Part shown: piece by piece, positions 1-64,000 of the stretch | Position numbering within the stretch: the stretch's first letter is position 1 | How the letters are laid out: the number at the start of each line of letters is the position of its first letter | Source of the DNA: Tequatrovirus BCH953P2 | Length of the DNA: 64,000 nucleotides | Reading direction: 5' to 3' (one strand) | Sequence record: OZ035785.1 | Position numbers and translations under genes: made by a program | Notes under the pieces: model-generated | What the model was told of the DNA's origin: nothing | What the model saw: only the letters and a program-made list of their open reading frames with translations | The model's database searches: none

Positions 1-186
1 ATTTTCTAATGCAACATTTAACGCATTAATAGATGGAACGCTATGATACTCATTAACATGAGATTTAATTAATTTGAATGTATTTTTAGCTGGACCACTT
101 TCAAAATATTCTGAATCCATATATGGCCAAACTTTTGAAAAATAAGCTTGATCAAATATGAGATGAGAAAGAATAATTTCTACCAC
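1..186 (-). CDS. 41: DNA helicase gp41, N-terminal part (runs off window start)
   Basis: Minus-strand frame reads V/M-VEIILSHLIFDQAYFSKVWPYMDSEYF from a GTG at 186 preceded by AAGGAG; position downstream of gene 40 as in T4. Confidence 0.6.
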   Translation of the reverse strand, partial: MVEIILSHLIFDQAYFSKVWPYMDSEYFESGPAKNTFKLIKSHVNEYHSVPSINALNVALEN

Positions 187-195
187 ACTTACTCC

Positions 196-558
196 TTAAA
201 AGAATTTAAATTTTTTCTTTGACCTTTTATTAAATGCATCTTGCAGTTGCATTGTAATACATTTTTCTACATGAGGAGCTAACTCAGCTTTTCTTTCTTG
301 GTCAAGAACAGCAAAGTCCATTACAACCTTTCCATCAACCCAATCTAATTTTGTCACATACACAATGTGTGTAGAACCATCTTCTAGTTTAATGACAATC
401 TCCTGGATAACATTTTCCATAGCAGATTTAATTATCTTAAGAGACTCATTAAAAAGACGTTCTTTTCTTTCTTCTTCCCCCTCCGAAGAGGGGGATTCAT
501 CGATAATTTCTAGATCTAAATCTAAATCATCTTTATTCATTAAATTCTTCCATATCAC
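196..558 (-). CDS. 40: gene 40 protein (head assembly accessory), by synteny
   Basis: 120 aa ORF between uvsX and 41; acidic N-terminus; start may be the internal Met at 540. Confidence 0.5.
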   Translation of the reverse strand: MIWKNLMNKDDLDLDLEIIDESPSSEGEEERKERLFNESLKIIKSAMENVIQEIVIKLEDGSTHIVYVTKLDWVDGKVVMDFAVLDQERKAELAPHVEKCITMQLQDAFNKRSKKKFKFF

Positions 559-1714
559 TTAACTGTTCGAGGTCAGTTTCTAAATCAGCAGCTGATTTAC
601 TTTTACTTTCTGGGGATTTAAATTTTTCAACTTTTGAGTTAATCAATTCATCAACTTCCGCTTCAACAATTTCATTACTATCAATAGCACCTAACTGATA
701 AGCACGTTTAATAGCATCTCGGAATGGTTGATGCTTAAATAAAGGACCCCAGAATGTAGTGCAGTTGGTATCTTTTGCACGCCAAGATTTTTCTTCGCGA
801 ATCATCTCACCGGTTTCTTCATCAAGAAATTCACGGGCATACCAGCCATTTTTAGGTTTTACTACAAATCCTAATTCTAGTGCCATATCTAACAATCCAG
901 AATAAGGATCGATACCACCGTCAAATTTAACATCAATAAAGAATTTACTTTTTTCTTTAACGGTACGAGATTTTTCTACATTTAGAACAAATTGATACCC
1001 CTGAAGATCAGAACCATCTTTAATTTGACGTTTACCGATAATGAATACAGTATCAGCCGAATACATTACGCCTGTACCGCCTGTCATCACGGTTTTACTA
1101 AACATTTCAATTGTTTCAATTGTATGGTTAACCGCAACGCACGGAATATTTTTAATGCTAAAATAAGGAGTAACAATACGGAATAATGACTTCAGTGATT
1201 TAGCACGAGTCATATCTGCCACAGATTTTTCATTCAAGGCATCTTCCGTTTCTTTCTTAGAAGCCATATTACCGATTGAGTCGATGAATACAATAACCTT
1301 TTCACCACGCTCAATAGCTTCAAGCTGATTCACCATATCAATTTTCAGTTGTTCAACTGACTGGATTGGTGTATGAATTACTCGTTCCGGGTCAACTCCC
1401 ATAGATCGCAAATAAGCTGGAGTGATACCAAATTCGCTATCATAGAATAGACAAACCGCGTCAGGATATTTGTTCAAATATGCCGCAACCATAGTCAAAG
1501 ACATATTTGATTTAAAGTGTTTAGAAGGCCCTGCGAAAATAGTTAAACCAGACTGCATGCCGCCATCAATCGCACCAGAAATAGCAATATTAAGCATTGG
1601 GATTTTTGTACGGATTACATCCTTTTCATTAAAGAATTTAGATGTAGTCAGTTCAGCAGTCATTTTAGAAGTGGAAGCTTTAATCAAACGGGATTTTAAA
1701 TCTGCAATAGACAT
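533..1714 (-). CDS. uvsX: UvsX RecA-like recombinase
   Basis: 393 aa; MSxxDLKSRLIKASTSK N-terminus, RecA-fold ATPase core, acidic C-terminal tail. Confidence 0.95.
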   Translation of the reverse strand: MSIADLKSRLIKASTSKMTAELTTSKFFNEKDVIRTKIPMLNIAISGAIDGGMQSGLTIFAGPSKHFKSNMSLTMVAAYLNKYPDAVCLFYDSEFGITPAYLRSMGVDPERVIHTPIQSVEQLKIDMVNQLEAIERGEKVIVFIDSIGNMASKKETEDALNEKSVADMTRAKSLKSLFRIVTPYFSIKNIPCVAVNHTIETIEMFSKTVMTGGTGVMYSADTVFIIGKRQIKDGSDLQGYQFVLNVEKSRTVKEKSKFFIDVKFDGGIDPYSGLLDMALELGFVVKPKNGWYAREFLDEETGEMIREEKSWRAKDTNCTTFWGPLFKHQPFRDAIKRAYQLGAIDSNEIVEAEVDELINSKVEKFKSPESKSKSAADLETDLEQLSDMEEFNE

Positions 1715-1767
1715 TCATTTTTTCCATAGGCATCATTATATTTTCCTCACTGGTTAAAGATAGAGTA

Positions 1768-1793
1768 ATTATAACACAATAAATTTAGGCATT
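1768..1793 (-). promoter_or_regulatory. candidate MotA-dependent middle promoter upstream of uvsX
   Basis: Minus strand reads TGCCTAA (MotA-box-like), 11 nt spacer, TATAAT. Confidence 0.4.
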
Positions 1794-2634
1794 AATCAAC
1801 TGCTATTGGATGAATAGCATTAAACTTATGAAATGCTTCTGATTTTTCTTTACGCGAAACACACATGCGAAGAACCTTTAACGGCTCGTCTTCTTCACCC
1901 AACGATTTTCGTTTTTCAATATTAGAAGTTTTCCAACGAGCTTGCTCTGGAAACTCTCTATTGATTTGTTCAAGCGCTCTATTATGTTTAGAATTACTGC
2001 GAATTGAACTGCACCCGCCAGGAGCTTGTGCTTTTCCAGATACAACCAGATATTTGAACAAGGCCAAATGCGGATAACCTTGATTAATTAAATTGAGAAA
2101 TGCATACATATCTTCGCATAAATCAATTTTTCCATACCCAATTTGTTCTGTGGTAAGTTTTCCGAGGTCATACCATGTATTCGTGAATCCGTATGAATTT
2201 TCACGATAATTACCCCAAGATGAAGTAATTTTAAAAATTGGTAGACGAGCATGACCGTGATAATACCCGCAATCCATGGCATCTTCAACGTATTGAATCA
2301 ATTCATAGAACTGTTCACGAGTTAATTGATTAATTTTATCTACACATCGGCGATCATCTCTTTTTCGCATTGAACTCATACGAATAGTAGTATCATCGTC
2401 AATCATCCAGATTCGTTGACCTGCATACATATCAGTAATTGCTTTACGAGTACCGGCAATTCCATTTACATCATCAGGAATAGTTACAATTTTAGCTCTA
2501 GACCCATAGGCATCATAATAAGCTTTTTCTTCGTGTTCACGCACTACAATATGTGGTTCATAATCAGTCGGAAACATATCAAGGGCAGAAACTGCCCCTA
2601 CACGTTGATAGCTTGGAATTACGAATTGAATCAT
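1792..2634 (-). CDS. glycosyltransferase with DxD motif at the beta-gt locus (candidate beta-glucosyl-HMC-alpha-glucosyltransferase)
   Basis: 280 aa; IWMIDDD motif typical of GT-A enzymes; occupies the uvsX-to-42 position where T4 has 351 aa beta-gt; unrelated in sequence to T4 beta-gt. Confidence 0.5.
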   Translation of the reverse strand: MIQFVIPSYQRVGAVSALDMFPTDYEPHIVVREHEEKAYYDAYGSRAKIVTIPDDVNGIAGTRKAITDMYAGQRIWMIDDDTTIRMSSMRKRDDRRCVDKINQLTREQFYELIQYVEDAMDCGYYHGHARLPIFKITSSWGNYRENSYGFTNTWYDLGKLTTEQIGYGKIDLCEDMYAFLNLINQGYPHLALFKYLVVSGKAQAPGGCSSIRSNSKHNRALEQINREFPEQARWKTSNIEKRKSLGEEDEPLKVLRMCVSRKEKSEAFHKFNAIHPIAVD

Positions 2635-3271
2635 TTAAGTGCCTTACATTTGTCAAAATGGTATCTTGTCATATTTGGCCCACGTCCTTTTAGTCCGCAA
2701 TGCGGACATATTTTTTCTATCAAATTATGAGGTTTTCCTTTACGATTTTTAGACATCGTTTCTTTAATTATTTTAGCTTTTTCTGCGCCAAAAATTTCTT
2801 CATAAGTTTTACCAGAATTTTCCTTTGCTCGATTTATAATTCCATATGCCTGCTCATTTTTACCATACATTGGATTACCTTCGCCTTTCATTCTTTTAGA
2901 ATGATCAGGACGCTTGATTCCACGAAAGGCATTTCCGCACTTATATCTTTCTTCTGGAGATAGTTTTTACCGTACATTCCATTTAATTTGCCTGGAAAAC
3001 TTCCTCCCCATGCTTCATTCTTTAAATTATATGAATCCGGACAATTAGCAGCATCTAAACAAGTTAAAATAATTTCTTCAACCTGTCTAAACATTGGTCC
3101 TTCATATAATATTTCTTTATTAAAGGATTTTATTCCATATTTCTTTTTAGCATGTTGCCAAACTACACCCGAACCATCATAATTCGGGTTGTGACCATCA
3201 TGACTTCCTATATACCACTTTTTAGTTTTAGGATGTTTATACTTATAAACATGTGGCACATTTACTTCCAT
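2631..3271 (-). pseudogene. seg-like GIY-YIG homing endonuclease split by a frameshift
   Basis: N-terminal ORF (2888-3271) has VYKYKH...WYIGS GIY-YIG motifs then GKLNGMYGKN; the NUMOD3-like continuation (SPEERYK...GEGNPMYGK) lies in another frame (2631-2891); frames switch near an A5 run around 2962-2968. Confidence 0.6.
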
Positions 3272-4002
3272 TTTCCAGTATAATCCTTTTTAGCAATATG
3301 AGTCTCACCGGTGTTCCACCAATGGTCAACTAAATAAAACTGATTTTCGTACACATGAAGACTTCCAACGTTCCATATAATAGAACCTGCTTTATATTGC
3401 CGCGATGGGTCGCCTGCATTCAAATCAGATACTAATTTATCTAGTACGTATTTTTGCCAAGCATAATCATTACGATAGCCTGCCCAGCAATCATTGCTTC
3501 TCATGCTAACAACCGCATTGACTTTCTTATCACGAATCAGGTACTGTACTGTATTAGTACACATGAAATCTGACATACCATCTTTATTGTAGTCAAATTG
3601 CATGGATGGACGAGTATAAATCATGATACCACGTCGAGAATCAGGATTTTGACCAAGTTCAGCTAAACACATGTCATATTGAGCATAGTTATCTTCTGAC
3701 CAGATAGCCCAACCATAATTCGAGTTAATTTCGCCTTTAGAAGATGCTACCTGCTGCCAAATCTTTGGTGTTTCACCTGGAATATCTTTAACAAACAAGC
3801 TCTTAGATTTATACCATTCAAGTTCGCGCTGAATGTATTCATCATTAAGAGCGCCAAAAATAAACGGTTCATCTGCTACAAATGATGCGCCAATAATTTC
3901 AATAGTTTTAACACCGGTTTTATCAACTACGAAATCTTTTTCTTTTAATGCAAGCCCCAAATGAAGACGGATTTCTTCAACTGTCATAGAGTCACTAATC
4001 AT
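3262..4002 (-). CDS. 42: dCMP hydroxymethylase
   Basis: 246 aa thymidylate-synthase-fold protein at the conserved position downstream of the gt locus. Confidence 0.93.
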   Translation of the reverse strand: MISDSMTVEEIRLHLGLALKEKDFVVDKTGVKTIEIIGASFVADEPFIFGALNDEYIQRELEWYKSKSLFVKDIPGETPKIWQQVASSKGEINSNYGWAIWSEDNYAQYDMCLAELGQNPDSRRGIMIYTRPSMQFDYNKDGMSDFMCTNTVQYLIRDKKVNAVVSMRSNDCWAGYRNDYAWQKYVLDKLVSDLNAGDPSRQYKAGSIIWNVGSLHVYENQFYLVDHWWNTGETHIAKKDYTGKWK

Positions 4003-4009
4003 TTAAACC

Positions 4010-4159
4010 TCAATTGATACATTCATATTTAACTTGTAACAGTAATAAACCCCAACCTAAAATAATAGTTGGAATCATAAGAGGAACCGTTACACTATAG
4101 TATATACTTATTATAATCATCAAGATTAAAAGCAACACTGCTATAATTTTGCTTTTCAT
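4010..4159 (-). CDS. small hydrophobic protein
   Basis: 49 aa ORF MKSKIIAVLLLILMIIISIYY...; start overlaps imm stop (ATGA); not in ORF track (<60 aa). Confidence 0.4.
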   Translation of the reverse strand: MKSKIIAVLLLILMIIISIYYSVTVPLMIPTIILGWGLLLLQVKYECIN

Positions 4160-4407
4160 TCCTTCTCTCTGATGATAATTACCTGATTTGGTTGTGCAGA
4201 CTTTTTAGTTTCACCCGCAATTGACCAAATAAATGTAATAAACCAACCAATAATTGACCAGTTAAACAGTAAAGATGTGAAAAAGATTCCTACTGTCGAT
4301 TTTGACCCACGCATCAAGGCGATAAACCATGGAAGCATGTATATAATAATAGCCAACACACCTGAAACTAAAACCATAAAAATTGAACCTGCTACTAAAG
4401 TTTCCAT
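4156..4407 (-). CDS. imm: superinfection immunity membrane protein Imm
   Basis: 83 aa, two hydrophobic helices, position between 42 and 43. Confidence 0.8.
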   Translation of the reverse strand: METLVAGSIFMVLVSGVLAIIIYMLPWFIALMRGSKSTVGIFFTSLLFNWSIIGWFITFIWSIAGETKKSAQPNQVIIIREKE

Positions 4408-4414
4408 GTTTTCC

Positions 4415-4795
4415 TCACTTAGTCAAATTTTTTACACATGAATTATAAGAATTCACTACATACTCCATCGGAGCATTTTTACCAGTACGCCATTGGTAAT
4501 TATTAGCCCAATTAGCCCAAATTTCGGCGCAGTAGTTTTCAATTTTTTCTTCGCGTGTAATTACATCAGAATTACGATATGCTTGAGCAGATTCATCTGG
4601 ACGAATAGCTTCGTCAAAATTCGCCTGCATTTGTTCGACTGTTTGCTTTGGAGCTTCTTTATAACACTTGACATTAGGATTATAAAATTTGCTTGAACAG
4701 TTTACAATTTTTCCTACATCAGACTGATTTACTACCGGTCCTTGAGCTACACAACCAGTAAGACCTAATGCAATAACCAAAATAGCGATTTTCAT
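4415..4795 (-). CDS. predicted lipoprotein
   Basis: 126 aa; signal peptide with lipobox LGLTGC. Confidence 0.6.
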   Translation of the reverse strand: MKIAILVIALGLTGCVAQGPVVNQSDVGKIVNCSSKFYNPNVKCYKEAPKQTVEQMQANFDEAIRPDESAQAYRNSDVITREEKIENYCAEIWANWANNYQWRTGKNAPMEYVVNSYNSCVKNLTK

Positions 4796-4805
4796 AATAA
4801 TTTCC

Positions 4806-5042
4806 TCAAATGCAAGTAGTAATTACTCCAGTAGTGCTTATGCAGGTATTACCCATTTGCACACCTAAAGATCCATTTGTATTCACATGAAGATTATCAT
4901 CAATTTTAACTGATATTTTACCATTAGTGTGAATAACGGTGCTAGATTCAATCACAGGTTGAGTATCATTTTCAACACTAACAAATGGAACTGCTGCTAA
5001 TGCAACTAAACACACTGCTAAGCAACCATAAACAATTTTCAT
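4806..5042 (-). CDS. small secreted/periplasmic protein
   Basis: Signal-peptide-like N-terminus MKIVYGCLAVCLVALAAVPFVSV; track ORF starts at TTG, likely ATG at 5042 with GGAG upstream. Confidence 0.5.
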   Translation of the reverse strand: MKIVYGCLAVCLVALAAVPFVSVENDTQPVIESSTVIHTNGKISVKIDDNLHVNTNGSLGVQMGNTCISTTGVITTCI

Positions 5043-5078
5043 TTCATTCTCCAAATCCGTATCAGTAGTTGATAGTTG

Positions 5079-5109
5079 TATAGTACCATAGAAGAACAGG
5101 GATGTAAAC
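5079..5109 (-). promoter_or_regulatory. T4-type early promoter within a repeated promoter cassette
   Basis: Minus strand GTTTAC, 18 nt, TACTAT; about 60 bp nearly identical to cassettes at 31787-31850 and 46463-46545. Confidence 0.6.
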
Positions 5110-5191
5110 AGTTTTGTGAAAATTTTTTAGGGAATCCAAAGGGTCCAGAATCATCTCTTTTTCATAAGTATAGATTTATATTACTTGTATG

Positions 5192-5214
5192 AAAAAGGGA
5201 CCTGGAGGTCCCTA
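5192..5214 (-). terminator. intrinsic terminator after gene 43
   Basis: Minus strand GGGACCUCCAGGUCCC stem-loop followed by UUUUU. Confidence 0.6.
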
Positions 5215-5225
5215 GATTTATTCTA

Positions 5226-7922
5226 TCAGCCAAACAGGAAGTCTAACGAAGCTTTTTCTTCATAGTCCATGCCAGCCGATTCACACATACCCGCAAGCGG
5301 TTTAACAAACGATTTTTGGAACAAAGTTGAGTGGTCAATCCAAGATAGTACATCAGAACGAATTTCTTTTGGAAGTTCTGTACCCGACGGCCAAGCAATG
5401 CACTTGTCACCAAATGGATTTCCTTCACGTAATGGAAGAACCATTACTTTATTTCCATCCAAAATTGGAGCTACACCCAGACCACTAACAGCTCGACGAT
5501 AAGTTAGCACACCGCGAATATGGAACGGGCATTTAAATCCTGGCCAACCTTTATCATCATATTTCGCTATATCGTTCGCAGTTTTTACTTCAGCAATAAC
5601 TTTATAGTCGAGTTGACGATATTCTTTCTCGAAGTTCTTGTAATATTCTTGGACAGACTCTTCACCTTCCTGAAGAATACGACGAATACTTTCTTCGAGA
5701 GCTTCTTGTACTGCTTTTGGTGTTGAACTCTGCTGAGTTTCCATACCCATGATTTTTAGATGTGGTTCAGCAAATCGCTTATCTTCCATATCATAAACGT
5801 TCAGAGCATAACGCTTTTTCGCTTTCCAAAATCCACCAACACCCTTTGAACCAAGTGGAGGGCAAGAAATAGCTTCACGGTCCATATGCATCAGATGCTC
5901 GCGGTTATTCATATAATCACATAACTCACGATATGCAACATCAATCATAGGTTCCATCTTTTTCTTACCGAACTGATTCATGAATTCAACTAAATCGTTC
6001 TGCTCTTTGAATCGGTCAAGACCAACTTTTTCAATAACTTTATCTACACAAACATATACCGAATCAGTATCACCCGCGGCAATGAAATCTTCACCATCAG
6101 TTCCACATACTTTATTTAGATATTCATTAATTTTACGAGCAATCCACTGAATACCAACTTGGCCGAAAATTGTGATAGCAGTAGCATTTCGCAAATCATA
6201 GTAACGGAAATGAATATTACCAAGAGCACCATAAAGACTGTTAATAAGAATTTTACGGTTCAGCTGATTTGTGTTAGCAAGTGTAGCTGCTTTTTCACAT
6301 TCCTCAATCAGACTATTGAGAACGGATTCGGTGTAATTCGATAGTTCATTTAAGAAATCATCACTGAACTTAACATATCGTTCAACTTCTGGTTTAGTTG
6401 AACAAGACCCTGCGCCTTTCATAATAATCTTTTTAATAGCTTCGGCATTCATTTCTTCAGCGAACATTTTCTTTTTCCAGTCTTTACGCTGGAAAAATAC
6501 TTTAGCGATTTCCTTTGGAATGATACCTTCTTGATGCTTATCATACATCCATCCATTCGGAGAACAAGAATATTCATCACTCGGTTTAGGAGCTGTTCCT
6601 GCAATATATTCATGAATTGGATGAACTTTAAACTGCCCACGAATAGTCTCAGGACTAATGTTAACCTGACGAATAATGCTCGGATACAGAGACGTCAAGT
6701 CAAAACTCATAATATATCGACGAGCAATTGGTTTAGGTTCAAACACAAATGCACCCGGAAAACTCTGTTTAACGTGCGAACCCTGTTGAGGAATAACCTT
6801 ATGTTCACCTTTCAATGAGTTAAAAATAATAGCATCCCAAGTTTTAATAGGACTCATTACACCAGAAAAAGGCATTTTAGCATAATAAGACATACTTAAA
6901 ACTAGATCGATAAACCCGCGAATTTTATCAATTGCTTGAACTGATTCTACGTCAATGATGTTATAACTAATGTATCGTTGATGATTAGTCTCACGAAGTT
7001 TATTAATAGGACCGTCGTATGGTAATTTACCTTTTTTGGTTTCATGTTGAGCAACTGATTCCAAAGAGAATGACGGCAAATTAGTAAATGCGAATTTCTT
7101 ATACAAATCTAAATAATCAAGAATAGATACGCCATCAATAGAATAAATTTCTTTGCTACCGTACACATTTTGAATTAGTTTAGATTTTACTCGACCGATT
7201 GGAGAGAAACGTTTCATACTGCGTTCACCGAGAACCATTTTAACGCGATTCATGATATACGGAACGTCAAATCCCTCAATATTCCAACCAGTAAAAATAG
7301 CAGGTCGTTTCTGTTCCCAAAGATTGATATATTCCATGAGCATATCACGCTCATTATCGAATGGCATATAAATTACTCGGTCAAGAATTTCTTGAGGAAC
7401 TTCATCACCACCTTCACAGTCAAGCTTAGCAGCTAACTTTGCATCCCATTTTGATACTGAACCGTACATTGAATTCAAAAGGTCGAAAACATAAAAACGG
7501 TCATCAATTGAATCGTAATGAGTGATAGCATCAATTTCATATTCAGCTTTCATTGGGTCAGGAAATTTATCACCAGTAACCTCAATGTCACAGTTAGCTA
7601 CACGAACAAATTTTCGGTCATAAACAATTTCTGAACCATATGTATCACTAATGTAAGCGAGTTTAAAATCGTTCATACCGAGAGCTTCGAGACCGATGTC
7701 TTCCATTCGCTTCATCCAGTCTCGTGCATCTTTCATTGATGGAAATTTTTGAGGAGCGCAATTTTTACCATAAATGTCTTTGTACTTTGACTCTTCCTTA
7801 CAATGCCTAAACATAGTCGGAAGATATTCTACTTCACGAGTACGTTCCTTTCCGTTTTCATCAATATAACGTTCAACAATGTTATTTCCGACTGTTTCGA
7901 TAGAGATATAAAATTCTTTCAT
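5226..7922 (-). CDS. 43: DNA polymerase gp43 (family B)
   Basis: 898 aa; exonuclease and polymerase motifs (SLYPS, DTDS); MKEFYISIETVGNN N-terminus. Confidence 0.97.
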   Translation of the reverse strand: MKEFYISIETVGNNIVERYIDENGKERTREVEYLPTMFRHCKEESKYKDIYGKNCAPQKFPSMKDARDWMKRMEDIGLEALGMNDFKLAYISDTYGSEIVYDRKFVRVANCDIEVTGDKFPDPMKAEYEIDAITHYDSIDDRFYVFDLLNSMYGSVSKWDAKLAAKLDCEGGDEVPQEILDRVIYMPFDNERDMLMEYINLWEQKRPAIFTGWNIEGFDVPYIMNRVKMVLGERSMKRFSPIGRVKSKLIQNVYGSKEIYSIDGVSILDYLDLYKKFAFTNLPSFSLESVAQHETKKGKLPYDGPINKLRETNHQRYISYNIIDVESVQAIDKIRGFIDLVLSMSYYAKMPFSGVMSPIKTWDAIIFNSLKGEHKVIPQQGSHVKQSFPGAFVFEPKPIARRYIMSFDLTSLYPSIIRQVNISPETIRGQFKVHPIHEYIAGTAPKPSDEYSCSPNGWMYDKHQEGIIPKEIAKVFFQRKDWKKKMFAEEMNAEAIKKIIMKGAGSCSTKPEVERYVKFSDDFLNELSNYTESVLNSLIEECEKAATLANTNQLNRKILINSLYGALGNIHFRYYDLRNATAITIFGQVGIQWIARKINEYLNKVCGTDGEDFIAAGDTDSVYVCVDKVIEKVGLDRFKEQNDLVEFMNQFGKKKMEPMIDVAYRELCDYMNNREHLMHMDREAISCPPLGSKGVGGFWKAKKRYALNVYDMEDKRFAEPHLKIMGMETQQSSTPKAVQEALEESIRRILQEGEESVQEYYKNFEKEYRQLDYKVIAEVKTANDIAKYDDKGWPGFKCPFHIRGVLTYRRAVSGLGVAPILDGNKVMVLPLREGNPFGDKCIAWPSGTELPKEIRSDVLSWIDHSTLFQKSFVKPLAGMCESAGMDYEEKASLDFLFG

Positions 7923-7962
7923 AGATATTCCTTAGTTTATAGCCCGAGTTATTAGGCTCTTG
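7923..7962 (-). promoter_or_regulatory. gene 43 translational operator hairpin
   Basis: mRNA reads GAGCC-UAAUAACUC-GGGCU followed by AAGGAA and AUG; matches the known gp43 autoregulatory hairpin with loop AAUAACUC. Confidence 0.8.
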
Positions 7963-7982
7963 ATATATTATACTCCAATTAA

Positions 7983-7996
7983 GGGGCCGAAGCCCC
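7983..7996 (-). other. C(UUCG)G tetraloop RNA hairpin
   Basis: GGGGC CGAA GCCCC on plus = GGGGCUUCGGCCCC on the transcript; intercistronic between regA and 43. Confidence 0.6.
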
Positions 7997-8000
7997 TTGC

Positions 8001-8369
8001 TTAATTACCAATCGTATATTTAGGAACGAGTTTCCATTCATGTTTTTGTTTAAAAGAAATAACTCGGAAGTTATTAGTTAAATCTTTCATAAAAGTTCTT
8101 TGACCAGGAACGATTTCAATAAGTCCCCAATCTTCTAACAGCCATGCAATCGAATCACGACGAACTTCATCTTCTTCTGTCATTTCAACTTGACGACCAT
8201 CCATACGAAGCATTTCTTTAAAATGAACAATATAGTATAGTCCTTTTTTCTGAAGAATATGACAGGACTGATACAGAACTTTATCTTTATTATTAGCAAT
8301 TCCCATACGAGTCAAAGTTTCTTTTACTTTCAGAAAATCTTCAGGTTTTTTAAGAGTAATTTCAATCAT
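8001..8369 (-). CDS. regA: translational repressor RegA
   Basis: 122 aa; conserved position downstream of 62. Confidence 0.9.
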   Translation of the reverse strand: MIEITLKKPEDFLKVKETLTRMGIANNKDKVLYQSCHILQKKGLYYIVHFKEMLRMDGRQVEMTEEDEVRRDSIAWLLEDWGLIEIVPGQRTFMKDLTNNFRVISFKQKHEWKLVPKYTIGN

Positions 8370-8370
8370 T

Positions 8371-8934
8371 TTACCATTCCAATGCTAGTTTTTTGAGTTG
8401 TTTCTGTTCTTTTACGTTCTTAGTCACTTCTTTCAAAAAATCATCCGTGACTAATCCTTTTAGTTCTTTTAATACTAAAGGTAGTTTTCCATTTTTAGTA
8501 AGAATTGATTTATAGTTAATTGCATCATTTGTATTAACTTGATACCGCTTAGCAAGTAACTTAATAATCAATACTTCGGTGGAATCTTCAACCAGTTTTG
8601 CCCATTTACCATATCTTTTACCACGAGGAACTGCAGCCATTAGATAATTAAAATGAGCTTCATCACTTAAACCTGATCCAATTAAATTCATAGCATATAC
8701 AGCTGGCATGCACTCCGGAAATTGTGATAATGCATTTTCAACCATGAATTTTGAATAATCTTTTTGAGCAATAGAGCATTTAGTTTTATTATTGATAGCT
8801 CCAATTATTTCAAAAAATTCATTTTCAGCTTTTTCTTTAAAAGAATCAGCAGCGGATTGGACAGCTGTCCAATCTTTTGAATACCAAGCAACTTGATGCT
8901 CGTTTAATTGAATATCATCTTCAAATAAGCTCAT
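8371..8934 (-). CDS. 62: clamp loader subunit gp62
   Basis: 187 aa from [14 protein letters not shown]; start overlaps the gene 44 stop. Confidence 0.9.
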
Positions 8935-8935
8935 A

Positions 8936-9895
8936 TCACTTCCACTGCATTTCACATGCTAATTGAATGAAAAGATAAGCTAGATGCAATTCAGTATTAG
9001 CTGCAATACCATGATACTGATTATTTTCGCCGACAATTTCGTACATACGAATAATACTCTGTGGAGTTACACGTGAATAGATTTCTTCGGCAAGTTTACC
9101 AACGAACCACGAATAATCAGCTGCATATTTTGGTGCTAAAGCTCTGAGTTGTTTAACATCTTTATTTTTGAGAGACTCAAGAACATCATCAATAGCACCA
9201 CGATCGTTAGTAACCAGTGATAAAATACCAGCATCCAAAACACCTTTAGATGAATAACTATCGAGCTCGCCAATAGTTTTACGAAAATCAGGAAAATTCT
9301 TTTTAACCAAAGCTGCTACAACTTTCATATCAGCTATAGCAATTCCTTCATGCTTGCAGATTTCAGTCAATCGACGAATCATCTGCTTCATCATTTCAAT
9401 TTTATCTTCATCGGTCGGTTGACCGAATGTAATAACTCGGCAGCGTGACTGAAGCGGTTTAATAATACCATCAATATTGTTAGCAGTAATAATAATACTA
9501 CAGTTTGAACTATAAGCTTCCATAAAGGAACGAAGATGTCGCTGAGACTCTGCTAGCCCTGAACGGTCAAATTCATCAATAACGATTACTTTTTGACGAC
9601 CATCAAATGAAGCTGCACTGGCAAAATTAGTCAAAGGACCACGAACGAAATCAATTTTACAATCTGATCCATTCACAAACATCATATCAGCATTTACATC
9701 ATGACACAATGCTTTCGCTACAGTCGTTTTACCTGTTCCTGGAGAAGGAGAATGAAGAATAATATGTGGAATCTTACCTTTACTTGTAATAGATTTAAAG
9801 GTTTCTTTATCAAAGGCGGGAAGAATACATTCATCGATAGTAGATGGACGATATTTCTGTTCAAGAATGTGTTCTTTTTCATTTACAGTAATCAT
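8936..9895 (-). CDS. 44: clamp loader ATPase gp44
   Basis: 319 aa from MITVNEKEH; Walker A GTGKT, SRC motif. Confidence 0.92.
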
Positions 9896-9930
9896 AATTT
9901 CCTCATTCAAGTTTTAGTGTAAATTATAAA

Positions 9931-9944
9931 GGGCCGAAGCCCTT
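9931..9944 (-). other. C(UUCG)G tetraloop RNA hairpin
   Basis: GGGCCGAAGCCC between genes 45 and 44. Confidence 0.6.
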
Positions 9945-9946
9945 TA

Positions 9947-10633
9947 TTAAAAATCGTGGGTAGAATCAGCTTCAAGAGCTACCACATAATTCGCGTGTTC
10001 ACCTTCAAATTTAGCAGCACCTTGTTTACCTTTTGCCCAGAGCAGAAGTTTATAATTTCCTGGTTGCATTTTCATATTTGCCATATTGATAATGAAATTA
10101 AATGTATTTTCACCATCATAATCACCAAGAGTCAAAGAATATTTAACACGGGTCAGAGCAGAATCTTCTACTTTATTAAAACCGTTAATTACGATTTTAC
10201 CTTCTTTTACTGTGATAGCAATTGTATCAATCTGCAGACCACGAGATACACGCAACAGCTGTTGAAGGTCTTCAGCTTTAATTTCGGTAACAACAGATGC
10301 TACCGGGAATGGAATTGGTTTATTAGGAGCAACTACTGTACTCGGATCGGCTGCTGGCCAAAAAATTGTTGAGCGAGCATCTGCAATTTTGATATTTCCA
10401 TCTTCTGATTGCGAAATTTCTGCATCATCATTAACTAGAGACAGAATACCGAGAAAACCGTTCAAATCGTAAATTGCTACATCAAAATCAATAACGTCAG
10501 AAATATTTGCTTCCGCATAAGTTGTACCATTAACTGCGCGAGTCATAATAAATTGACCGGATTTAAGCATAATACCAGAGTTAATAGTAGCGAAATTTTT
10601 AAGCAGAGCAGTAGTATCTTTAGACAGTTTCAT
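9947..10633 (-). CDS. 45: sliding clamp gp45
   Basis: 228 aa; MKLSKDTTALLKNFATINSGI N-terminus. Confidence 0.95.
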   Translation of the reverse strand: MKLSKDTTALLKNFATINSGIMLKSGQFIMTRAVNGTTYAEANISDVIDFDVAIYDLNGFLGILSLVNDDAEISQSEDGNIKIADARSTIFWPAADPSTVVAPNKPIPFPVASVVTEIKAEDLQQLLRVSRGLQIDTIAITVKEGKIVINGFNKVEDSALTRVKYSLTLGDYDGENTFNFIINMANMKMQPGNYKLLLWAKGKQGAAKFEGEHANYVVALEADSTHDF

Positions 10634-10688
10634 GTAATTTCCTTCAATTCAAATGAGATTTAATTTTATAACTAATTAAATAAAGCAA

Positions 10689-11078
10689 TTAACGATTAAA
10701 ATCAGCTGCGATTGTTTCGGCAACAATTTGAGCAGCAACAATCAGACGTTCATCTGCATTGCCGCAATATTCATCTTCAAGGCGTTCACCACATGAAGTC
10801 ATAATAAATTTAGCACCGGCGTTTAGGGATTCTGTAGTATGTTTGCGCATTAGTTCAATCCATTTATTACTTACTTCACGATCGATAGCTTCATAATACG
10901 CATGACGAGCAGGTGCAGATTTAATTTTGTTCTGAATAACTTCCATTGCGTTATCAGAAAGAGACAAAACCCATGCTCGACGAATTTTATTTTGGTTTTG
11001 TGGATTTGATTCAGAACGCACGTGTTTTGGCTGAATATCTTTTACATCAACAGTATAATTCACAGTAATTTTAGTCAT
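10689..11078 (-). CDS. rpbA: RNA polymerase binding protein RpbA
   Basis: 129 aa at the conserved 45-to-46 position. Confidence 0.75.
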
Positions 11079-11087
11079 AATACACCT

Positions 11088-11276
11088 TTAGTCATAATAA
11101 TCAGTAACAGTCCAAGCTTCATTTCTATTGGACATTATTTTTGTATATTCTGCTTTAAATGCATTCCTAAGCATAGATTCAGTAACTATATGCTCTTCAT
11201 TAGAAAAATTATTTCTCAGAATATATCGTTTTATTTCAGGAATAGTTAATAGATGTTGTCCAGTTGAATATTCCAT
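11088..11276 (-). CDS. hypothetical early protein
   Basis: 62 aa ORF between 46 and rpbA. Confidence 0.4.
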   Translation of the reverse strand: MEYSTGQHLLTIPEIKRYILRNNFSNEEHIVTESMLRNAFKAEYTKIMSNRNEAWTVTDYYD

Positions 11277-11331
11277 GTTTTTCCTCCACAGAGATTATAC
11301 TCTAATAAATTAAAGCATAATCTCTTATAAA

Positions 11332-13014
11332 TTAAACCATTACAGTAAATCGACCAACTTTCTTCATTTGAAGATGCTGACCATATGCTTGCGGGTCATG
11401 GTCTCTATGTGAAATAACAAAAACATTAGTATTTTTTAAACTATCTAAAATAGTTGAAATAGCTTTTACACCTTCAACGTCGGTCGCTGAATCAAAAACT
11501 TCATCAAGAATTAGTGTGTTTATTTTAACACCTGAAACTTTTTCAGCAATATCACGCCAAGTAAATAAAAGAGCAATATCAATTCGTGCTTTTTCACCTT
11601 GACTGAATGAAGCATAACTAAAATCTTCGCGACCACGGGATTTAATTGTCTCATTAAATTCTTCATCTAATGTAAACACATAATCCGCTTCCATTATTTT
11701 AAGATAATGGTTAATCTGCTTATTAAATAATGGAATGTACTTTTTAATAATAGCACCTTTAATACCAGAATCTTTGAGCATATCAGTCAAAATTCCTCGG
11801 TGGTATTTTTCCATTACTAAATTAGTTTTTGTCTTAACAATTTTATCAAGTTCTTCTTGAAGCAGTGCTATTTCATCAGCATGGTCAATAAACTCAGAAG
11901 ATGCTTTTTCTATAGCTGCTTTAACTTTTTTGGCTTTATCTACCGTCGTGATTAGAGATTGCTTTTTATTGCGAATATCATTTGCCAACGACTGTTGGGT
12001 TTTAATATTATCTCGGTATTCATCAACAAGAACTTTTAAATTATCACGATGTGTTGAAAGCTGTTCAAACGAATGCGTACATTCAGAAACTTTATCTTTA
12101 ATTTTAGAAACAACTTTATCACCGGAACTCAATTGTGACAAACAGGTTGGACATAATCCACCTTCGTGATACATATTAATGACTTTATTATACGAGTCAA
12201 TTTTTGATTTAATTAAAAATGCTTCTTGACCGATTTTATTAAATGCATCAGTCGGGTCTTCATCTAAAACAATATTAACTAATCTTTCATTAGCTTCTTC
12301 TATTTCCGATTTTAGCGTTCTAGCTTCTTTTGCCAAATCATCATACATATTTTGTAGACGAGTAAGGTTGTCACCCGTTAATTTTTTCTGGCGTTCAACG
12401 TTATCATTATATATTTTAATTTGTTGGATAATACTATCTTTTTTAACATCAAGCACTTGGTTTTGTGAATTTAATTCACGTATTAGTGCTTTATTAAGCT
12501 TATCCATTTCAGCTAGTGTTCCTACCTCAAGCAGGTCTTCCACAAGCTTTCTTCGTGCAGGGGTCGACAAACCCATGAAAGGGGTATACCCTGCTGTACC
12601 AAGGACAACAATCTGCTTGAAACTGGCATATGACATTCCGATAAGCTGTTCAAATTCTGCTTGGAAATCTTTACTGCTGGCAGATTCATTAAGACGTGTA
12701 CCGTTAACGGTGATTTCGAAAACGTTCGGTTTTTGTCCTCTTTTGATATAGTACTTTTTCTCATCATATTCCATCCACAGTTCAACTAAAAGTTCTTTCT
12801 TATTTGTGCTGTTTATTAATTGACCTTTCTTTACATCACGAAATGGCTTACCAAAAAGCCCAAATGTGATGGCTTCTAGCATAGTAGACTTACCACCGCC
12901 ATTTCGTCCAGTAATAAGAGTTTTTTGAACCTTATCTAATTGAATGTCAACTCCATTTTGACCAACTGACATTATATTTTTATATTTTACTCTATTAAGT
13001 TTAAAATTCTTCAC
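11332..13014 (-). CDS. 46: recombination nuclease subunit gp46 (Rad50/SbcC-like)
   Basis: 560 aa; N-terminal Walker A GRNGGGKST, central coiled coil with CPTC hook, C-terminal signature. Confidence 0.95.
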   Translation of the reverse strand: MKNFKLNRVKYKNIMSVGQNGVDIQLDKVQKTLITGRNGGGKSTMLEAITFGLFGKPFRDVKKGQLINSTNKKELLVELWMEYDEKKYYIKRGQKPNVFEITVNGTRLNESASSKDFQAEFEQLIGMSYASFKQIVVLGTAGYTPFMGLSTPARRKLVEDLLEVGTLAEMDKLNKALIRELNSQNQVLDVKKDSIIQQIKIYNDNVERQKKLTGDNLTRLQNMYDDLAKEARTLKSEIEEANERLVNIVLDEDPTDAFNKIGQEAFLIKSKIDSYNKVINMYHEGGLCPTCLSQLSSGDKVVSKIKDKVSECTHSFEQLSTHRDNLKVLVDEYRDNIKTQQSLANDIRNKKQSLITTVDKAKKVKAAIEKASSEFIDHADEIALLQEELDKIVKTKTNLVMEKYHRGILTDMLKDSGIKGAIIKKYIPLFNKQINHYLKIMEADYVFTLDEEFNETIKSRGREDFSYASFSQGEKARIDIALLFTWRDIAEKVSGVKINTLILDEVFDSATDVEGVKAISTILDSLKNTNVFVISHRDHDPQAYGQHLQMKKVGRFTVMV

Positions 13015-13274
13015 AAAAGATTCCTTTTAATGTATCTTTTAGACCATTCTATCATATCATCATAATCTAAAAAGTATTCATCAAATTCAGCCATGCAAAC
13101 AACGCCTTGTGCTGCTTTTGATGTGATATAAATTATTCCAACATATCTAGAATCTTCTTCGGTATAATCAATGTTTGCTATGAATTCATCATTAATGTCA
13201 AATGTCGAAAACTTCACAATACGCATCCTTAATACAAGATACAGCCATATCTCGCAATGATTTAGGTGTGTCAT
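13011..13274 (-). CDS. hypothetical protein
   Basis: 87 aa ORF between 47 and 46; start uncertain. Confidence 0.35.
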   Translation of the reverse strand: MTHLNHCEIWLYLVLRMRIVKFSTFDINDEFIANIDYTEEDSRYVGIIYITSKAAQGVVCMAEFDEYFLDYDDMIEWSKRYIKRNLL

Positions 13275-13461
13275 TATCTAAAATGTTGAAGTTAAAAGAT
13301 ACAGCCCAATCTGTACAGACCGTAACCTTTTTAATACAATTATCTTCAACCTCTAGCGGTTCAAACCAATATTCAATAATTTCTTTATGACCAATATCAT
13401 CTTTTACTTCGCATTCAAAATGCTGACTCATCATAACATTTTTAAATTCATCAAAAGTCAT
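13198..13461 (-). CDS. hypothetical protein
   Basis: 87 aa ORF between 47 and 46. Confidence 0.4.
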   Translation of the reverse strand: MTFDEFKNVMMSQHFECEVKDDIGHKEIIEYWFEPLEVEDNCIKKVTVCTDWAVSFNFNILDNDTPKSLRDMAVSCIKDAYCEVFDI

Positions 13462-14477
13462 TGTGTTGCCTCTACATATAACTGATTTGCATATTGAATA
13501 AGTGCTTCACGGTCAGAATCAGTGATGTCTGGAATTGCATTAATGTATTCTTCCATCAACGTCTGAAGAGATTGAACTTCAACTTCTTCACTGTCATCTG
13601 ACTCGACAGAGTTATCAATCTTTGACACAACTCGTAATGAATGCACAACTTTCTCTAGTTCAGATTCGAACTTCGTCAGATTTTTGTCTACTTCAGTTAC
13701 TATAACACGTACTGATAGATTTGTAAAATCTTTATAGTCAATTTTTCCTTTAAATGGATAATGAATTCTACGATGCCAGGTAGTATTGTTTGGAATAAAT
13801 TCCATTCGTTCTGTTTCTGTATCAAACATCCAGAACCCACGAGGGTCATTCTCGTCACCTGCAGTTAGTGTCCATGGTGTCCCAATATATCTGACATTAG
13901 CAGCCTCAGAAATAGTATGGAAGTGACCAGACCACACTTCTTTATAAGTCTTAAGGAAATCAGGTTCAAGACCATGAGATTTCATTCCTTTATAAAAATA
14001 AAATCCATTCAGTTCCCAGTGACCAACACAAAAAGAAGCAGATGAAGTTTTGATGTGTTCAAGAATTTCACCAGTATTTTCTTCACACATCCAAGGAATT
14101 AAATCAATTAAACATCCGTCAAAATCTACCGTAGTAGGCTTATCATATACTTTAACATTAGGATATTTAGCCAAAAGCTCAGTAGAGGCATTTGGATGCA
14201 TTACATTTTTGTAGTGGAGATCGTGATTTCCTACAATAGTATGTAATGTGATTCCAGCATCATCAAGCATTTGAACTATTTCACGGGCAAACTCCATAGT
14301 TTTATGTGTGATCGCTTTTCGTACATCAAAAATATCACCATATTGAATCCATACAGTAATTCCATTTTTCTTAGAATATTCTATCGCTTGTTTAATTCCA
14401 TCAATTTGAATACCGCGAATCCACTCATCATCGGCTTTAACGCCTAAATGCCAATCACCTAAATTTAAAATTTTCAT
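13458..14477 (-). CDS. 47: recombination nuclease subunit gp47 (Mre11/SbcD-like)
   Basis: 339 aa; phosphoesterase motifs DWHLG, GDIFD, GNHD. Confidence 0.95.
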   Translation of the reverse strand: MKILNLGDWHLGVKADDEWIRGIQIDGIKQAIEYSKKNGITVWIQYGDIFDVRKAITHKTMEFAREIVQMLDDAGITLHTIVGNHDLHYKNVMHPNASTELLAKYPNVKVYDKPTTVDFDGCLIDLIPWMCEENTGEILEHIKTSSASFCVGHWELNGFYFYKGMKSHGLEPDFLKTYKEVWSGHFHTISEAANVRYIGTPWTLTAGDENDPRGFWMFDTETERMEFIPNNTTWHRRIHYPFKGKIDYKDFTNLSVRVIVTEVDKNLTKFESELEKVVHSLRVVSKIDNSVESDDSEEVEVQSLQTLMEEYINAIPDITDSDREALIQYANQLYVEATQ

Positions 14478-14614
14478 ATATCAAGAACCGTCATTGAAAT
14501 GCAAAATAAAATTATTGAAATAAATCCATCTGGAGTGCTAAAGAACCCAATCCAACATGCTCTAGTGAATAGATAAAATGCAAGAAAAAGTATCACATAT
14601 CCAAGAAATATCAT
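14474..14614 (-). CDS. small hydrophobic protein
   Basis: 46 aa ORF MIFLGYVILFLAFYLF...; stop overlaps gene 47 ATG. Confidence 0.35.
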   Translation of the reverse strand: MIFLGYVILFLAFYLFTRACWIGFFSTPDGFISIILFCISMTVLDI

Positions 14615-14640
14615 TATATCAAACTCCGTATAAAGCTAAA

Positions 14641-14654
14641 GGGCCGAAGCCCTT
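14641..14654 (-). other. C(UUCG)G tetraloop RNA hairpin
   Basis: GGGCCGAAGCCC overlapping the a-gt stop codon. Confidence 0.6.
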
Positions 14655-15856
14655 TATTTTGTAATAATGTCAAACTGTTCTTTAAAGCAGAAGCTTGAAT
14701 CTTGATGCTGATACAAAAATTCATATGCTTTTTCTCGCTCACGGTCATAAAGAGCTCGGTCAGATGACAGTTCTTTAATACGCTCGAATGTTGATTCCAT
14801 GTCATTTTCATCAAACCAAACGATACCGCTATCATGCGAGGTCAAAGGAGTATTATCAACACGGAATTTTAAATTTTCGCCAGTAGATTTCCAAAATACC
14901 GGAATTGTTCCACATGCACCAAGCTCGAGGTGAGTATATTCTAAAGAGCGCTGTAGATATTTTTTATCCAACTTACTCAACTGATAACCAAATCCAGATT
15001 TACTCATACGTTCAAGCATTTCGCTATTTACATAACGATCGAGAATTTGCGTTGGTAAATTAGGAGCAATTTTAATTTGGTCTACTTGATGAAGACGATA
15101 ATACTCGTATGGAATTCCTTTTTCTTTAATAGGAATGAACGCTGGAGAACGTTCCAGACCTTCCATAATAGTACTTAGTCCTGCAGGTTTAAGATGTTTT
15201 TCGTGAAAATCAAACATCTGATAAAAACCTTTCCATGTAGTCGTACGACCAATCCAACGGTTGATATTCATGTTAATTTCAGAAACATCTTTCCAGTAGG
15301 TTGATCGAACCTTCGCAATATCCATAGGAGGCTGAAAGTTGTATACGGTCGGTGCTTCTTCAATATCATCAAACAGAGAAACTGTTTCTGGATACCATTC
15401 TTTCATCAGAACTTTATTAAAATCGCCATTATCAGAATGGCTAAAAATAACATCAGCTCGACGAACAGTTTCTTCTAATCCCAAATTTCGACGCAAAGAA
15501 AGAGAAGAATGGTCATGTTGATAAACTACAACACGAACCGAAGGTTTAATGTTATCAATAATTTTTTTATAGTTATTAATAGTGTCTTCTTCAACTGAAG
15601 TAGCAGGAACTGAATTGATAATTAGAATATCACAATCATTTACCAGCTTAAGTGTTTTATCGTATTCTTTTGCCAATAAAACCGGAATTGAAAATGATTT
15701 ATAATCATGCGCGCAATTACGGGTAAATGATTTATCTTTAGCATAAACCAAAGTTACTTCATGACCATTTTTAATAAACCAATCACGCTGCTCAAGAGAA
15801 AATTTAGTTACACCACAACCTTCAAGACCTCGAGCCATAAAAATACATACTTTCAT
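14654..15856 (-). CDS. a-gt: DNA alpha-glucosyltransferase
   Basis: 400 aa; MKVCIFMARGLEGCGVTKF N-terminus and overall match to T4 alpha-gt. Confidence 0.95.
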   Translation of the reverse strand: MKVCIFMARGLEGCGVTKFSLEQRDWFIKNGHEVTLVYAKDKSFTRNCAHDYKSFSIPVLLAKEYDKTLKLVNDCDILIINSVPATSVEEDTINNYKKIIDNIKPSVRVVVYQHDHSSLSLRRNLGLEETVRRADVIFSHSDNGDFNKVLMKEWYPETVSLFDDIEEAPTVYNFQPPMDIAKVRSTYWKDVSEINMNINRWIGRTTTWKGFYQMFDFHEKHLKPAGLSTIMEGLERSPAFIPIKEKGIPYEYYRLHQVDQIKIAPNLPTQILDRYVNSEMLERMSKSGFGYQLSKLDKKYLQRSLEYTHLELGACGTIPVFWKSTGENLKFRVDNTPLTSHDSGIVWFDENDMESTFERIKELSSDRALYDREREKAYEFLYQHQDSSFCFKEQFDIITK

Positions 15857-15880
15857 TTAATATCCTCATTGTTTTGGTTT

Positions 15881-15905
15881 ATTTTACCAAAAATTTATAA
15901 AGCAA
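15881..15905 (-). promoter_or_regulatory. candidate MotA-dependent middle promoter for a-gt
   Basis: Minus strand TTGCTTTA MotA box, 11 nt, TAAAAT. Confidence 0.45.
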
Positions 15906-16099
15906 TATAGGAGCTGAAGCTCCTATCCGCATAATACACCATACAGAGGCTCATTAGAGCTTCTAAATTTTATGCGCTTATATGTTATAGTTCCTTCTGC
16001 TTTAGCTTTATCATGAGACTCTTTAAAGAGTCTCATGATTTCTACTTTAGAGGAACGAATTTTATTATAATCTATTTCAGAAGTCTGGGTGTTCATCTT

Positions 16100-16306
16100 T
16101 CATAACTGCCACCATTTTTTGACTTGATAAGAATCAACCCACACTTTCATATTAGGGTCTGCTCTTACAATAGGAGGATTAACTTCTTTAATTGAACTAT
16201 CATGGTATTCTTTTTCAGAAATTTTCACACAAAGATGACCATTCAAAGATTCAGTAAATCCTGCATTAATTTTAAGACGCTTGAATTTTACGTGTGTAAG
16301 CATCAA
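16100..16306 (-). CDS. hypothetical protein
   Basis: 68 aa ORF. Confidence 0.4.
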   Translation of the reverse strand: MMLTHVKFKRLKINAGFTESLNGHLCVKISEKEYHDSSIKEVNPPIVRADPNMKVWVDSYQVKKWWQL

Positions 16307-16589
16307 TCATATCCTCAATCTGCGATCTAGTAGTCTTCCAAAGAATACTGATGAGTTCATCGTTATATGGCTGTTTTAGAATATCCCGACTTTTCTTGAT
16401 AGCATATTCGTATTGAGCAAAATTATTATTTTCAGCTGCGATCTGAGCATGCTTATAAAGACGATTCAGTTCGCGTTTGTTTTTAGACAATAACTTATTT
16501 GCTTTTCTTTCTGCTTCAAGACGGTTCTTTTCTTCAATAGAAGAAATAAGCTTTTCCACTTCATCATTAATTTCGGGTTTATCAGTCAT
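16272..16589 (-). CDS. hypothetical protein
   Basis: 105 aa ORF. Confidence 0.45.
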   Translation of the reverse strand: MTDKPEINDEVEKLISSIEEKNRLEAERKANKLLSKNKRELNRLYKHAQIAAENNNFAQYEYAIKKSRDILKQPYNDELISILWKTTRSQIEDMIDAYTRKIQAS

Positions 16590-16590
16590 A

Positions 16591-16809
16591 TTATTTCTCT
16601 AATATAAAATAAAAATCATCATCTGTTAAATGATACCGATAGTTTAATTCTACACCATTAGATTTAAAAGCGGTATCATACGGATTTTCTGGATCAATAT
16701 CAATGTCAAGAGCTAAAACTTCCCTGAGATACATTTTAAGTAAATAGGGAATAGCTTCAACTTCAGGTATTTCTTCCAAGAATCCGGAGAGGTTAATCGT
16801 TAGCCTCAT
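16591..16809 (-). CDS. hypothetical protein
   Basis: 72 aa ORF immediately downstream of gene 55. Confidence 0.45.
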
Positions 16810-17350
16810 ATAAAAAATCCAAACTAGGAGAATCGTCTACAACACTTTTCTTTTCAGCCCCCGGTGTTCTATAGGTTGATTCTTCGTAATGCGTCATTTT
16901 ATCGTAGATGTCTTGAATAAAAGTTTCATCTACTAACGCAACCATATCGTCGTCACGACTGTCATAGACATTGTGAACGAAGTAACTATATTTCTTTGCA
17001 ACTTCCTTACGTTCTTTTTTAATACGTTGGACGAATGCATTAAAACAAGCTTGAGTTATATACGCATGTGGGTTTTTATATTTCGTTTCATCAAAATTAT
17101 GAAGCCCCTTAATAGAAGCTTCTATACCATCTGCAATCATTTCTTGTTTCCAAGACTGGGTGTATCCTGAAAAGTTGAAACGTTTAGATAAGCCTTCTGC
17201 AATAAGCATAATGGCTAATCCGATAGTATCATTCTGACGAACTACTTTATTTGGGTCTTTATTATTTGCTAATTCTGTTTTCCAATCAATAATAGCTTGT
17301 AAAAGCTCTTTATTGTTTACGTAATTATATTTAGGCTTAGTTTCTGACAT
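16793..17350 (-). CDS. 55: late sigma factor gp55
   Basis: 185 aa from [24 protein letters not shown]. Confidence 0.9.
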
Positions 17351-17432
17351 TTTCACCTCTTAGCTCAATTCATAGATCTATTATATCATAATATTTGAAG
17401 ATCTATCTTAAAGCATAGAGGATGAATCAATT

Positions 17433-17648
17433 TCAAGAATTCATCAGCTTAGCCGCTTCAAGAGCTGCATCTAGTGAATCAAATTGGTCAACATATTCAA
17501 TCAATTCGCCGTAATTGGCATATAACCACCATTGGCTAAATTCATACTCAAGGATGAATCCATTTCCTTCAATTTGAGTTAAACCAATGCCATTTGTATT
17601 TACTTCATATCCGGCAAGACGCAAATCGTTAATAAGAGCTTCGTTCAT
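17433..17648 (-). CDS. hypothetical protein
   Basis: 71 aa acidic ORF. Confidence 0.45.
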   Translation of the reverse strand: MNEALINDLRLAGYEVNTNGIGLTQIEGNGFILEYEFSQWWLYANYGELIEYVDQFDSLDAALEAAKLMNS

Positions 17649-17650
17649 AA

Positions 17651-17977
17651 TTATACCTTAGTAATTTTCAGGTCTGCAAATTTTTTCTTGCGTTGATTTT
17701 TCATACGACGAATAGTTTTATCGGAAATTTCATGCTTTTGATAAGCTTTAGATTCTACACCAAAAGCTTTAACATCAAATTCTGACAGGATATATTGAAC
17801 CAACAATTCACGGATAGTATTGCGTCCAATTTTCTGATCATTCTGTTTCATCGTCTGATGAAGCTCTTTTTCCCATTTATCCAAAATTTGAGGAGTTACA
17901 ATATCGCCTTTTTCTAGCAAAGAAACTACTTTATCATATGCGTAAGAATTGATGGCGTTTTTAATTTGAATAGTCAT
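17651..17977 (-). CDS. hypothetical protein
   Basis: 108 aa ORF. Confidence 0.45.
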   Translation of the reverse strand: MTIQIKNAINSYAYDKVVSLLEKGDIVTPQILDKWEKELHQTMKQNDQKIGRNTIRELLVQYILSEFDVKAFGVESKAYQKHEISDKTIRRMKNQRKKKFADLKITKV

Positions 17978-18017
17978 ACATTATCCTCAATTACGTTAAA
18001 ATTTTATTATCCAAAAA

Positions 18018-18033
18018 GGGCCGAAGCCCTTAG
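18018..18033 (-). other. C(UUCG)G tetraloop RNA hairpin
   Basis: GGGCCGAAGCCC adjoining the stop of the 18030-18230 ORF. Confidence 0.55.
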
Positions 18034-18230
18034 CTAAACTTTTTGGCACCCTTCCAGCCTTCATACATCATTGCGGCTGATATTAATATTGCTCCTGAGC
18101 AACTTGAATATTTGTGATTCCAAAACCAGTTTAGAAAAACTTCATCATCAATACCTTGGGCTATCATATTTTCAAAGAACTGACGACGAGCTTCGGCAAT
18201 TCGCTGCGATAATTTAGATTCAGGATTCAT
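18030..18230 (-). CDS. hypothetical protein
   Basis: 66 aa ORF. Confidence 0.4.
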   Translation of the reverse strand: MNPESKLSQRIAEARRQFFENMIAQGIDDEVFLNWFWNHKYSSCSGAILISAAMMYEGWKGAKKFS

Positions 18231-18362
18231 TTAAATTTTCCAATTACCGTTTTCATCAATGAATTTAATCCAGTCATTTACTGACCACTTAGTTGTATCA
18301 CCTTTTGGAGTAACATTTAAAGTGTATAACCCCTGCTTAAAAAGCATTCGTTTGATATTCAT
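18231..18362 (-). CDS. hypothetical protein
   Basis: ORF 18231-18446 trimmed to an internal Met to avoid overlapping the upstream gene. Confidence 0.3.
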   Translation of the reverse strand: MNIKRMLFKQGLYTLNVTPKGDTTKWSVNDWIKFIDENGNWKI

Positions 18363-18369
18363 ATTTTCC

Positions 18370-18663
18370 TCAGCTGTAACGATAACACTCGTTTGATTTA
18401 CGTTTAGCAACTCGTTGAGAAGTATTATAATCAAAATCATCGTCAATGTAAACTGATTTTTTCAACTTTCTTACTTCACCGCGTAATTGACGATTTAACT
18501 CATCTTTAACTTCTGAATCAATACCTTTCATTCTACGCCATTTATCTGAGCGAAAAATGTTTTCAACCATATCTTTATGACTTACACCGTCTGGAGCTTT
18601 ACGCTTTCCGAAATAGTCATAATCACGCACTTTTAAGTCTTTACGACGATACGTTTTACCCAT
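18370..18663 (-). CDS. hypothetical basic protein
   Basis: ORF 18370-18708 trimmed to MGKTYRRK; lysine/arginine rich. Confidence 0.4.
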   Translation of the reverse strand: MGKTYRRKDLKVRDYDYFGKRKAPDGVSHKDMVENIFRSDKWRRMKGIDSEVKDELNRQLRGEVRKLKKSVYIDDDFDYNTSQRVAKRKSNECYRYS

Positions 18664-18838
18664 GGAGTTTAATTTCCTTAGCAACTGAACTAAATACAGC
18701 ACGATCACAAATCATACGTTTATGTAACTTGAGTATAAGATAGTAAACATCAAAACCATTTACATAAGTAACACGAACAACATTACCATTAATAAAATAA
18801 TACTGTCCCTTTTTAATTTCTTTATCAACCACAACCAT
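18656..18838 (-). CDS. hypothetical protein
   Basis: 60 aa ORF directly downstream of an early promoter. Confidence 0.4.
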   Translation of the reverse strand: MVVVDKEIKKGQYYFINGNVVRVTYVNGFDVYYLILKLHKRMICDRAVFSSVAKEIKLHG

Positions 18839-18860
18839 ATCAATTCCTCAAAGGTAATTC

Positions 18861-18890
18861 ATATGTTAATAATACCACAGTTTGAGCTCG
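18861..18890 (-). promoter_or_regulatory. T4-type early promoter
   Basis: Minus strand GTTTAC, 18 nt, TATTAT. Confidence 0.55.
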
Positions 18891-18996
18891 TTGTAAACAA
18901 CTTTGTGAAAAATATTTTAGGGAATGATAAGAAAGGAACGATAGCTTAGAATGGTAATATACAGAATGTGAGAAAGAAAGGCCCAGAGGGCCCGTC

Positions 18997-19305
18997 TTAA
19001 TCTTCTATGATATCTCTATCATATCCAAGTGAAATGAGAGTTTCTTTGAAGTGTTTAATGTTCTTTTGTCTAGAATCATTAATGAAAATGACTGGATAAC
19101 GAATGTTAAGAGATGTGAATCCAGCGCGTTTAGCAAGAGATACAATCAGTGGACGATCATACTCAATCTTACCATTATTTGTAAGAACTTTATAGAAAGT
19201 AAAAGGAGCATTGAGCTCCTTTAGAAGTTTTGTAACTGATTGACATCCAGGACAACGACCTACTTCATCTGGAATTCCATAGACTTCAATCTTATTTTGT
19301 TTCAC
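18997..19305 (-). CDS. nrdH: glutaredoxin-like protein NrdH
   Basis: 102 aa with CPGC redox motif. Confidence 0.7.
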   Translation of the reverse strand: MKQNKIEVYGIPDEVGRCPGCQSVTKLLKELNAPFTFYKVLTNNGKIEYDRPLIVSLAKRAGFTSLNIRYPVIFINDSRQKNIKHFKETLISLGYDRDIIED

Positions 19306-19307
19306 AA

Positions 19308-19520
19308 CTATTCCTTACTAAGAGCAGCATTCAACTTATTAGTAATTTTATCCAGACGCTCATTAAACTCACTAGAAGATAAGCCCTTTTCTGGAGAAAT
19401 TAAACTAATCACGAAAAATATAGCAATAAAAGGAATAAGGAAAATAGCTCCAACTGCCATAAACAGAAAGAATGTTACAGTTGTAAGAAAATCAGCTAAA
19501 CCTTTACGAAATTTATACAT
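19308..19520 (-). CDS. small membrane protein
   Basis: 70 aa, one long hydrophobic segment. Confidence 0.4.
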   Translation of the reverse strand: MYKFRKGLADFLTTVTFFLFMAVGAIFLIPFIAIFFVISLISPEKGLSSSEFNERLDKITNKLNAALSKE

Positions 19521-19638
19521 TTACCTTTACCTTTAATTGATTAACCAAGCATTGATAAGCACTAAACTATATTGGGAATAAAATTCTGGACCAAAATGAA
19601 AAATCATATCATTTATAGTATCCATAATGTAATTCAAT

Positions 19639-20109
19639 TTAATCATGTTTCCACACCCCATCGGTATTTGACCAAAGTCGCTGATTATCTGATCCTCGCC
19701 ACAGCTTTTTAGTCGGAAGATTTTTCTCATACTTCCCATCAATAATAACATCAACATATTTAAGCATTTCTAGTTGTTTAATATCTTCAAACTTATATCC
19801 TGTCCACAACCAAATGCTTTTATTGGGATAAAGATTTTTTACTGTTTGAACAATGCAATGAATAACATCCCGGTTATCAGGATAGAGAGGGTCACCTCCG
19901 GTTATAGTCAATCCTTCTATATAATCATTATTCAAACATTCAATTAATTGTTCTAGTGTTTCACCAGTGAATGGAATACCATTTCTAACATTCCATGTTG
20001 ATTTATTATAACACCCTTCGCATTTATGCAAACAACCTGTAACGAAAAGAACGGTCCTGCAGCCAGGGCCATTCACAAAATCACAGGGATAAAATCTATC
20101 GTAATTCAT
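19639..20109 (-). CDS. nrdG: anaerobic ribonucleotide reductase activating protein (radical SAM)
   Basis: 156 aa; cysteine cluster CLHKCEGCYN. Confidence 0.9.
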   Translation of the reverse strand: MNYDRFYPCDFVNGPGCRTVLFVTGCLHKCEGCYNKSTWNVRNGIPFTGETLEQLIECLNNDYIEGLTITGGDPLYPDNRDVIHCIVQTVKNLYPNKSIWLWTGYKFEDIKQLEMLKYVDVIIDGKYEKNLPTKKLWRGSDNQRLWSNTDGVWKHD

Positions 20110-21923
20110 TGATGCTTAACCCTATGCATGATTTCTTTATTTTTACCGAGATTAAATCCGCGTTCGTTCGGGTTTCCAAGATATCCGCATGTTCTTCTTA
20201 TTGTGTTCATCTTTTTAGGATCAGTTTCTCCACAAATAGAACAAACAAATCCGTTTTCAGTAGGAGTCATTTCATGGGTACTTCCGCATGTAAAACATTT
20301 ATCTACTGGCATGTTAACACCAAAATAATCTAAATGTTGTGCAGCATAATCCCATACGGCCTCAAGACCTTTTAAGTTATTTTTCATATCAGGAAGTTCA
20401 ACATAAGAAATGTGACCACCTGTCGCAATGAAATGATACGGCGCTTCACGAGAAATCTTTTCAAACGGAGTAATATTTTCTTCTACTGAAACGTGGAAAC
20501 TGTTAGTGTACCAGCCTTTATCGGTAACATCTTTTACGCTTCCATATTTTTCTGTATCGAGTTTACAGAAGCGATAACAAAGGTTTTCAGCAGGAGTAGA
20601 ATATAAACTAAAAGCAAATCCGGTTCTTTCAGTCCACTGTTTAAGATGAGCATTCATTTTAGTTAAAATTTCTCGTCCAATATCACGACCGACAAGAATA
20701 TTCAATTCGTGAATACCAATGTATCCTAGGGACACTGAACTTCTACCGTTTTTAAATAACTCAATTATGTCGTCATCAGGTTTAAGACGAACCCCGAATG
20801 CACCTTCTTGGTAAAGAATAGGAGCAACAGTAGCTTTAACTCCTTTTAAGGAACTAATTCTACACATCAAAGCTTCAAAACACAAATCCATTCGTTCATT
20901 GAATAATTCAACAAATTTCTGTTCATTGAACTGTGTTCCAATATAAGAATCTAACGCGATGCGAGGAAGATTCAATGTTACAACACCAAGATTATTACGT
21001 CCATCAAGAATTTCATTACCAGTCGAATCTTTCCATACGCTCAAGAAACTACGGCAACCCATTGGAGAAACAGGAACAGATGAACCAGTGATAGCTTTAT
21101 TGTTCTTAGCTGAAATAATATCAGGATACATCCTTTTGCTTGCACACTCTAGAGCAAGCTGCTTAATATCATAGTTCGGATCGTCTTTGTAAAGATTAAC
21201 GCCTTCTTCGACGAACATAACAAGCTTAGGGAAAATAGGAGTTATCCCATCACGACCAAGACCTTTAATACGATTTTTCAGAATTGCTTTCTGAATCATT
21301 CGTTCAGTCCAGTCAGTTCCCGTACCAAATGTAATTGTTACAAAAGGTGTTTGCCCGTTTGAACTAAAGAGAGTATTTACTTCATATTCATAAGCTTGGA
21401 ATGCATCGTATACGTCTTTTTCTGTTTTAGATTGAGCATAATTCAACGCATCAGCGATTTGCCATTTTTCTGCATCTTCAATATGTTTTGCATAGGTGCG
21501 TTTAACATAAGGAGAAAGTACTTTATCTACATTCGCAAAAGTCGTTCCGCCATATTGATGGGAAGCAACCTGTGCAGTAATTTGTGCCATAATTGCAGTA
21601 GCAACACCGATTGATTTAGGAGTTTCAATCTGTGCATTACCGAGCTTAAATCCGTTCTCAAGCATTCCTTTTAAATCTACTAAACAACAATTAGTAAAAG
21701 GCAATGATATACTGTAATCTAAATCATGAAAATGAATTAACCCGGCATTATGAGCATTTACAATATGACTTGGAAGAATACTGCAAGCGATATGTTTAGA
21801 AACAATACCGGCCATTAAATCTCTTTTTGTTGGAAAGACACGAGAATCTTTGTTGGCGTTTTCGGTATTTAATTCTTTATCTTTATTTGAAATAAAATTT
21901 AAAACATCTTTCTCTAAAGACAT
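20106..21923 (-). CDS. nrdD: anaerobic ribonucleoside-triphosphate reductase, uninterrupted
   Basis: 605 aa contiguous ORF with C-terminal glycyl radical and zinc-ribbon region; no intron. Confidence 0.95.
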   Translation of the reverse strand: MSLEKDVLNFISNKDKELNTENANKDSRVFPTKRDLMAGIVSKHIACSILPSHIVNAHNAGLIHFHDLDYSISLPFTNCCLVDLKGMLENGFKLGNAQIETPKSIGVATAIMAQITAQVASHQYGGTTFANVDKVLSPYVKRTYAKHIEDAEKWQIADALNYAQSKTEKDVYDAFQAYEYEVNTLFSSNGQTPFVTITFGTGTDWTERMIQKAILKNRIKGLGRDGITPIFPKLVMFVEEGVNLYKDDPNYDIKQLALECASKRMYPDIISAKNNKAITGSSVPVSPMGCRSFLSVWKDSTGNEILDGRNNLGVVTLNLPRIALDSYIGTQFNEQKFVELFNERMDLCFEALMCRISSLKGVKATVAPILYQEGAFGVRLKPDDDIIELFKNGRSSVSLGYIGIHELNILVGRDIGREILTKMNAHLKQWTERTGFAFSLYSTPAENLCYRFCKLDTEKYGSVKDVTDKGWYTNSFHVSVEENITPFEKISREAPYHFIATGGHISYVELPDMKNNLKGLEAVWDYAAQHLDYFGVNMPVDKCFTCGSTHEMTPTENGFVCSICGETDPKKMNTIRRTCGYLGNPNERGFNLGKNKEIMHRVKHQ

Positions 21924-22735
21924 AATTCTAATTTATCCTTTTGAAATTCTTCGTCTAAATATGGGTTCCAACCCATTTTAAACCTTTTGATGAAATTATC
22001 AATTCTAAATTTCGGTAAGTTTAAATCCGCAAAAATAGATGATTTACTTTTAAAATCTGGACCTAAATAATCATATAAAATTTCTGCGTATTTTAACCAT
22101 AATATATAAGTACCAGATTTAATTGCTCTCGGAGTTTTCCAAGGTTTTACACCATACATCGGATTTCCACTTCCTTTATGCCTGATAGAAGATGAAATTC
22201 CAATTTTAATTTTAGCTTCCTCTGTATGCGAAAATCCATGATGTGGATTTTCTTTCCAATATTTTTTAGAAGCTTCTGATATTTTCTTTCTGGCTAAATT
22301 AGTATGATGCTTTCCATAAAATCCATGATTTTTACCTTTATTACGATTTCTTTTAATCATGGTTATTGATTGCTTTTTTCTAGTTTCTTTAGAAGGAGAA
22401 ACACCGTACGTTGTAAATTGACCATCAGCATATGCTAAATTAAAATACTCTTTATTCCATATATCTTTTTCTATATTCTTTTGAAATTCAGCTTCAATGC
22501 TAGTTATTTGCTCATCTCCGACTAATTGAAAATATAATATTTCAACTTTCGGCGTTTCTTTCAACAGGGCTTTTTGAAATTCGGAAGATGACGAAGACGA
22601 ATAATAAAATTTACCATTTTTATCAATAATATTCGTTCCGTCAAAAGCGCAATTAGTTTTACTTCCAATGTAATAATATGGCGGGGTTTTAGCATTAATT
22701 CTATTAATAAATGATAGTTTATATACTACATTCAT
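21914..22735 (-). CDS. seg-like GIY-YIG homing endonuclease
   Basis: 273 aa; VVYKLSF...YYYIGS GIY-YIG motifs plus NUMOD3-like HGFYGK and GSGNPMYG repeats. Confidence 0.65.
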   Translation of the reverse strand: MNVVYKLSFINRINAKTPPYYYIGSKTNCAFDGTNIIDKNGKFYYSSSSSSEFQKALLKETPKVEILYFQLVGDEQITSIEAEFQKNIEKDIWNKEYFNLAYADGQFTTYGVSPSKETRKKQSITMIKRNRNKGKNHGFYGKHHTNLARKKISEASKKYWKENPHHGFSHTEEAKIKIGISSSIRHKGSGNPMYGVKPWKTPRAIKSGTYILWLKYAEILYDYLGPDFKSKSSIFADLNLPKFRIDNFIKRFKMGWNPYLDEEFQKDKLELCL

Positions 22736-23205
22736 TTTAAACTCTTTCTAAGCTGCTTCTTAAATGAAGCTATTAATTGTGTTTTGGTGTCAGATTCATT
22801 ATATTCAAATCCTCTTTGAAGCATCTCAGCCATCATTTCCTCTTTTCCTAAACGAGAAAATTCCTTTGATTTATCTCCAACGAAGTTAGGGTGAATATTA
22901 TTTTGGGTGTAATCGGATTTTAAATAAGTAAGTAAATTTTCTAACCATTCAAGATAATCAACACCTTGTCCCTTTAAGCCAGAACGATTAAATTTATGCT
23001 TCATTTGACCTTCTGCGGCATTGCAGAGATTACAAAGCAATCCACGTACCTTTCCTGCTTTTGGTCCATTTAATTCATGGTCATGGTCAAGGTGATTAGC
23101 TTGAACGTCAGGATTTAGTTCTCGTTGGCAAATTAAGCATTTACCATTTTGTGCATCATAAAATTTCTGTTTTTCTTCTTTATATAATTTGCCAGTCAAT
23201 AACAT
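22732..23205 (-). CDS. 49: endonuclease VII (Holliday junction resolvase)
   Basis: 157 aa; zinc-binding cysteines and HDH catalytic motif. Confidence 0.9.
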   Translation of the reverse strand: MLLTGKLYKEEKQKFYDAQNGKCLICQRELNPDVQANHLDHDHELNGPKAGKVRGLLCNLCNAAEGQMKHKFNRSGLKGQGVDYLEWLENLLTYLKSDYTQNNIHPNFVGDKSKEFSRLGKEEMMAEMLQRGFEYNESDTKTQLIASFKKQLRKSLK

Positions 23206-23247
23206 AATAAAACCCTTACCTTAAATAGATAAGGGTATTTATTATTT

Positions 23248-23733
23248 TCAAGTATTGTAAAACATTTGATTCAATCGCTTATATTGCCGAATCTTTTGGT
23301 CAGAAAAAGAAATTTGGGTTTCAAGCCATTCAATATATTCTGCCGCAGCTTGCATCAAATTTCCTTCATAGCCATCGTTATTTTCTTGTGCAGCTAATTT
23401 AGCTAATGCGTATGAAATACGTTCACCTTGAAAATCGGCTTTAGGTATTTGAACATCTTGACTAGTTCTCTCTACAACTTCTTCAATTTCGCCATTTTCA
23501 ACGGATTCAGTATTCCATAAGCACCAATACGTAATTGGCTTATCGTAGATGTTAATAATCTTTCCATCAGAAAGTTCAATTTCAATAATTCCAGTATCAG
23601 GTTCTATATCATCTTCGCATTCTTTTGCAAGTTCACGAACTTTAAAGACAGTACCTGCACTAAGTTCCGGCCAGTAATTACATAGCCCTGTATCAGCACG
23701 ATTAATTCTAAACCACTTATCTACTGTAATCAT
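23248..23733 (-). CDS. pin: Pin-like protein (protease inhibitor), by synteny
   Basis: About 161 aa ORF adjacent to gene 49. Confidence 0.45.
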   Translation of the reverse strand: MITVDKWFRINRADTGLCNYWPELSAGTVFKVRELAKECEDDIEPDTGIIEIELSDGKIINIYDKPITYWCLWNTESVENGEIEEVVERTSQDVQIPKADFQGERISYALAKLAAQENNDGYEGNLMQAAAEYIEWLETQISFSDQKIRQYKRLNQMFYNT

Positions 23734-23856
23734 GTCCCATCTCCATATCAATTAAGTTATTTATCGTTGGTTCATTATATACTGTTTCTTCATCAGTGTA
23801 AACCGGTTCTTCCGGCTCTGGCTCTACAGTTTCCCATCTAGCCGCCCACCAAGGTT

Positions 23857-24177
23857 TTATAGCGTAATCCATTCTCGTACTGTCTGAGTTACTACACGTT
23901 CTCGAAGCTCAACCAGTTCAACGGTAGGAACTGCATAATACCAGTCAGAATGGTAAGAACCTGAGCGAGATTCATTTACGGAAACATATACGTAGTGTTT
24001 TGGGCTAAAGTAAATTACTCGACGATATTGGCATTTGCCTTGTTGAGTCCATTCTTCGGATTCAATCTGAATAAGATAGTCGGAAAAATCGAAATCATAG
24101 TTTTCCGAAAATGCATCATGGTCTTCGATGATTTCGCTCAGAACTGCATCAACATCTAATTTATTTTCAATAGTCAT
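23857..24177 (-). CDS. hypothetical protein
   Basis: 106 aa ORF. Confidence 0.4.
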   Translation of the reverse strand: MTIENKLDVDAVLSEIIEDHDAFSENYDFDFSDYLIQIESEEWTQQGKCQYRRVIYFSPKHYVYVSVNESRSGSYHSDWYYAVPTVELVELRERVVTQTVREWITL

Positions 24178-24188
24178 TTTTTCACCAA

Positions 24189-24383
24189 TTAATTTCGCAA
24201 TTTATTAAGTTCTTCATAATCAATCCAGGATTCTAATCCTGATGGCAAATCAGATTCAATTTCCCAAAGAAGTTCTTCAATTTTATGAAGACGATCTAAT
24301 TCTTCAGCTGGAATAGTAACCATTGATGGAGTTCTTGATACACTAATATCGTAAATCATATTTACCCCAGCTTGACCATGCAA
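24189..24383 (-). CDS. hypothetical protein
   Basis: 64 aa ORF. Confidence 0.35.
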   Translation of the reverse strand: MHGQAGVNMIYDISVSRTPSMVTIPAEELDRLHKIEELLWEIESDLPSGLESWIDYEELNKLRN

Positions 24384-24577
24384 TCACCGTATTTCCACTT
24401 AGAAATAGACTTTTCACCATTAGAATAATAAACTTCGAGTTTAGCACGATTATTTTTAATTTGAATAACCTTGGCTGTCATCAAAGTTCCATACCCATAG
24501 TAAACTGCAACTTCATCACCTACATATACCGCGCTTCCGCGGTAGTCATGGATATAATCAGTTCCTTCGAGAATCAT
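24362..24577 (-). CDS. hypothetical protein
   Basis: 71 aa ORF. Confidence 0.4.
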   Translation of the reverse strand: MILEGTDYIHDYRGSAVYVGDEVAVYYGYGTLMTAKVIQIKNNRAKLEVYYSNGEKSISKWKYGDCMVKLG

Positions 24578-24837
24578 TTAAAGTATTCCCGCAATTGGTC
24601 AAATCCACCAATATGACTTCCATCAGGAGCAAATACCTGAGGCATCGTCAATCCGATTTGAGTATCACGACCTAGTTTAGTCAGAAGCTCAGCGATTTTC
24701 TCATCATCAAAAACACCTTTTTCCGGCATAATGTTGATAAATTCAAACGGCTGTTTCTTCACGGTCAAAAGACGTTTTGCATTATCGCAGTACACACATT
24801 TGTGGATGTTGCTATCATAACCATATACTTTAAACAT
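24574..24837 (-). CDS. nrdC: T4-type glutaredoxin/thioredoxin
   Basis: 87 aa with CVYC active site. Confidence 0.85.
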   Translation of the reverse strand: MFKVYGYDSNIHKCVYCDNAKRLLTVKKQPFEFINIMPEKGVFDDEKIAELLTKLGRDTQIGLTMPQVFAPDGSHIGGFDQLREYFK

Positions 24838-24838
24838 A

Positions 24839-25096
24839 TTATTCCTTAATTCCTAGTACTTGTTTAAAAGTCTCGTCGTAATCAAGACTTTGGCCCGTTT
24901 GTTCTTTATGTTTGTATATAATATCACTTACTTCTGATAGCATATTTTTATATGAACGAGTTAAAGCAGATTTAAGCACGCTGTATCTATCAGGAAATTT
25001 ACCATGTTCATAATAATAAGCTATTGCTAATTCGCGGACTGCCATTTCAGCAGTCTTCATATATTCTTTACGCTTTGTCATTTTCTTCTCGGTCAA
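24839..25096 (-). CDS. hypothetical protein
   Basis: 85 aa ORF. Confidence 0.45.
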
Positions 25097-25382
25097 ATCG
25101 GTGTTTACAATGACGACATTTATAACGAAGATTACTAGTCTGCCAATGAACTAATTGTACCTGTTCAGTACCACACTCAGGACAATTAGGAACGTTTTTA
25201 GAAGCCCTTTCACGACGTTCAACCATGACCATTACAGAATCCCAATTAACAGGAGGGCTATAATCATCACAACCATGAATCTTTCCACGCATTTCCAGAT
25301 CGTCTTCTTCACCAGCCATAATAATTTTAATTAGACTAGAATTACTTGAAGCTGCAATGTCTTCTAATAGACGCTTTTTCAT
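25068..25382 (-). CDS. zinc-ribbon protein
   Basis: 104 aa; CPECG...CRHCKH cysteine pairs. Confidence 0.45.
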
Positions 25383-26308
25383 TTCAATACCTCAATAGCA
25401 TTACGTAAACCATTTGCTTTTGCATTAAGAGCTTTTAACAATTTGGTGTGTTCTGCAATTTGGGCTTCAACTTCAATCAAACGAGCATTGAGATATTCGC
25501 GTTCTTCACTCAGATTATCAGCCTTTTCTGCTTTAGGTTCTTTTACAACTTGCTTATATGTATTAGGGTTCTTCAGTTTAATTAGAATGCGTGAACTGTA
25601 CAGCATTGAACCATTATCTTCGGTTTCGTCATACATTTCCACTACGTCCATCATCTCCACCATCGTGCAGAGTTTATAAGACAACGAACGAATAATTTTG
25701 TTGTGCTTATTAATTTCTCTAGCTGTCATGGTGCCGAGATTACGTGAGTAATAATAAGGAACCTGGATATTAATTAATACTGATGAACCACCTGGCTTGT
25801 GTGTTACTTCATCAGCAATAACCCAATCCTTAACATGAACTGTATTTGTACGGTCATCGCCCGCGGTAAATAGTTTACGAGCATGCTTAAAAAGCATATT
25901 CACTTGGTCATTGAATTGACAAGCGAATTTATCAGCAAATTTAGTTTCGGGAATGGTAGATAACCAATCAGCCAAATGGGTCTTTTTAACATCGTTAACA
26001 ATAGTAAATTCAACCAAATCGGTTATAGATGTCTCAGATTTAATGAAGCTCGGCTTCATAAAGTTTTTAATGTTATCACTAGCTACAGTAGAAGATAACA
26101 GACGAGAACGTTTAAACCATTGAAGCAAATTGCCTAACGAATGAGAATAAGCGTTTTGAGTATCTTTACAGATATGATTTTCCTGGCCAACATATTGAAG
26201 GAAATCACGAAGAATATTATTGATTACTGCTCTGTGTCCTATCTGATAATTACGATGTTTAGTAATAAGACTGTCAAAATAATCAATATAATGTTTACGA
26301 GTTTTCAT
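25379..26308 (-). CDS. hypothetical protein with C-terminal coiled coil
   Basis: 309 aa. Confidence 0.5.
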   Translation of the reverse strand: MKTRKHYIDYFDSLITKHRNYQIGHRAVINNILRDFLQYVGQENHICKDTQNAYSHSLGNLLQWFKRSRLLSSTVASDNIKNFMKPSFIKSETSITDLVEFTIVNDVKKTHLADWLSTIPETKFADKFACQFNDQVNMLFKHARKLFTAGDDRTNTVHVKDWVIADEVTHKPGGSSVLINIQVPYYYSRNLGTMTAREINKHNKIIRSLSYKLCTMVEMMDVVEMYDETEDNGSMLYSSRILIKLKNPNTYKQVVKEPKAEKADNLSEEREYLNARLIEVEAQIAEHTKLLKALNAKANGLRNAIEVLK

Positions 26309-26360
26309 GTTCTTCTCACTTTGTTAATGATTTGTACTCCGAGCCATCCTTGGCTTTAAA

Positions 26361-27363
26361 TTACTTAATTAACTGTAAAGCTTGTTCAAGACGATCCAAG
26401 CGATTAACAGATTCTTCCCAAATCCTTTTAGCCCGCTCATATTCTTTCTGCGCTTTATTAGAAATTTCTAGAACTTCTTTATAAGCTTTTTCTAGTGCAA
26501 TAACTTCTGGACGAATTTCTATCGGTTCAGGTGAATCATCAAGACATTCCATTAGTTCCTCAAGGGTAGTTTCTTCTTTAGGAGTATTCACAATTTCATC
26601 ACATTTTTGTTGGTAAATTTCTTTATCAGTCGGTGAGTACGCGCACTTTACTTCACGAAGACTAATTACAATTTTATATCCTTCCCAACCGCATATATTC
26701 TTAAAAGGATAAGTATGAATATTTTCTACTGTTTCCATACAAAGTAATGCGGTCTCTAATTGACGAGTTATAGTGCTAGCAATTGAGAAAAATTTATTAA
26801 TATTCTTTTGGTTAGTTTCTGGTGTAAAAAATCCATAATTCACAAAAATAGATACTTTATTTTTATCAAGTTCATATTCTTTTATGATAATCATATCAGA
26901 AGCCAAAGGATGAATTTGACGATAATCGCCATAACATAATTTAGAAGCTGATTTTAGAATCTGTCCTTTGAAAAGTCTGAAATTACTAATCCAACGACGA
27001 GTAAAAATATTCTCAGGGTCTTCTTTATTATTAAGATGATAAGAATTAACATCACCGAACCAATTATATCCTACTACATCTTTGGTTCGTTTAATTTCTT
27101 TCCCAAAATTACCAAGAATATCCCGATTAACCAAATATGAAAGAAGACGAGACTCTTTAAAGGTTTTCTTGATAACATCTTTATCTACACGGCTAGAAAT
27201 TTTACGAATTTCATGAATAAATTTAGCAGAAGAAACAATACCTGCATCAACACTATTGAGCCATTGATTGATAATAGAAAGAACGCTATTTTGGCCAAAC
27301 ATCGGTATAGCTTTATCATCAATAACGCTATTGAATGATTTGATATATTCGTTACGAGTCATA
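26361..27363 (-). CDS. hypothetical protein with C-terminal coiled coil
   Basis: Track ORF 26361-27413 trimmed to MTRNEY because an early promoter overlaps the upstream ATG. Confidence 0.5.
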
Positions 27364-27391
27364 TTAATCTCCTCAGTAGAAAGTAAGAACA

Positions 27392-27421
27392 TTATACCAC
27401 ATCCTTGTGGCAAAGTAAACT
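27392..27421 (-). promoter_or_regulatory. T4-type early promoter
   Basis: Minus strand GTTTAC, 18 nt, TATAAT. Confidence 0.55.
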
Positions 27422-28445
27422 AGTTCAGTGCATTTAGTGCATTGTTCAGTTTAGAACGTTGCTTTGTCAGATTTTGAACCCTTGACTGAGCTTGTTCTAA
27501 CGCCTTTTCAGCTTCTAGCACTTCATTGGTCGCTTTAACGAGTTCATCATCTACTGCCTTAAGGGACTTCTCAATCGCATCCGCGTGCCATTTTTCAACA
27601 GGTTTAAGACTCGGATTTTCAATAGGAAGAAAATTCACTTTATTGAATTTCCATGCATCCTTATTACCTGAACTATACATCCAAAATTTAGGATCGTTTG
27701 ATAAGTAATTGGATAAATTTAAATTTAAGTTATCTTGTACTTCTTGCTTTTTCTCTTGCGGGACTTCGTCCTTTCTCAAAAAATCATATTTAAATGAAAC
27801 GATCATATCAAGTTCATATGATGTTGTATCTAACTTAAATCGTTCAAAACGAGGTAAAATCTTAGATTGAACAGCAGCAACAACATCCATATACTTAAAT
27901 GCTTCTGTCAACTGTGATTTAAGGCATTCACAAATTGAAAGAGAATTTTTTGTATTAGGCTTAAAGCTAATTCGTGCAGTTCTATTATTTTCTTTTAATG
28001 GTCTTACTTCCATTTGAAGAGTATAACCATCAAATTTCAGATTCTTTAAGTTAATATCAGAACCTTTTAATCGACTAGCAGTAGACAAAATTTGCTTTAA
28101 TTGTTTACGGAATAGAGCAATAAATCTCCATTCAAGACGATAATGATTTGGATTAAAAAATCCTGTTGATAAATCGACCTTACTCTGACCAACGCCTTGA
28201 ACAAATAGAGGATTTTTATAATCAATAGTTTTACAGAAATCGGTGAGCTGCTCACGAGCAGTCATTTGTGTAATATACCCCGCTTTACTAAAATGACGTA
28301 ACCATTCACTGCTATTCATATACTTAAAGTGAATATCACGATTAACTTTATCAGGGTCTAAATTATTTTGGCACAAAAATGTCATAACATCACGAGTATA
28401 GCTGGCATTACGAACCATATCTTCAATTTGAGAACGAGTTTTCAT
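27420..28445 (-). CDS. hypothetical protein with C-terminal coiled coil
   Basis: 341 aa. Confidence 0.5.
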   Translation of the reverse strand: MKTRSQIEDMVRNASYTRDVMTFLCQNNLDPDKVNRDIHFKYMNSSEWLRHFSKAGYITQMTAREQLTDFCKTIDYKNPLFVQGVGQSKVDLSTGFFNPNHYRLEWRFIALFRKQLKQILSTASRLKGSDINLKNLKFDGYTLQMEVRPLKENNRTARISFKPNTKNSLSICECLKSQLTEAFKYMDVVAAVQSKILPRFERFKLDTTSYELDMIVSFKYDFLRKDEVPQEKKQEVQDNLNLNLSNYLSNDPKFWMYSSGNKDAWKFNKVNFLPIENPSLKPVEKWHADAIEKSLKAVDDELVKATNEVLEAEKALEQAQSRVQNLTKQRSKLNNALNALN

Positions 28446-28453
28446 AGTGTTCC

Positions 28454-29356
28454 TTAAGATTTAAGTAAATCAACAATTTTAATTAACTTTTCACGCTCAG
28501 ATTTAGCTTTACTACTCAATCCAGATAGTCTGAAAATTTCATCGTCATATTGTTGAATAGAAATATTCAGCTCTTCAATTTGCTTATTAAAATAATCAAT
28601 TTGTTCAGAATGTTTTTCGTTACTACGAACTGGTGCAGGTTTTGTAGGTAATTTAGTTGAACTGGATTCATCCGGGCGATAAATTAAAATACAACTTGAA
28701 CCAATCGGACATTTAGCACCAGACACATATTCTAATGTTCCAGCTTCTTTTAAAATTTCAAAAGCTAAACAGAGATGATGACACATATTGACATAATCTG
28801 TAGAGTGAGCTCTGACGTAATAATCATCTCCACGAGTGCTAAATTTAAAGCATTTAAGGTCTTCTGTATTATTAGTTTTAAAAATCATTTGTTTATCTAG
28901 ACCTTTAGCTAATCGAGCGCCTAATGCTAATAATCGTCGTTGATTTTCCCACAAATCTGCGATCATTTGGTCAAATGATAATTTTGGCATTAGTCGACCA
29001 TAAAGGTCATATCCTTTATTATAATTGCGAAGAATTTCACTCGCGTTAATGCGAGACAACGCTCCAATTTTATTAAGGGCTTTCATGATGCGATTAGATA
29101 AAAGCATTCCAGACCCGTTTGTTCGTTGTAAATGTTTTTCTAATCCAAATCCAATATCAACTTTAAACTTATCTAAAATTTCGGCGTGAACATCTTTATC
29201 AATAACATTTAAATTTAGTACTGGGTTAAATTTATGAAAAAATTTATCTGACTCGTCGCGTTGAAGTACAGTCCATTCATTTGATTTTTTATTAACTAAA
29301 GATTTAATTACTGCATTGACATTATTAATTGCTACTGACATATTTTCCTCACTCAA
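28454..29356 (-). CDS. hypothetical protein with C-terminal coiled coil
   Basis: 300 aa. Confidence 0.5.
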   Translation of the reverse strand: MSEENMSVAINNVNAVIKSLVNKKSNEWTVLQRDESDKFFHKFNPVLNLNVIDKDVHAEILDKFKVDIGFGLEKHLQRTNGSGMLLSNRIMKALNKIGALSRINASEILRNYNKGYDLYGRLMPKLSFDQMIADLWENQRRLLALGARLAKGLDKQMIFKTNNTEDLKCFKFSTRGDDYYVRAHSTDYVNMCHHLCLAFEILKEAGTLEYVSGAKCPIGSSCILIYRPDESSSTKLPTKPAPVRSNEKHSEQIDYFNKQIEELNISIQQYDDEIFRLSGLSSKAKSEREKLIKIVDLLKS

Positions 29357-29757
29357 TTTTCAATTTTACTAAATACACAGAATATGATGGAAAAGACTAT
29401 ATAAGCACCGCATACAGATTGAACTAATACCATTCCAAAGAACCAAATAATATTATCAAACCATGTCTGTTTTACGTCGAAAGGACGTAAACTTACAGTA
29501 ATATTATCACCTTTTTCTATTGAAGAATACATCTCTGGCGAAATATATTCGCTAAATCTATAACCGTCTTTGAGTTCATATACGGCAATAAACGATAAAC
29601 TAGACCCCTTTCCTTGAGTTCCTGTAAGGGTATTAACTACAGTAACATCATAATCTTTATAATGCATATAATCATTAATAGCATAATAACCATATGCAAT
29701 TACTATACATAAACAACATATCAATAAATTCAATCTTTTAATTATCAACTGTTTCAT
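29353..29757 (-). CDS. membrane protein
   Basis: 134 aa with hydrophobic segments at both ends. Confidence 0.45.
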   Translation of the reverse strand: MKQLIIKRLNLLICCLCIVIAYGYYAINDYMHYKDYDVTVVNTLTGTQGKGSSLSFIAVYELKDGYRFSEYISPEMYSSIEKGDNITVSLRPFDVKQTWFDNIIWFFGMVLVQSVCGAYIVFSIIFCVFSKIEN

Positions 29758-29812
29758 AATAATCTCAATTAAAAGGGCTTAGAACCATTATACCATCCTT
29801 GGTATAAAGCGG

Positions 29813-30340
29813 TTATGCGAGTACCGTCTTTAACCGTTCTTCAAACTTCCGAAGAGTGTTCTGGCGTTCAGCTCTTTGCTTTTTGTAAGTTTCAATACGC
29901 TCTGAAATGAGAGTGTATCGTTCATTTACTGATTCTTTCATAAAATCAGGAATTTCACGAGAAGCTTTAATCTCATCAAATTTATCAATAACAGCTTGCT
30001 CTTCAGCAATTAAGTTATCATACATCAAAATATCTTTCTTGATGAACTCAATATCTTCTTGAGTTACACGAGATAATTTAGATGCTTTATCCTTTTTGTA
30101 CTGTTCGTTAGTATCACGAGACCAGTGTAATGTACGATTTTTATTCGTATTCTTGTAAATTTCTACAATACCAATCTCATCAATAATAACGATCCAATTC
30201 CAACGGGATTTGTAAATTTGTCCTCCATCAACAGTGATTTCACCTCCGATTGAGATGTCATTAAAGAACTTGCTTTGTGCTTCAGATTTAAATTTACCAT
30301 CGTTGTAATTTACCAGGTTGAAAATATCTTTAGCGTTCAT
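29813..30340 (-). CDS. hypothetical protein
   Basis: 175 aa; early promoter and RBS directly upstream. Confidence 0.5.
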   Translation of the reverse strand: MNAKDIFNLVNYNDGKFKSEAQSKFFNDISIGGEITVDGGQIYKSRWNWIVIIDEIGIVEIYKNTNKNRTLHWSRDTNEQYKKDKASKLSRVTQEDIEFIKKDILMYDNLIAEEQAVIDKFDEIKASREIPDFMKESVNERYTLISERIETYKKQRAERQNTLRKFEERLKTVLA

Positions 30341-30369
30341 TTTGTGTTCCTCCGTAGTTGATAGGGTAA

Positions 30370-30398
30370 TAGTACCACGGAAGAACAGTCTTGTAAAC
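30370..30398 (-). promoter_or_regulatory. T4-type early promoter
   Basis: Minus strand GTTTAC, 17 nt, TACTAT. Confidence 0.55.
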
Positions 30399-30400
30399 CA

Positions 30401-30715
30401 CTAAAAGAAACTTCTTTCACAATTTTTTCCACTGAACCAAGCGCTCACTGCTTTCTTAGTCTCAGGAGCAGTGTTATCCATAAACCATTCAAAGGCAGCC
30501 TTTTTATGATTCTGGAGGGCTTCTCGGGCTTTAATCTGCTCACGGTCTATTAACACTAACATATGAGCCTTTCTTGTCACCAAGGGCTTCTTATGATTTT
30601 TTGAATACTCCCAATCATTTGTCCATCGCATCGTTGTTGCGAATTGAAGTACAGCTTCTTTAATTTTAGTTTCGTAAATTTCACGAGCCTTTGAGTATAA
30701 CATCACTACCTCCAT
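30401..30715 (-). CDS. hypothetical protein
   Basis: 104 aa ORF. Confidence 0.45.
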   Translation of the reverse strand: MEVVMLYSKAREIYETKIKEAVLQFATTMRWTNDWEYSKNHKKPLVTRKAHMLVLIDREQIKAREALQNHKKAAFEWFMDNTAPETKKAVSAWFSGKNCERSFF

Positions 30716-30805
30716 TTACCAGTTTAATTCTAGTCATCTTTTTGATGGCGGTCCATATAATCTATTTCTGAACTGCCTTTTTGTCATAGAAGTCCTCTTA
30801 TGAAT

Positions 30806-31774
30806 TTATTTCAGAAGAGTAACCTCAGCGATTTCTTCCCAACCGTTTTTGTCGGTCATAATAAAGTCAGCAAGATAAAGAGCAGTACGCAGTGAAACAT
30901 TGCGTAAACGATTAACATTGACTTTCATCCATGATAATGCTTTATAAGTTTCTTCATCAGAAAGACCGCGCTTTTGCATCATGTCGGTTGAAAGAATAAC
31001 ATCTTCAACCCTGACCATAATTTCTTCATTAGTGTGAACACCCAAATCTAAATAAACTGAGCGGGACACTAATGCTTGTAAATGTGGAGCAAGTTTAGTA
31101 CCACGGTCTAATTCGCGGTCAATGTCAACGTTTGTGATAAAAACAATCGTTCCTTTAAATTCAAACTCACGCTCAATGCCTTTTTCTTCTAAGTAAGAAG
31201 ATGCAGTGCTCCAGCAGACTTTACGGGTCTCTCCAGTGTCCAGAGCAGCTTTTAGAAGATTAAGAATGTCCATATCAGAGAAAACATCCACATCATCAAT
31301 CAAAAGGACAGAATTCTCTTCACGATTATTCCAAAGCTGTTCATAAAGACCAATACCAGAGATTTTACCATTAATGCTTTTATATTCAATGTATCCAATA
31401 TCATTTGCTTTATTTAAAGCTTTATCTAAAGAATGCGTTTTACCAATACCTGCTGCACCAGAGATAATTAATGAACGAATGTTTCCGTTAATAATACCAT
31501 TCGTCATCATTCCCATAACATTAAATCTTTTATTAATGCGGGTTTTCATATCTTCATACGATTCTTTAACTTCTTCAACTTTTACACCATCATATGAAAT
31601 GTCTGATTTGTAAACCCAAACACCGCGACGTTTACCGTCAATTTCAACAAAAACTTTACCATCTCCTTGTGCATCTACCGGAGCATTATCTGGGAACCAT
31701 TCACCTAAGAGCTCAAAAGTTCCAGAGATTTCTTTACCGAAGTAGATACCCTTATTGATAGTTACAGTTTTCAT
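30806..31774 (-). CDS. P-loop NTPase
   Basis: Walker A GAAGIGKT, Walker B LLIDDVD; track start is TTG, likely ATG at 31774. Confidence 0.6.
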   Translation of the reverse strand: MKTVTINKGIYFGKEISGTFELLGEWFPDNAPVDAQGDGKVFVEIDGKRRGVWVYKSDISYDGVKVEEVKESYEDMKTRINKRFNVMGMMTNGIINGNIRSLIISGAAGIGKTHSLDKALNKANDIGYIEYKSINGKISGIGLYEQLWNNREENSVLLIDDVDVFSDMDILNLLKAALDTGETRKVCWSTASSYLEEKGIEREFEFKGTIVFITNVDIDRELDRGTKLAPHLQALVSRSVYLDLGVHTNEEIMVRVEDVILSTDMMQKRGLSDEETYKALSWMKVNVNRLRNVSLRTALYLADFIMTDKNGWEEIAEVTLLK

Positions 31775-31808
31775 TTTATTCTCCAAATCTGTATCAGTTG
31801 ATAGTTGT

Positions 31809-31838
31809 ATAGTACCATAAAGCTTTATGCTTGTAAAC
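31809..31838 (-). promoter_or_regulatory. T4-type early promoter within a repeated promoter cassette
   Basis: Minus strand GTTTAC, 18 nt, TACTAT; cassette near-identical to 5055-5110 and 46463-46545. Confidence 0.6.
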
Positions 31839-31862
31839 CGTTTTGTGAAAAATTTTTGAAAT

Positions 31863-31886
31863 AAAAAAGGGAGCCCGAAGGCTCCC
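31863..31886 (-). terminator. intrinsic terminator with UUCG loop
   Basis: Minus strand GGGAGCCUUCGGGCUCCC followed by UUUUUU, right after the nucleotidyltransferase stop. Confidence 0.6.
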
Positions 31887-31888
31887 TA

Positions 31889-32902
31889 TCATTTATAATA
31901 ACTTCGGTGGTTTTCAAGATAAACCCTCTCAAGGAAGTCATCCCAGAAACCCATGTCTACTTTTTGCTGCATACCGTTCTTAGAAGCTTCAGTAGATGCT
32001 GCTTCTACTTGATCGACCACATCTTCCAAAAACTCTTGAACCATTTTAAATGGATGTTTACCCAACTTCACGTCGAGAATAAATGGAGCGTCTTGAAGTG
32101 GATAAACTAAGTCACCAGTTTTGTAAATTTCCAATAGTTGAAGTCCACCACGGCAGGCATGGCTCAGAGCTTTCCAATCAATGCCTTCATTGGCTTCGGC
32201 CTTACGAGCACGTTCACCGTATTCAGCATCTAATTTGTTCAGTGACTGCTTAAGCTCAATAAGAGAAAGCGTTGTCTGATATTTACGACCCAACACAGTG
32301 TAGAACGTTTGTGGGCCTGTTTTCTCATGATTATGGAACACCCATTCACAGAATTCGTTTTCTGGAAGACGATGCTTAATATCTTCAACTTTAGTGCGAC
32401 GCTGCTTAATAGAACCATCTTCTTGGTAATCAACCCATTGCTCAGGGATTTGATTAACTACTTTCAATACATCACGTAATGCAGCCAAACGAGAACCCTT
32501 GACACCGTATTTAGAAGCTTGCTTGCGGACATATCCTAAATATGATTTCATGTTAGTCGTATAAAAACGAGAACGGTTGTCTTGAATAAACTTCCACACA
32601 TCAGGCAAATCAGATTTAACCACTAGTTCAGGTGGAGTATGAAGCATATCCAATGCTACAGTTTCACCATCTGCTGCTAATTTAAAGAAATACTTAAGAC
32701 TATACAATTCGTGGTCAATATCATCTTTAGTGTTTTTAGATGATGTGTTGTTAGTGTTTTTACTCATATGCTCTTTAACATTTCCGATAAGAATATCACG
32801 AGCAGGAGGAACAAAAATTTCTTTAAAATCTACATCAGATTCTGGGGTAGAAGTTCCATAAAGATGACTACCAAAATAGCTTTTCATTACTGTTTTCATC
32901 AT
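31889..32902 (-). CDS. nucleotidyltransferase-fold protein (Pol-beta superfamily motif)
   Basis: 337 aa; N-terminal GS-x10-DVD (FGSHLYGTSTPESDVDF) typical of the NTase fold, followed by a helical C-terminal region. Confidence 0.5.
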   Translation of the reverse strand: MMKTVMKSYFGSHLYGTSTPESDVDFKEIFVPPARDILIGNVKEHMSKNTNNTSSKNTKDDIDHELYSLKYFFKLAADGETVALDMLHTPPELVVKSDLPDVWKFIQDNRSRFYTTNMKSYLGYVRKQASKYGVKGSRLAALRDVLKVVNQIPEQWVDYQEDGSIKQRRTKVEDIKHRLPENEFCEWVFHNHEKTGPQTFYTVLGRKYQTTLSLIELKQSLNKLDAEYGERARKAEANEGIDWKALSHACRGGLQLLEIYKTGDLVYPLQDAPFILDVKLGKHPFKMVQEFLEDVVDQVEAASTEASKNGMQQKVDMGFWDDFLERVYLENHRSYYK

Positions 32903-33360
32903 TCAGCCTTATATTCAATAACAGGACATACTTTAGCTTTACGAGCTTTTAAAAATTCGACGATAATAGATTTCTTGGGTTGAATAGGAGGTAAACCTTT
33001 ATACGCCCTATCAATATTTTCTACATGTAAAGCATAATCCTTTTTCCATTTATAATCTTTATATTTTTCATGCAGTTGTACAGGAATAACAAATGAACCG
33101 ATAATAAGTAAAACAAGCAAAATGGCAAGTATAAATGCTGATGGAATAAGAGTCCATAAACTACCAAAAATAAGCCATTTCTGTATGATTTCTGCGCAGA
33201 TGATAGTTAGACCTACGAGTATAGTACATCCGAAAAAAGAAACGAAAAATGTAGGGATAACAATAGACCAAAAGTATGCGCACAGCGTCTTAGGTCGTTG
33301 CCATTCATCGTTAAACAATTTGAATAATTTATAGTGCCAAGAGTTTTCATTAATAATCAT
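32899..33360 (-). CDS. membrane protein with two predicted TM helices
   Basis: 153 aa with two long hydrophobic stretches. Confidence 0.5.
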   Translation of the reverse strand: MIINENSWHYKLFKLFNDEWQRPKTLCAYFWSIVIPTFFVSFFGCTILVGLTIICAEIIQKWLIFGSLWTLIPSAFILAILLVLLIIGSFVIPVQLHEKYKDYKWKKDYALHVENIDRAYKGLPPIQPKKSIIVEFLKARKAKVCPVIEYKAE

Positions 33361-33362
33361 AA

Positions 33363-33884
33363 TTATCCTTTCATTGAAGGCGTAACGGTTGTTAAATACT
33401 TAATCATAGCTTCAGCTTCTGATTTTGATAATGAAATTTCTCCATTGTTTTGACGAATAGAAATAAAATCCGGATGACGGTCACCACCAGCTTTTAAAAC
33501 ACACATATAAGTATCAGTTTCACCTTCAATATTTGAAATGATTGAAGCAGTTCCGCATGAATGTGGTTTTTGATAAATCAATACAGCTTTTCTTCCACCA
33601 TTTGACTGCTCATAGGCTTTTAATACATCAAACAAATCAGTTCTTTTATCAATAGCTAAGATGTTATTTTCATCTTCAATGTTAAATCCTTCGGATACTT
33701 CATAAAGCGTTACCCATAAATCACCGATGTCAATAACAGCATTTACTTTTCCACGGCTTTCAAGAGTATGACAAATTTTCTTGATTTCATCATAACTCAT
33801 TTTAATAATATCATCTCCTTGAATAAGGAAGATGTCATTTTTAAATTCAACGCGAATTAAACCGCTTCCACTTGAAATAAACAT
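33363..33884 (-). CDS. hypothetical protein, paralog of the next gene
   Basis: 173 aa; C-terminus SKSEAEAMIKYLTTVTPSMKG resembles NKDEAIALKTYLDSVIPTMISK of 33891-34424. Confidence 0.5.
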   Translation of the reverse strand: MFISSGSGLIRVEFKNDIFLIQGDDIIKMSYDEIKKICHTLESRGKVNAVIDIGDLWVTLYEVSEGFNIEDENNILAIDKRTDLFDVLKAYEQSNGGRKAVLIYQKPHSCGTASIISNIEGETDTYMCVLKAGGDRHPDFISIRQNNGEISLSKSEAEAMIKYLTTVTPSMKG

Positions 33885-33890
33885 ATTTCC

Positions 33891-34424
33891 TCACTTTGAA
33901 ATCATAGTTGGAATGACAGAATCAAGATAAGTCTTTAGCGCAATAGCTTCGTCTTTGTTTAATGTAATGATATGTGATCGAAAATCGTCAATTTGACGAA
34001 TAGATACTACATCTCCCTCTTCATAGCATTTTGACACATTTAAAATAGTTTCATCATTCTGATTACAGGAGTTAGTAATAATAGCATTACATTTTTTAAA
34101 CCATTTTAAATTATGTTTTCTTTTAGTAGAATCATAAAAATATTTAATCTTAGTTATAAAATTATCCCAATTATTAATTGATAAGCACATTGACTCACTT
34201 TTAATATTAAATCCTGGGCATGAAGAATAAAAATGAATTTTGTGCTCATCATTGATGCTTACTATTTTATCAGTATAAGCATATTCAATTTGGGTTAAAC
34301 GAACAATTTCACTAGGCGTAAAATATAACATATCATCTTCTTGCGTCAAACGATACATATTATTTACTTTTTCTATAGCCAATTCACCAAAAAGTGAACT
34401 AACTTCTAATACTAATCGTTTCAT
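33891..34424 (-). CDS. hypothetical protein, paralog of the previous gene
   Basis: 177 aa; see paralog note. Confidence 0.5.
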   Translation of the reverse strand: MKRLVLEVSSLFGELAIEKVNNMYRLTQEDDMLYFTPSEIVRLTQIEYAYTDKIVSINDEHKIHFYSSCPGFNIKSESMCLSINNWDNFITKIKYFYDSTKRKHNLKWFKKCNAIITNSCNQNDETILNVSKCYEEGDVVSIRQIDDFRSHIITLNKDEAIALKTYLDSVIPTMISK

Positions 34425-34425
34425 A

Positions 34426-34704
34426 TTAATCCTTTTTATTTGCGCTGATTTGTTCTAAAATTTTAGAGTATTCCTTTTTATCGGATTTACGTACAATCGA
34501 TACACAATAAGGCATACTGTCGGTGTCTTTAATAAAACGTTCTAAATGGCACTTTAATAAAATTTCTGGATTATAAAGAGTATACATCAAATTCCCAGTC
34601 GCTCCGCGATATTGACAAATTTCCACGGATTTGACATCATTCCATAAATTTGTTAAAACTAAGTCACCTACTTCTAATTTAGGAAAACTCATATTATTCA
34701 CCAA
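34426..34704 (-). CDS. hypothetical protein
   Basis: 92 aa ORF. Confidence 0.45.
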   Translation of the reverse strand: MVNNMSFPKLEVGDLVLTNLWNDVKSVEICQYRGATGNLMYTLYNPEILLKCHLERFIKDTDSMPYCVSIVRKSDKKEYSKILEQISANKKD

Positions 34705-34876
34705 TTAAAGTTTCAACAAAATTCACTAAATCGTTCTGGCGAGCGTCAACCTGTTTTTCATAGAAATCAGCAGCGCCATCATTTACTGCGTGATAAGCCA
34801 CATCATTTAAATCGGTATCGGCTTCACGTAAGTCATGAATAAGGTCCATCAACTTATTGGCTTGTTCACGGGTCAT
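34694..34876 (-). CDS. small acidic helical protein (paralog family)
   Basis: 60 aa; MTREQANKLMDLIHDL... Confidence 0.45.
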   Translation of the reverse strand: MTREQANKLMDLIHDLREADTDLNDVAYHAVNDGAADFYEKQVDARQNDLVNFVETLIGE

Positions 34877-35008
34877 TACATACTCCTTTGAATAATATCA
34901 ATAATGTTGTTCACCAGATTATAGGTAAACAAAGGATAATTATATTGAATCATCACATACACAACAAACAAAATTTTCATTCTCTTCTCCCCAGCAGTTG
35001 ACAAGATT

Positions 35009-35038
35009 ACTATACCATAACCTTATCAACTTGTAAAC
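35009..35038 (-). promoter_or_regulatory. T4-type early promoter
   Basis: Minus strand GTTTAC, 18 nt, TATAGT. Confidence 0.5.
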
Positions 35039-35040
35039 CA

Positions 35041-35214
35041 TTAAATGACGTTTTCAATAAAATTCTGAAGCTTTGTGTGAGCATCAACCATGATTTTCAT
35101 TTCTTCCTTTGCGAAAGCTGTACCTCTTTCCCGAGCAGAATACTCATAGTCAGAAACTGCATTAGCATATTCTTCAATTAGCTTCATTAAAAACATCTGC
35201 TTTTCAGTTTTCAT
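35041..35214 (-). CDS. small protein
   Basis: 57 aa ORF MKTEKQMFLMKLIEEYANAVSDYEYS...; not in ORF track. Confidence 0.35.
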   Translation of the reverse strand: MKTEKQMFLMKLIEEYANAVSDYEYSARERGTAFAKEEMKIMVDAHTKLQNFIENVI

Positions 35215-35398
35215 TATTCCACCTAATCATTTCAAGATATTGAACTAATTTAGCTTTAGATTTATCCAAATCCCTTTTAGCTGCTTCTATACCATCGTAT
35301 GAATATCCTTCACAATGCTCAACTGCTAATTGATATGAATCTATTTCAATATCACGTGCTAATTTAATGATTTTTTCAAACTGATCGCATGTTAGCAT
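35204..35398 (-). CDS. small acidic helical protein (paralog family)
   Basis: 64 aa. Confidence 0.4.
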   Translation of the reverse strand: MLTCDQFEKIIKLARDIEIDSYQLAVEHCEGYSYDGIEAAKRDLDKSKAKLVQYLEMIRWNNEN

Positions 35399-35400
35399 AC

Positions 35401-35604
35401 TTACACTCTCGTATTATGATCGATAATTTCATCAAGAAACATATCTAACGCTTCTAAAGCATTATCCACTTTAGTTTCAAAGTCTTTAATGCCTTTATTC
35501 GAAATACCCGATGAATACCAAGCAAAGTTAATGCGCTCCTCATCTGCTTTACGAATTAAAGCTACCAATTCCTTAATTTTATCAGCTTGTTCGATACTAA
35601 TCAT
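35401..35604 (-). CDS. small acidic helical protein (paralog family)
   Basis: Track ORF trimmed to [14 protein letters not shown]; TAATG overlap with upstream gene. Confidence 0.4.
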   Translation of the reverse strand: MISIEQADKIKELVALIRKADEERINFAWYSSGISNKGIKDFETKVDNALEALDMFLDEIIDHNTRV

Positions 35605-35792
35605 TATTCCACCACATATGAAAGAGAGAATATTGCACACGCCATGTGAGTTGCAACTTCATCACACATATTATAACGTTTCTTAAGAAGTTCTACAAGT
35701 TCTTCACTAGTAACTTCATCCATGTCGACGAAAAAATCACCATTAATGATGACGTAGATATTTCCTTCTTGATTGAGTGCTTCAATTTTCAT
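35604..35792 (-). CDS. small protein
   Basis: 62 aa from [11 protein letters not shown]; track ORF 35604-35939 is over-extended across an early promoter. Confidence 0.45.
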
Positions 35793-35820
35793 GATGTTCT
35801 CCTCTTTATCCGATGGTTGT

Positions 35821-35850
35821 ATAGTACCACAGCTCAAACGGAAAGTAAAC
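35821..35850 (-). promoter_or_regulatory. T4-type early promoter
   Basis: Minus strand GTTTAC, 18 nt, TACTAT. Confidence 0.55.
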
Positions 35851-35860
35851 CGGTAAAATG

Positions 35861-35883
35861 AAAAAGTCTCCCGAAGGAGACTA
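35861..35883 (-). terminator. intrinsic terminator with UUCG loop
   Basis: Minus strand AGUCUCCUUCGGGAGACU then UUUUU. Confidence 0.55.
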
Positions 35884-35886
35884 ATG

Positions 35887-36273
35887 TTATTCGAGGGAAA
35901 GAAGATACTTACTCTGGTAAAACATTCCAGTAATATCATCTATCGTGCTTTGGATGGCTGGAGGCATTTCTTTATAAATGCTGTTAGATTGGTCTAGTAT
36001 GCGATCAATCATTTTAATTGTGTCGGTAGGAAGTTTACTGGCATCTGGAATTGAAGGCGTGTATTTTCTACCAGAATACCCCAAATATTGCTCACCAAAT
36101 TTATCAATCAAATCTGGCAACTCGGAGAAAATAAAATCGTATGCTTTGTGTCTAGCATAATTTTTAGTTTCAAAATGTGCAGAATGAAAATAAGCTTGTG
36201 CAGCCATTAATAAACCTAAGTATTCATCTGCCTTTGAAGGTTTTCCACTTTGTGAAAAGTCGCTGAATTTCAT
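35887..36273 (-). CDS. hypothetical protein (rI-upstream position)
   Basis: 128 aa ORF. Confidence 0.5.
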
Positions 36274-36563
36274 TCAGTCTCCAATTTAATGTTCATAATT
36301 CTAGCGTATGATTGTGCCATCTCCGTGCCTCGTTCTATACATTCAAAATCAGAAGAGCACGGGTCATTTTTATAGGTCGTTCTCATAAAACTATAGAATT
36401 GTTCAGACGATTCTACGCTTTTATTTTCAAAAAGCATATAAACGTGCCTAATACCAGATTCCATAAATTTATCAAAATGAGGATCGACATTCGCTTCAAT
36501 CGATGGAGATAAAACAAATGACAATCCTAGCATGGCAAAAAGTGCCGTTGCTTTTAAGGCCAT
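36270..36563 (-). CDS. rI: lysis inhibition regulator RI
   Basis: 97 aa with N-terminal signal-anchor, directly next to tk. Confidence 0.75.
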   Translation of the reverse strand: MALKATALFAMLGLSFVLSPSIEANVDPHFDKFMESGIRHVYMLFENKSVESSEQFYSFMRTTYKNDPCSSDFECIERGTEMAQSYARIMNIKLETE

Positions 36564-36575
36564 AAAGGCCTCCTA

Positions 36576-36788
36576 TCATTTTTGTCCTGTATTTACTTTA
36601 TGCCGATGCACGGCCTTAACTTTATCAAGGTATTTTTCAAAATTTCGCAATCTAGTATAGTCTGCCGGAGATTGGTTGAGTGATACTTCTCGACGCAAAG
36701 CTGAAATGATATTTCCAACTTCCCTACGAATTTCATCTAATTGAAGCACAGTAAGATTGCGAAGTTGCTTTTCAGTTAATTGTAGCAT
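36576..36788 (-). CDS. hypothetical protein
   Basis: 70 aa ORF. Confidence 0.45.
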
Positions 36789-36830
36789 ATATACCCCTTT
36801 AGTTAGATAAACCTATTTATAACTTTTGCA

Positions 36831-37412
36831 CTAACCAAGCTTTTTAGTTAATTCATTCCAATGTTTTCTACACAAAGAAACATAAATTTCATCACCAATA
36901 CAGATTTGATTACCTTCTTTAACTGGTGTTCCATCTTCCATTAATCGAGCTGTCATAATCGCTTTTTTACCGCAATGACAAACTGCCTTTAGTTCAATAA
37001 GTTTATCTGCAATCGCTAAAAGTTCTTTAGAACCTTCAAACAATTTTCCAGCGAAATCAGTCCTTAGCCCATAAGCCATAACAGGAACATTATATGTATC
37101 AACAATTCGACTTAATTGATGCACCTGTTCAGTTTTTAAAAACTGAGCTTCATCTACAAATACGCAATGAATATCTTTTTGTGCTTCAGCCCATTTATAG
37201 AACTCGAAAATATCCATATCATCTGTAATAATATTCGCTTCCTGCTTAATTCCAATGCGAGAAACTACTTCACAGACAGAATCGCGAGTATCAATAGCAG
37301 GCTTAAGAACTAATACACTCATTCCGCGTTCTTTATAATTATGTGCAGCAGTCAAAAGAGAAGCAGATTTTCCAGCATTCATTGCTGCATAAGTAAAAAT
37401 TAAACTCGCCAT
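36831..37412 (-). CDS. tk: thymidine kinase
   Basis: 193 aa; P-loop AAMNAGKS, zinc-binding cysteines. Confidence 0.93.
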   Translation of the reverse strand: MASLIFTYAAMNAGKSASLLTAAHNYKERGMSVLVLKPAIDTRDSVCEVVSRIGIKQEANIITDDMDIFEFYKWAEAQKDIHCVFVDEAQFLKTEQVHQLSRIVDTYNVPVMAYGLRTDFAGKLFEGSKELLAIADKLIELKAVCHCGKKAIMTARLMEDGTPVKEGNQICIGDEIYVSLCRKHWNELTKKLG

Positions 37413-37413
37413 C

Positions 37414-37602
37414 TTAGTCCTTAGTTAAATTTTCTAAATATGTTTCTAAATCATTTTCAGCTTTATCGATAGATTTTACTAATTCGTAATATGTTTCGGC
37501 ATCTCCATAATCAGAAGATAATTCAAAAGACAAATCCTTTTCTAAACTAATAATTTCACCAACTAAAAATAATATTTCGTTCTTTTGTTCGCGAGTAATC
37601 AT
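37414..37602 (-). CDS. small acidic helical protein (paralog family)
   Basis: 62 aa; MITREQKNEILFLVGEI. Confidence 0.45.
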   Translation of the reverse strand: MITREQKNEILFLVGEIISLEKDLSFELSSDYGDAETYYELVKSIDKAENDLETYLENLTKD

Positions 37603-37790
37603 AAGGAATTTATATAATTAATAAGTTCTTGTTCTTTATTATCGAATTCTTTAGAAAGTTCTTCGTACTCGTTTGCACTAAAAGGACCGCATTCATTACA
37701 AACTTTTTCCAATTCACTATTTTTATCCATAACTTCGTGGATAAGAGAAAAGAGTTTGTCTTTTTGTTCTTTGCTTAAACTCATAACCAT
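37599..37790 (-). CDS. small acidic helical protein (paralog family)
   Basis: 63 aa; MVMSLSKEQKDKLFSLIHEV. Confidence 0.45.
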   Translation of the reverse strand: MVMSLSKEQKDKLFSLIHEVMDKNSELEKVCNECGPFSANEYEELSKEFDNKEQELINYINSL

Positions 37791-38008
37791 GTCACCTTTA
37801 AGCAGTATTCTTCTACATGCTGTTTACGACCTTTCTTATCAATAAAGGTATATTCAACGAATGTTCCAATGTAGTCTTTATCTACATCATGTGGACTATT
37901 AATTGGACATTTAGTACGGCAAATGCGTTCCCATTGACGAATAATTACTGCTTTATTCTTTGGGTCATATGGATGTGGATAATGTATATTCATAATAACG
38001 GTTCCCAA
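37781..38008 (-). CDS. hypothetical protein
   Basis: 75 aa ORF. Confidence 0.45.
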   Translation of the reverse strand: MGTVIMNIHYPHPYDPKNKAVIIRQWERICRTKCPINSPHDVDKDYIGTFVEYTFIDKKGRKQHVEEYCLKVTWL

Positions 38009-38457
38009 TCAACAATCACAATTTCTAATTTAGAGGAATACGTATCTAAAATCCCCTCAATAATATCCCAGTTCCCTTTACCTATGCCTGCACCAATCCT
38101 AGGCATATAGATTGTAGGTTTAATTAGTTTATTTTCACCAAACTCATTTAATTCTAACATACAATTCATTAAAGCGGAATACTCAAAATTTGGCCCTGGT
38201 TGAAATTGAGTATAAAGATTAAAGCAATACGCTTTATGAGTCCTAAAGTATTTTTCATAGACTGAGTAAGAACCGAGTTTAGTTACATCACCCCATTCAG
38301 TCTGTGATTTATCAGCTTCCAAAATTTTAGGGAAAGCTTTAGTTAATTGACCTGCGACTCCAGCTTTCATCATGTGAAAACAATTACATCCATGCGCAAT
38401 ATTTTTACCTTCAGTGAAAAGGGCGACAATATCGCCCTTGATATATTTTACAATCAT
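37990..38457 (-). CDS. macro-domain-like protein (ADP-ribose binding/processing fold)
   Basis: 155 aa; N-terminal IKGDIVALFTEGKNIAHGCNCFHMMKAGVAGQL and C-terminal IYMPRIGAGIGKGNW resemble the two glycine-rich macro-domain motifs. Confidence 0.5.
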   Translation of the reverse strand: MIVKYIKGDIVALFTEGKNIAHGCNCFHMMKAGVAGQLTKAFPKILEADKSQTEWGDVTKLGSYSVYEKYFRTHKAYCFNLYTQFQPGPNFEYSALMNCMLELNEFGENKLIKPTIYMPRIGAGIGKGNWDIIEGILDTYSSKLEIVIVDWEPLL

Positions 38458-38801
38458 CTAGTACTCAATCCTCGATTATAAGAATCTACCAAACGGTCAA
38501 CCATTGAATGACAAGCGGCTTTATCTTTCTCCTCCGCAACTGAGCATTCTAAGGTATTCCACTTTTTAGCATATCGTTTTAATAATGTATCGTTTTTGTA
38601 TCTGCTTGATTTATCTCTTTCTCCGTCTTTATATGCATATATTAATTTCTGCGCAAATTCAGCTTGGCATGCTTTATTTTTCCCACAATAATCTGCCGCA
38701 GTGCGATTTACATATTCTCTAATTTCAGTATATGATGTATCTGCTGACGCAGAAGCAGAAAATGAAATTAATCCTATACATAAAACCAAAATTTTAGTCA
38801 T
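38454..38801 (-). CDS. secreted protein (T4 vs-gene position)
   Basis: 115 aa with N-terminal signal peptide. Confidence 0.4.
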   Translation of the reverse strand: MTKILVLCIGLISFSASASADTSYTEIREYVNRTAADYCGKNKACQAEFAQKLIYAYKDGERDKSSRYKNDTLLKRYAKKWNTLECSVAEEKDKAACHSMVDRLVDSYNRGLSTR

Positions 38802-39339
38802 TTACTATTTCCAAAAGTTTATTATTTTTAAGGTAATTAGCCTTTTCTAGGACTTCAGAAGCATATTTAGAACCAGCTTTAACATTCCATCCCGAATTAT
38901 AAGAGGATATTGCTTTTCTTATATCGCCCTTATGTATATTTAACCAATAAGAAAGTTCAATGTACGCCCAGGAAGCTGAATTGGATCGTTTATTCAACAT
39001 TCTTTTTATTTCAGCATCGGTCATATTATAACCAAGTTCCTTAACTCTCGCTCGCATAGTAGGCAAATAATTTTGGAACATTCCGTAGGCGTGATGCTTT
39101 GGTTTAGATTTTAAATTAACTCCGCCAGAGCTTTCTTGCCATAAAATGGCTGCCATTATATGGCCCAATCCGCTCTTGTGGATGTTTTTGTGTGTTTTAT
39201 ATTTTCCATCCTTAGAAAATTGTTCCCCGAATTGATATGCGTAGCGCATGTTATCGAGTTGGACATTACTGAAAGTATGCTCGGAGCTATGTGCCATCAT
39301 TGAAATGGCCAATAGACCAGCGAGTAGTGCTTTTCTCAT
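38794..39339 (-). CDS. secreted lytic-transglycosylase-like protein
   Basis: 181 aa; signal peptide; QESSGG, YGMFQ and SYNSGW motifs resemble the SLT domain. Confidence 0.55.
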   Translation of the reverse strand: MRKALLAGLLAISMMAHSSEHTFSNVQLDNMRYAYQFGEQFSKDGKYKTHKNIHKSGLGHIMAAILWQESSGGVNLKSKPKHHAYGMFQNYLPTMRARVKELGYNMTDAEIKRMLNKRSNSASWAYIELSYWLNIHKGDIRKAISSYNSGWNVKAGSKYASEVLEKANYLKNNKLLEIVND

Positions 39340-39346
39340 GCTTACC

Positions 39347-39808
39347 TCATTGAGTTTTAATTACTGCTTTAGAAGCCTTTCCTGGTAAACGACGACTGTT
39401 GATAATTGCCATCCTACATTGAAGCGACGGGTCTTTGAACTTCGCATTAGGTTTACAAACTGTAAATCCAAGCCAAAGATTTCCATCTGTGATTTCTAAA
39501 CGTCCAGGGCGATATTCAACCCCATCAATAAAATCCTCGTCAATGTCAGGACGCGGAGGCATACTCAGGAATTCATTAACTTCTAAAACATGGTCTTTTA
39601 TTTTGTGGAATAATTCAAAAACATATGTCTCATCAATCTCCCGTTGAATTGCACGATCAAGAAGATGCTGAGAATATTTTAGATGAAACGATGAGACCCC
39701 TGCTGCTTTTGATGCCTCACGAATCTCATTGTTAATTTGACGAAACTCCGACTCAAAGTGACGACGAAGCTTATTTCGACGGATAAAAACTTCTGTGTTG
39801 ATAGTCAT
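39347..39808 (-). CDS. regB: endoribonuclease RegB
   Basis: 153 aa; MTINTEVFIRRNKLRRHFESEF N-terminus. Confidence 0.85.
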   Translation of the reverse strand: MTINTEVFIRRNKLRRHFESEFRQINNEIREASKAAGVSSFHLKYSQHLLDRAIQREIDETYVFELFHKIKDHVLEVNEFLSMPPRPDIDEDFIDGVEYRPGRLEITDGNLWLGFTVCKPNAKFKDPSLQCRMAIINSRRLPGKASKAVIKTQ

Positions 39809-39835
39809 GTTATTCTCCTCTTAACTGATAGAAAA

Positions 39836-39865
39836 ATTATACCACAGTCAAGAGGAAAAGTAAAC
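39836..39865 (-). promoter_or_regulatory. T4-type early promoter for regB
   Basis: Minus strand GTTTAC, 18 nt, TATAAT. Confidence 0.6.
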
Positions 39866-39867
39866 AG

Positions 39868-40146
39868 TTATTCTTTAAATCTAATCAATTTATTCATAGA
39901 CTTTGTAACTTCTGCACGAACCTCATGTAGATTTTTGAGCTGTTCAAGACGCTGCTCATAGTAAGCAATTTCATCTTCTTCGAGACAGTCCTGTGAATCT
40001 TCTTTAAGATAACGTGCATAGTCCTGGAAAGCGTTACGAACTACTTCCTGAAAGTCATCAAGACTTTGAATTTTCTTAGGAGCAACAGATACACGACGAG
40101 GGGCAGTATAATACTCATAACCAAACCCTGCGCTTAATTGAGCCAT
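39868..40146 (-). CDS. hypothetical protein
   Basis: Track ORF trimmed to MAQLSAGF (TAATG junction with upstream gene). Confidence 0.4.
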
Positions 40147-40448
40147 TAATATTTTTCCTCTGGTTGGAACACAGCACGACAAGCCCACATACTGGCTTCT
40201 TTGAGTTTCGTTTTAGCAATAGTTAACTGATCGAGGCTTTCGGCATAATTCTTCGCGAATTCACAGTCTTCACAATTATCTAGTGCTTCCCAGAATTCAT
40301 CGTATAAAGCATCAAAGATAAGTCCTAAACGAACTTCAGCGTCTTTGATGGCATTCACTTTACCGATTTTCTTTTCAGTATGCGGCTTATAACCCTTAAT
40401 ATCTTCAATCATATTTGACTTCCTCACCAGTACATAAATCATATTCAA
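40146..40448 (-). CDS. hypothetical protein at the T4 vs.4 position
   Basis: 100 aa; second ORF after regB. T4 vs.4 encodes the cyclic-nucleotide sponge Acb2, but identity here is by position only. Confidence 0.3.
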
Positions 40449-40626
40449 CTAAACGAATAGGTTCATGAATGCCATATCCCTGAACAGAAATTTCTGTAGT
40501 AGGATAAATTCCATCAATATCACCCATGTTCCATGCTTCGTTAAATTGCTGTTCGCCTGAATTACTAAACCATTCGGCAAAAGCATTTAGCACATCTTCA
40601 GAACCTTCAATAATTATCTTTGCCAT
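40405..40626 (-). CDS. hypothetical protein
   Basis: 73 aa ORF. Confidence 0.4.
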   Translation of the reverse strand: MAKIIIEGSEDVLNAFAEWFSNSGEQQFNEAWNMGDIDGIYPTTEISVQGYGIHEPIRLVEYDLCTGEEVKYD

Positions 40627-40988
40627 TACAAACTCTCGGTAAAGGTACGAGCGATAACATCGCGCTGCTGTTCCGGAGTCAGAGAGTTAAAGCGAACTGC
40701 ATAACCTGATACACGGATGGTCAGCTGCGGATATTTTTCCGGATGCTTAACTGCATCTTCCAGAGTTTCACGACGCAGAACGTTAACGTTCAGGTGTTGA
40801 CCACCTTCAATTTTAACTGTAGGCTGTTGCTCAATTTCAATTTCACGGGCATGCAAACCGTAGAAAATTTCTGGGTCTACAAAAGAGTCCTCTTTAAAGG
40901 TTTTAGAGACAATAATTCGTGCTTGAATACCATCTTCAAAATAAATAGTACCTTTATGTGTGCCTTCAAGAATTTGATATGCTTTCAT
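40626..40988 (-). CDS. autonomous glycyl radical cofactor (GrcA/YfiD-like)
   Basis: 120 aa; C-terminal RVSGYAVRF glycyl radical motif. Confidence 0.85.
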
Positions 40989-40995
40989 ATAAACC

Positions 40996-41376
40996 TCAAT
41001 TAGAAAATAAATTTATCCAAGATTGTTCTTTAATTAAAAATGGCTCAGAATCATATGCCATTAAACTCTGTGTGATTAGTCCTTTAAAAGGCCCATCAAT
41101 AAATTCCATGGTAAAATATGGAATTTTATTCATTAGCCGTGCATTAGGAGCAGTACATAAAACTCTGCATCCTTTGAATACACCCTTTTGTAATTTGTAT
41201 TGCTTGGGATAAAATTCGCTCAAAATGTTATTATTCGCTAAAATTTCAAAATGATTCACCAATTTATTTTTAATAGTTTTTGGTGAAAAATAGAGATATT
41301 CGAAAAGCTGTGCGTCTGTCATCATTGCATTCCGATTACGAAAAACTGTGGACGAGTAATACCACCAATGCAACAT
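40996..41376 (-). CDS. hypothetical protein
   Basis: 126 aa ORF. Confidence 0.45.
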
Positions 41377-41861
41377 TTACTATTGCAACAGTACTGTACA
41401 GTGTCAATATGAGCATCATAAATCTTATCCATATCAGGAGATTTGACAGGCTCATCAATTATATACAAAATTCGCGAAAGCGATAAACCTCTGAACTTGC
41501 TTCCTTTATTACCAATAAAACTGCGCACAGAATCAGTAAATAAACGAAAACGTATATCATCATTAGAATAACGCGAAAATTCCTTTTTAATGTTATTTGC
41601 AGAAATTTTAGCGTAAGCTGAAGTATTAGAAAGAACAATAACTGTTCCACCGTCATACAACCAATTAGCGGCAAAATTAGTTACTGCAGTTGATTTACCG
41701 GATTGACGTCCACCATCTAGTCGAAGTGTGCAATACTGCTTAAGTAAGTCTTCAAATGGTGGGATATAATCGTTTTTACAAATTTCTTCTACTCTAGCGT
41801 CAGAATGGTGTGTAAAAGCATTCATCAGGGATAGATAAGGACCAGTTAAAAATGTTCTCAT
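41322..41861 (-). CDS. small P-loop NTPase
   Basis: 179 aa; Walker A GGRQSGKST and Walker B ILYIIDE. Confidence 0.5.
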   Translation of the reverse strand: MRTFLTGPYLSLMNAFTHHSDARVEEICKNDYIPPFEDLLKQYCTLRLDGGRQSGKSTAVTNFAANWLYDGGTVIVLSNTSAYAKISANNIKKEFSRYSNDDIRFRLFTDSVRSFIGNKGSKFRGLSLSRILYIIDEPVKSPDMDKIYDAHIDTVQYCCNSKCCIGGITRPQFFVIGMQ

Positions 41862-42015
41862 TTTTGTTCTCTCTAGGTTTGGGCCATTCCATGGCGCATG
41901 AATTGTCCATTTCTGTATTTACCCATTACCGCACTTGGGCTCGACCTTATTACAGGTTGGCGGGAATCCCTCACAGAATCATGAGGTCCAGCTTGTTCCC
42001 ATATTTCTTATTTGC

Positions 42016-42489
42016 TTATTTGAATGATTTAACGTACTGAATAGAACCTTTACTATTCACAAAGGCAATTTTACCATTTTTGTTATACATGGTAGCAGTA
42101 CGCTGATAGCCATAAGTTTGTTTACCAGATTGATAACCAACTAATGCAAAATTATCTTCACCCATTTTATTCTGTTTAGCGCGAATGCGTTCATGGCCAT
42201 GTGCCATAAGAACCTTAGCATCACCAGTTGCAATGGATCTACGAGTTTTTTCATCTTCAACTGTATTAACAAAGTCGTCAAATGAATCAAATTTAGCATG
42301 AGATTTATTATACAGTTTTCCATCTACTGCATAATTATATCCCTGTACATCCATCTCAACTTCTGTACCATCATCCAATACAGCAGTGATTTTTTGACCT
42401 TTTTTAAATTTCAAAAGATCAGTAAAAGATTCAGCAATAATTTGAGAATTAATAGCTGCTTCAGTGATAAATTCTTGATATGTTTTCAT
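42016..42489 (-). CDS. internal-protein-like (capsid-targeted) protein
   Basis: 157 aa beginning MKTYQEFITE, matching the T4 internal protein capsid-targeting leader with I-x-E at residues 8-10. Confidence 0.6.
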   Translation of the reverse strand: MKTYQEFITEAAINSQIIAESFTDLLKFKKGQKITAVLDDGTEVEMDVQGYNYAVDGKLYNKSHAKFDSFDDFVNTVEDEKTRRSIATGDAKVLMAHGHERIRAKQNKMGEDNFALVGYQSGKQTYGYQRTATMYNKNGKIAFVNSKGSIQYVKSFK

Positions 42490-42498
42490 ATGTTTCCT

Positions 42499-42915
42499 TT
42501 AAATGTAAATATTTTTACCGTAATACTTATACCAATGTGGTTTCATTAAAATTTTTTCATCAAGTCGTTGTTGACTCAATTTAATAGCTGATTTGCATGG
42601 ATTATAATCATTTTTCCATTCTACTGGAATATCGCTGATGTCAGGAACTTCAGTATCTTTTATACTGAACCCTCGTTTTAAGCATTCCGTTATAATGTCC
42701 GATTGACGCTTTCGCAAAAATTCTAACTTATCGTAAAAGAAAGTAACATGACCAGAACCTAAAATAAATTTAGAAGATATTTTAAAATCTTTAACGCGCT
42801 TACCATTTGCCACATGCTTACGAACTATACCAAAAACACGTGGCAATTCACGATATTCTGCGATTAAATGTTGATCAGCAAGTTCAGATACTAAAGTCAA
42901 ATTAATACGAGTCAT
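42499..42915 (-). CDS. denV: endonuclease V (pyrimidine dimer glycosylase)
   Basis: 138 aa; [18 protein letters not shown]-terminus. Confidence 0.93.
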
Positions 42916-42940
42916 TTTATCCCTCCAAGTAACTGTGAAT

Positions 42941-42970
42941 ATACTATCACAATTCTAGGAGAAAGTAAAC
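42941..42970 (-). promoter_or_regulatory. T4-type early promoter for denV
   Basis: Minus strand GTTTAC, 18 nt, TAGTAT. Confidence 0.5.
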
Positions 42971-42974
42971 AACT

Positions 42975-43944
<970 letters not shown>

Positions 43945-43948
<4 letters not shown>

Positions 43949-44307
43949 TTTAATTTCCTGCAATCACTCACAAACTCTTTCATTGATTCATTTTCAATAT
44001 AAGACATGTAGCTATTATATTCTTTTAATTGTATTTTGTAATCCTTTTTTCTTTGCCAATTTATTTTAAAATTATCATAATGAAAATATAACATGGTACC
44101 AAAGAATGAAAATAATGAAATAATTTTAGTATAGTGAAGTTCACTCCAAACTTCTGTTATATTTACTGTGCCGTCGATGTTTAAAATAAGACAGTCAATT
44201 AACAATCCAAAAAGACTACCCGCAAGAGCTGCAGCCAACGCCACAGCAAAAATTAAAAATGACTCAGGAAGAGAATATTTGACTTTATTTAGTTTTGGCT
44301 TTTGCAT
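43945..44307 (-). CDS. membrane protein
   Basis: 120 aa with hydrophobic segments. Confidence 0.45.
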
Positions 44308-44702
44308 CGTGATTCCTTAACAAATTTCATAATTTCATCAAATTCGTATGCAGCAAGTTTAAGCTGGTGTTCCTTTTTAATCTTTTTACACTGTGCTTTC
44401 CAATCACGTACGCGTTTACGATAATGTCTTCCTTGATACCAGTATCCTACCCAATTTACCGGTACTAATAAAAGTGGAACTACCAATGGAAGAATTAGCA
44501 TTAACACAAGTATTTCGCCAGAATCAATATCAGTCATAACATCTAAAACACCTCCAATAATCAATAGAATTACAAATGATATAAGTATAACAGGACCTAT
44601 TAATACATCGGTAGAAATTATCTGGTGCTTTGATTCATACTTCAAAGGTTTACTTGGAAGGTATAGTGATGGTTTTGACATATTCTCTACATTCCTTAAC
44701 AA
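44289..44702 (-). CDS. membrane protein
   Basis: 137 aa with hydrophobic segments. Confidence 0.45.
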   Translation of the reverse strand: MLRNVENMSKPSLYLPSKPLKYESKHQIISTDVLIGPVILISFVILLIIGGVLDVMTDIDSGEILVLMLILPLVVPLLLVPVNWVGYWYQGRHYRKRVRDWKAQCKKIKKEHQLKLAAYEFDEIMKFVKESRCKSQN

Positions 44703-45261
44703 ATTTTTCTAATAATAAATCGCTTTCAAAATTGGGGTTTTCTACGAATTTATCAAAAAGATCATCAACAATAGTTAAGATATTCTTTTTACTAAGAATA
44801 CGTTTATTTTCATGCTTCGTTTCAGAATCAACTATAAGAGTAAAGAAATATTTCTTTCCCTGAAATTTTACTGTAGTATCAATATAGAATAAATTTGACT
44901 TTTGTAAGTTACGTTTAAACCATGCGTCACTTAAACTATAAACACCGAGATAATCAAAATCGTCGTTTAAATAACATACTGTCCATTCAGGAGAAATGAA
45001 ATCAGTAAATTCAACATCAAAATCACACGTCAATGAATGAATTGATTCAATACTGTTAATAAGTATTCCAGGACGTATTAAAGACTTTTTACCTCTAGAA
45101 AATCTTCCAAAAAGACTTTCATCAGTTTCATATGAAGAACCCCAATAATAATTACGTCCTTCTGCCATACGTTTAAGAGCATTTAATAATTGGTCTGGAA
45201 CATCAACTTGTCTTTGGAATTCTTCAAACATTGAATTGAAATCAATTTGCATTCTTCTCAT
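44650..45261 (-). CDS. hypothetical protein
   Basis: 203 aa ORF. Confidence 0.5.
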   Translation of the reverse strand: MRRMQIDFNSMFEEFQRQVDVPDQLLNALKRMAEGRNYYWGSSYETDESLFGRFSRGKKSLIRPGILINSIESIHSLTCDFDVEFTDFISPEWTVCYLNDDFDYLGVYSLSDAWFKRNLQKSNLFYIDTTVKFQGKKYFFTLIVDSETKHENKRILSKKNILTIVDDLFDKFVENPNFESDLLLEKFVKECREYVKTITIPSK

Positions 45262-45282
45262 TCCTATTTACTCCAAGTAATA

Positions 45283-45298
45283 GGGGCCGAAGCCCCTT
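45283..45298 (-). other. C(UUCG)G tetraloop RNA hairpin
   Basis: GGGGCCGAAGCCCC between two minus-strand genes. Confidence 0.55.
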
Positions 45299-45302
45299 AT
45301 CA

Positions 45303-45896
45303 TTATTTCAGAGAATTAATATATTCCTGAACATCGGCAGAGGTAGTTTCAACCCCAGAAATATTACCGTTAAAGGTTTCAACTCGAGCAAGAGTATCTT
45401 CAATATCAACCTTAGTCAGCGCTGCAATTTCAACTACATCATCGGCAGTACTAATTCCAAGGGCATTTGCTGCACGAGTTTCACGGATATATTCCAATTT
45501 AACTGCAAGTTCTTGGCGAGCATCATCCAATTCAACTACTTTCTTGGCGATTTCAATTCGCATTTCAGCATAACCATCAGCTTTAGTAGTCAACTGTTCA
45601 GCTGTTCGACGATATAGCAAACCGAGTTTAGCATGCATTGTTACATCTTGACCTTCAGAAAGAAGCTTGCGAATTTCACGCTCTTTTGATTCGGCCTGCT
45701 TATTCTTTTCAATAACAAGTTCACGAATACGTTTTTCTTCATTAATAGATTTAACAGAAGCAGTTTTTAGGTCTTTAATTTTATCAAGCAGTTTTGCTGC
45801 TGCGGCAGTATACTGTTCTTCAACAGATAGATTTTTAGCCATAGCAGAACCAAGTTTAGTGCGAATAAACTCAACAATTTTCTTCAGTGTGTTCAT
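45303..45896 (-). CDS. coiled-coil protein
   Basis: 197 aa, long predicted alpha-helical coiled coil. Confidence 0.5.
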
Positions 45897-45941
45897 AGTA
45901 TTTCCTTTAGTTAATTAAGGGTTTTATAATCCGTGGGAGTA

Positions 45942-46118
45942 TTATACTCCGGATAGTTTGTAAACTATTTCAACATCGCCTTTTGCTGCTTTATAACCTT
46001 CAGCCCAAGATACAACCGAGTTTTTATCCGAAGATTCAAATTCTGGCATTGGGCTTTCGCCAATGTTCACGCAGTATGTTTCTTCATTTTCGTCGAACCA
46101 AATAATTAAAGTAGTCAT
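45942..46118 (-). CDS. small acidic protein
   Basis: 58 aa ORF MTTLIIWFDENEETY... with GGAG upstream; not in ORF track. Confidence 0.35.
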   Translation of the reverse strand: MTTLIIWFDENEETYCVNIGESPMPEFESSDKNSVVSWAEGYKAAKGDVEIVYKLSGV

Positions 46119-46186
46119 TTATTTCTCCGTTTCTGTATTTGTTTTGATAAGTCTATAATAACACCGTCCTTGGTGTTTGTACACAA

Positions 46187-46450
46187 TTATTTCATATTAT
46201 TGAAATATTCTTCTGCGATTTCGTCGTTATCATGGTAAACTTTAGAAGACAGTTTAACATAACTTTCAGCAGTGAACATGTTAATCACAACCTTTACAGT
46301 ATACCACTGACCATCTTCATTACCCATTACTGCGTAAGTTTCAAACATCGGATGATCAGGACCGATAACTTTAATATCATTCACTGTACGACCGAAATCT
46401 TCTGAAACACATTTCATAAAGAAGTTGAACAGTTCGCCGTAATTATCCAT
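46187..46450 (-). CDS. hypothetical protein
   Basis: Track ORF starts at TTG; ATG at 46450 with GGAG upstream inside the promoter cassette. Confidence 0.5.
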   Translation of the reverse strand: MDNYGELFNFFMKCVSEDFGRTVNDIKVIGPDHPMFETYAVMGNEDGQWYTVKVVINMFTAESYVKLSSKVYHDNDEIAEEYFNNMK

Positions 46451-46493
46451 TTCATTCTCCAAATTGTTTTCTGTATCAGTAGTTGATAGTTGT

Positions 46494-46523
46494 ATAGTAC
46501 CATGGAAGAACAGGGATGTAAAC
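46494..46523 (-). promoter_or_regulatory. T4-type early promoter within a repeated promoter cassette
   Basis: Minus strand GTTTAC, 18 nt, TACTAT; cassette near-identical to 5055-5110 and 31787-31850. Confidence 0.6.
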
Positions 46524-46655
46524 AGTTTTGTGAAAAAATTTTTTAAAAAGTTTTAGGGAATTCTAGGGTCAGGAGGGACAATTAAAAGGTAGGATAATAT
46601 ATTATAAAGGGTATAAACTAAATGATGCCCAGAGAGGCCCGGAAAGGCCTAGATA

Positions 46656-46684
46656 CCAAAAAGCCCCAACCTTTCGGCTGGGGC
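46656..46684 (-). terminator. intrinsic terminator
   Basis: Minus strand AGCCCCAGCCGAAAGGUUGGGGCU then UUUU; preceded by a second hairpin at 46633-46650. Confidence 0.6.
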
Positions 46685-46692
46685 TAAGAATG

Positions 46693-47166
46693 TTATTTGA
46701 TTTGTTTAGCAGACCAAATGCGGTCTTTAATAATTTTTTGGATGTCTTCAACATATTCAAGAGAGTGAACATGTGGGTTATCTTTGAAACTATAAGCACG
46801 AGCTAGCTTTTGGCCTTCAGTTTTGATTATCAAAAGTTCTTTAAGAATTGCTTCATACCTAGAGATAATTCCTTTAGCAATATTTTTTTCTTGTGCTGCT
46901 TTAGGATCAGCCTTAGGAGCAGGTTTACCTGAAGCCTTTGCAAAAGCAGCTCCAGTAGCAACTAAACTTTTCCAAGCCATACTAACTGCATTCCCTGTAA
47001 ATCCTTCGGCTTTCATATCACGAGCAAATTGGAATCGTGATTCATCGGAAGCATCTTTATAGGAATATTTACCCGCGGCAATGGCAGCTTTTGCAACAGC
47101 TTGAATTTCAGTGCTAGATGCTTCATTTAACACCGCTTCATTTAAAAATTGAGCATATGATTTCAT
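46693..47166 (-). CDS. internal-protein-like (capsid-targeted) protein
   Basis: 157 aa beginning MKSYAQFLNE (L-x-E at residues 8-10). Confidence 0.55.
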   Translation of the reverse strand: MKSYAQFLNEAVLNEASSTEIQAVAKAAIAAGKYSYKDASDESRFQFARDMKAEGFTGNAVSMAWKSLVATGAAFAKASGKPAPKADPKAAQEKNIAKGIISRYEAILKELLIIKTEGQKLARAYSFKDNPHVHSLEYVEDIQKIIKDRIWSAKQIK

Positions 47167-47211
47167 CTTATTTCCTGTTTTAATTCGTGGTTTTAATATA
47201 CTTATTTATAC

Positions 47212-47240
47212 TAAAAAGCCCCAACCTTTCGGTCGGGGCT
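47212..47240 (-). terminator. intrinsic terminator
   Basis: Minus strand AGCCCCGACCGAAAGGUUGGGGCU then UUUUU; near-duplicate of the hairpin at 46661-46684. Confidence 0.6.
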
Positions 47241-47527
47241 AAGCCTTGCGGCAACCTTGTCGGGGTTCCACCTGCTAAGGCAAGTGTTTGTGCGAAACGC
47301 CGGGACTTGAACCCGGTTATTAAGTAGTTGACGCTACTCAATATTTTTAAAAGGCCATATCTCGACCATATCCGAACGTTCCGTCAAAAACGCTACTCGG
47401 CTTACGGCAAAGATATTTCCTCGAATCGATAATTCGGTGCGCCGTTTCTGCTGTGATGTAAGAGGACATCAATAAACGCAAAGATTATTAACGCAATTCC
47501 TTACTCAGGGAACATCAGTCCGACGAC
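47241..47527 (-). ncRNA. candidate structured stable RNA
   Basis: About 290 nt without a credible ORF; contains a tRNA-like T-arm (CCGGG UUCAAGU CCCGG) and ends at a terminator. Confidence 0.3.
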
Positions 47528-48082
47528 TTACCGGTAGCGACCCGGTTTCTCATTTGGTATTTCAAATTGTGTAGATTTAGTATCTAATTTTTTAACTATG
47601 GAACTTATGTCATGAAAGAAAAACCATTCACCATTTATATGGTCCTGATTATAAATGCTGTGCATATATTTTTCAAGTTCTACTGCATCCTGGGAATATC
47701 TAAATGATACTATTTTAAAACTTTTAAACGGTGAAAATGTATTTGCTGTTATAACTCTAACATCAGGTTCTATACTTCTTCCTATTTTATAATAATTAGG
47801 ATTTGTAGTATCTACCATTATGTATACGAAAGCCTGTCGATAGCTTTTTTCTATATCAAATTCATCTTTAAATTTCAAAAGATTTAGGGCGGCAGTCCTA
47901 CAAAATACTTTCCATTTTGACAAGCGTTTGGCTTCAGTCATAGAAAAGAATTTTTTCTTATCTGTTATTTTAAGAAAAGCAACATTTTCAATTAGTTCTT
48001 GTGTTATTTCAAAATTACCATGGTATATTAATCCAGCTTTTATAGCCAAATTAATTTGGTCCCAGTCTACATCACTTCTCAT
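47528..48082 (-). CDS. T5orf172-type (GIY-YIG-like) domain protein
   Basis: 184 aa; C-terminal FVYIMVD...YYKIGRS...GEWFFF resembles the T5orf172 domain. Confidence 0.5.
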   Translation of the reverse strand: MRSDVDWDQINLAIKAGLIYHGNFEITQELIENVAFLKITDKKKFFSMTEAKRLSKWKVFCRTAALNLLKFKDEFDIEKSYRQAFVYIMVDTTNPNYYKIGRSIEPDVRVITANTFSPFKSFKIVSFRYSQDAVELEKYMHSIYNQDHINGEWFFFHDISSIVKKLDTKSTQFEIPNEKPGRYR

Positions 48083-48103
48083 AATATTATTCTCTCAATA
48101 ATT

Positions 48104-48180
48104 TGGTCAGGGTGAAAGGATTCTAACCTTTAACCTGCGGTTTAGAGGACCGCTACTCTATACAATTGAGTTACACCCCG
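48104..48180 (-). tRNA. tRNA-like, anticodon UCU (Arg), non-canonical D and T loops
   Basis: Cloverleaf folds with 7 bp acceptor stem and encoded CCA; D loop lacks GG and T loop is UUAGAAU (no C56); anticodon loop CCUCUAA. Confidence 0.5.
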
Positions 48181-48306
48181 TAATTAGTTCACAGCAATAC
48201 CTACTCCAACAATCAAGATGTCTTCACACGAAATTAAGAGAAGTGTGATCAGTTCAACCCCTATAATCGCGTCAAGTAGATATTAATGTGACAACTGTCA
48301 CAAGTT

Positions 48307-48381
48307 TGGCGGACATGCATGGATTCGAACCATGGACCAATTGATTAACAGTCAACTGCTCTACCACTGAGCTACACATCC
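48307..48381 (-). tRNA. tRNA-Asn (anticodon GUU)
   Basis: Canonical cloverleaf, T loop TTCGAAT, CCA encoded. Confidence 0.65.
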
Positions 48382-48385
48382 AAAT

Positions 48386-48472
48386 TGGTGGGGAGTGGTG
48401 GAGTCGAACCACCCGAGTCGCAATGACAATGAATTTACAGTCCACCCCGCTACCCCTACCGGATAACTCCCC
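48386..48472 (-). tRNA. type II tRNA-like, anticodon GUA (Tyr)
   Basis: GGGGAGU/ACUCCCC acceptor stem, 3 bp D stem, long variable arm, T loop TTCGACT, CCA encoded; anticodon stem has two G-U pairs. Confidence 0.5.
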
Positions 48473-48492
48473 CCCCCCCCTAATTCTTAATT

Positions 48493-48567
48493 TGGTGGCC
48501 CTGGGTGGAATTGAACCACCATCTGGCGATTATGAGTCGCTTGCTTGAACCTTCCAGCTACAGGGCC
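48493..48567 (-). tRNA. tRNA-Ile (anticodon CAU)
   Basis: Canonical cloverleaf, CCA encoded; CAU would read Met unless modified, called Ile by analogy with T4. Confidence 0.8.
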
Positions 48568-48568
48568 T

Positions 48569-48644
48569 TGGTGCTGATTGACGGAATCGAACCGCCGACC
48601 TTCTCATTACAAGTGAGTTGCTCTACCTACTGAGCTAAATCAGC
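48569..48644 (-). tRNA. tRNA-Thr (anticodon UGU)
   Basis: GCTGATT/AATCAGC acceptor stem, CTTGTAA loop, CCA encoded. Confidence 0.85.
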
Positions 48645-48649
48645 AAAAC

Positions 48650-48739
48650 TGGCGGAGGCGATAGGATTTGAACCTATGAGTCGCCGGAGCGACTGCCGGT
48701 TTTCAAGACCGGTGCATTAAACCACTCTGCCACGCCTCC
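48650..48739 (-). tRNA. tRNA-Ser (anticodon UGA), type II
   Basis: 90 nt with long variable arm; matches recalled T4 tRNA-Ser. Confidence 0.9.
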
Positions 48740-48741
48740 AG

Positions 48742-48815
48742 TCTCCGCGGCAGGATTTGAACCTACGACATTCTGCTCCCAAAGCAGACGCTCTACCAAA
48801 CTGAGCTACACGGAG
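48742..48815 (-). tRNA. tRNA-Pro (anticodon UGG)
   Basis: CTTTGGG anticodon loop; no encoded CCA; 2 nt from tRNA-Ser. Confidence 0.85.
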
Positions 48816-48825
48816 TAAATTAAAT

Positions 48826-48899
<74 letters not shown>

Positions 48900-48904
48900 A
48901 AATT

Positions 48905-48991
48905 TGGTGCGAGAAGTGGGACTCGAACCCACAAGGAAATCATTCCGCAGCATTTTAAGTGCTGTGCCTTTACCAATTTGACCATTCTCGC
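48905..48991 (-). tRNA. tRNA-Leu (anticodon UAA), type II
   Basis: 87 nt, CTTAAAA loop, long variable arm, CCA encoded. Confidence 0.88.
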
Positions 48992-48992
48992 G

Positions 48993-49065
48993 CTGGGAAT
49001 AAAGGACTCGAACCTTTGCATCTAGCAGTCAAAGTGCTATGCCTTACCAACTTGGCTAATTCCCA
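48993..49065 (-). tRNA. tRNA-Gln (anticodon UUG)
   Basis: TGGGAAT/ATTCCCA acceptor stem, CTTTGAC loop; no encoded CCA; abuts tRNA-Leu. Confidence 0.88.
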
Positions 49066-49162
49066 ATTATTAACAAAGGCTCTCAAACAAGAACCCTTGA
49101 TGATAGAGGGTATTAATCAGTGCGGTATGAGTTAATAATAACAAATAATTCTTAAAGCATAT

Positions 49163-49450
49163 TTACCATTTATGATGATACATACTTACGATGCATTCAA
49201 GACCTAAAGGATTCTTGAAAATATCATATTCAAGAGGACCTTTTTCTGTTTCAATAAAGAAATCAAAATTTACTGTATTAAATTTACGGTCTTCCTTTAC
49301 TAATTTAACTTGAGAAGATGAACGGTCAATGTAAACCTTTTCAACTTCAAAACATGTTAAAACGCCATAATCATCAATCAAGGCTTTAGCTGCGTCTTGA
49401 TCATATTTATATCCATTTTCAATGGATGATACTTTAGCATAAAGAATCAT
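49163..49450 (-). CDS. hypothetical protein
   Basis: 95 aa ORF. Confidence 0.45.
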   Translation of the reverse strand: MILYAKVSSIENGYKYDQDAAKALIDDYGVLTCFEVEKVYIDRSSSQVKLVKEDRKFNTVNFDFFIETEKGPLEYDIFKNPLGLECIVSMYHHKW

Positions 49451-49452
49451 TA

Positions 49453-49872
49453 TCAGCCTTCATCAACAATAGTATGAGTGTGGGCATTTACAATTTGCCA
49501 CCAATCAAAGCGATTAGAACCATACATCGGTTTGTTTTCATTTTCTTTGATAATATCACGGAGTTCATCTTCGGTAGCGGCTTTCGCGATTAAATCAGCA
49601 TATCCACCACGAGGATAATAATTATCACCTGCAAAAAGTAAAAAGTTTGGTTTAATATTATTAAACTCTTCAAGAGTAATAACTGTTCCACCAGGTTGAA
49701 CAATCTCTACATAACTATATCCTAATTTTTGAGCAGCATCTACTGCTTCAAGCAGGGTATCATGAGCCCATCCAATTTGGCAATCTGGCTTTTCAGATGG
49801 ATTAGCCTGATAATCCGCGTACACTTTATACATTCTATTCACCTTTAGAAATTTTATCCATAACGATAGCAA
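49453..49872 (-). CDS. hypothetical protein
   Basis: 139 aa ORF. Confidence 0.5.
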   Translation of the reverse strand: MLSLWIKFLKVNRMYKVYADYQANPSEKPDCQIGWAHDTLLEAVDAAQKLGYSYVEIVQPGGTVITLEEFNNIKPNFLLFAGDNYYPRGGYADLIAKAATEDELRDIIKENENKPMYGSNRFDWWQIVNAHTHTIVDEG

Positions 49873-50020
49873 TTAAACCAATTAAAAATGCTACTACAAG
49901 TGAAAAAACATTTTCTGCTGTAGTCAATAATCCGCATATAAATCCAACAAACATTGAAAAACTAAAAGCGGAAGCAGAAATTGCAATAGCAACATTTCGA
50001 ATTAATTCACAACGTTTCAT
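49835..50020 (-). CDS. small membrane protein
   Basis: 61 aa, hydrophobic; early promoter directly upstream. Confidence 0.4.
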   Translation of the reverse strand: MKRCELIRNVAIAISASAFSFSMFVGFICGLLTTAENVFSLVVAFLIGLIAIVMDKISKGE

Positions 50021-50048
50021 TTTATTCTCCTCAGTAGTAGATAGGGTA

Positions 50049-50078
50049 ATAGTATCACTACCCTATCTAAAAGTAAAC
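50049..50078 (-). promoter_or_regulatory. T4-type early promoter with -10 inside an inverted repeat
   Basis: Minus strand GTTTAC, 18 nt, TACTAT; 10 bp arms AGATAGGGTA / TACCCTATCT flank the -10. Confidence 0.55.
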
Positions 50079-50312
50079 TTATTTTTTACGAAAAATTGAT
50101 TTATTTTCTGCTGCCCATTTTTCAATAACTGCAGCCGGACCAGTAACAACAATTTTATCACCGTAATCTTCTGCGGCGAGTTGACCGAAATTATCTAATG
50201 CATCACGAAGAACTCCATGAGGCATTTCACCCATTTTATCTTTCTTGCCAGTGTAAATAAACTCAACTTTTACATCAGAAGATTCAGCGATAAATTCTTT
50301 AAACGTTTTCAT
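50079..50312 (-). CDS. internal-protein-like (capsid-targeted) protein at the ipI position
   Basis: 77 aa beginning MKTFKEFIAE; located next to 57B where T4 has ipI. Confidence 0.6.
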   Translation of the reverse strand: MKTFKEFIAESSDVKVEFIYTGKKDKMGEMPHGVLRDALDNFGQLAAEDYGDKIVVTGPAAVIEKWAAENKSIFRKK

Positions 50313-50342
50313 TTTATTTTCCTAATTAATTTTGATGAGATA

Positions 50343-50372
50343 ATAGTATCACTACCTCATCAGCATGTAAAC
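50343..50372 (-). promoter_or_regulatory. T4-type early promoter with -10 inside an inverted repeat
   Basis: Minus strand GTTTAC, 18 nt, TACTAT; arms TGATGAG / CTCATCA flank the -10. Confidence 0.55.
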
Positions 50373-50384
50373 AACTTTATGAAA

Positions 50385-51081
<697 letters not shown>

Positions 51082-51082
<1 letters not shown>

Positions 51083-51807
51083 TATAGTACCTTTAGTGTA
51101 TTTTTAATTTTAGAAAAAAGTTCTTCAAGAGAACCATCGTTTGTAATTACTAAATCGCCATCACGAATTGGCAATCCAGCTTCTGTAATATGTGTATCAT
51201 TGGATTTTTGACCAGGACGAACTACATGAATTACTGTAGCACCCATCGCCCTAGCCGCATCCATTTCATGATCTTGACGAGTATCAGGAACGATATAATA
51301 ATCATAACCTGAGTTAAATTTATCAAGATAATCTAAAGCAAATAATTTTACCCAGTACATGCGATCGAAGTTATTAACAATCAAATCCGTACCTAGGGCT
51401 TGCATCAGACGACGGACTGACCATTGATCTTCAATATTATTTATAACGTCAATAATCTTGTTAAACGCTACGGAATTAACTGATTCTTGTCCTTCGTCAT
51501 CAAAAACAAACACACCTTTAATTGGGCTTTTACCATTAAGATAGCAAAATGCTTGTTCCATAATCGTGATTACTTCTGATTTAGTCAGATTTAAATTAGT
51601 CTCACGATCATAGTCAATTCCTTCAAACTCTTTACGAGTTAAGCAAGGATAGTCAGTGTTTTCTGCAAATACGCCCCATGCATAAGCCAATGCATCCTTA
51701 ATAGGACCAGCAAGTTGGTATTTAACTGCAGAATAATTGCTCATGATAAAATCAGCAGTAGTATCTTTTCCACTACGCTTTACACCGCTTAAAAAGATTA
51801 GTTTCAT
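51082..51807 (-). CDS. 1: deoxynucleoside monophosphate kinase
   Basis: 241 aa from MKLIFLSGVKRSGKDT (P-loop); track ORF is 5' over-extended. Confidence 0.9.
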
Positions 51808-51856
51808 GTGTTTCTCCTCAAATTTAATTAAGATTATAACACACAAAACTGAAGCA

Positions 51857-52387
51857 TTAAACTTCTGCTATAATTTTTCCATCTTTTTCTACTTGAAAAT
51901 ACGTATAAGGAATCGTTGCAGTACATACTAAAGCTGGGTCTGAATCTTCCGTATAGCTAAATTCTACTTCAGATAGGTCAGAAACCCAAGGCTTATAAAA
52001 ATTTATTGACATCACGATTTCAGTTTTGCTATTATCTAAAATGTAAAGCGTAATGTACTCAGGACCTGTTTTTTGGGCAGTATTTTCACCTGTAAGATAG
52101 TTGCTAGTTCCTAGCATCCATTCATACATTCCTATCCACGACTTAAGTTCTTCATCAACTATAAATCTCACGATGAGTGGATCGTACTCAAATGTAGCAC
52201 CCGGTCGTTGTGCTCGACCTAGTCCAAACGGCCCAGTCACGGTATCAGTAACAGGTATTCTAATTCCTGGAATAGGAACTGACTGAGCATTTAAAGTAAA
52301 AGCAGATGTAGTATTACTGTGTGGTATTGATACTACAAAGTTAGTTGTATTTGCTTGGTTAAAAATTTGTTGCAGAGCTTGCGACAT
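51857..52387 (-). CDS. 3: tail completion / sheath stabiliser gp3
   Basis: About 176 aa from MSQALQQIFNQ. Confidence 0.8.
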   Translation of the reverse strand: MSQALQQIFNQANTTNFVVSIPHSNTTSAFTLNAQSVPIPGIRIPVTDTVTGPFGLGRAQRPGATFEYDPLIVRFIVDEELKSWIGMYEWMLGTSNYLTGENTAQKTGPEYITLYILDNSKTEIVMSINFYKPWVSDLSEVEFSYTEDSDPALVCTATIPYTYFQVEKDGKIIAEV

Positions 52388-52493
52388 ATATTCCTCATAA
52401 TGCTTTATAATTGTTGGTGGTATAATGGGTCTAAGTCCCTTCCATTCAATTCCATTTAGAAAAAACAACAGAAAAGAATGGAAGATAATAGAA

Positions 52494-53318
52494 TTAAATA
52501 TTTGACCAGACTTTGTTTGCAGAGAAACGTTTTCCTTTTGAAACGAACTGCTGAAGTGGCATCAACACAACGTTCGCCCAGTCTTTCGGGGCGATTTCAA
52601 CAAGGCTACCCATAATATTACCAGGTATATATGCCTTAATCATTTGGTCTGCACCCCTAAATCCTTTCACTTGACTCCAATCAATTTTTAATTTCGTTTT
52701 ATTAGTAATAGTAGGTGTATTTGCATATTGCTTTAAAAGCTCTTCTAGGAATTGCTGACGAGCTTTAGGTGGAATATAGTGCAAGTTTAATCCGTACATT
52801 AAATTATGCTTACCTAAACCAAGGTAAATTATCAAAGGAAATTTATCCCAGTAAGGAAGAGTTTCCTTGTGTTTAGCATCATAAGCAAAAGCATATATTC
52901 GTCCCGGCTGCGGGCGAACAACTTTATGTCCTTTTACTTGCTTAATAGTTTCAGCAAACCACTTTCTGGTTTTATTATTAATTGCTGCACCTTCATTACG
53001 AATTTTATCGCGCAATGTTTGCCTGAATGAATTTATCATAAGCAGTTGTCTTTCTTGCTTATTGAGTTTATTCATTGGTTTTGATTCAAGTTTTTGAATC
53101 TTTTCAGCCGTTTTAATTCCTGAAGCATATTTTGACATTGCCGAAGTAAACGTGGAGTATTTGATTCCTCTTTCTTCAGCAAATTGCTTTCCTGTCATTC
53201 CTTTTGCTTTGGCCTTTTTATATTCAAGACCTATTTGAATCCATTTCTTTTCGTTTAATGATTGCTTAACCTTTGGAACTTGGGGAGTGCTTTCATTAAT
53301 TATTTGAAAAATAGCCAT
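52494..53318 (-). CDS. 2: DNA end protector gp2
   Basis: 274 aa at the conserved position. Confidence 0.88.
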
Positions 53319-53770
53319 TATGCCCCCTTAAAGCCAAGAGCTCGTAATCCATCTTCTGTTAGAATTCTAAATTTTATTCCACGCTTTTCAGCTAAAGATT
53401 GCGCTGCTTTCCATTTGTCGGTATTAACGGAATATGTATAAATTTCATTCATAAATCTTTTCTTCGCTGCGGTTGTTAGATGCGCTGGTTTAACTGGTGG
53501 TTGTGTTTCTTTTTTAGGTTTTATTTCAATAAAAAATTCTTGTCCAGAAGAATCTTTCATCCAAATATCCATGAAGTATCTACGTTTTTTCCCTTCTGCA
53601 TTACAAAAATAAGGAATTACTGCTGTTTCACTACCCCATGCAATAATTTCTGGATTTTTATCTAACCATTCAAAAAAGAATTTTTCCCAATTTGATCTAT
53701 ACGTAATTTTTTTAGGGTCACCTCTATACTTTGATATATTTTTAGGAACCCATTTTCCAGAATATGCCAT
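53318..53770 (-). CDS. 4: head completion protein gp4
   Basis: 150 aa at the conserved position. Confidence 0.88.
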
Positions 53771-53781
53771 TGGATTCTCCT

Positions 53782-53789
53782 TATAAATA
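53782..53789 (+). promoter_or_regulatory. late promoter TATAAATA for gene 53
   Basis: Exact TATAAATA about 29 nt upstream of the gene 53 ATG. Confidence 0.65.
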
Positions 53790-53796
53790 GATAATA

Positions 53797-53804
53797 TATT
53801 TATA
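53797..53804 (-). promoter_or_regulatory. late promoter TATAAATA for gene 4 (divergent)
   Basis: Exact TATAAATA on minus strand upstream of the gene 4 start. Confidence 0.6.
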
Positions 53805-53817
53805 AACAGGAGGGCCC

Positions 53818-54408
53818 ATGCTCTTTACATTTTTTGATCCGATTGAATATGCGGCCAAAACGGTGAATAAAAACGCGCCGACTATTCCTATGACAGATAT
53901 TTTTAGAAACTATAAAGACTATTTTAAACGCGCTCTTGCGGGATACCGCTTACGTACTTATTATATCAAAGGTTCACCACGCCCGGAAGAATTAGCAAAT
54001 ACTATATATGGAAATCCACAGTTGTATTGGGTTTTATTGATGTGTAATGATAATTATGATCCGTATTATGGATGGATTACTTCGCAAGAAGCTGCTTATC
54101 AAGCATCTATACAAAAATACAAAAATGTAGGTGGAGACCAAATAGTATATCATGTGAATGAGAACGGTGAAAAATTTTATAATTTAATATCATACGATGA
54201 TAATCCATATGTTTGGTATGATAAAGGTGATAAAGCTAGAAAATATCCTCAATATGAAGGAGCACTTGCTGCTGTTAATACGTATGAAGATGCTGTTCTT
54301 GAAAATGAAAAACTTCGTCAAATAAAAATAATAGCAAAATCAGACATTAATTCATTTATGAACGACCTTATACGTATAATGGAGAAATCTTATGGAAATG
54401 ATAAGTAA
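53818..54408 (+). CDS. 53: baseplate wedge protein gp53
   Basis: 196 aa; first plus-strand late gene. Confidence 0.88.
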   Translation: MLFTFFDPIEYAAKTVNKNAPTIPMTDIFRNYKDYFKRALAGYRLRTYYIKGSPRPEELANTIYGNPQLYWVLLMCNDNYDPYYGWITSQEAAYQASIQKYKNVGGDQIVYHVNENGEKFYNLISYDDNPYVWYDKGDKARKYPQYEGALAAVNTYEDAVLENEKLRQIKIIAKSDINSFMNDLIRIMEKSYGNDK

Positions 54409-56119
54409 TAACCTTAATTGGTTTGTTGGTGTTGTTGAAGATAGAATGGACCCATTAAAATTAGGTCGTGTTCGTGTTCGTGTGGTTGGTCTGCATCCAC
54501 CTCAAAGAGCACAAGGTGATGTAATGGGTATTCCAACTGAAAAATTACCATGGATGTCAGTTATTCAACCTATAACTTCTGCAGCAATGTCTGGAATTGG
54601 AGGTTCTGTTACTGGACCGGTAGAAGGAACTAAAGTTTATGGTCATTTTTTAGACAAATGGAAAACTAACGGAATTGTCCTTGGCACGTATGGTGGAATA
54701 GTTCGCGAAAAACCGAATAGACTTGAAGGATTTTCTGACCCAACCGGGCAGTATCCTAGACGTTTAGGAAATGATACTAACGTACTAAACCAAGGCGGAG
54801 AAGTAGGATATGATTCCTCTTCTAATATTATCCAAGATAGTAACCTAGACACCGCAATAAATCCCGATGATAGACCACTATCAGAGATTCCAACCGATGA
54901 TAATCCAAATATGTCAATGGCTGAAATGCTTCGCCGTGATGAAGGATTAAGACTAAAAGTTTATTGGGATACCGAAGGATATCCGACAATTGGTATTGGT
55001 CATCTTATCATGAAGCAGCCAGTTCGTGATATGGCTCAAATTAATAAAGTTTTATCGAAACAAGTTGGTCGTGAAATTACAGGAAATCCAGGTTCTATTA
55101 CAATGGAAGAAGCGGTAACTTTATTTGAACGTGATTTAGCTGATATGCAACGTGACATTAAATCACATTCTAAAGTAGGACCAGTCTGGCAAGCTGTCAA
55201 CCGTTCTCGTCAAATGGCGTTAGAAAATATGGCATTTCAGATGGGTGTTGGCGGTGTAGCTAAATTTAACACAATGTTAACTGCTATGTTAGCAGGAGAT
55301 TGGGAAAAAGCATATAAAGCCGGTCGTGATTCATTGTGGTATCAACAAACAAAAGGCCGTGCATCCCGTGTTACTATGATTATTCTTACGGGAAATTTGG
55401 AATCATATGGTGTTGAAGTGAAAACCCCAGCTAGGTCTCTATCAGCAATGGCTGCTACTGTAGCTAAATCTTCTGACCCTGCTGATCCTCCTATTCCAAA
55501 TGACTCGAGAATTTTATTCAAAGAACCAGTTTCTTCATATAAAGGTGAATATCCTTATGTGCATACAATGGAAACTGAAAGCGGACATATTCAGGAATTT
55601 GATGATACCCCTGGGCAAGAACGATATAGATTAGTTCATCCAACTGGAACTTATGAAGAAGTATCACCGTCAGGAAGAAGAACAAGAAAAACTGTTGATA
55701 ATTTGTATGATATAACCAACGCTGATGGTAATTTTTTGGTAGCCGGTGATAAAAAGACTAACGTCGGTGGTTCAGAAATTTATTATAACATGGATAATCG
55801 TCTTCACCAGATAGATGGAAGCAATACAATATTTGTGCGCGGCGATGAAACTAAGACGGTTGAAGGTAATGGAACTATCCTAGTTAAAGGTAATGTTACC
55901 ATTGTAGTTGAAGGTAATGCTGACATTACAGTTAAAGGAGATGCTACCACTTTAGTTGAAGGAAATCAAACTAATACAGTAAATGGAAATCTTTCTTGGA
56001 AAGTTGCTGGGACAGTTGATTGGGACGTTGGTGGTGATTGGACAGAAAAAATGGCATCTATGAGTTCTATTTCATCTGGTCAATACACAATTGATGGATC
56101 GAGGATTGACATTGGCTAA
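54392..56119 (+). CDS. 5: baseplate hub / tail lysozyme gp5
   Basis: 575 aa; internal lysozyme domain MAEMLRRDEGLRLKVYWDTEGYPTIGIGH; C-terminal VxGxxxxxVxG beta-helix repeats. Confidence 0.95.
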   Translation: MEMISNNLNWFVGVVEDRMDPLKLGRVRVRVVGLHPPQRAQGDVMGIPTEKLPWMSVIQPITSAAMSGIGGSVTGPVEGTKVYGHFLDKWKTNGIVLGTYGGIVREKPNRLEGFSDPTGQYPRRLGNDTNVLNQGGEVGYDSSSNIIQDSNLDTAINPDDRPLSEIPTDDNPNMSMAEMLRRDEGLRLKVYWDTEGYPTIGIGHLIMKQPVRDMAQINKVLSKQVGREITGNPGSITMEEAVTLFERDLADMQRDIKSHSKVGPVWQAVNRSRQMALENMAFQMGVGGVAKFNTMLTAMLAGDWEKAYKAGRDSLWYQQTKGRASRVTMIILTGNLESYGVEVKTPARSLSAMAATVAKSSDPADPPIPNDSRILFKEPVSSYKGEYPYVHTMETESGHIQEFDDTPGQERYRLVHPTGTYEEVSPSGRRTRKTVDNLYDITNADGNFLVAGDKKTNVGGSEIYYNMDNRLHQIDGSNTIFVRGDETKTVEGNGTILVKGNVTIVVEGNADITVKGDATTLVEGNQTNTVNGNLSWKVAGTVDWDVGGDWTEKMASMSSISSGQYTIDGSRIDIG

Positions 56120-56648
56120 TATACTTCCAATGAGCGCTGATTTAGGAGAATCCATGGAAGGTTCTTCTATCGACGTCACCTTTACCGCTCAATTAGAAAC
56201 AGGTGAAACGTTAGTATCTATAAATATAACTAGTTACGAAGAAACTCCTGGGGTTTTAGTAGAAGAAAATCGCTTATATGGAACATATGAATCTGTATTT
56301 GGTTTCGGAAATGACGCGTTAAAATATCGTTTAGGTGATGAATTTAAAACTGCTGCTTCATGGGAAGAACTTCCTACTGATTCTGATACTCAGTTGTATT
56401 TGTGGAAAGCTCCTCAGAATCTCCAGAAGACATTCACTTACGAAGTAACATTAATATATGACTACCAAGAACAGAGTGAATCTGGAGGTTCTGGCAGTAA
56501 TTCTAGGTCATCTTCTGATATTACTGAACCGACGAATCCTCCTGCTCCAGTAAGAAAAACTCTCGTTAAAAATTATACTAAAACTATAGTTGGAAATTGG
56601 AGTCGTTGGGCTAATAAATTGAGAAGCTATGTGTATGAGAGGTCATAA
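56091..56648 (+). CDS. 5.1: hypothetical baseplate-region protein
   Basis: 185 aa ORF between 5 and 5.4. Confidence 0.6.
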   Translation: MMDRGLTLANILPMSADLGESMEGSSIDVTFTAQLETGETLVSINITSYEETPGVLVEENRLYGTYESVFGFGNDALKYRLGDEFKTAASWEELPTDSDTQLYLWKAPQNLQKTFTYEVTLIYDYQEQSESGGSGSNSRSSSDITEPTNPPAPVRKTLVKNYTKTIVGNWSRWANKLRSYVYERS

Positions 56649-56942
56649 ATGCCAGGATTAAGTTATGATAAGTGTGTTACTGCTGGACATGAAGCATGGC
56701 CTCCAACAGTTGTGAATGCTACACAAAGTAAAGTATTCACTGGAGGAATTGCTGTTCTCGTAGCAGGCGATCCAATTACAGAACATACAGAAATTAAAAA
56801 GCCATATGAAACACATGGCGGAGTGACACAACCTAGAACTTCTAAGGTATATGTCACTGGAAAGAAAGCTGTTCAAATGGCTGATCCAATATCATGCGGT
56901 GATACTGTGGCTCAGGCATCATCTAAAGTATTCATTAAATAG
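56649..56942 (+). CDS. 5.4: PAAR-like spike tip protein
   Basis: 97 aa at the conserved position after gene 5. Confidence 0.75.
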
Positions 56943-56950
56943 GATTTAAA

Positions 56951-58933
56951 ATGGCAAATACCCCTGTAAATTATCAATTAACAAGAACAGCAAATGCTAT
57001 TCCCGAGATATTCGTCGGGGGTACGTTTGCTGAAATAAAACAAAACCTCATTGAATGGCTTAATGGCCAAAATGAATTTTTGGATTATGATTTTGAAGGC
57101 TCAAGATTAAACGTTCTGTGCGACCTTTTGGCTTATAATACATTATACATTCAGCAGTTTGGTAATGCTGCTGTGTATGAAAGCTTTATGCGTACTGCTA
57201 ACTTACGAAGTTCAGTTGTTCAAGCTGCGCAAGATAACGGATATTTACCTACTTCAAAATCCGCTGCGCAGACCGAAATTATGTTAACATGCACCGACGC
57301 ATTGAATAGGAATTACATTACAATTCCTCGCGGAACTCGCTTTTTAGCATATGCAAAAGATACTTCTGTTAATCCATATAACTTCGTTTCTACCGAAGAC
57401 GTTATTGCTATTCGTGATAAAAATAACCAATATTTTCCGCGTTTAAAATTGGCCCAGGGACGTATAGTAAGAACTGAAATCATTTATGATAAATTAACAC
57501 CTATTATCATTTATGATAAAAATATTGATAGAAACCAGGTTAAATTATATGTTGATGGAGCGGAATGGATTAACTGGACGAGAAAGTCAATGGTTCATGC
57601 TGGTTCAACATCAACGATTTACTATATGCGTGAAACTATTGATGGAAACACTGAATTTTATTTTGGCGAAGGTGAAATTTCTGTTAATGCTTCTGAAGGA
57701 GCTTTGACCGCTAATTATATCGGAGGTCTTAAACCTACTCAGAACTCTACAATTGTTATTGAGTACATCAGTACTAATGGTGCTGACGCGAACGGAGCAG
57801 TCGGATTTTCATACGCAGATACATTAACAAATATAACTGTCATCAATATTAATGAAAATCCAAACGATGACCCAGATTTTGTTGGGGCAGATGGCGGCGG
57901 TGATCCAGAAGATATTGAGCGTATTCGCGAATTGGGTACTATTAAACGCGAAACCCAGCAACGCTGCGTAACTGCAACTGACTATGATACATTCGTTTCA
58001 GAAAGATTTGGTTCTATTATTCAAGCAGTTCAGACTTTCACTGATTCTACTAAACCTGGTTATGCATTTATTGCTGCTAAACCTAAATCAGGTCTGTATC
58101 TAACTACTGTACAACGTGAAGATATTAAAAATTATCTCAAAGACTATAATTTAGCTCCTATTACGCCATCAATTATTTCTCCTAATTATCTTTTTATTAA
58201 GACTAATTTAAAAGTCACATATGCTTTAAATAAGCTACAAGAATCCGAACAGTGGCTTGAAGGTCAAATAATTGATAAAATTGATCGCTATTATACCGAA
58301 GATGTAGAAATTTTTAACTCGTCTTTTGCCAAGTCTAAGATGTTAACTTATGTAGATGATGCAGATCATTCTATAATTGGCTCATCGGCGACAATTCAAA
58401 TGGTACGTGAAGTACAAAACTTCTATAAAACGCCTGAAGCAGGTATTAAATACAATAATCAAATAAAAGATCGTTCTATGGAATCTAATACGTTTTCATT
58501 TAATTCTGGGCGAAAGGTTGTAAATCCTGATACTGGTTTAGAAGAAGATGTATTATACGACGTTCGCATAGTATCAACAGACCGAGATTCTAAAGGAATT
58601 GGTAAAGTTATTATTGGTCCATTTGCTTCTGGTGATGTTACAGAAAATGAAAACATTCAGCCGTATACAGGCAATGATTTTAACAAATTAGCAAATTCTG
58701 ATGGACGCGACAAATACTATGTTATCGGTGAAATAAATTATCCAGCTGACATGATTTATTGGAATATCGCTAAAATTAATTTAACATCTGAAAAATTTGA
58801 GGTTCAGACTATTGAATTATATTCTGACCCAACTGATGATGTTATCTTTACTCGCGATGGTTCACTGATTGTATTTGAAAATGACTTACGTCCACAATAC
58901 TTAACTATCGATTTGGAGCCTATATCACAATGA
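56951..58933 (+). CDS. 6: baseplate wedge protein gp6
   Basis: 660 aa. Confidence 0.92.
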   Translation: MANTPVNYQLTRTANAIPEIFVGGTFAEIKQNLIEWLNGQNEFLDYDFEGSRLNVLCDLLAYNTLYIQQFGNAAVYESFMRTANLRSSVVQAAQDNGYLPTSKSAAQTEIMLTCTDALNRNYITIPRGTRFLAYAKDTSVNPYNFVSTEDVIAIRDKNNQYFPRLKLAQGRIVRTEIIYDKLTPIIIYDKNIDRNQVKLYVDGAEWINWTRKSMVHAGSTSTIYYMRETIDGNTEFYFGEGEISVNASEGALTANYIGGLKPTQNSTIVIEYISTNGADANGAVGFSYADTLTNITVININENPNDDPDFVGADGGGDPEDIERIRELGTIKRETQQRCVTATDYDTFVSERFGSIIQAVQTFTDSTKPGYAFIAAKPKSGLYLTTVQREDIKNYLKDYNLAPITPSIISPNYLFIKTNLKVTYALNKLQESEQWLEGQIIDKIDRYYTEDVEIFNSSFAKSKMLTYVDDADHSIIGSSATIQMVREVQNFYKTPEAGIKYNNQIKDRSMESNTFSFNSGRKVVNPDTGLEEDVLYDVRIVSTDRDSKGIGKVIIGPFASGDVTENENIQPYTGNDFNKLANSDGRDKYYVIGEINYPADMIYWNIAKINLTSEKFEVQTIELYSDPTDDVIFTRDGSLIVFENDLRPQYLTIDLEPISQ

Positions 58934-61900
58934 CAGTAAAAGCACCTTCAGTCACTAGTCTCAGAATTTCCAAGTTATCCGCAAATCAGGTGCAAGTACG
59001 CTGGGATGACGTTGGTGCTAATTTCTACTATTTTGTAGAAATCGCTGAGACAAAAACAAACTCGGGGGAAAATCTCCCGAGTAATCAATACAGATGGATT
59101 AACTTAGGATATACAGCAAATAATAGTTTCTTTTTTGATGATGCTGATCCATTAACAACATACATTATTAGAGTAGCTACAGCTGCGCAAGATTTTGAGC
59201 AGTCTGATTGGATTTATACCGAAGAGTTTGAAACTTTTGCTACAAATGCTTATACATTTCAAAACATGATTGAAATGCAATTAGCTAATAAATTCATTCA
59301 GGAAAAATTTACTCTTAATAATTCTGATTATGTTAATTTTAATAATGACACTATAATGGCTGCATTGATGAATGAATCATTTCAATTCAGCCCATCATAT
59401 GTTGATGTTTCATCAATCAGTAATTTTATTATTGGTGAAAATGAGTATCATGAAATACAAGGTTCCATTCAGCAAGTATGTAAGGATATTAACCGTGTTT
59501 ATTTGATGGAATCAGAAGGGATTCTATATCTTTTTGAGCGTTATCAGCCTGTAGTTAAAGTATCTAATGATAAAGGACAAACCTGGAAAGCTGTAAAGCT
59601 CTTCAATGACCGTGTAGGATATCCTTTATCTAAGACAGTATATTACCAATCTGCGAACACAACATACGTTCTAGGATACGACAAGATTTTCTATGGCCGC
59701 AAATCTACTGATGTTAGATGGTCAGCCGATGATGTCAGATTTAGTTCCCAGGATATAACATTTGCTAAACTTGGCGACCAGTTACATTTAGGATTTGATG
59801 TAGAAATCTTCGCTACTTATGCTACTTTACCAGCGAATGTATACCGTATAGCTGAGGCTATTACTTGCACGGATGATTATATCTATGTTGTTGCCAGAGA
59901 TAAAGTTAGATACATAAAAACGAGTAATGCACCCATAGATTCTGATCCATTATCCCCAACATATTCGGAAAGACTTTTTGAACCTGACACAATGACTATA
60001 ACCGGAAATCCTAAAGCAGTATGCTATAAAATGGATTCTGTTGGTGATAAAGTTTTTGCTCTTATTATTGGTGAAGTTGAAACATTAAATGCCAATCCGA
60101 GAACTTCAAAAATAATTGATTCCGCTGATAAAGGAATATATGTTTTAAATCATGACGAAAAGACATGGAAAAGAGTTTTCGGTAATACCGAAGAAGAAAG
60201 AAGACGTATTCAACCCGGATATGCGAATATGTCAACTGATGGTAAATTAGTTTCTCTGTCTTCGAGTAATTTTAAATTTTTAAGTGATAATGTTGTTAAT
60301 GACCCTGAAACTGTGGTGAAATATCAGTTAATCGGTGCTGTTAAATATGAATTTCCTCGTGAATGGTTAACTGATAAGCATTATCATATGATGGCATTTA
60401 TAGCGGATGAAACATCTGATTGGGAGACTTTTACTCCTCAACCAATGAAATACTACGCAGAACCATTCTTTAACTGGTCTAAAAAATCTAACACGCGTTG
60501 TTGGATAAACAACTCTGATAGAGTTGTAGTAGTTTATGCTGATTTAAAATACACCAAAGTTATAGAAAATATTCCGGAAACATCACCAGATAGATTAGTT
60601 CATGAATACTGGGATGATGGTGATTGCACTATAGTAATGCCAAATGTTAAATTCACTGGATTTAAAAAATACGCATCAGGAATGCTTTTCTACAAAGCCT
60701 CCGGTGAAATAATTTCTTACTATGATTTTAACTATCGTGTGAGAGATACAGTAGAAATTATTTGGAAACCTACTGAAGTATTTTTGAAAGCATTTTTACA
60801 AAACCAAGAGCATGAGACTCCTTGGTCACCAGAAGAAGAGCGTGGACTAGCTGACCCCGATTTAAGACCATTAATTGGCACAATGATGCCTGATTCTTAT
60901 TTGCTACAGGATTCGAATTTTGAAGCATTTTGCGAAGCATATATTCAGTATCTTTCTGATGGATATGGAACTCAATACAATAATTTACGAAATTTAATTC
61001 GTAACAAATATCCACGAGAAGAGCATGCATGGGAATATTTGTGGTCAGAGATATATAAAAGAAACATTTATTTAAATGCTGATAAACGCGATGCTGTTGC
61101 GAGATTCTTTGAATCACGTAGCTACGATTTTTATTCTACTAAAGGAATTGAAGCATCATACAAGTTTCTTTTTAAAGTTCTTTATAATGAAGAAGTTGAA
61201 ATTGAAATTGAATCTGGGGCTGGTACTGAATATGATATAATCGTTCAATCTGATTCTTTGACTGAAGATTTAGTAGGACAAACGATTTATACAGCTACAG
61301 GAAGATGTAATGTTACTTATATAGAAAGAAGCTATTCTAATGGTAAATTGCAATGGACCGTAACTATTCATAATCTTTTGGGACGATTAATTGCTGGTCA
61401 AGAAGTTAAAGCAGAAAGACTCCCTAGTTTTGAAGGCGAAATTATTCGTGGCGTTAAAGGAAAGGATTTGCTTCAAAACAATATAGACTATATTAATAGA
61501 AGTAGATCATACTATGTAATGAAAATTAAATCCAATTTACCTTCTTCCCGCTGGAAATCTGACGTTATTCGTTTTGTTCATCCAGTAGGATTTGGATTTA
61601 TAGCAATTACCCTTTTAACAATGTTTATTAATGTTGGTTTAACTCTTAAACATACAGAGACTATAATTAATAAATACAAAAACTATAAATGGGATTCTGG
61701 ATTGCCTACTGAATACGCTGATAGAGTAGCTAAATTAACTCCAGCTGGTGAAATTGAACATGATCCAGTAACAGGCGAAGCAATTTATGAACCTGGTCCA
61801 AAGGCTGGTGTAAAATATCCTCTTCCTGATGACTATAATGCTGAAAATAATAATTCAATATTTCAAGGTCAATTGCCGTCTGAACGACGTAAATTAATGA

Positions 61901-62028
61901 GTCCTTTATTTGATGCATCTGGAACAACATTTGCGCAATTTAGAGATTTAGTTAATAAACGTCTAAAAGATAATATAGGAAATCCAAGAGACCCTGAAAA
62001 TCCAACACAGGTTAAAATAGATGAATGA
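58930..62028 (+). CDS. 7: baseplate wedge protein gp7
   Basis: 1032 aa. Confidence 0.92.
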   Translation: MTVKAPSVTSLRISKLSANQVQVRWDDVGANFYYFVEIAETKTNSGENLPSNQYRWINLGYTANNSFFFDDADPLTTYIIRVATAAQDFEQSDWIYTEEFETFATNAYTFQNMIEMQLANKFIQEKFTLNNSDYVNFNNDTIMAALMNESFQFSPSYVDVSSISNFIIGENEYHEIQGSIQQVCKDINRVYLMESEGILYLFERYQPVVKVSNDKGQTWKAVKLFNDRVGYPLSKTVYYQSANTTYVLGYDKIFYGRKSTDVRWSADDVRFSSQDITFAKLGDQLHLGFDVEIFATYATLPANVYRIAEAITCTDDYIYVVARDKVRYIKTSNAPIDSDPLSPTYSERLFEPDTMTITGNPKAVCYKMDSVGDKVFALIIGEVETLNANPRTSKIIDSADKGIYVLNHDEKTWKRVFGNTEEERRRIQPGYANMSTDGKLVSLSSSNFKFLSDNVVNDPETVVKYQLIGAVKYEFPREWLTDKHYHMMAFIADETSDWETFTPQPMKYYAEPFFNWSKKSNTRCWINNSDRVVVVYADLKYTKVIENIPETSPDRLVHEYWDDGDCTIVMPNVKFTGFKKYASGMLFYKASGEIISYYDFNYRVRDTVEIIWKPTEVFLKAFLQNQEHETPWSPEEERGLADPDLRPLIGTMMPDSYLLQDSNFEAFCEAYIQYLSDGYGTQYNNLRNLIRNKYPREEHAWEYLWSEIYKRNIYLNADKRDAVARFFESRSYDFYSTKGIEASYKFLFKVLYNEEVEIEIESGAGTEYDIIVQSDSLTEDLVGQTIYTATGRCNVTYIERSYSNGKLQWTVTIHNLLGRLIAGQEVKAERLPSFEGEIIRGVKGKDLLQNNIDYINRSRSYYVMKIKSNLPSSRWKSDVIRFVHPVGFGFIAITLLTMFINVGLTLKHTETIINKYKNYKWDSGLPTEYADRVAKLTPAGEIEHDPVTGEAIYEPGPKAGVKYPLPDDYNAENNNSIFQGQLPSERRKLMSPLFDASGTTFAQFRDLVNKRLKDNIGNPRDPENPTQVKIDE

Positions 62029-63025
62029 TTCAAGTGTTATCTATCGTGCGATAGTTACTTCAAAATTTAGAACAGAAAAAATGTTGAATTTTTATAATTC
62101 AATTGGAAGTGGTCCGGATAAAAACACTATCTTTATCACATTTGGAAGATCAGAACCGTGGTCATCAAATGAAAATGAGGTGGGCTTTGCCCCACCTTAT
62201 CCAACCGATTCTGTATTAGGCGTAACTGACATGTGGACGCATATGATGGGAACAGTAAAAGTTCTTCCATCAATGCTTGATGCAGTTATTCCTCGTAGAG
62301 ATTGGGGAGATACTCGATATCCTGATCCATACACATTTAGAATTAATGACATTGTAGTGTGTAACTCAGCTCCTTACAACGCTACTGAATCCGGCGCAGG
62401 CTGGTTAGTATATCGTTGTTTAGACGTTCCTGATACTGGAATGTGCTCAATAGCATCTTTAACTGATAAGGATGAATGCCTTAAATTAGGCGGAAAATGG
62501 ACACCTTCTGTTAGATCAATGACTCCTCCTGAAGGTCGAGGAGATGCTGAAGGAACAATTGAACCCGGAGACGGGTATGTGTGGGAATATCTATTTGAGA
62601 TTCCGCCTGATGTATCTATAAATAGATGCACGAATGAATATATCGTGGTTCCTTGGCCTGAGGAATTAAAAGAAGACCCGACTAGATGGGGGTATGAAGA
62701 TAATCTCACTTGGCAACAAGATGATTTTGGATTAATTTACCGTGTTAAGGCAAATACTATCCGTTTTAAAGCATATTTAGATTCAGTTTATTTTCCTGAA
62801 GCTGCATTGCCAGGAAATAAAGGATTTAGACAAATATCAATAATCACGAATCCTCTTGAAGCTAAAGCTCATCCAAATGACCCAAACGTTAAAGCTGAAA
62901 AGGATTATTATGATCCGGAAGATTTAATGAGGCATTCGGGTGAAATGATTTATATGGAAAATAGGCCACCTATTATTATGGCAATGGATCAGACAGAAGA
63001 AATCAATATTCTGTTTACATTTTAA
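62021..63025 (+). CDS. 8: baseplate wedge protein gp8
   Basis: 334 aa. Confidence 0.92.
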   Translation: MNDSSVIYRAIVTSKFRTEKMLNFYNSIGSGPDKNTIFITFGRSEPWSSNENEVGFAPPYPTDSVLGVTDMWTHMMGTVKVLPSMLDAVIPRRDWGDTRYPDPYTFRINDIVVCNSAPYNATESGAGWLVYRCLDVPDTGMCSIASLTDKDECLKLGGKWTPSVRSMTPPEGRGDAEGTIEPGDGYVWEYLFEIPPDVSINRCTNEYIVVPWPEELKEDPTRWGYEDNLTWQQDDFGLIYRVKANTIRFKAYLDSVYFPEAALPGNKGFRQISIITNPLEAKAHPNDPNVKAEKDYYDPEDLMRHSGEMIYMENRPPIIMAMDQTEEINILFTF

Positions 63026-63030
63026 ATTAA

Positions 63031-63056
63031 GGGAGCCCATGGGCTCCCTTTTTCTT
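63031..63056 (+). terminator. intrinsic terminator after gene 8
   Basis: GGGAGCCCAUGGGCUCCC stem-loop followed by UUUUUCUUU. Confidence 0.6.
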
Positions 63057-63064
63057 TATAAATA
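63057..63064 (+). promoter_or_regulatory. late promoter TATAAATA for gene 9
   Basis: Exact TATAAATA about 25 nt upstream of the gene 9 ATG. Confidence 0.65.
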
Positions 63065-63088
63065 CTATAAACTCATAAGGAAACCGCT

Positions 63089-63955
63089 ATGTTCATTCAA
63101 GAACCAAAGAAATTGATTGATACCGGCGAAATTGGTAACGCTTCTACTGGTGATATCTTATTCGACGGTGGTAATAAAATTAATAGTGATTTTAACGCAA
63201 TTTATAATGCGTTTGGCGATCAACGTAAAATGGCAGTAGCAAATGGCACCGGAGCAGATGGTCAAATTATCCATGCTACTGGATATTATCAAAAACACTC
63301 TATTACAGAGTACGCAACTCCAGTGAAAGTTGGCACTAGACATGATATTGATACCTCTACTGTAGGTGTTAAAGTTATCATTGAAAGAGGCGAACTTGGC
63401 GATTGTGTTGAATTTATTAACTCTAATGGATCAATATCAGTTACTAATCCTTTGACAATTCAAGCTATTGATTCAATTAAAGGTGTTTCAGGTAATTTAG
63501 TAGTAACTAGCCCATATAGTAAAGTAACTTTACGCTGTATTTCATCTGATAATTCCACGTCGGTTTGGAATTATTCTATTGAAAGTATGTTTGGACAAAA
63601 GGAATCACCGGCTGAAGGTACATGGAATATTTCTACATCTGGATCAGTTGATATTCCACTATTTCATCGCACTGAATACAATATGGCTAAATTGCTAGTT
63701 ACATGCCAATCGGTAGATGGAAGAAAAATTAAAACAGCAGAAATAAATATTCTTGTGGATACTGTCAATTCAGAGGTAATTTCTTCTGAATATGCTGTCA
63801 TGCGAGTTGGGAATGAAACCGAAGAAGACGAAATCGCTAATATTGCATTTAGTATTAAAGAAAATTATGTAACGGCGACTATAAGTTCTTCAACTGTCGG
63901 TATGAGAGCAGCAGTTAAAGTTATCGCTACGCAGAAAATCGGGGTGGCTCAATAA
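63089..63955 (+). CDS. 9: baseplate wedge / long tail fibre socket protein gp9
   Basis: 288 aa. Confidence 0.92.
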   Translation: MFIQEPKKLIDTGEIGNASTGDILFDGGNKINSDFNAIYNAFGDQRKMAVANGTGADGQIIHATGYYQKHSITEYATPVKVGTRHDIDTSTVGVKVIIERGELGDCVEFINSNGSISVTNPLTIQAIDSIKGVSGNLVVTSPYSKVTLRCISSDNSTSVWNYSIESMFGQKESPAEGTWNISTSGSVDIPLFHRTEYNMAKLLVTCQSVDGRKIKTAEINILVDTVNSEVISSEYAVMRVGNETEEDEIANIAFSIKENYVTATISSSTVGMRAAVKVIATQKIGVAQ

Positions 63956-64000
63956 TGAAACAAAATATTAATATCGGTAATGTTGTAGATGATGGTACCG
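63955..64000 (+). CDS. 10: baseplate wedge protein gp10, 5' end (runs off window)
   Basis: ATG at 63955 overlapping the gene 9 stop (TAATG); MKQNINIGNVVDDGT. Confidence 0.7.
   Translation, partial: MKQNINIGNVVDDGT

Follow-up and report, generated by a model that had tools for sequence, protein, structure and literature searches.

A SegG-like endonuclease gene between gene 49 and nrdD of Tequatrovirus BCH953P2, probably homing together with a replaced nrdD 5' end

The 64,000-nt stretch of Tequatrovirus BCH953P2 DNA analysed here (from record OZ035785.1, in the following the window) carries between gene 49 and nrdD the gene for a protein which is probably a free-standing homing endonuclease of the SegG subfamily, its cassette replacing the 5' end of nrdD and its target lying in that same region. 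The mobile unit comprises 1037 nt and consists of the endonuclease gene, seg, plus a foreign version of nrdD nt 1–225. An uncharacterised enzyme is added to the best-studied homing-endonuclease system, by itself a fairly ordinary member of the T4 "seg" family, albeit with a predicted target that is new and probably adjacent to an essential motif. Around one non-essential gene, nrdD, this is the third slot for a free-standing or intron element, and natural genomes with none, one, two or three of these elements are useful for studying competition among selfish elements. In open-access text, no description of an endonuclease between gene 49 and nrdD, or of one named segI, segJ or segK, was found.

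Gene 49, seg, nrdD and nrdG follow one another in this order on the minus strand (Table 1). As all four share this strand, seg is located directly upstream of nrdD and not downstream, as had been stated in the preliminary description, and its start overlaps with the stop of gene 49 instead of the nrdD stop, the TGA of gene 49 and the seg ATG (22735–22733) being merged into ATGA. The uninterrupted nrdD without the T4 intron and the intact frame between nrdD and gene 49, on the other hand, had been recognised correctly. The gene 49 product is 100% identical to T4 gp49 at the amino acid level, and the nrdD frame gives a second Pfam match to Gly_radical. At its other end, seg terminates 7 nt inside nrdD (stop codon at 21916–21914; nrdD ATG at 21923–21921). 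In T4 and T2, gene 49 and nrdD abut without seg in between, and the seg ATG occupies exactly the position which the nrdD ATG has in seg-less phages. The nrdD translation initiation region of the latter is now used by the seg ATG, while the nrdD start is carried within the 3' end of seg and nrdD is translated from there. A scan for sigma-70 promoters returned 22 candidates versus 18.7 ± 4.7 expected, i.e., no enrichment, and the exact T4 late-promoter octamer is not present in the locus. Accordingly, no dedicated promoter is claimed for seg, which is a promoter-less cassette within the 49-nrdD-nrdG transcription unit.

Table 1. Features of the 49-seg-nrdD locus (window positions).
Feature	Position	Strand	Basis
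Gene 49 (endonuclease VII, 157 aa)	22732..23205	-	Pfam Endonuclease_7 and Endonuc-dimeris
seg-like endonuclease gene, 273 aa, intact ORF	21914..22735	-	ORF, PHROG 7504, SegG homology
N-terminal catalytic domain (aa 1–105), divergent SegG-type GIY-YIG, putative	22421..22735	-	Alignment, AF2
NUMOD3 repeats/linker (aa 130–180)	22196..22348	-	Pfam NUMOD3, E = 1.1e-8
C-terminal putative DNA-binding domain (aa 196–273)	21917..22150	-	Homology to SegG-slot proteins of other genera
nrdD, 605 aa, intron-less	20106..21923	-	Pfam NRDD, E = 4.7e-171
seg-linked replacement block, nrdD nt 1–225 (codons 1–75)	21699..21923	-	Divergent allele, only with seg copies
Right cassette boundary, NrdD codons F76-T-N-C79-C-L81	21681..21698	-	Allele switch at nt 225/226
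Empty T4 intron insertion site (21386|21385) and I-TevII homing-site region	21354..21404	-	T4 and G8 exon junction
nrdD stop/nrdG start overlap (ATGA)	20106..20109	-	ORFs

Sequence comparison identifies the 273-aa protein as a member of the SegG subfamily, paralogous to T4 SegG. It matches PHROG 7504, annotated as "homing endonuclease", at E = 5.8e-34 and shows 40% identity to T4 SegG over aa 1–126 (128 columns, BLASTP E = 5e-27; tblastn E = 3e-17), and homologues are plentiful in related phages. The initial label of a GIY-YIG/NUMOD3 protein holds for the NUMOD3 part, with a Pfam match in three stretches at aa 130–153, whereas the Pfam GIY-YIG families PF01541 and PF19835 do not match even at E ≤ 10. 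Hence, the GIY-YIG assignment is derived from homology with T4 SegG together with comparisons of motifs and fold. All 13 residues of the N-terminal domain that are invariant in an alignment (A1) of 16 SegG-like sequences including T4 SegG are kept (Y5, R12, P19, Y22, G24, S25, K26, Y44, S47, E81, F98, N99 and A103), the key positions of this domain being VVY3–5, R12, YIG22–24, K26, Y44, S47, E81 and N99. The "GIY" strand is represented by VVY, whose invariant Y5 is aligned with GIY of I-TevI, and the "YIG" strand by YYYIGSK (aa 20–26), whose invariant Y22 and G24 are aligned with YVGS. Likewise, the invariant E81 and N99, the latter within YFNL, correspond to the metal-binding Glu E75 and the structural Asn N90 of I-TevI. 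Hence, one of the two catalytic residues named in the preliminary description, the Glu, is present (as is the Asn), but an Arg at the canonical position (R27 of I-TevI) is not, the aligned position being I36/I37 and the stretch from residue 13 to 118 being devoid of Arg. In place of this Arg, the SegG subfamily including T4 SegG possesses the invariant R12 and K26. T4 SegG, which in our alignment is also devoid of the canonical Arg, is experimentally active (PMC2988022).

Structure prediction by AF2 gave a good model only for aa 1–100, with a pLDDT of about 90 for the N-terminal domain. In Foldseek comparison with the PDB, the model is paired with the I-TevI catalytic domain (1LN0) at a TM score of 0.54–0.56 but an E value of 6–8, and the full-length model gives no significant match there. 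Alignment with canonical GIY-YIG by hhalign brought the motifs into register at P = 0.001. Matches in BFVD include SegG/gp32.1 and proteins named GIY-YIG, the latter at E values between 6e-4 and 1e-2 to which the NUMOD3 region possibly contributes. No PDB entry was matched by phmmer with the 273-aa protein, and the sole PDB match of the family profile is the DNA-binding domain of I-TevI (1I3J, E = 1e-4), obtained through the NUMOD3 region. At the C-terminal side, aa 171–266 show 36% identity to the gp59/gp32-slot gene of Gaprivervirus TH55, and the C-terminal domain, modelled by AF2 at low confidence, can be aligned with P0004.

The nrdD sequence adjoining seg is as distinctive as the gene itself. 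Within nt 1–225, 81–85 of the 225 positions (36–38%) differ from all nine seg-less alleles, in contrast to 3–5% in downstream nrdD, with dS being saturated and dN at 0.34. The switch between alleles occurs just before the Cys79 motif, F76–L81 representing an invariant NrdD active-site motif. Its Cys79 is the conserved cysteine in the reductive half-reaction of NrdD (PMC4493059). From residue 76 to 605, the NrdD of the window is identical to that of T4 (530/530), and its nrdD 3' part deviates by 2.2% from seg-less T2 versus 6.6% from the seg-bearing Pu-Krd-SF5. The left junction is located exactly at the ATGA, up to which the 3' end of gene 49 is identical in genomes with and without seg. At an identity of at least 95%, the block is present in 49 records of the phage collection, in 48 of them contiguous with seg, and the next best sequence reaches at most 76%. 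A donor lineage of the block was not found among the sequences searched, where the best outside match, at no more than 76% identity, is to Klebsiella phages. An equation of the divergent region with T4 exon 1 was rejected, the divergence being confined to nrdD nt 1–225. The block is presumed to be the immunity determinant. However, it need not be, since a block of such divergence could also have been carried along passively, recombination being unable to remove it. The cassette explains a local nrdD block of 37% divergence that is otherwise confusing in phylogenies of therapeutic T4-like phages.

Complete seg cassettes occur in 48 out of 701 related phage records carrying the locus. Their diversity is only 1.9% compared to 5–7% in the flanks (about 2.7 times less). 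Differences among carriers, however, amount to up to 3.3%, so the cassette does not represent a very recent sweep. Besides Tequatrovirus, Mosigvirus backbones are also affected (FL18 and OLB35). In OLB35, seg has been deleted with the replacement block kept and the right boundary unchanged, and in FL18 nrdD has been deleted, resulting in a fusion. A further derivative is found on L053, a single metagenomic (Logan) contig for which an assembly artefact is possible. Here, a frameshifted seg copy with 55–66% identity is cleanly inserted at nt 165 (codon 55) of a native nrdD and brings its own donor-type nrdD codons 1–57. A native nrdD remnant of 55 codons is located upstream, with the 49|nrdD' junction intact, and native sequence resumes at about nt 166–172 (87% to Morganella phage Rgz1). 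A scan of metagenomes with the Seg alignment gave one match only, at a near-identical locus. Taken together, the intact copy, the "immune" allele that has lost seg, the fusion resulting from nrdD deletion and the frameshifted copy beside a displaced remnant form a natural series in sequenced isolates, depicting the life cycle of a homing endonuclease and yielding a concrete prediction of the cleavage region. As a separate observation, L060 and L062, retrieved by searching proteins with the first 75 aa of NrdD, have frameshifts at nrdD nt ~150 and 163–172. These are to be regarded as anecdotes and not as a hotspot test, since that search only gave short truncated ORFs (retrieval bias).

Could seg be a remnant that is inactive or in decay, or encode a DNA-binding protein that has been domesticated, with vertical inheritance and without any remaining role as a nuclease? 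A missing Pfam GIY-YIG match and canonical Arg, the existence of deleted, truncated and frameshifted derivatives and the divergence among copies would fit such a scenario, which we nevertheless consider improbable. Full length is preserved in 48 of the 50 copies, dN/dS values of seg between 0.05 and 0.33 are indicative of purifying selection (cross-pair rows involving L003 or L006 left out), and all subfamily invariants are kept, including those of the active T4 SegG. Moreover, the reduced diversity of the cassette and its occurrence on different backbones are not predicted by vertical inheritance.

Patchy distribution, exact junctions, the linked block, low cassette diversity, different backbones and decay products support homing directed at the 5' region of nrdD, and the previous suggestion of homing or marker exclusion by a free-standing endonuclease gains good support from them in this respect. 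In a mixed infection, Seg would cut the 5' part of nrdD in genomes without seg, most likely around codons 50–75 and near nt 165, a position suggested by the insertion point in L053 and by the block that OLB35 has kept after losing seg. The break would be resected and then repaired from the seg-bearing genome. The left homology arm would be the end of gene 49, and the right one would begin in nrdD at the FTNCC (Cys79) motif. Repair would copy seg and the replacement block together, and the carrier would become immune by removal of the target. The intron-less state of nrdD would play no part in this process.

A different location of the target, namely the 49|nrdD junction itself, would be in accordance with classical homing, where insertion interrupts the recognition site; the 225-nt block would then only have been carried along from the lineage of the original donor, too divergent to be lost by recombination. 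This is rather unlikely in our view, although the left junction coincides exactly with the ATGA in which gene 49 and nrdD overlap, the block is passed on as a whole, and its divergence affects amino acids as well as silent sites, a pattern expected of foreign DNA rather than of selected immunity changes. In L053, however, the junction is intact in spite of the insertion at nt 165, the block is retained in OLB35 in the absence of seg, and characterised Seg enzymes usually cut within the neighbouring gene, away from their insertion site (PMC2988022).

Starting again from a target within the nrdD 5' region, a more far-reaching variant can be envisaged, albeit only tentatively, in which Seg invades coding sequence near nrdD codon 55 without an intron or intein, nrdD remaining functional thanks to the replacement 5' end and start signals that the element supplies. 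If true, L053 would represent the first outcome of such an invasion, in which the displaced native 5' fragment persists, and the Tequatrovirus form would be a tidied version after loss of this remnant. nrdD would then possess four independent sites for homing elements, i.e., the seg entry, the Cys79 intein (MP1), the Y180 intron with I-TevII and the mobC/SegH slot, and Seg would recognise a bipartite site that extends over about nt 160–225 beside the codons of the active-site Cys79.

The endonuclease had also been tied to the intron-less nrdD, and this connection finds no support. By aligning T4 nrdD, the site of the T4 intron with I-TevII, between nt 538 and 539, can indeed be placed in the window. 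There, nt 520–570 equal the T2 sequence and show seven synonymous differences from intron-bearing alleles, i.e., the intron-less site is the common T2-type allele. However, seg and the nrdD intron with intact I-TevII coexist in at least five phages (G8, Manna, F26, fPS-2 and Lv5cm); absence of the intron is therefore not connected to seg. For the same reason, it is most improbable that Seg acts at the intron site, where it would compete with I-TevII and its intron or mobilise both by collaborative (trans) homing, even though trans homing by free-standing endonucleases is known from the example of mobE with the nrdB intron (PMC2790892) and the T2-type site of the window is presumably sensitive to I-TevII. 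Additionally, the seg-linked block stops at nt 225, about 310 nt (313 nt) upstream of the intron site with the common allele in between, and the intron-bearing alleles have their own 7-nt co-conversion signature just 3' of this site, independent of seg. The GIY-YIG enzyme I-TevII itself targets nrdD, as is presumed for the window protein, and both belong to one broad superfamily of nucleases having NUMOD modules. In contrast to seg, it is intron-encoded, acts at nt 538 and is absent from the window; it shows no specific sequence similarity to the window Seg and occurs independently of seg.

Among free-standing enzymes, T4 SegG (gp32.1) is an active GIY-YIG endonuclease encoded between genes 59 and 32 and targeting gene 32 (PMC2988022). 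It has a homologous N-terminal catalytic domain sharing all subfamily invariants with the window protein, whose C-terminal domain is in turn of the type found in SegG-slot proteins of other genera, and both genes are promoter-less cassettes in the orientation of their neighbours and directly upstream of the presumed target gene. They differ in locus (49|nrdD versus 59|32) and presumed target (nrdD versus gene 32). Moreover, the window protein is longer by 63 aa due to NUMOD3 repeats that T4 SegG does not have, and, unlike segG, the window gene is accompanied by a 225-nt replacement of the 5' end of its presumed target gene. T4 SegF, which is said to undergo "intronless homing", is likewise encoded by a free-standing GIY-YIG gene beside a gene whose alleles differ between carriers and non-carriers. 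This likeness refers to the mechanism only, i.e., localised marker exclusion by double-strand-break repair, whereas SegF belongs to a different Seg subfamily and is found at 56/soc.

The endonucleases of the SegH/mobC slot reportedly lie between nrdD and nrdG. They are free-standing and flank nrdD in T4-like phages as seg does, but at the other end of the gene, and the seg-type occupant also combines GIY-YIG and NUMOD3. This slot is empty in the window and harbours mobC in T4, while in Pu-Krd-SF5 and fPS-2 it is occupied by a GIY-YIG/NUMOD3 gene of 276 aa. The 276-aa protein (Pu-Krd-SF5, fPS-2 and FL18), which we take to be SegH, resembles the window Seg only in NUMOD3, with a BLASTP E value of 0.002 over the repeats.

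In the window, genes 49, seg, nrdD and nrdG are consecutive and all encoded on the minus strand (ORF list), with pin as upstream neighbor of gene 49. The ORFs and their lengths had been correctly assigned in a preliminary description, but seg was placed downstream of nrdD with its start on the nrdD stop. In the direction of transcription, it is located upstream of nrdD and, as deduced by inspection of the sequence at 22737-22732 (AAA-ATG-A), begins on the gene 49 stop codon, while the nrdD stop overlaps the start of nrdG. The seg TAG (21916-21914) lies 7 nt within nrdD, whose ATG is at 21923-21921. Comparison of the junctions revealed that the seg ATG has exactly the start context of nrdD in phages T4 and T2. 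Hence, the nrdD initiation region is now used by seg, leaving the nrdD start within the seg 3' end. A dedicated seg promoter was not supported by promoter scans of the locus, and seg looks like a promoter-less cassette transcribed from upstream promoters, as are segC, segF, segG and mobC of T4 (PMC2988022). Besides, gene 49 hardly varies over its final ~55-110 nt (window 22732-22840), with 1-2 differences in 54 nt even where the rest of the gene is 20-25% divergent (loci L015, L016, L019 and L024 6361-6474), possibly due to a constraint by nrdD/seg translation initiation or to repeated co-conversion from the locus.

Features of the 49-nrdG locus and of mobC-slot genes in other phages. Gene coordinates are from the window ORF list and domains from Pfam, except for the last line.
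Feature	Coordinates	Strand	Product and domains
gene 49 (endonuclease VII)	23205..22732	-	157 aa; Endonuclease_7 and dimerisation domain
seg-like ORF	22735..21914	-	273 aa; NUMOD3 only, E = 1.1e-8
nrdD	21923..20106	-	605 aa; NRDD, E = 4.7e-171
nrdG	20109..19639	-	156 aa; Fer4_12 / Radical_SAM
mobC-slot endonuclease gene	L047 807-1637 (Pu-Krd-SF5); L048 807-1541 (fPS-2)		276 aa; GIY-YIG/NUMOD3

The seg product is assigned to homing endonucleases in PHROGs (phrog_7504, E = 5.8e-34) and shares 40% identity with T4 SegG over residues 1-126 (tblastn E = 3e-17, BLASTP E = 5e-27). In a review of T4 mobile elements (PMC2988022), SegG is listed as active, free-standing and of the GIY-YIG type, with its gene between 32 and 59 and gene 32 as its target. 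Residues Y5, R12, P19, Y22, G24, S25 and K26 as well as Y44, S47, E81, F98, N99 and A103, invariant in 16 aligned SegG-like proteins, are all kept. A GIY-YIG match was not obtained in Pfam even at E <= 10, nor any match in a sequence search against PDB. Profile-profile alignment with canonical GIY-YIG domains (P = 0.001) pairs VVY with GIY, YYIGS with YVGS, E81 with E75 and N99 with N90 of I-TevI; I-TevI R27 has no counterpart. Accordingly, the catalytic Glu considered in the preliminary description is present and the canonical Arg is not; because active SegG shares the latter trait, it is concluded to be characteristic of the subfamily and not a sign of decay. The AF2 model, confident for residues 1-100 only, gave the I-TevI catalytic domain as sole PDB match with TM > 0.5, albeit at a non-significant E-value, and in BFVD matched SegG/gp32.1 proteins (E 1e-14 to 1e-8) and entries named either GIY-YIG or group I intron endonuclease (E 1e-4 to 1e-2). 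In contrast to T4 SegG, NUMOD3 repeats are found in the middle of the protein, where the family profile matches the I-TevI DNA-binding domain, and the C-terminal third resembles the product of a gene in the gp59/gp32 slot of a Gaprivervirus. From these similarities, the protein is concluded to be a paralogue of SegG in which the putative GIY-YIG domain is divergent; of the initial GIY-YIG/NUMOD3 label, the NUMOD3 part is borne out by Pfam and the GIY-YIG part rests on SegG homology and on motif and fold comparison. GenBank entries label the ORF 'homing endonuclease' and once 'SegG', and no endonuclease between 49 and nrdD was found to be described in the searchable literature. Although of a well-known kind, seg is as a member both new and uncharacterised, with the linked nrdD allele and the natural decay series as its most useful parts.

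When nrdD from five seg-bearing genomes (window, PTE-Eco15, G8, an IMG/VR contig and Pu-Krd-SF5) was aligned with nine seg-free ones (T4, T2 and seven IMG/VR loci), nt 1-225 differed between the groups at 81-85 of 225 positions (36-38%), versus 3-5% from nt 226 on. In this block, 45-47 of 75 amino acids are identical, dS is saturated (2.6-5) and dN is 0.34, while the remainder shows 98-100% amino-acid identity, dS of 0.12-0.19 and dN of 0.002-0.004. The allele switch at nt 225/226 is abrupt and directly ahead of the invariant codons F76-T-N-C79-C-L, Cys79 being the conserved cysteine of the NrdD reductive half-reaction (PMC4493059). On the left, the two groups do not differ in the terminal portion of gene 49 up to the ATGA. 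Searched against the phage collection, the 225-nt allele gave 49 records with >=95% identity, none with 90-95% and, as next best, matches of <=76%; 48 records (96.7-99.6% identity) have the whole 1037-nt cassette, seg and block, without interruption. The locus as such is present in 701 records, about 600 of them with the T4-type allele. Beside this, NrdD of Morganella phage MP1 (IMG/VR copy, L036 6468-9245) is a single 925-aa ORF bearing an intein with LAGLIDADG-like motifs between N78 and C79 (FTN|CFSRN...VVTGN|CCLVDL), inserted 9 nt from the end position of the seg-linked block in the window; hence, the Cys79 motif itself is a homing site of a different mobile element.

Among seven seg-bearing genomes, mean pairwise difference was 1.9% in the cassette (maximum 3.3%), compared to 7.0% in gene 49, 5.3% in nrdD nt 226-538, 5.1% in nt 539-1818 and 5.0% in nrdG. 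Moreover, the 3' part of the window nrdD deviates by 2.2% from seg-free T2 but by 6.6% from seg-bearing Pu-Krd-SF5. Both the low cassette diversity and this closeness to T2 are evidence suggesting cassette mobility. Carriers of seg, belonging to several Tequatrovirus species, were isolated on Escherichia, Shigella, Yersinia and Salmonella, and dN/dS values of 0.05-0.33, from small counts, indicate purifying selection on seg.

A candidate target within nrdD is suggested by a single metagenomic contig of a distant T4-like phage (L053; gp49 64% identical), which has a frameshifted seg homologue (55-66% identical) at the same locus. Its gene order is gp49, a 55-codon native nrdD fragment, seg and a full nrdD, the latter being cassette-like in codons 1-57 and from nt ~166-172 on 87% identical to nrdD of the seg-less Morganella phage Rgz1. 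Here, seg and a donor-type 5' end of nrdD look cleanly inserted at nt 165 of the native gene. Break and repair at this position would be the simplest reading of the contig, placing the homing site around codons 50-60; the target would then have been destroyed by interruption in the L053 lineage and by replacement in the window. That the 49|nrdD junction is the target instead, with the block a mere passenger, we consider unlikely. Both seg-linked alleles also differ from native ones at codons 71-73, with SIS (window) or GTT (L053) in place of SPA, and it may be speculated that the site is bipartite, as is the I-TevI site. Two further metagenomic (Logan) contigs, anecdotal as retrieval was biased to short N-terminal ORFs, carry frameshifted T4-type nrdD: one has a 1-nt deletion at nt ~150 (L060 3960-4124), and the other has lost 10 nt between direct repeats (ATGAAAGC) at nt 163-172 (L062 639-872), coinciding with the insertion point in L053.

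Megablast placed the locus in Tequatrovirus coliphages, with 978 matching records and 97.5% identity in the best one. In T4, gene 49 directly adjoins nrdD, the latter is interrupted by a group I intron bearing I-TevII, and mobC separates nrdD from nrdG; neither intron nor mobC is present in the window, where seg lies as an additional gene between 49 and nrdD. Absence of the intron, as initially described, was confirmed by the single nrdD ORF and by mapping against T4, locating the exon junction (nt 538/539) at 21386|21385. Nucleotides 520-570 are identical to T2 and other intron-less phages, unlike in intron-bearing alleles (T4, G8) with seven synonymous differences around the site, mostly just 3' of it, and hence the window nrdD carries the ordinary empty homing site. 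When scored against all intron-less alleles (window 21354-21385 compared with locus L003 and T4), the synonymous cluster fixed in intron-bearing alleles comprises six positions within the initial 30 nt of exon 2 and a seventh in the final codon of exon 1, which looks like an I-TevII co-conversion or self-immunity signature independent of seg. The intron-less state had preliminarily been tied to seg. However, seg, intron and intact I-TevII occur together in G8, Manna, F26, fPS-2 and Lv5cm (record spans, tblastn, annotation and Rfam group I intron match), and the block ends 313 nt ahead of the intron site; we therefore see no apparent relation between the two elements.

Two Mosigvirus genomes carry derivatives of the cassette. 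In Escherichia phage OLB35 (MH992122; L058 1480-1720), seg was lost through in-frame deletion, leaving an NrdD N-terminus (MNVVYKL) equal to seg codons 1-7, followed by cassette-type nt 22-225 and Mosigvirus-like sequence from nt 226 on; the allele is endonuclease-free but presumably resistant. In Escherichia phage FL18 (PP400780; L055 3001-4492), seg is truncated at codon ~203 and fused in-frame to the last ~19 nrdD codons. Consequently, nrdD is deleted, and FL18 is a natural nrdD-less T4-like phage in which one deletion took the seg 3' end and almost all of nrdD. Downstream of the fusion, a 276-aa endonuclease gene of the mobC (SegH) slot precedes nrdG. This slot, empty in the window (20106-20109), is likewise occupied in Pu-Krd-SF5 and in fPS-2. 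The latter has all three elements, the slot gene, seg and the intron with I-TevII, and hence three endonuclease genes within or next to nrdD. In the 276-aa protein, NUMOD3 and a DNA-binding domain of I-TevI type were recognised along with a weak match to GIY-YIG of SegE type, and the protein is probably SegH; assigning the window protein to SegH was rejected, as the two are similar in the repeat region only. Finally, an ENA contig (NODE_202; L051 4001-4822) encodes another 273-aa protein with SegG-type catalytic domain, 55% identical over the N-terminal half and different in the C-terminal one, between gp5 and a 5.1-like gene and thus close to the 5.1/5.3 slot (segC in T4), an instance of domain shuffling between Seg loci.

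What the first reader, a model, noticed from the sequence alone, without database searches (positions are those of the whole stretch)
37990..38457. Macro-domain-like gene in the early region downstream of tk
The 155 aa product carries the two glycine-rich motifs of the macro (ADP-ribose binding/hydrolysing) fold. T-even phages inject and express ADP-ribosyltransferases, and hosts use ADP-ribosylating toxins such as DarT against phage DNA. A phage macrodomain could reverse self-inflicted or host-inflicted ADP-ribosylation, making it a candidate counter-defence factor.
Basis: partly seen in the sequence, partly recalled or inferred. Interest (0 to 1): 0.5.

Follow-up and report, generated by a model that had tools for sequence, protein, structure and literature searches.

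The report
T4 tk.4 (AdfM) macrodomain ortholog

Summary

The A1pp/macro match of tk.4 was reported in 2006. A November 2025 preprint found tk.4 as the only T4 gene needed against DarTG2. A clean knockout sensitised T4, and the gene was named adfM.

What I add:
- The catalytic lysine of DarG and TARG1 is an invariant glutamine (Q84) in the Tk.4 family, as in Streptomyces SCO6735 (Q85, essential) and BT1257.
- The PhiKZ protein also called AdfM is a lysine-type, DarG-like protein, so the two look like separate lineages.
- This window carries a minority loop-1 allele (HMMKAG; T4 has HTMGSG), apparently brought in by a short recombination patch.

Hydrolysis by Tk.4 itself has not been shown.

The parts
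37990..38457 (-). tk.4 / adfM ortholog: 155-aa stand-alone macrodomain protein
38350..38394 (-). Loop 1 and preceding strand: H22-G-C-N25-C-F-H-M-M-K31-A-G33-V-A35-G. First glycine-rich ADP-ribose-binding loop.
   Evidence: Translation. H22, G23 and N25 are 81-82 of 83, and G33 and A35 are 83/83, in family alignment A1. H22 and N25 align with SCO6735 H24 and N27.
38353..38376 (-). Codons 28-35: variable patch carrying the K31/A32 loop-1 allele (T4 has G31/S32)
   Evidence: 12 of the 21 nucleotide differences to T4 fall in these 24 nt. The K allele is in 46 phage records, including T6, AR1 and BF15. The G allele is in 167, including T4 and T2.
38206..38220 (-). N80-L-Y-T-Q84: strand end carrying the invariant Gln at the position of the catalytic Lys of TARG1 (K84) and DarG (K80)
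   Evidence: Q84 is 83/83 in A1. It aligns with SCO6735 Q85, the BT1257 Gln and TARG1 K84. SCO6735 Q85A is inactive (PMC9411070).
38068..38103 (-). Loop 2: P119-R-I-G122-A-G124-I-G-K-G-N-W130. Second glycine-rich (diphosphate-binding) loop.
   Evidence: P119 and G122 are invariant and G124 is 82/83. G124 aligns with SCO6735 G128. There is no Asp at the TARG1 D125 position, which is G126 here.
38454..38457 (-). ATGA overlap: vs stop codon / tk.4 start codon (translational coupling)
   Evidence: The mRNA-sense sequence reads ...ACTAGATGATTG.
37990..37993 (-). ATGA overlap: tk.4 stop codon / tk.3 start codon
   Evidence: The mRNA-sense sequence reads ...TTATTATGAATATA. tk.3 read from this ATG gives 70 aa, as in T4.
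39836..39864 (-). Nearest strong sigma-70-like promoter match upstream of the cluster, just before regB: TTTACT-17-TATAAT with TG. Possible early promoter for the regB to tk transcript.
   Evidence: Consensus scan only. The number of such matches in the region is no higher than in shuffles, so this is a lead and not evidence.

Best explanation
The gene is the ortholog of phage T4 tk.4 (adfM). It encodes a stand-alone macrodomain of the TARG1/DarG/SCO6735 (ALC1-like) class.

It is read on the minus strand within the regB to tk gene run. Its start and stop codons overlap those of vs and tk.3. An early time of expression is inferred, not shown.

Its most likely job is to act as an orphan antitoxin against host DarT2. 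DarT2 puts ADP-ribose on thymidines in single-stranded phage DNA and blocks replication. The macrodomain binds the ADP-ribose in the cleft formed by its two glycine-rich loops and cuts the thymidine-ribose bond, restoring replicable DNA.

The chemistry is probably the SCO6735 type. An essential glutamine (Q84), held by N25, positions the distal ribose for attack by an activated water. This differs from the lysine-based chemistry of DarG and TARG1.

Shown: gene identity, fold, class, and conserved residues (this work). Also shown: genetic requirement of T4 tk.4 against DarTG2 (preprint).

Inferred: that this allele does the same, that the protection is enzymatic, and the Gln/water mechanism.
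For: - Identity: 97% identical to T4 Tk.4 with the same gene order.
- Genetics in T4: tk.4 was the only significant hit under DarTG2, and a clean deletion was sensitised.
- Sequence class: Pfam Macro is above cut-off. The 83-sequence family profile hits BT1257 at 2e-22, SCO6735 at 1e-18, TARG1 at 1e-17, Poa1p at 8e-17 and DarG at 7e-15 and 1e-13.
- Active site: Q84 is invariant and H22, N25 and G124 are nearly so. They align with SCO6735 Q85, H24, N27 and G128.
- Precedent: SCO6735 cleaves thymidine-linked ADP-ribose on DNA, protects against DarT, and is inactivated by Q85A.
- Selection: pN/pS is 0.13.
- A different phage macrodomain, PhiKZ gp104, has been shown in vitro to remove DarT2 marks from DNA.
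Against: - No hydrolase assay exists for Tk.4 from any phage. The preprint itself says only that enzymatic removal 'seems likely'.
- SCO6735 and DarG also inhibit DarT by binding, so protection could be partly or wholly non-enzymatic.
- This window's protein differs from T4 in the substrate-binding loop 1 (G31K, S32A, T29M) and has not been tested. K31 replaces a glycine found in 62 of 83 family members.
- The closest solved structure, BT1257, has no known function.
- The genetic evidence comes from one preprint, with one DarTG2 system, at 30 C in minimal medium.
Confidence: 0.78

Rival explanations
1. Tk.4 protects against DarT2 mainly by binding and blocking the toxin (stoichiometric inhibition), not by hydrolysing ADP-ribosyl-DNA.
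For: Catalytically dead SCO6735 (Q85A), DarG (K80A) and TARG1 (K84A) all inhibit DarT in vitro, and SCO6735 does so most strongly. The other known T-even factor AdfA and the ICP1 factor AdfB appear to act by binding the toxin.
Against: Tk.4 lacks the C-terminal DarT-binding domain of DarG. It matches only positions 2-145 or 2-146 of the 329-338-position DarG profiles. The active-site residues Q84, N25 and H22 and both Gly loops are invariant or nearly so across 83 diverse relatives. That is what is expected of an enzyme rather than a toxin-specific binder.
Confidence: 0.1
2. Tk.4 is a small-molecule enzyme, as its database label 'phosphatase' implies. It would be an ADP-ribose-1''-phosphate phosphatase (Poa1p-like) or an O-acetyl-ADP-ribose deacetylase, or it would degrade ADP-ribose-derived immune signals.
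Against: The database labels are domain-name transfers, not assays. Poa1p has Ser, not Gln, at the Q84 position, and its functionally tested S30 aligns with a variable Tk.4 position (M29 here). The only phenotype on record is DarTG2-specific. From general knowledge, T4's own RNA repair (Pnkp plus Rnl1) does not produce ADP-ribose-1''-phosphate.
Confidence: 0.07
3. Tk.4 erases the phage's own ADP-ribosylation marks (Alt, ModA, ModB on host proteins or RNA). This is the 'self-inflicted' branch of the first reader's idea.
For: T-even phages do encode these transferases (general knowledge). Arg-specific macrodomains exist, for example Legionella MavL (cited in PMC12879935).
Against: Tk.4 belongs to the TARG1/DarG/SCO6735 class, whose known substrates are Asp/Glu esters and thymidine-linked DNA. 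Alt and Mod modify arginine (general knowledge). The T4 screen reported tk.4 as a hit specifically in the presence of DarTG2. Wild-type T4, which carries tk.4, is still strongly restricted by the mRNA ADP-ribosyltransferase CmdT.
Confidence: 0.04

Closest known systems
Phage T4 Tk.4 = AdfM (anti-DarT factor Macrodomain), bioRxiv 10.1101/2025.11.20.689424
   Same: 150/155 residues are identical. The length is the same, the neighbours are the same (vs upstream, tk.3 downstream), and the start/stop overlaps are the same.
   Different: There are five substitutions. Three lie in loop 1: T29M, G31K and S32A. The window carries the T6/AR1/BF15-type K allele instead of the T4/T2 G allele. This allele has not been tested against DarTG2.
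Streptomyces coelicolor SCO6735 (PDB 5E3B) and Bacteroides BT1257 (PDB 2FG1/2AFC)
   Different: Identity is only 19-29%. SCO6735 K34, which is important for the DNA substrate, aligns with A32 here (S32 in T4). The longer Lys-rich mobile loop after the Gln is shorter in Tk.4. These are cellular proteins, not phage proteins. BT1257 has no known function.
DarG antitoxin of DarTG2 (T. aquaticus 5M31/5M3E, M. tuberculosis 5M3I)
   Different: Catalytic K80 is Gln here. There is no C-terminal DarT-binding domain, since the protein is 155 aa against profiles of about 330 positions. NCBIfam DarG scores 26.7 bits against a cut-off of 250. The gene is not next to a darT gene.
PhiKZ gp104, also named AdfM (Cell Rep 2026, PMC13309987)
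   Same: It is a stand-alone phage macrodomain that counters DarTG2, and its hydrolysis of DarT2-modified DNA has been shown in vitro.
   Different: It appears to be a different lineage. It is 20% identical (BLASTP E 0.011). It is lysine-type (FPTKDNW) and matches Mtb DarG at 9e-25 and PADLOC DarG at 133 bits. Tk.4 scores 31.5 bits on the same PADLOC model.
Human TARG1/OARD1 (PDB 4J5R)
   Same: It is the best Foldseek hit (7.6e-10). It has the same class and size, and it also cleaves dT-ADP-ribose.
   Different: The TARG1 catalytic dyad K84/D125 is Q84/G126 here.

Membership tests
Macro domain superfamily (Pfam PF01661) | Sequence match above the curated gathering score | tested here: met
   26 bits against a cut-off of 22, E 9.7e-6, profile positions 2-113 of 118.
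Macro domain superfamily (Pfam PF01661) | Three-layer alpha/beta/alpha macro fold | tested here: met
Macro domain superfamily (Pfam PF01661) | Two glycine-rich loops lining the ADP-ribose cleft | tested here: met
   MKAGVAG (residues 30-36) and PRIGAGIGKGNW (119-130). G33, A35, P119 and G122 are invariant in 83 relatives.
Macro domain superfamily (Pfam PF01661) | Binds ADP-ribose | not testable with these tools
   Needs ITC, thermal shift or a co-crystal structure.
T4 Tk.4 / AdfM orthologous group | High identity to T4 Tk.4 over the full length | tested here: met
   150/155 identical with no gaps.
T4 Tk.4 / AdfM orthologous group | Conserved position between vs and tk.3 in the regB to tk cluster | tested here: met
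   Pfam matches identify regB (REGB_T4), vs.1 (SLT), tk.3 (DUF7202) and tk, and vs, tk.2 and tk.1 are assigned by their position and order against the T4 record NC_000866.
T4 Tk.4 / AdfM orthologous group | Required for growth on a DarTG2 host | not testable with these tools
   Shown for T4 only. This loop-1 allele is untested.
ALC1-like / TARG1-like macro class | Closest sequence and structure relatives are TARG1, DarG, SCO6735 and Poa1p rather than MacroD, viral nsP3 or PARG | tested here: met
DarG antitoxin (NCBIfam NF048014, PADLOC DarG) | Catalytic lysine (K80 in T. aquaticus DarG) | tested here: not met
   It is replaced by Gln84, which is invariant in 83 relatives.
DarG antitoxin (NCBIfam NF048014, PADLOC DarG) | C-terminal DarT-binding domain; full-length match to the equivalog model | tested here: not met
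   26.7 bits against a cut-off of 250. Only profile positions 2-146 of 338 are matched. PADLOC DarG gives 31.5 bits over positions 2-145 of 329.
DarG antitoxin (NCBIfam NF048014, PADLOC DarG) | Encoded next to a darT toxin gene | tested here: not met
   The neighbours are vs and tk.3, in a phage genome.
SCO6735-type (Gln-type) thymidine-ADP-ribose DNA hydrolases | Gln at the catalytic-Lys position, with a supporting Asn and His in the first strand and loop | tested here: met
   Q84, N25 and H22 align with SCO6735 Q85, N27 and H24. Their roles come from mutagenesis in PMC9411070.
SCO6735-type (Gln-type) thymidine-ADP-ribose DNA hydrolases | Loop-1 lysine (SCO6735 K34) and the Lys-rich mobile loop that hold the DNA | tested here: not met
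   The K34 position is A32 here and S32 in T4. A Lys sits one residue earlier (K31) in this allele only. The mobile loop is shorter.
SCO6735-type (Gln-type) thymidine-ADP-ribose DNA hydrolases | Hydrolyses dT-ADP-ribose on single-stranded DNA | not testable with these tools
   Needs a gel-shift or AMP-Glo assay on DarT2-modified or synthetic TCT(ADPr)C oligonucleotides (substrates described in PMC12879935).
Poa1p-type ADP-ribose-1''-phosphate phosphatase | Poa1p active-site residues H23, S30 and F152 | tested here: inconclusive
   H23 aligns with the conserved H22. S30 aligns with the variable position 29 (M here, T in T4). The F152 equivalent was not resolved.

The most novel reading that the evidence does not exclude
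T-even AdfM (Tk.4) may not be a captured DarG. It may instead belong to a separate, largely phage-borne, glutamine-type branch related to SCO6735 and BT1257. That branch would cleave thymidine-linked ADP-ribose by a lysine-independent, water-activating mechanism. On this reading phages recruited anti-DarT2 macrodomains at least twice: Gln-type in T4-like phages and Lys-type in chimalliviruses. The two loop-1 alleles exchanged by a short recombination patch (G31/S32 against K31/A32) would then tune DNA-substrate binding or the range of DarT2 or other ADP-ribosyl marks that can be reversed.
Probability: 0.4. Interest if true: 0.35.

Novelty: already known. Interest (0 to 1): 0.15.

Why it matters
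The macro/A1pp domain of tk.4 was noted in 2006, and the anti-DarTG2 role, with the name adfM, was reported in 2025. The finding therefore opens no new question.

The remaining value is modest and mechanistic.
- The T-even protein has Gln where DarG, TARG1 and PhiKZ AdfM have the catalytic Lys. Mechanistic statements transferred from DarG may therefore be wrong for it, and SCO6735 is the better model.
- Two natural loop-1 alleles circulate among close T4 relatives. They offer a ready-made test of whether that loop sets substrate range.

Tried and rejected
- **Cellular relatives linked to darT.** I looked at one homolog labelled as a Bacilli MAG. Its contig turned out to be a T4-like phage. I did not pursue bacterial contexts further and did not use the genome-collection scan.
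- **Promoter and terminator scan of 36.5-41.5 kb.** The number of promoter-like sites (18) is no higher than in shuffles (19.2 +/- 5.1). The site before regB is only a lead.
- **Inverted repeat at 38419-38439.** As an mRNA hairpin it is not significant (z -1.67).
- **Direct comparison with PhiKZ AdfM.** BLASTP is barely significant (E 0.011, 20% identity). A profile comparison confirms only distant homology (hhalign 96%). I therefore rejected treating the two AdfM proteins as one family.
- **'Phosphatase' label.** I rejected it as a functional call because it is a domain-name transfer.
- **Other T4 anti-DarT genes in the window.** adfN is gene 30.3. By my recollection of the T4 map, which I did not check here, gene 30.3 and adfA (gene 61.2) lie outside the stretch this window covers, so I did not search the window for them.

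Full report
**1. What is at the coordinates**

A minus-strand ORF runs from ATG at 38457 to TGA at 37990 and encodes 155 aa.

The window is a Tequatrovirus genome. A 1.2-kb stretch around the ORF is 98.4-98.6% identical to phages vB_Eco_F26, BF15 and T6, and matches 657 phage records.

The gene order on the minus strand is regB (39347-39808), vs.1 (SLT domain, 38794-39339), vs (38454-38801), the target, tk.3 (DUF7202, 37781-37993), tk.2, tk.1 and tk (36831-37412). This is exactly the order in the T4 reference record.

The product is 150/155 identical to T4 Tk.4. The finding is therefore the tk.4 ortholog.

Because the cluster is read on the minus strand, the gene is upstream of tk in transcription. 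It is 'downstream' only in + coordinates.

The start codon overlaps the vs stop, and the stop codon overlaps the tk.3 start, each as ATGA. pN/pS against T4 is 0.13. This is an expressed, selected gene and not a chance ORF.

**2. Is it a macrodomain**

Yes, by three lines of evidence.

- Pfam Macro scores 26 bits against a cut-off of 22 and covers nearly the whole model.
- An 83-sequence family profile hits solved macrodomains: BT1257 at 2e-22, SCO6735 at 1e-18, TARG1 at 1e-17, Poa1p at 8e-17, and DarG of M. tuberculosis and T. aquaticus at 7e-15 and 1e-13.
- An AlphaFold2 model built on that alignment has pLDDT 95.8 and pTM 0.91.

The protein therefore belongs to the TARG1/DarG/SCO6735 (ALC1-like) class.

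**3. What is already known**

- The A1pp/macro match of tk.4 orthologs was tabulated in 2006 (PMC1524935).
- The T4 reference record says 'contains A1pp phosphatase motif'.
- Many GenBank records already call it 'macro domain protein'.
- T4 lacking adfA and adfN stays resistant to DarTG2, which led its authors to predict a further factor (PMC11825919).
- The HIDEN-SEQ preprint of November 2025 then found tk.4 as the single significant hit in a T4 transposon library grown on a DarTG2 host. It showed that a clean deletion is sensitised and named the gene adfM. It states only that enzymatic removal of ADP-ribose from DNA 'seems likely'.

**4. Mechanism, and what I add**

The profile alignments and a MAFFT alignment agree. 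They cover Tk.4 relatives, BT1257, SCO6735, TARG1, two DarG macrodomains and PhiKZ gp104.

The residue at the catalytic-lysine position (TARG1 K84, DarG K80) is glutamine in Tk.4 (Q84). It is invariant in all 83 relatives.

BT1257 and SCO6735 also have Gln there. TARG1, DarG and PhiKZ gp104 have Lys. The TARG1 partner D125 is G126 here.

For SCO6735, mutagenesis showed several things (PMC9411070):
- Q85A and Q85E abolish activity.
- N27 supports Q85.
- G128E reduces activity.
- The enzyme cleaves thymidine-linked ADP-ribose on DNA and protects Streptomyces from DarT.
- The authors proposed a water-activated mechanism.

Tk.4 H22, N25, Q84 and G124 align with SCO6735 H24, N27, Q85 and G128. SCO6735 is therefore the better mechanistic model for the T-even protein, not DarG.

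Two SCO6735 features that hold DNA are not conserved. K34 aligns with A32 (S32 in T4), and the Lys-rich mobile loop is shorter.

**5. Two proteins called AdfM**

PhiKZ gp104 was independently named AdfM and shown in vitro to remove DarT2 marks from DNA (PMC13309987).

Translated from the paper's construct, it matches M. tuberculosis DarG at 9e-25 and PADLOC DarG at 133 bits. It carries the DarG motif FPTK.

Tk.4 scores 31.5 bits on the same PADLOC model. It scores 26.7 bits on the NCBIfam DarG equivalog, whose cut-off is 250. It is 20% identical to gp104.

Both are stand-alone phage macrodomains against DarT2. They look like separate recruitments from different branches of the class. I did not build a tree, so this remains an inference from scores and the Gln/Lys split.

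**6. The allele in this window**

Of the 21 nucleotide differences to T4, 12 fall in codons 28-35. Codon 31 differs at all three positions. This points to a short recombination patch rather than point mutation.

The patch changes loop 1 from HTMGSG to HMMKAG.

| Loop-1 allele | Phage records with the 44-nt patch | Examples |
|---|---|---|
| K allele | 46 | T6, AR1, BF15 |
| T4 (G) allele | 167 | T4, T2 |

Only BF15 shares the exact sequence found in the window.

Lys at position 31 also occurs in 8 of the 83 family representatives, some of them distant. It is therefore tolerated in nature. Its effect on substrate binding is unknown.

**7. Rivals**

- **Binding inhibition of DarT2.** This is possible, because dead SCO6735, DarG and TARG1 inhibit DarT. 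However, Tk.4 lacks DarG's toxin-binding domain, and its conserved residues are the catalytic ones.
- **Small-molecule role (the 'phosphatase' label).** The label rests on domain naming. Poa1p is a close structural relative, but it lacks the Gln.
- **Erasing Alt/ModA/ModB marks.** This has no support. It cannot be dismissed on chemistry alone, since an Arg-specific macrodomain (MavL) exists.
- **CmdT marks.** Wild-type T4 is strongly restricted by the mRNA ADP-ribosyltransferase CmdT. Tk.4 evidently does not neutralise that mark.

**8. Verdict**

Interest is low.

The residual points are the Gln-type active site, the apparent double origin of phage 'AdfM' proteins, and the loop-1 allele patch. 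Hydrolysis by any Tk.4 protein remains to be shown.

Noticed in passing
window 38353-38376 (codons 28-35 of tk.4): 12 of the 21 nucleotide differences to T4 tk.4 are packed into 24 nt. This swaps the loop-1 allele HTMGSG for HMMKAG and looks like a short recombination patch. The K allele is in 46 phage records (T6, AR1, BF15) and the G allele in 167 (T4, T2).
   Followed up: partly
window 48104-49065, minus strand: There is a cluster of 10 tRNA genes: Arg, Asn, Tyr, Met(cat), Thr, Ser, Pro, Gly, Leu and Gln. From memory, T4 has 8, so Asn(gtt) and Tyr(gta) appear to be extra in this phage.
   Followed up: no
window 38419-38439, + strand: An 8-bp GC-rich inverted repeat followed by a T run lies antisense to tk.4 codons 7-13 and was flagged as terminator-like. 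As a hairpin in the tk.4 mRNA it is not significant (z -1.67). I did not examine whether it stops + strand (late) transcripts.
   Followed up: partly
L002 1-10397 (GCA_051648945.1 contig JBOFGC010000414): A contig deposited as a 'Bacilli bacterium' MAG is a T4-like phage fragment. It carries Rnl1, a Dda-like helicase, PNKP, spanin, dCMP deaminase and DNA ligase. Its Tk.4 homolog sits two genes downstream of RNA ligase 1 and just before the helicase, not in the vs to tk context.
   Followed up: no
window 37781-37993, minus strand (tk.3): The mechanical ORF list starts tk.3 at a TTG at 38008. The ATG at 37993 overlaps the tk.4 stop and gives the 70-aa T4-length product (DUF7202, E 2e-38). Its function is unknown, and it is translationally coupled to tk.4.
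   Followed up: partly
literature: T4 Tk.4 and PhiKZ gp104: Two groups gave the same name, AdfM, to proteins that are only 20% identical and differ at the catalytic position (Gln in T4, Lys in PhiKZ). This is a likely source of confusion when mechanisms are transferred by name.
   Followed up: yes

Follow-up and report, generated by a model that had tools for sequence, protein, structure and literature searches.

The 64,000 nucleotides of Tequatrovirus BCH953P2 DNA analyzed here (OZ035785.1; the whole stretch is referred to as the window) carry on the minus strand an array of tRNA genes and an open reading frame (ORF) with a T5orf172 domain, which is followed by about 320 nt without an ORF of more than 53 codons, up to a terminator. 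The question is what this stretch encodes. A preliminary description, made from the sequence alone, had placed a structured region at 47212-47527, had read it as a single tRNA-like RNA that might be the counterpart of the two small stable RNAs of T4 or a different structured RNA, and had proposed folding with covariation analysis across related phages as well as an Rfam search as ways of checking this.

A BLAST comparison of the region (query 47190-47540) with 50,697 phage records returned matches in 797 of them. These were nearly all of the Tequatrovirus type, from phages of Escherichia, Shigella, Yersinia, and Salmonella hosts, with phage teqskov as the best match (99.4%) and an identity of 97.6% to T4. 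In the record of phage RB9, the bases aligning to the region are annotated as the non-coding RNA genes rnaD (‘species II RNA’, 121 nt) and rnaC (139 nt), which come directly after tRNA-Arg. Since the region aligns with these two annotated genes, the proposed relationship to the stable RNAs of T4 proved correct, and a covariance model built from rnaC homologues (R1) detected a single copy in the window with a score of 149.8 bits (E = 7e-38). Judging from these alignments, the region almost certainly comprises the genes for rnaD (species 2 RNA, ∼120 nt) and rnaC (species 1 RNA, 139 nt), followed by a trailer and the terminator of the tRNA cluster. It is an already known T4-type feature, and the earlier suggestion was a correct rediscovery with nothing new as a finding. 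The anatomy is that of two RNAs and a trailer instead of one tRNA-like RNA. The whole region folds better than shuffled sequences (z = -4.6), in agreement with the structured character ascribed to it, but its true left edge is at 47554, ∼27 nt further upstream than thought, which places it within the 3’-terminal part of this ORF with the T5orf172 domain.

The ten tRNA genes predicted by ARAGORN on the minus strand (49065-48104) are those for Gln, Leu, Gly, Pro, Ser, Thr, Met, Tyr, Asn, and Arg, and the order on this strand is ten tRNAs, T5orf172 ORF, rnaD, rnaC, trailer, and terminator. The sequence of the last tRNA, tRNA-Arg(UCU) (48104-48180), is unlike that of the T4 tRNA-Arg. The ORF (47528-48082, minus strand; 555 nt, 184 amino acids) matches the Pfam families MUG113 (2.6e-9) and T5orf172 (3.4e-6) and falls into phrog_5032, with weaker matches to endonuclease and homing-endonuclease phrogs. 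Its insertion separates tRNA-Arg from rnaD, at a site that is empty in T4 and RB9. In these two phages the 5’ end of rnaD abuts the 3’ CCA of tRNA-Arg, whereas here the 555-nt ORF intervenes and its last 27 nt (eight codons and the stop) are rnaD sequence, spanning nearly all of the rnaD 5’ hairpin. This is a difference of context and not of the RNA gene. The bases ATACCA (47560-47555), where homology to T4 resumes, are the last six bases of a T4-type tRNA-Arg, and the same junction between the T5orf172 ORF and rnaD is found in phage VR7. As with segB in T4, the junction in the window resembles the outcome of a replacement of the homing type.

Comparison of the junction (window 47528-48180) with the loci L008, L009, L013, L017, L018, L021, L029, L087, L092, L106, and L122 showed that it is an insertion hot spot with at least five upstream contexts among relatives, all of which stop a few bases before ..AAGAAACCGGG. 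These are tRNA-Arg itself, the T5orf172 ORF, two further ORFs that end in ..GAATATTAA and ..GCCAAAATAA, respectively, and another sequence. A further peculiarity of the array is the spacer between tRNA-Asn and tRNA-Arg (48181-48306), which is 126 nt long as compared to 4 nt in RB9 and contains a palindrome (TTGTGACAGTTGTCACA) and a TTGAC box.

The rnaD homologue, delimited by the RB9 annotation and the T4 alignment, is 120 nt long (47435-47554, minus strand) and nearly identical to that of T4, including the T4-type middle hairpin. It is composed of a 5’ hairpin, ACCGG-GUCGCUA-CCGGU (47530-47546), and one long irregular hairpin with an apical part that varies among phages. The final codons of the T5orf172 ORF contain the 5’ hairpin, which extends to 47530, the first base of the UAA stop (47530-47528). 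Among 18 distinct homologues, the 5’ 46 nt and the 3’ 25 nt are invariant or nearly so and the middle hairpin occurs in several unrelated versions, every one of which keeps the 5’ hairpin and the long irregular hairpin. The closing pair of the 5’ hairpin covaries (A-U in 10, G-C in 6, and G-U in 2 of the 18 sequences). Most stem pairs of rnaD never vary, and covariation outside the 5’ hairpin is weak because the basal helices are invariant. Together with one spacer base (47554-47434), rnaD folds no better than shuffled sequences (z = -0.67). Its 3’ end reads ...GGCGCACCG, that is CCG, whereas T4 rnaD ends in ...CACCA; the CCA end is not conserved, with CCG, CAG, and CCT also seen. rnaD was found only in T4-type phages. 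An origin of rnaD as a decayed tRNA-Trp, which holds the same slot in other genera, was considered and set aside, its sole support being a shared CCCUGAG heptamer.

Downstream of rnaD and the spacer AAUUA (47430-47434), the rnaC gene (47291-47429, minus strand) aligns end to end with the annotated rnaC of RB9 and with T4. Its homologues were gathered from phage records, IMG/VR, and metagenomes, and the resulting alignment (A3), in which at least eight genus-level lineages are represented by 23 distinct sequences (33 copies), was analyzed with RNAalifold and by an explicit count of pairs. The results support a tRNA-like four-way junction composed of a 7-bp acceptor stem, a long arm 1, an A-rich linker, a 9-bp arm 2, and a canonical T-arm. 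Over the 45 pairs of the model, 94.2% of the cells pair as compared to 82.8% in shuffled alignments, and double changes occur at 27 of the 45 pairs, a number reached by none of 500 shuffles. As a control, sliding the partners by one to three columns reduced pairing to 37-50%. The proposed folding and covariation check thus came out in favor of a structure of rnaC that is conserved across the related phages. In agreement with this, rnaC folds far better than shuffled sequences (47428-47290, shifted by one base; z = -5.07). Arm 1 is built from five short helices, and double changes occur in four of them. The T-arm CCGGG-UUCAAGU-CCCGG, correctly recognized before, lies at 47316-47300 and combines a 5-bp stem with a canonical UUCAAGU T-loop; 99% of its cells pair and compensatory changes are present at two pairs.

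The acceptor stem is formed by the 5’ strand CGAUUCG (47422-47428) and the 3’ strand CGUUUCG (47293-47299) and contains a tandem U.U mismatch. This mismatch is present in every lineage but Yersinia phage TG1, in which the stem is fully paired with six Watson-Crick pairs and one G.U. The third pair of the stem shows a double change from A-U to G-C (13 vs 10 sequences). The 3’ strand is followed by C-A-C-A-A at the place of N-C-C-A in a tRNA.

The 6-bp acceptor-like closure that had been placed ∼185 nt upstream of the T-arm did not hold; the conserved closure is CGAUUCG at 47428-47422. Upstream of rnaC, perfect Watson-Crick pairing over 6 nt with the strand following the T-arm is possible for GAAACG (47448-47443) only. 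This 6-mer precedes the T-arm by 132 nt instead of 185, lies inside the 3’ end of rnaD, and takes part in the minimum-energy fold obtained for the unprocessed precursor as a whole. As a conserved pairing this closure was rejected: it is absent from the genera without rnaD and is impossible there because GAAACG belongs to rnaD.

A further element of the predicted fold connects the two arms of rnaC that have no tRNA equivalent. The apical loop of arm 1, UUGACG (47382-47387), is complementary to the loop of arm 2, CGUCAA (47328-47333), and all six positions are complementary in 23 of 23 distinct sequences (33 copies). Three complementary haplotypes are observed, since the Klebsiella-type copies have UUGGCG/CGCCAA and Yersinia phage TG1 has UUGAUG/CAUCAA, which corresponds to two independent double changes. 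This suggests, from comparison of sequences, that a 6-bp kissing loop ties the two arms into a compact fold, with support from no more than two compensatory events. Pairing every base of a six-nucleotide loop is demanding on steric grounds. No description of a kissing loop in rnaC was found in the searchable literature, the coverage of which does not extend to the classical T4 sequencing papers.

Compared to T4, the rnaC copy in the window is also 139 nt long and differs at 4 positions, with the same acceptor stem and T-arm arrangement, AAUUA spacer, and place upstream of the cluster terminator. The T-loop is UUCAAGU instead of UUCGAAU, arm 1 contains GGUCGAG, as in RB9, instead of GGUUGAG, and the base after the acceptor stem is C instead of U; nothing differs in kind. 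With canonical tRNA (RF00005), rnaC shares the 7-bp acceptor stem, the 5-bp T-stem, the four-way junction, the location in a tRNA array, and a 7-nt T-loop of the tRNA-like form U54-U55-C56-purine-A58. In contrast to canonical tRNA, it has no D-arm or anticodon arm of tRNA size, its first arm being 72 nt long, and shows instead a 10-nt A-rich linker, the tandem U.U in the acceptor stem, arms in proposed loop contact, and no encoded CCA. YrlA and the tRNA-like domain of tmRNA are likewise non-coding, possess a T-arm and an acceptor-like helix, and are handled by tRNA enzymes, but rnaC has neither the Ro-binding helix nor a tag reading frame, and its own ends form the acceptor stem. In the searches, ARAGORN reported no tmRNA and Rfam gave no tmRNA match in the region, while YrlA (RF02553) had no match in rnaD or rnaC and only weak ones on true tRNAs at 48330-48880.

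The two RNAs differ in their distribution, rnaC being much more widely spread than rnaD. It was found in Tequatrovirus, Gaprivervirus, Karamvirus, Tegunavirus, Moonvirus, Kanagawavirus, Gelderlandvirus, and Klebsiella Jiaodavirus-like phages, in every case inside the tRNA gene array of these Tevenvirinae genera or at its border. Outside the T4 type, most genera lack rnaD and have rnaC between tRNA-Trp and tRNA-Gly, and the spacer from tRNA-Trp to rnaC is AAUUA, AACAA, or AAUAA. In the metagenome scan, 11 of 58 candidate loci were real rnaC genes, all on T4-like contigs. In 185,579 bacterial and archaeal genomes, the pattern scan returned 38 candidates, and none was real according to the covariance model: the only one at E <= 0.01 (L057) reached 22.1 bits vs 118-156 bits for real copies. 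rnaC is kept in sequence and structure over many genera of T4-like Enterobacterales phages. The proposed search of Rfam 15 assigned neither rnaD nor rnaC to a family, even at E <= 10. The anti-hemB family (E = 4.3) was rejected as a weak chance match over the last rnaC bases, the trailer, and the terminator.

The annotation of these genes in phage records is irregular, and the re-identified RNAs are mostly unannotated, overlaid by spurious coding sequences (CDS), or mis-called. In many Tequatrovirus records the rnaD/rnaC region is blank or covered by a ‘hypothetical protein’ CDS. In several records, an annotation as ‘tRNA-Met’ (or tRNA-Phe) has been given to the 3’-terminal 95 nt of rnaC homologues, for example at the loci L004 (1254-1348) and L127 (646-740) and in the GenBank records of PG7, SonariX, id4496, and KKP_3262. 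The false call is probably caused by an internal CGGAACG that is able to pair with the acceptor 3’ strand. In the Klebsiella-type phage of locus L022, an unrelated stretch of ∼70 nt (AAUGUAAGGGGUGG...CCCACUCCAAGGUA) is located between a tRNA and rnaC, ∼75 nt upstream of the latter. It can close on itself and fills the slot held by rnaD in T4-type phages, and may represent a different companion RNA.

In T4, the tRNA cluster is transcribed into one primary transcript of ∼1.75 kb, the precursor of the tRNAs and of the species I and II RNAs; transcription ends after the species I RNA gene, and the tRNA/stable-RNA region is non-essential (PMC2330249). RNAC and RNAD of T4 have been detected by RNA-seq and classed as late RNAs, with Northern validation and a described probe for RNAC (PMC9697503). 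By analogy, rnaD and rnaC of BCH953P2 would be co-transcribed with the tRNAs and excised by the host tRNA-maturation machinery. RNase P would recognize the ‘top half’ formed by acceptor stem and T-arm and would generate the 5’ end of rnaC by a cut in or just after the AAUUA spacer, which would also free the 3’ end of rnaD. Exonucleases would then trim the 3’ ends, and the compact fold would render the RNA products stable. The RNase P step for species 1 follows from general knowledge of tRNA processing. In the window, the primary transcript would in addition carry the T5orf172 mRNA, and rnaD would be released from the 3’ end of this mRNA.

The biological roles of these T4 RNAs are stated as unknown, with no function found in about 50 years (PMC3014915), and the literature that could be searched on function or structure of rnaC and rnaD gave only statements of this kind. 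The one functional hint found, pointing to a host-dependent role, is that during adaptation of a T4-like phage to E. coli ECOR34 a convergent SNP appeared in rnaD in every line (PMC12685909). With low confidence, we infer that rnaC might, as an uncharged mimic of tRNA, occupy or titrate a protein recognizing the acceptor stem and T-arm of tRNAs, and that it would be a host-strain-dependent accessory and not essential. With the same reserve, rnaD may be a lineage-specific companion, the invariant basal helix being the functional part. A more specific and still tentative version is that rnaC, locked by the kissing loop, acts as an abundant unchargeable decoy, for example for a tRNA-end-modifying toxin or a defense effector, with rnaD as a Tequatrovirus-type add-on of related role. 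If rnaC is such a decoy, host range would be influenced. Beyond this, the by-products of the analysis could be of use in themselves, namely the covariation-supported model of rnaC, a loop-loop contact that can be tested, and the conserved tandem U.U of the acceptor stem. The model gives concrete mutants for a question of ∼50 years, the role of these abundant RNAs.

The main rival to a decoy that mimics tRNA is that rnaD and rnaC are functionless by-products, in which the tRNA-like elements do no more than punctuate processing and give the tRNA-cluster transcript a stable 3’ end, and the compact fold explains why the RNAs accumulate. We regard this as a real possibility that nonetheless falls well short of being probable. 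It would fit the dispensability of the region for laboratory growth (PMC2330249), the lack of a function after about five decades (PMC3014915), and the free swapping of the rnaD middle among phages. However, a minihelix of acceptor stem and T-arm would be enough for punctuation, yet arms 1 and 2 and the complementarity of their loops are kept by compensatory changes in at least eight genus-level lineages, and the by-product explanation is weakened because of the conservation of these three elements. The 46 nt and 25 nt of rnaD that are invariant in 18 distinct sequences and the convergent adaptive SNP in rnaD (PMC12685909) likewise argue against it.

The remaining explanations are less likely than both a decoy and a by-product. 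That rnaD and rnaC are trans-acting small RNAs regulating phage or host mRNAs by base pairing seems improbable. They are abundant late RNAs (PMC9697503), rnaC contains invariant single-stranded GAGGA and AAAAAU and rnaD the GUCGCUA loop, and the terminator hairpin and U-tail that close the trailer resemble those of Hfq-binding small RNAs. On the other hand, most of the conserved rnaC bases are locked in helices, no target has been reported (PMC3014915), and when the rest of the 64-kb window was searched for antisense targets with rnaD, rnaC, and the trailer, complementarity did not rise above chance (best 13 nt, E about 0.1) except at the duplicated terminator.

A tRNA identity, with rnaC as a genuine if aberrant tRNA or as a tRNA pseudogene in decay and rnaD as a decayed tRNA, is very unlikely. 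Such an identity could account for the canonical T-loop, the 7-bp acceptor stem, the place of rnaC in a tRNA array, the 95-nt ‘tRNA-Met’ that some GenBank records assign to part of an rnaC homologue, and the ...CACCA end of T4 rnaD. Neither ARAGORN nor the Rfam tRNA model, even at E <= 10, found a tRNA at 47291-47554, though, and rnaC lacks an anticodon arm arranged as in a tRNA; a pseudogene would not preserve 27 pairs through double changes, and the variable CCA end of rnaD speaks against a tRNA as well. Finally, the implication of the many ‘hypothetical protein’ CDS annotated over the match, that the region encodes small proteins, is hardly credible, since the ORFs inside the region, which had rightly been described as holding no credible one, are limited to 44-53 codons and start with TTG or GTG, the longest stop-free frame shifts in frame, strand, and length between close relatives so that no ORF is conserved among the related phages compared, and substitutions are compensatory in RNA helices.

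The primary transcript continues beyond rnaC with a conserved 3’ trailer of 50 nt (47241-47290, minus strand), near-identical in T4-type phages, which contains two small hairpins, CACUUGC/GCAGGUG and GCC-GCAA-GGC. Trailer and terminator together fold better than shuffled sequences (z = -4.08). In the almost invariant trailer CCCCGAC is present twice, and the first copy could rival the 5’ strand of the terminator for GGUUGGGG, giving a possible alternative structure. The intrinsic terminator of the tRNA/stable-RNA unit (47212-47240) has a 10-bp stem with 7 G-C pairs and a GAAA loop at 47240-47217, followed by UUUUU, in accordance with a Rho-independent terminator. Both its strength and the near-duplicate reported 550 bp further on were confirmed, the second stem-loop (46662-46685, minus strand) being identical in 22 of 24 bases and located 555 bp downstream at 46685-46662.

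The sequence between the two terminators belongs to a self-contained cassette (46662-47216) that directly follows the rnaC terminator, is absent from T4 and RB9, and is closed by the second terminator copy. It carries a perfect T4 late-promoter box, TATAAATA, at 47210-47203 and an ORF of 157 amino acids (46693-47166) that belongs to phrog_2280 and has no Pfam match. T4-type downstream sequence (GGTATCTA..) starts again directly after the second terminator, and therefore insertion of the cassette duplicated the terminator or recombined through it. The cassette is common to many relatives, in which BLAST matches join the two pieces over about 890 bp.

Follow-up and report, generated by a model that had tools for sequence, protein, structure and literature searches.

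A probable T2-type tRNA operon in a Tequatrovirus genome, with covarying elbow pairs in tRNA-Arg and a private G12 run recorded ahead of tRNA-Tyr

We found that the tRNA genes at positions 49065-48104 on the minus strand of the window (the whole 64,000-nucleotide stretch of Tequatrovirus BCH953P2, sequence record OZ035785.1, that was analyzed) very probably represent the distal half of a Tequatrovirus (T4/T2-like coliphage) tRNA operon in its T2-type form. ARAGORN detected ten tRNA genes, and the plus-strand read-out contained a run of twelve C; both features had been noticed in an earlier sequence-only reading of this DNA and are confirmed here (Table 1). On the minus strand the proposed order is Gln-Leu-Gly-Pro-Ser-Thr-Ile(CAU)-Tyr-Asn-spacer-Arg(UCU), followed by a nuclease-type ORF, RNAs D and C, and a terminator. 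The cluster occupies the T-even operon position, between trna.2-type ORFs and rnaD/rnaC plus the terminator, all on one strand, and the Pfam family Phage_T4_Y07B was found upstream of it. Over its full length the region was 95-98% identical to Tequatrovirus REP2, REP3, LF82-9 and UFV-AREG1, where the annotation of ten tRNAs is identical. RNAs D and C are the stable RNAs with which the tRNA transcription unit of T4 ends. By analogy with T4 biology, the operon would be transcribed as a polycistronic precursor, cut into mature tRNAs and charged by host synthetases. The locus is ordinary and of a kind already described, and what had been called extra or atypical in it is largely explained by known T-even diversity. 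Three features are nevertheless noteworthy: a covarying elbow with a swapped Levitt pair in tRNA-Arg, a C33 allele of this gene with a linked T5orf172 gene, and a G12 leader private to the window.

Table 1. Features of the tRNA operon in the window, with the basis of each assignment.
Feature	Position	Strand	Basis
Seven upstream tRNA genes	48493..49065	-	ARAGORN, Rfam, identity to T4 genes
tRNA-Gln	48992-49065	-	
tRNA-Leu	48905-48991	-	
tRNA-Gly	48826-48899	-	
tRNA-Pro	48741-48815	-	
tRNA-Ser	48650-48739	-	
tRNA-Thr	48569-48644	-	
tRNA-Ile(CAU), T4 'Ile' type	48493-48567	-	
C12 on plus strand, G12 on transcript	48469..48480	.	Run length; relatives
tRNA-Tyr(GUA), class II, long variable arm, A73, CCA encoded	48386..48472	-	ARAGORN; Rfam tRNA 34.6 bits
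tRNA-Asn(GUU), canonical, CCA encoded	48307..48381	-	ARAGORN; Rfam 72.6 bits
Asn-Arg spacer, 126 nt	48181..48306	-	Alignment
tRNA-Arg(UCU), 'type D' allele, CCA encoded	48104..48180	-	ARAGORN; Rfam 60.7 bits; allele pair counts
Putative 184-aa ORF product with MUG113/T5orf172 (GIY-YIG superfamily) domain	47528..48082	-	ORF list; Pfam; PHROG 5032
rnaD + rnaC	47293..47553	-	BLAST of annotated T4 RNAs
rnaD (species 2 RNA)	47436-47553	-	BLAST, 98.3% identity to T4
rnaC (species 1 RNA)	47293-47429	-	BLAST, 97.8% identity to T4
Intrinsic terminator-like hairpin and U tract, closing the operon	47217..47240	-	Terminator annotated at equivalent place in Aplg8

The tRNA-Asn, tRNA-Arg and tRNA-Tyr genes had been set apart as extra or atypical. 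All three exceeded the gathering threshold of the Rfam tRNA family (RF00005, 29 bits), with 72.6, 60.7 and 34.6 bits, respectively, and by covariance model they all qualify as genuine tRNA-type genes. Nothing points to two of the options offered by the sequence-only reading, stable tRNA-like RNAs or decoys. The description of tRNA-Asn(GUU) as canonical was correct, and the gene is identical to the allele of RB68 and REP2. Both tRNA-Asn and tRNA-Tyr have the usual GG, C56 and U33. These 'extra' tRNA genes have been reported from phages T2L, RB1 and RB3 (Brok-Volchanskaya et al. 2008, PMC2330249). The order Ile(CAU)-Tyr-Asn-Arg is also that of T2, and tRNA-Tyr and tRNA-Asn are annotated in more than 500 Tequatrovirus genomes. 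With a T2-type cluster on record since 2008 and hundreds of annotated genomes, Tyr and Asn are standard and already known members of this cluster, not unusual additions. Neither is tRNA-Arg 'extra', because T4 also has an Arg(UCU) gene, of which the window copy is a different, non-orthologous allele; nor is its atypical form unusual, since it belongs to an atypical family present in hundreds of records. The other seven genes had been said to match the T4 set, which holds for their anticodons, but in sequence only Gln, Leu, Gly and Ser are identical to T4, whereas Thr matches at 73 of 76 positions, Pro at 62 of 74 and Ile(CAU) at 47 of 74.

Further analysis of tRNA-Tyr showed that its best score within the tRNA clan was given by the tRNA-Sec model, at 38.7 bits versus 30.9 bits for the common allele. 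Matches to the gene were present in 1268 phage records, including T5-like, Felix-O1-like and Klebsiella phages. Among family members from T-even, T5-like and Felix-O1-like phages the variable arm hardly varies, whereas Klebsiella phage Roth80 has another one. The identity elements A73, GUA and the long variable arm are all present. Two points weigh against the main explanation: the gene reaches only 34.6 bits with the Rfam tRNA model, and its family has an unusual connector of 3-4 nt between the acceptor and D stems. A pair of the 11/24 type covaries from C-G to U-A in T5-like phages, with an ambiguous D-stem register. In the window gene, three positions (48460, 48455 and 48446) have become G where nearly all relatives have another base. 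ERR11456635 and Roth80 share the change at 48455, and those at 48460 and 48446 are private. The change at 48460 (C13 to G) breaks a covariation-supported D-stem pair; slipping the 5' strand by one base restores a three-pair stem, which is how the covariance model aligns it. A search of IMG/VR with CCGGTAGGGGTAGCGGGG for a donor allele of the three changes gave one unrelated high-GC coding match.

The earlier statement that this type II gene with anticodon GUA starts its acceptor stem inside the G run also proved right: positions 48469-48472 are G1-G4 of the stem, and 48473-48480 add eight G to the 5' leader. The run is not a chance feature, because 5 is the greatest length of any further C or G run in the 64 kb. 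In the relatives examined, the corresponding run was either G4 (REP2, Aplg8, TB004 and others) or G5 (Sf21 and T2). The best full-length match to the Tyr region among 50,697 phage records was 93.2% identical, and the difference consisted of exactly a 7-nt gap and three mismatches. Pattern scans found no run of six or more G before the Tyr gene in IMG/VR or in 241 million metagenome records. For example, GGGGGGAGTTATCC gave 96 chance matches in IMG/VR, zero of them in a tRNA-Tyr context, GGGGGGAGTTATCCNGTAG gave 4 unrelated matches in metagenomes, and the T4-like Tyr pattern occurred at 2 loci in IMG/VR, both with G4. G12 is thus a private insertion of 7-8 G, for which replication slippage and sequence error have roughly even odds. 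The three substitutions to G within 14 nt together with the unique insertion point to one local event.

This event could lie in sequencing or assembly, in which case the true state would be a G4 or G5 leader with the common Tyr allele; we regard such an artefact as a serious possibility, somewhat short of an even chance. Besides the absence of a longer run from the more than 500 phage genomes with the Tyr gene and from the scanned databases, nine of nine independent assemblies that encode an identical T5orf172 protein next to it have G4 or G5, and in the window the next-longest run of G or C is shorter by a factor of 2.4. All three substitutions towards G lie within 27 nt of the run, while the background rate predicts approximately 0.06 in 14 nt, and apart from that at 48460 there is no private G>C substitution in 22 kb. 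On the other hand, the change is a clean insertion with exact flanks and not a replacement of bases, one of the three substitutions is a natural polymorphism (ERR11456635, Roth80), and the window allele scores higher than the common one with the tRNA-Sec model. In addition, a three-way comparison over 22 kb gave a natural, transition-dominated spectrum of private substitutions, and 7 of 7 tested proteins were intact. Therefore, there is no sign of an assembly generally prone to homopolymer errors, and a generally error-prone assembly was ruled out. Outside the exchangeable segment at 46-48.2 kb only three private indels of 1-2 nt were observed, in non-coding DNA or at a stop codon.

If real, the G12 run probably weakens the maturation of tRNA-Tyr alone. 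In predicted folds of the precursor, pairing between the eight additional G and the C-rich 3' half of tRNA-Tyr gives a misfold that was 7 kcal/mol more stable than the best cloverleaf-compatible precursor fold, versus approximately 2 kcal/mol with the normal leader. Folding was used only comparatively, because thermodynamic folding of the tRNAs alone did not return cloverleaves even for the common Tyr allele. The run is of interest only in flagging sequence quality or in marking a probable loss-of-function mutation of a single isolate.

Downstream of tRNA-Asn, the spacer that precedes tRNA-Arg is missing from RB68 and T2 but conserved in those relatives in which it occurs. No tRNA (ARAGORN), Rfam, promoter or terminator match was found in it. 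Of the candidates considered (tRNA remnant, known RNA, promoter, terminator), none was recovered, and only a moderately stable feature turned up, a predicted long imperfect hairpin (-31.9 kcal/mol, z = -2.1). It is presumably a processed spacer of the polycistronic precursor.

The 184-aa ORF beyond tRNA-Arg matched the Pfam families MUG113 (2.6e-9) and T5orf172 (3.4e-6), and it overlaps rnaD by its last 26 nt. Members of T5orf172, a subfamily of GIY-YIG, are regarded as homing endonuclease genes (PMC10448857), and we consider this ORF a putative free-standing gene for a homing-type nuclease, in linkage with the type D tRNA-Arg. Ten assemblies were found to encode exactly this protein, none of them identical to the window. 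We infer its mobility from the distribution of the segment. RB68, fPS-90 and Sf21 lose their homology to the window at about 48185 and regain it at about 47555, the start of rnaD, and VR7, which belongs to another genus (Gaprivervirus), shares 48181-47213 at 93.7% identity, from the exact 5' end of tRNA-Arg. The region is also polymorphic for presence and absence: at least 80% of it was covered in only 10 of 1031 matching records. The same slot holds tRNA-His, a canonical Arg gene and a 351-bp ORF in Sf21 and Aplg8, an atypical Arg gene and the 351-bp ORF in RB68, segB and an Arg gene in T4, fPS-90 and AV116, and the type D Arg gene with the T5orf172 gene in the window. These observations suggest that the type D Arg allele, with its U33C change, may move as a cassette with the T5orf172 gene, the interval from the Asn spacer to rnaD being a hot spot of recombination. 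The tRNA-Arg slot would then be a site of frequent cassette exchange served by one GIY-YIG-type gene or another (segB or T5orf172), in agreement with recent evidence that anti-defence tRNA loci are remodeled by nucleases of this kind.

T-even phages have at least four different Arg(UCU) alleles in this slot. The first is the canonical T4 gene; the second, also canonical, is found in T2, Sf21 and Aplg8; the third is the 'atypical' family with the D loop AAUUGUAUA and the T loop UUAGAAU, present in RB68, fPS-90 and phages of Mosigvirus, Gaprivervirus and Gelderlandvirus; and the fourth is the window version of this family, which also occurs in teqskov, REP2, TB004, sutha, UFV-AREG1 and the Gaprivervirus VR7. 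Copies identical to that of the window were found in teqskov, REP2 and LF82-9. The sequence-only reading held that the D loop lacked G18 and G19 and the T loop C56. The D loop indeed has no GG, and position 56 is A, but by comparison with a canonical orthologue the one remaining G is G18, and only G19 has been replaced, by U. The T4 gene was rejected as this orthologue, being canonical and unrelated in sequence. A suitable one was found in Klebsiella phage Roth67, whose gene is 77 nt long as is the window gene and fully canonical (G15:C48, G19:C56 and U33). Between this gene and the AV116 allele there are exactly six differences, which make up the three pairs 15/48, 19/56 and 27/43. Of the 17 positions at which the window allele differs from it, 14 fall in 7 compensated pairs and two are changes of the GC/GU kind, which leaves U33C as the sole change outside a pair.

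In the window gene, U19 (48162) would pair with A56 (48124) and A15 with U48, and position 33 is C (48147). Both the 19:56 pair and the Levitt pair 15:48 are of the Watson-Crick kind, of an uncommon type, and covary with the G:C pairs of the orthologue. The loss of the tertiary pair had been described as compensatory-looking; the compensation is upheld, whereas nothing was lost. Judged by these comparisons, the tertiary lock is swapped, from G19:C56 to U19:A56 together with G15:C48 to A15:U48, and since both pairs were swapped together the L-shape should be kept. Across 11 aligned Arg alleles, 253 of 253 cells in 23 pairs were standard pairs, and 13 pairs had changed on both sides. This level of pairing was reached by 0 of 500 shuffles, and no slid register came close. 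Most of the covariation comes from a few allele lineages, so that the independent events are few. C33 was found in every type D copy examined, including ten metagenome or run assemblies, and U33 is present in the other Arg alleles. U33 in the anticodon loop is nearly universal in tRNAs but not absolutely required, and its replacement by C33 is a point against the main explanation. The main identity elements for ArgRS, A20 and C35, are both present. A search of the literature for U19:A56 or for the D loop of T4-family tRNA-Arg found nothing relevant. We also considered immunity to the homing endonuclease SegB as a reason for A56. The preferred site of SegB lies inside the tRNA-Asn gene, and its motif GGTTCRANTCC contains C56 (PMC2330249). 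This explanation is not supported, because the T2 tRNA-Arg gene is cleaved (PMC2330249) despite its deviation from the motif (GGTTCGATCCC), and because type C alleles occur without segB.

With regard to function, these tRNAs would serve codons and amino acids (AGA, Tyr and Asn) that are heavily used by this AT-rich phage. In the 49 ORFs of the window, AGA accounts for 22% of Arg codons, and of every 1000 codons 46 are for Tyr and 59 for Asn. In addition, tRNA-Tyr at least, and plausibly tRNA-Asn and tRNA-Thr, may replace host tRNAs destroyed by tRNA-cleaving defences. It has been reported that phage T6, whose tRNA-Tyr was detected on Northern blots, escapes Septu, a defence that cleaves tRNA-Tyr, by overexpression of tRNA-Tyr or by SegB-driven amplification, and that T4, which has no tRNA-Tyr gene, cannot escape it (PMC13096335). 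Similarly, the tRNA-Tyr of T5 defeats retron-Eco7 (PMC11555353), and T5 tRNA-Lys, tRNA-Thr and tRNA-Asn together inhibit PARIS (PMC12409363). The suggestion in the sequence-only reading of a link to anticodon nucleases therefore has a published counterpart for T-even tRNA-Tyr, although as a replacement supply and not as a decoy (PMC13096335).

A stronger version would make the additional tRNAs mainly counter-defence genes, with resistant or surplus Tyr, Asn, Thr and Arg acting against Septu/PtuAB, retron-Eco7, PARIS and colicin-like or other anticodon nucleases, and with C33 and the elbow of tRNA-Arg as escape mutations. We consider this possible but rather doubtful, although it is compatible with the main explanation. 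Besides the published rescues by T6 tRNA-Tyr and the T5 tRNAs (PMC13096335, PMC11555353, PMC12409363), it is favored by a general hypothesis, already proposed, of phage tRNAs with escape changes in the anticodon loop (PMC10264068), and by the status of U33C as the sole unpaired change in the Arg allele. Also, GUN anticodons, the target class of colicin E5 (PMC10264068), are common to all optional tRNAs of the cluster (Tyr and Asn, plus His in Sf21 and Aplg8), and the variable arm of the window tRNA-Tyr, common to T5-like tRNA-Tyr, has a 2-nt insertion relative to E. coli. However, Septu cleaves the T6 tRNA-Tyr as well as that of the host, so that rescue of T6 is a matter of dosage and not of resistance (PMC13096335). 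Demand for codons and amino acids already explains the set. The anticodon loops of the window tRNA-Tyr and tRNA-Asn are, we assume, the same as those of the E. coli host, and we know of no nuclease that C33 or U19:A56 would block.

A more speculative scenario, which we judge improbable, is that the elbow and U-turn of tRNA-Arg were altered so as to evade a host tRNA nuclease or modification enzyme while AGA decoding was kept, with the allele carried from one phage genus to another by the T5orf172 gene, and that, separately, G12 might act as a hypermutable on/off switch for maturation of an anti-defence tRNA-Tyr. Finally, although the D loop without GG, the missing C56 and U33 and the lack of annotation in the VR7 record might suggest that tRNA-Arg(UCU) is a decaying pseudogene or a non-decoding tRNA-like RNA with a lost D-loop/T-loop lock, this reading or that of a decoy is very unlikely given the stems that pair in all 11 alleles, the 13 doubly changed pairs and the two covarying tertiary pairs, and it is further opposed by the retention of G18, A20, A14, U8, T54, A58 and CCA, by the 60.7-bit Rfam score, by D and T loops that are near-invariant in four genera (the one exception being U17 to A in the D loop of Gelderlandvirus NP4), and by conservation of the type D allele in at least 15 genomes and 10 assemblies. 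On the comparative evidence, tRNA-Arg(UCU) is best described as a real tRNA gene. It would represent a widespread phage tRNA with a Watson-Crick swap of the almost invariant G19:C56 and of the Levitt pair, one mobile allele of which has C33, and the Arg alleles offer a natural test of how much those bases matter to RNase P, the CCA enzyme, ArgRS, the ribosome and tRNA-targeting defence nucleases.

Returning to the T2-type operon as the preferred description of the region, it most resembles those of T2/T2L, RB1 and RB3, where Ile(CAU)-Tyr-Asn-Arg follows Gln...Thr between trna.2-type ORFs and rnaD/rnaC, and the Tyr, Asn and Ile alleles of T2 are the same or nearly the same as those of the window. 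T2 differs in having a canonical Arg(UCU) gene directly after Asn and G5 before Tyr, in place of which the window has the 126-nt spacer, the U19:A56/C33 Arg allele, the T5orf172 ORF and G12. The T4 operon (eight tRNAs, segB, rnaD and rnaC) is the same operon, and there too a GIY-YIG-type gene adjoins tRNA-Arg; however, T4 is without Tyr and Asn, its Ile, Pro and Arg genes are other alleles, its canonical Arg (GG, C56, U33) is unrelated in sequence to that of the window, and its nuclease gene is segB, upstream of Arg, whereas the T5orf172 gene of the window lies downstream. The Arg gene of Klebsiella phage Roth67 shares the anticodon, acceptor family and length with the window gene and is approximately 90% identical to the coliphage type C allele, but it has G15:C48, G19:C56 and U33 where the window has A15:U48, U19:A56 and C33. 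As in T6 and T5, the window has a phage class II tRNA-Tyr(GUA) in a tRNA-rich region beside a homing-type nuclease gene (PMC13096335, PMC11555353), and its variable arm is that of the T5-like phage phiP4 and one base different from that of slur09; it is distinguished from the T6 and T5 genes by the G8 extension of the leader, the private D-arm changes and a T5orf172 neighbor instead of segB.

The phage tRNA-Tyr family (48386-48472 in the window; loci L100 and L119-L124 among the relatives) is characterized by an unusual connector running from the acceptor stem to the D stem, which has 3-4 nt (UAUC, UAUU or UAGA) throughout the family instead of the usual two. On these genes, the Rfam tRNA-Sec model gave higher scores than the general tRNA model. 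T-even and T5-like phages have the variable arm GUCAUUGCGAC in common; it exceeds the arm of E. coli tRNA-Tyr by 2 nt. The neighboring CAU tRNA (48493-48567) was labeled Met by ARAGORN and is named Ile in T4; its sequence is identical to that of the same gene in T2, Sf21 and RB68, whereas identity with T4 tRNA-Ile is only 47/74.

Among copies of type D tRNA-Arg, the allele found in the window, the discriminator base varies (window 48104-48110; loci L125-L127): the copies of the window, teqskov, REP2 and VR7 carry A73, those of TB004, sutha and UFV-AREG1 G73. Several published Gaprivervirus records lack an annotation for the atypical tRNA-Arg, even though ARAGORN detects the gene easily, and in the CJ20 record a hypothetical CDS spans it. 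Between tRNA-Asn and tRNA-Arg lies a spacer of 126 nt (48181-48306), conserved in those relatives that have it but absent from RB68 and T2. A long imperfect hairpin was predicted in the spacer (z = -2.1), and no RNA family matched it.

The cluster of teqskov lacks tRNA-Thr, Ile, Tyr and Asn and carries a single hybrid gene in their place, composed of the 5' part of tRNA-Thr and the 3' part of tRNA-Asn, with the junction in the common D-arm sequence TAGCTCAGT(A)GGTAGAGCA. ARAGORN did not call this hybrid as a tRNA in teqskov. The arrangement looks like a deletion through recombination between tRNA genes. ORF insertions elsewhere in the cluster also occur in other T-even phages, RB68 and T2; the annotation of the T2 ORF as "tail sheath monomer" is implausible.

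Features located in the tRNA clusters of relatives
Feature	Phage (locus; record)	Position in locus	Remark
Thr/Asn hybrid tRNA gene	teqskov (L002; MN895437.1)	about 1962-2040	corresponds to window 48644-48307
Homing endonuclease gene	RB68 (L104)	462-1070	occupies usual tRNA-Pro position
402-bp ORF	T2 (L128)	1411-1812	between Ser and Ile
Unannotated atypical tRNA-Arg	VR7 (L101; NC_014792.1)	1502-1578	ARAGORN
Unannotated atypical tRNA-Arg	RZ, CJ20, ECML-359 (L114-L116)	1501-1577	ARAGORN

Outside the cluster, the only A7 run within the window (43509-43515) coincides with the stop codon in the nudix hydrolase gene, so that the encoded protein gains three residues (MNNLF-stop to MNNLFLIL-stop); relatives have A6 or AAAAGA at this site.

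With the boundaries that rnaD has in the T4 annotation, its 5' end covers the final 26 nt (47528-47553) of the T5orf172 reading frame, stop codon included. Because the 3' end of the ORF thus lies within rnaD, processing of this stable RNA would trim the 3' end of the T5orf172 mRNA, resembling the case of T4 segB and tRNA-Arg, for which comparable cutting of the mRNA 3' end was proposed.
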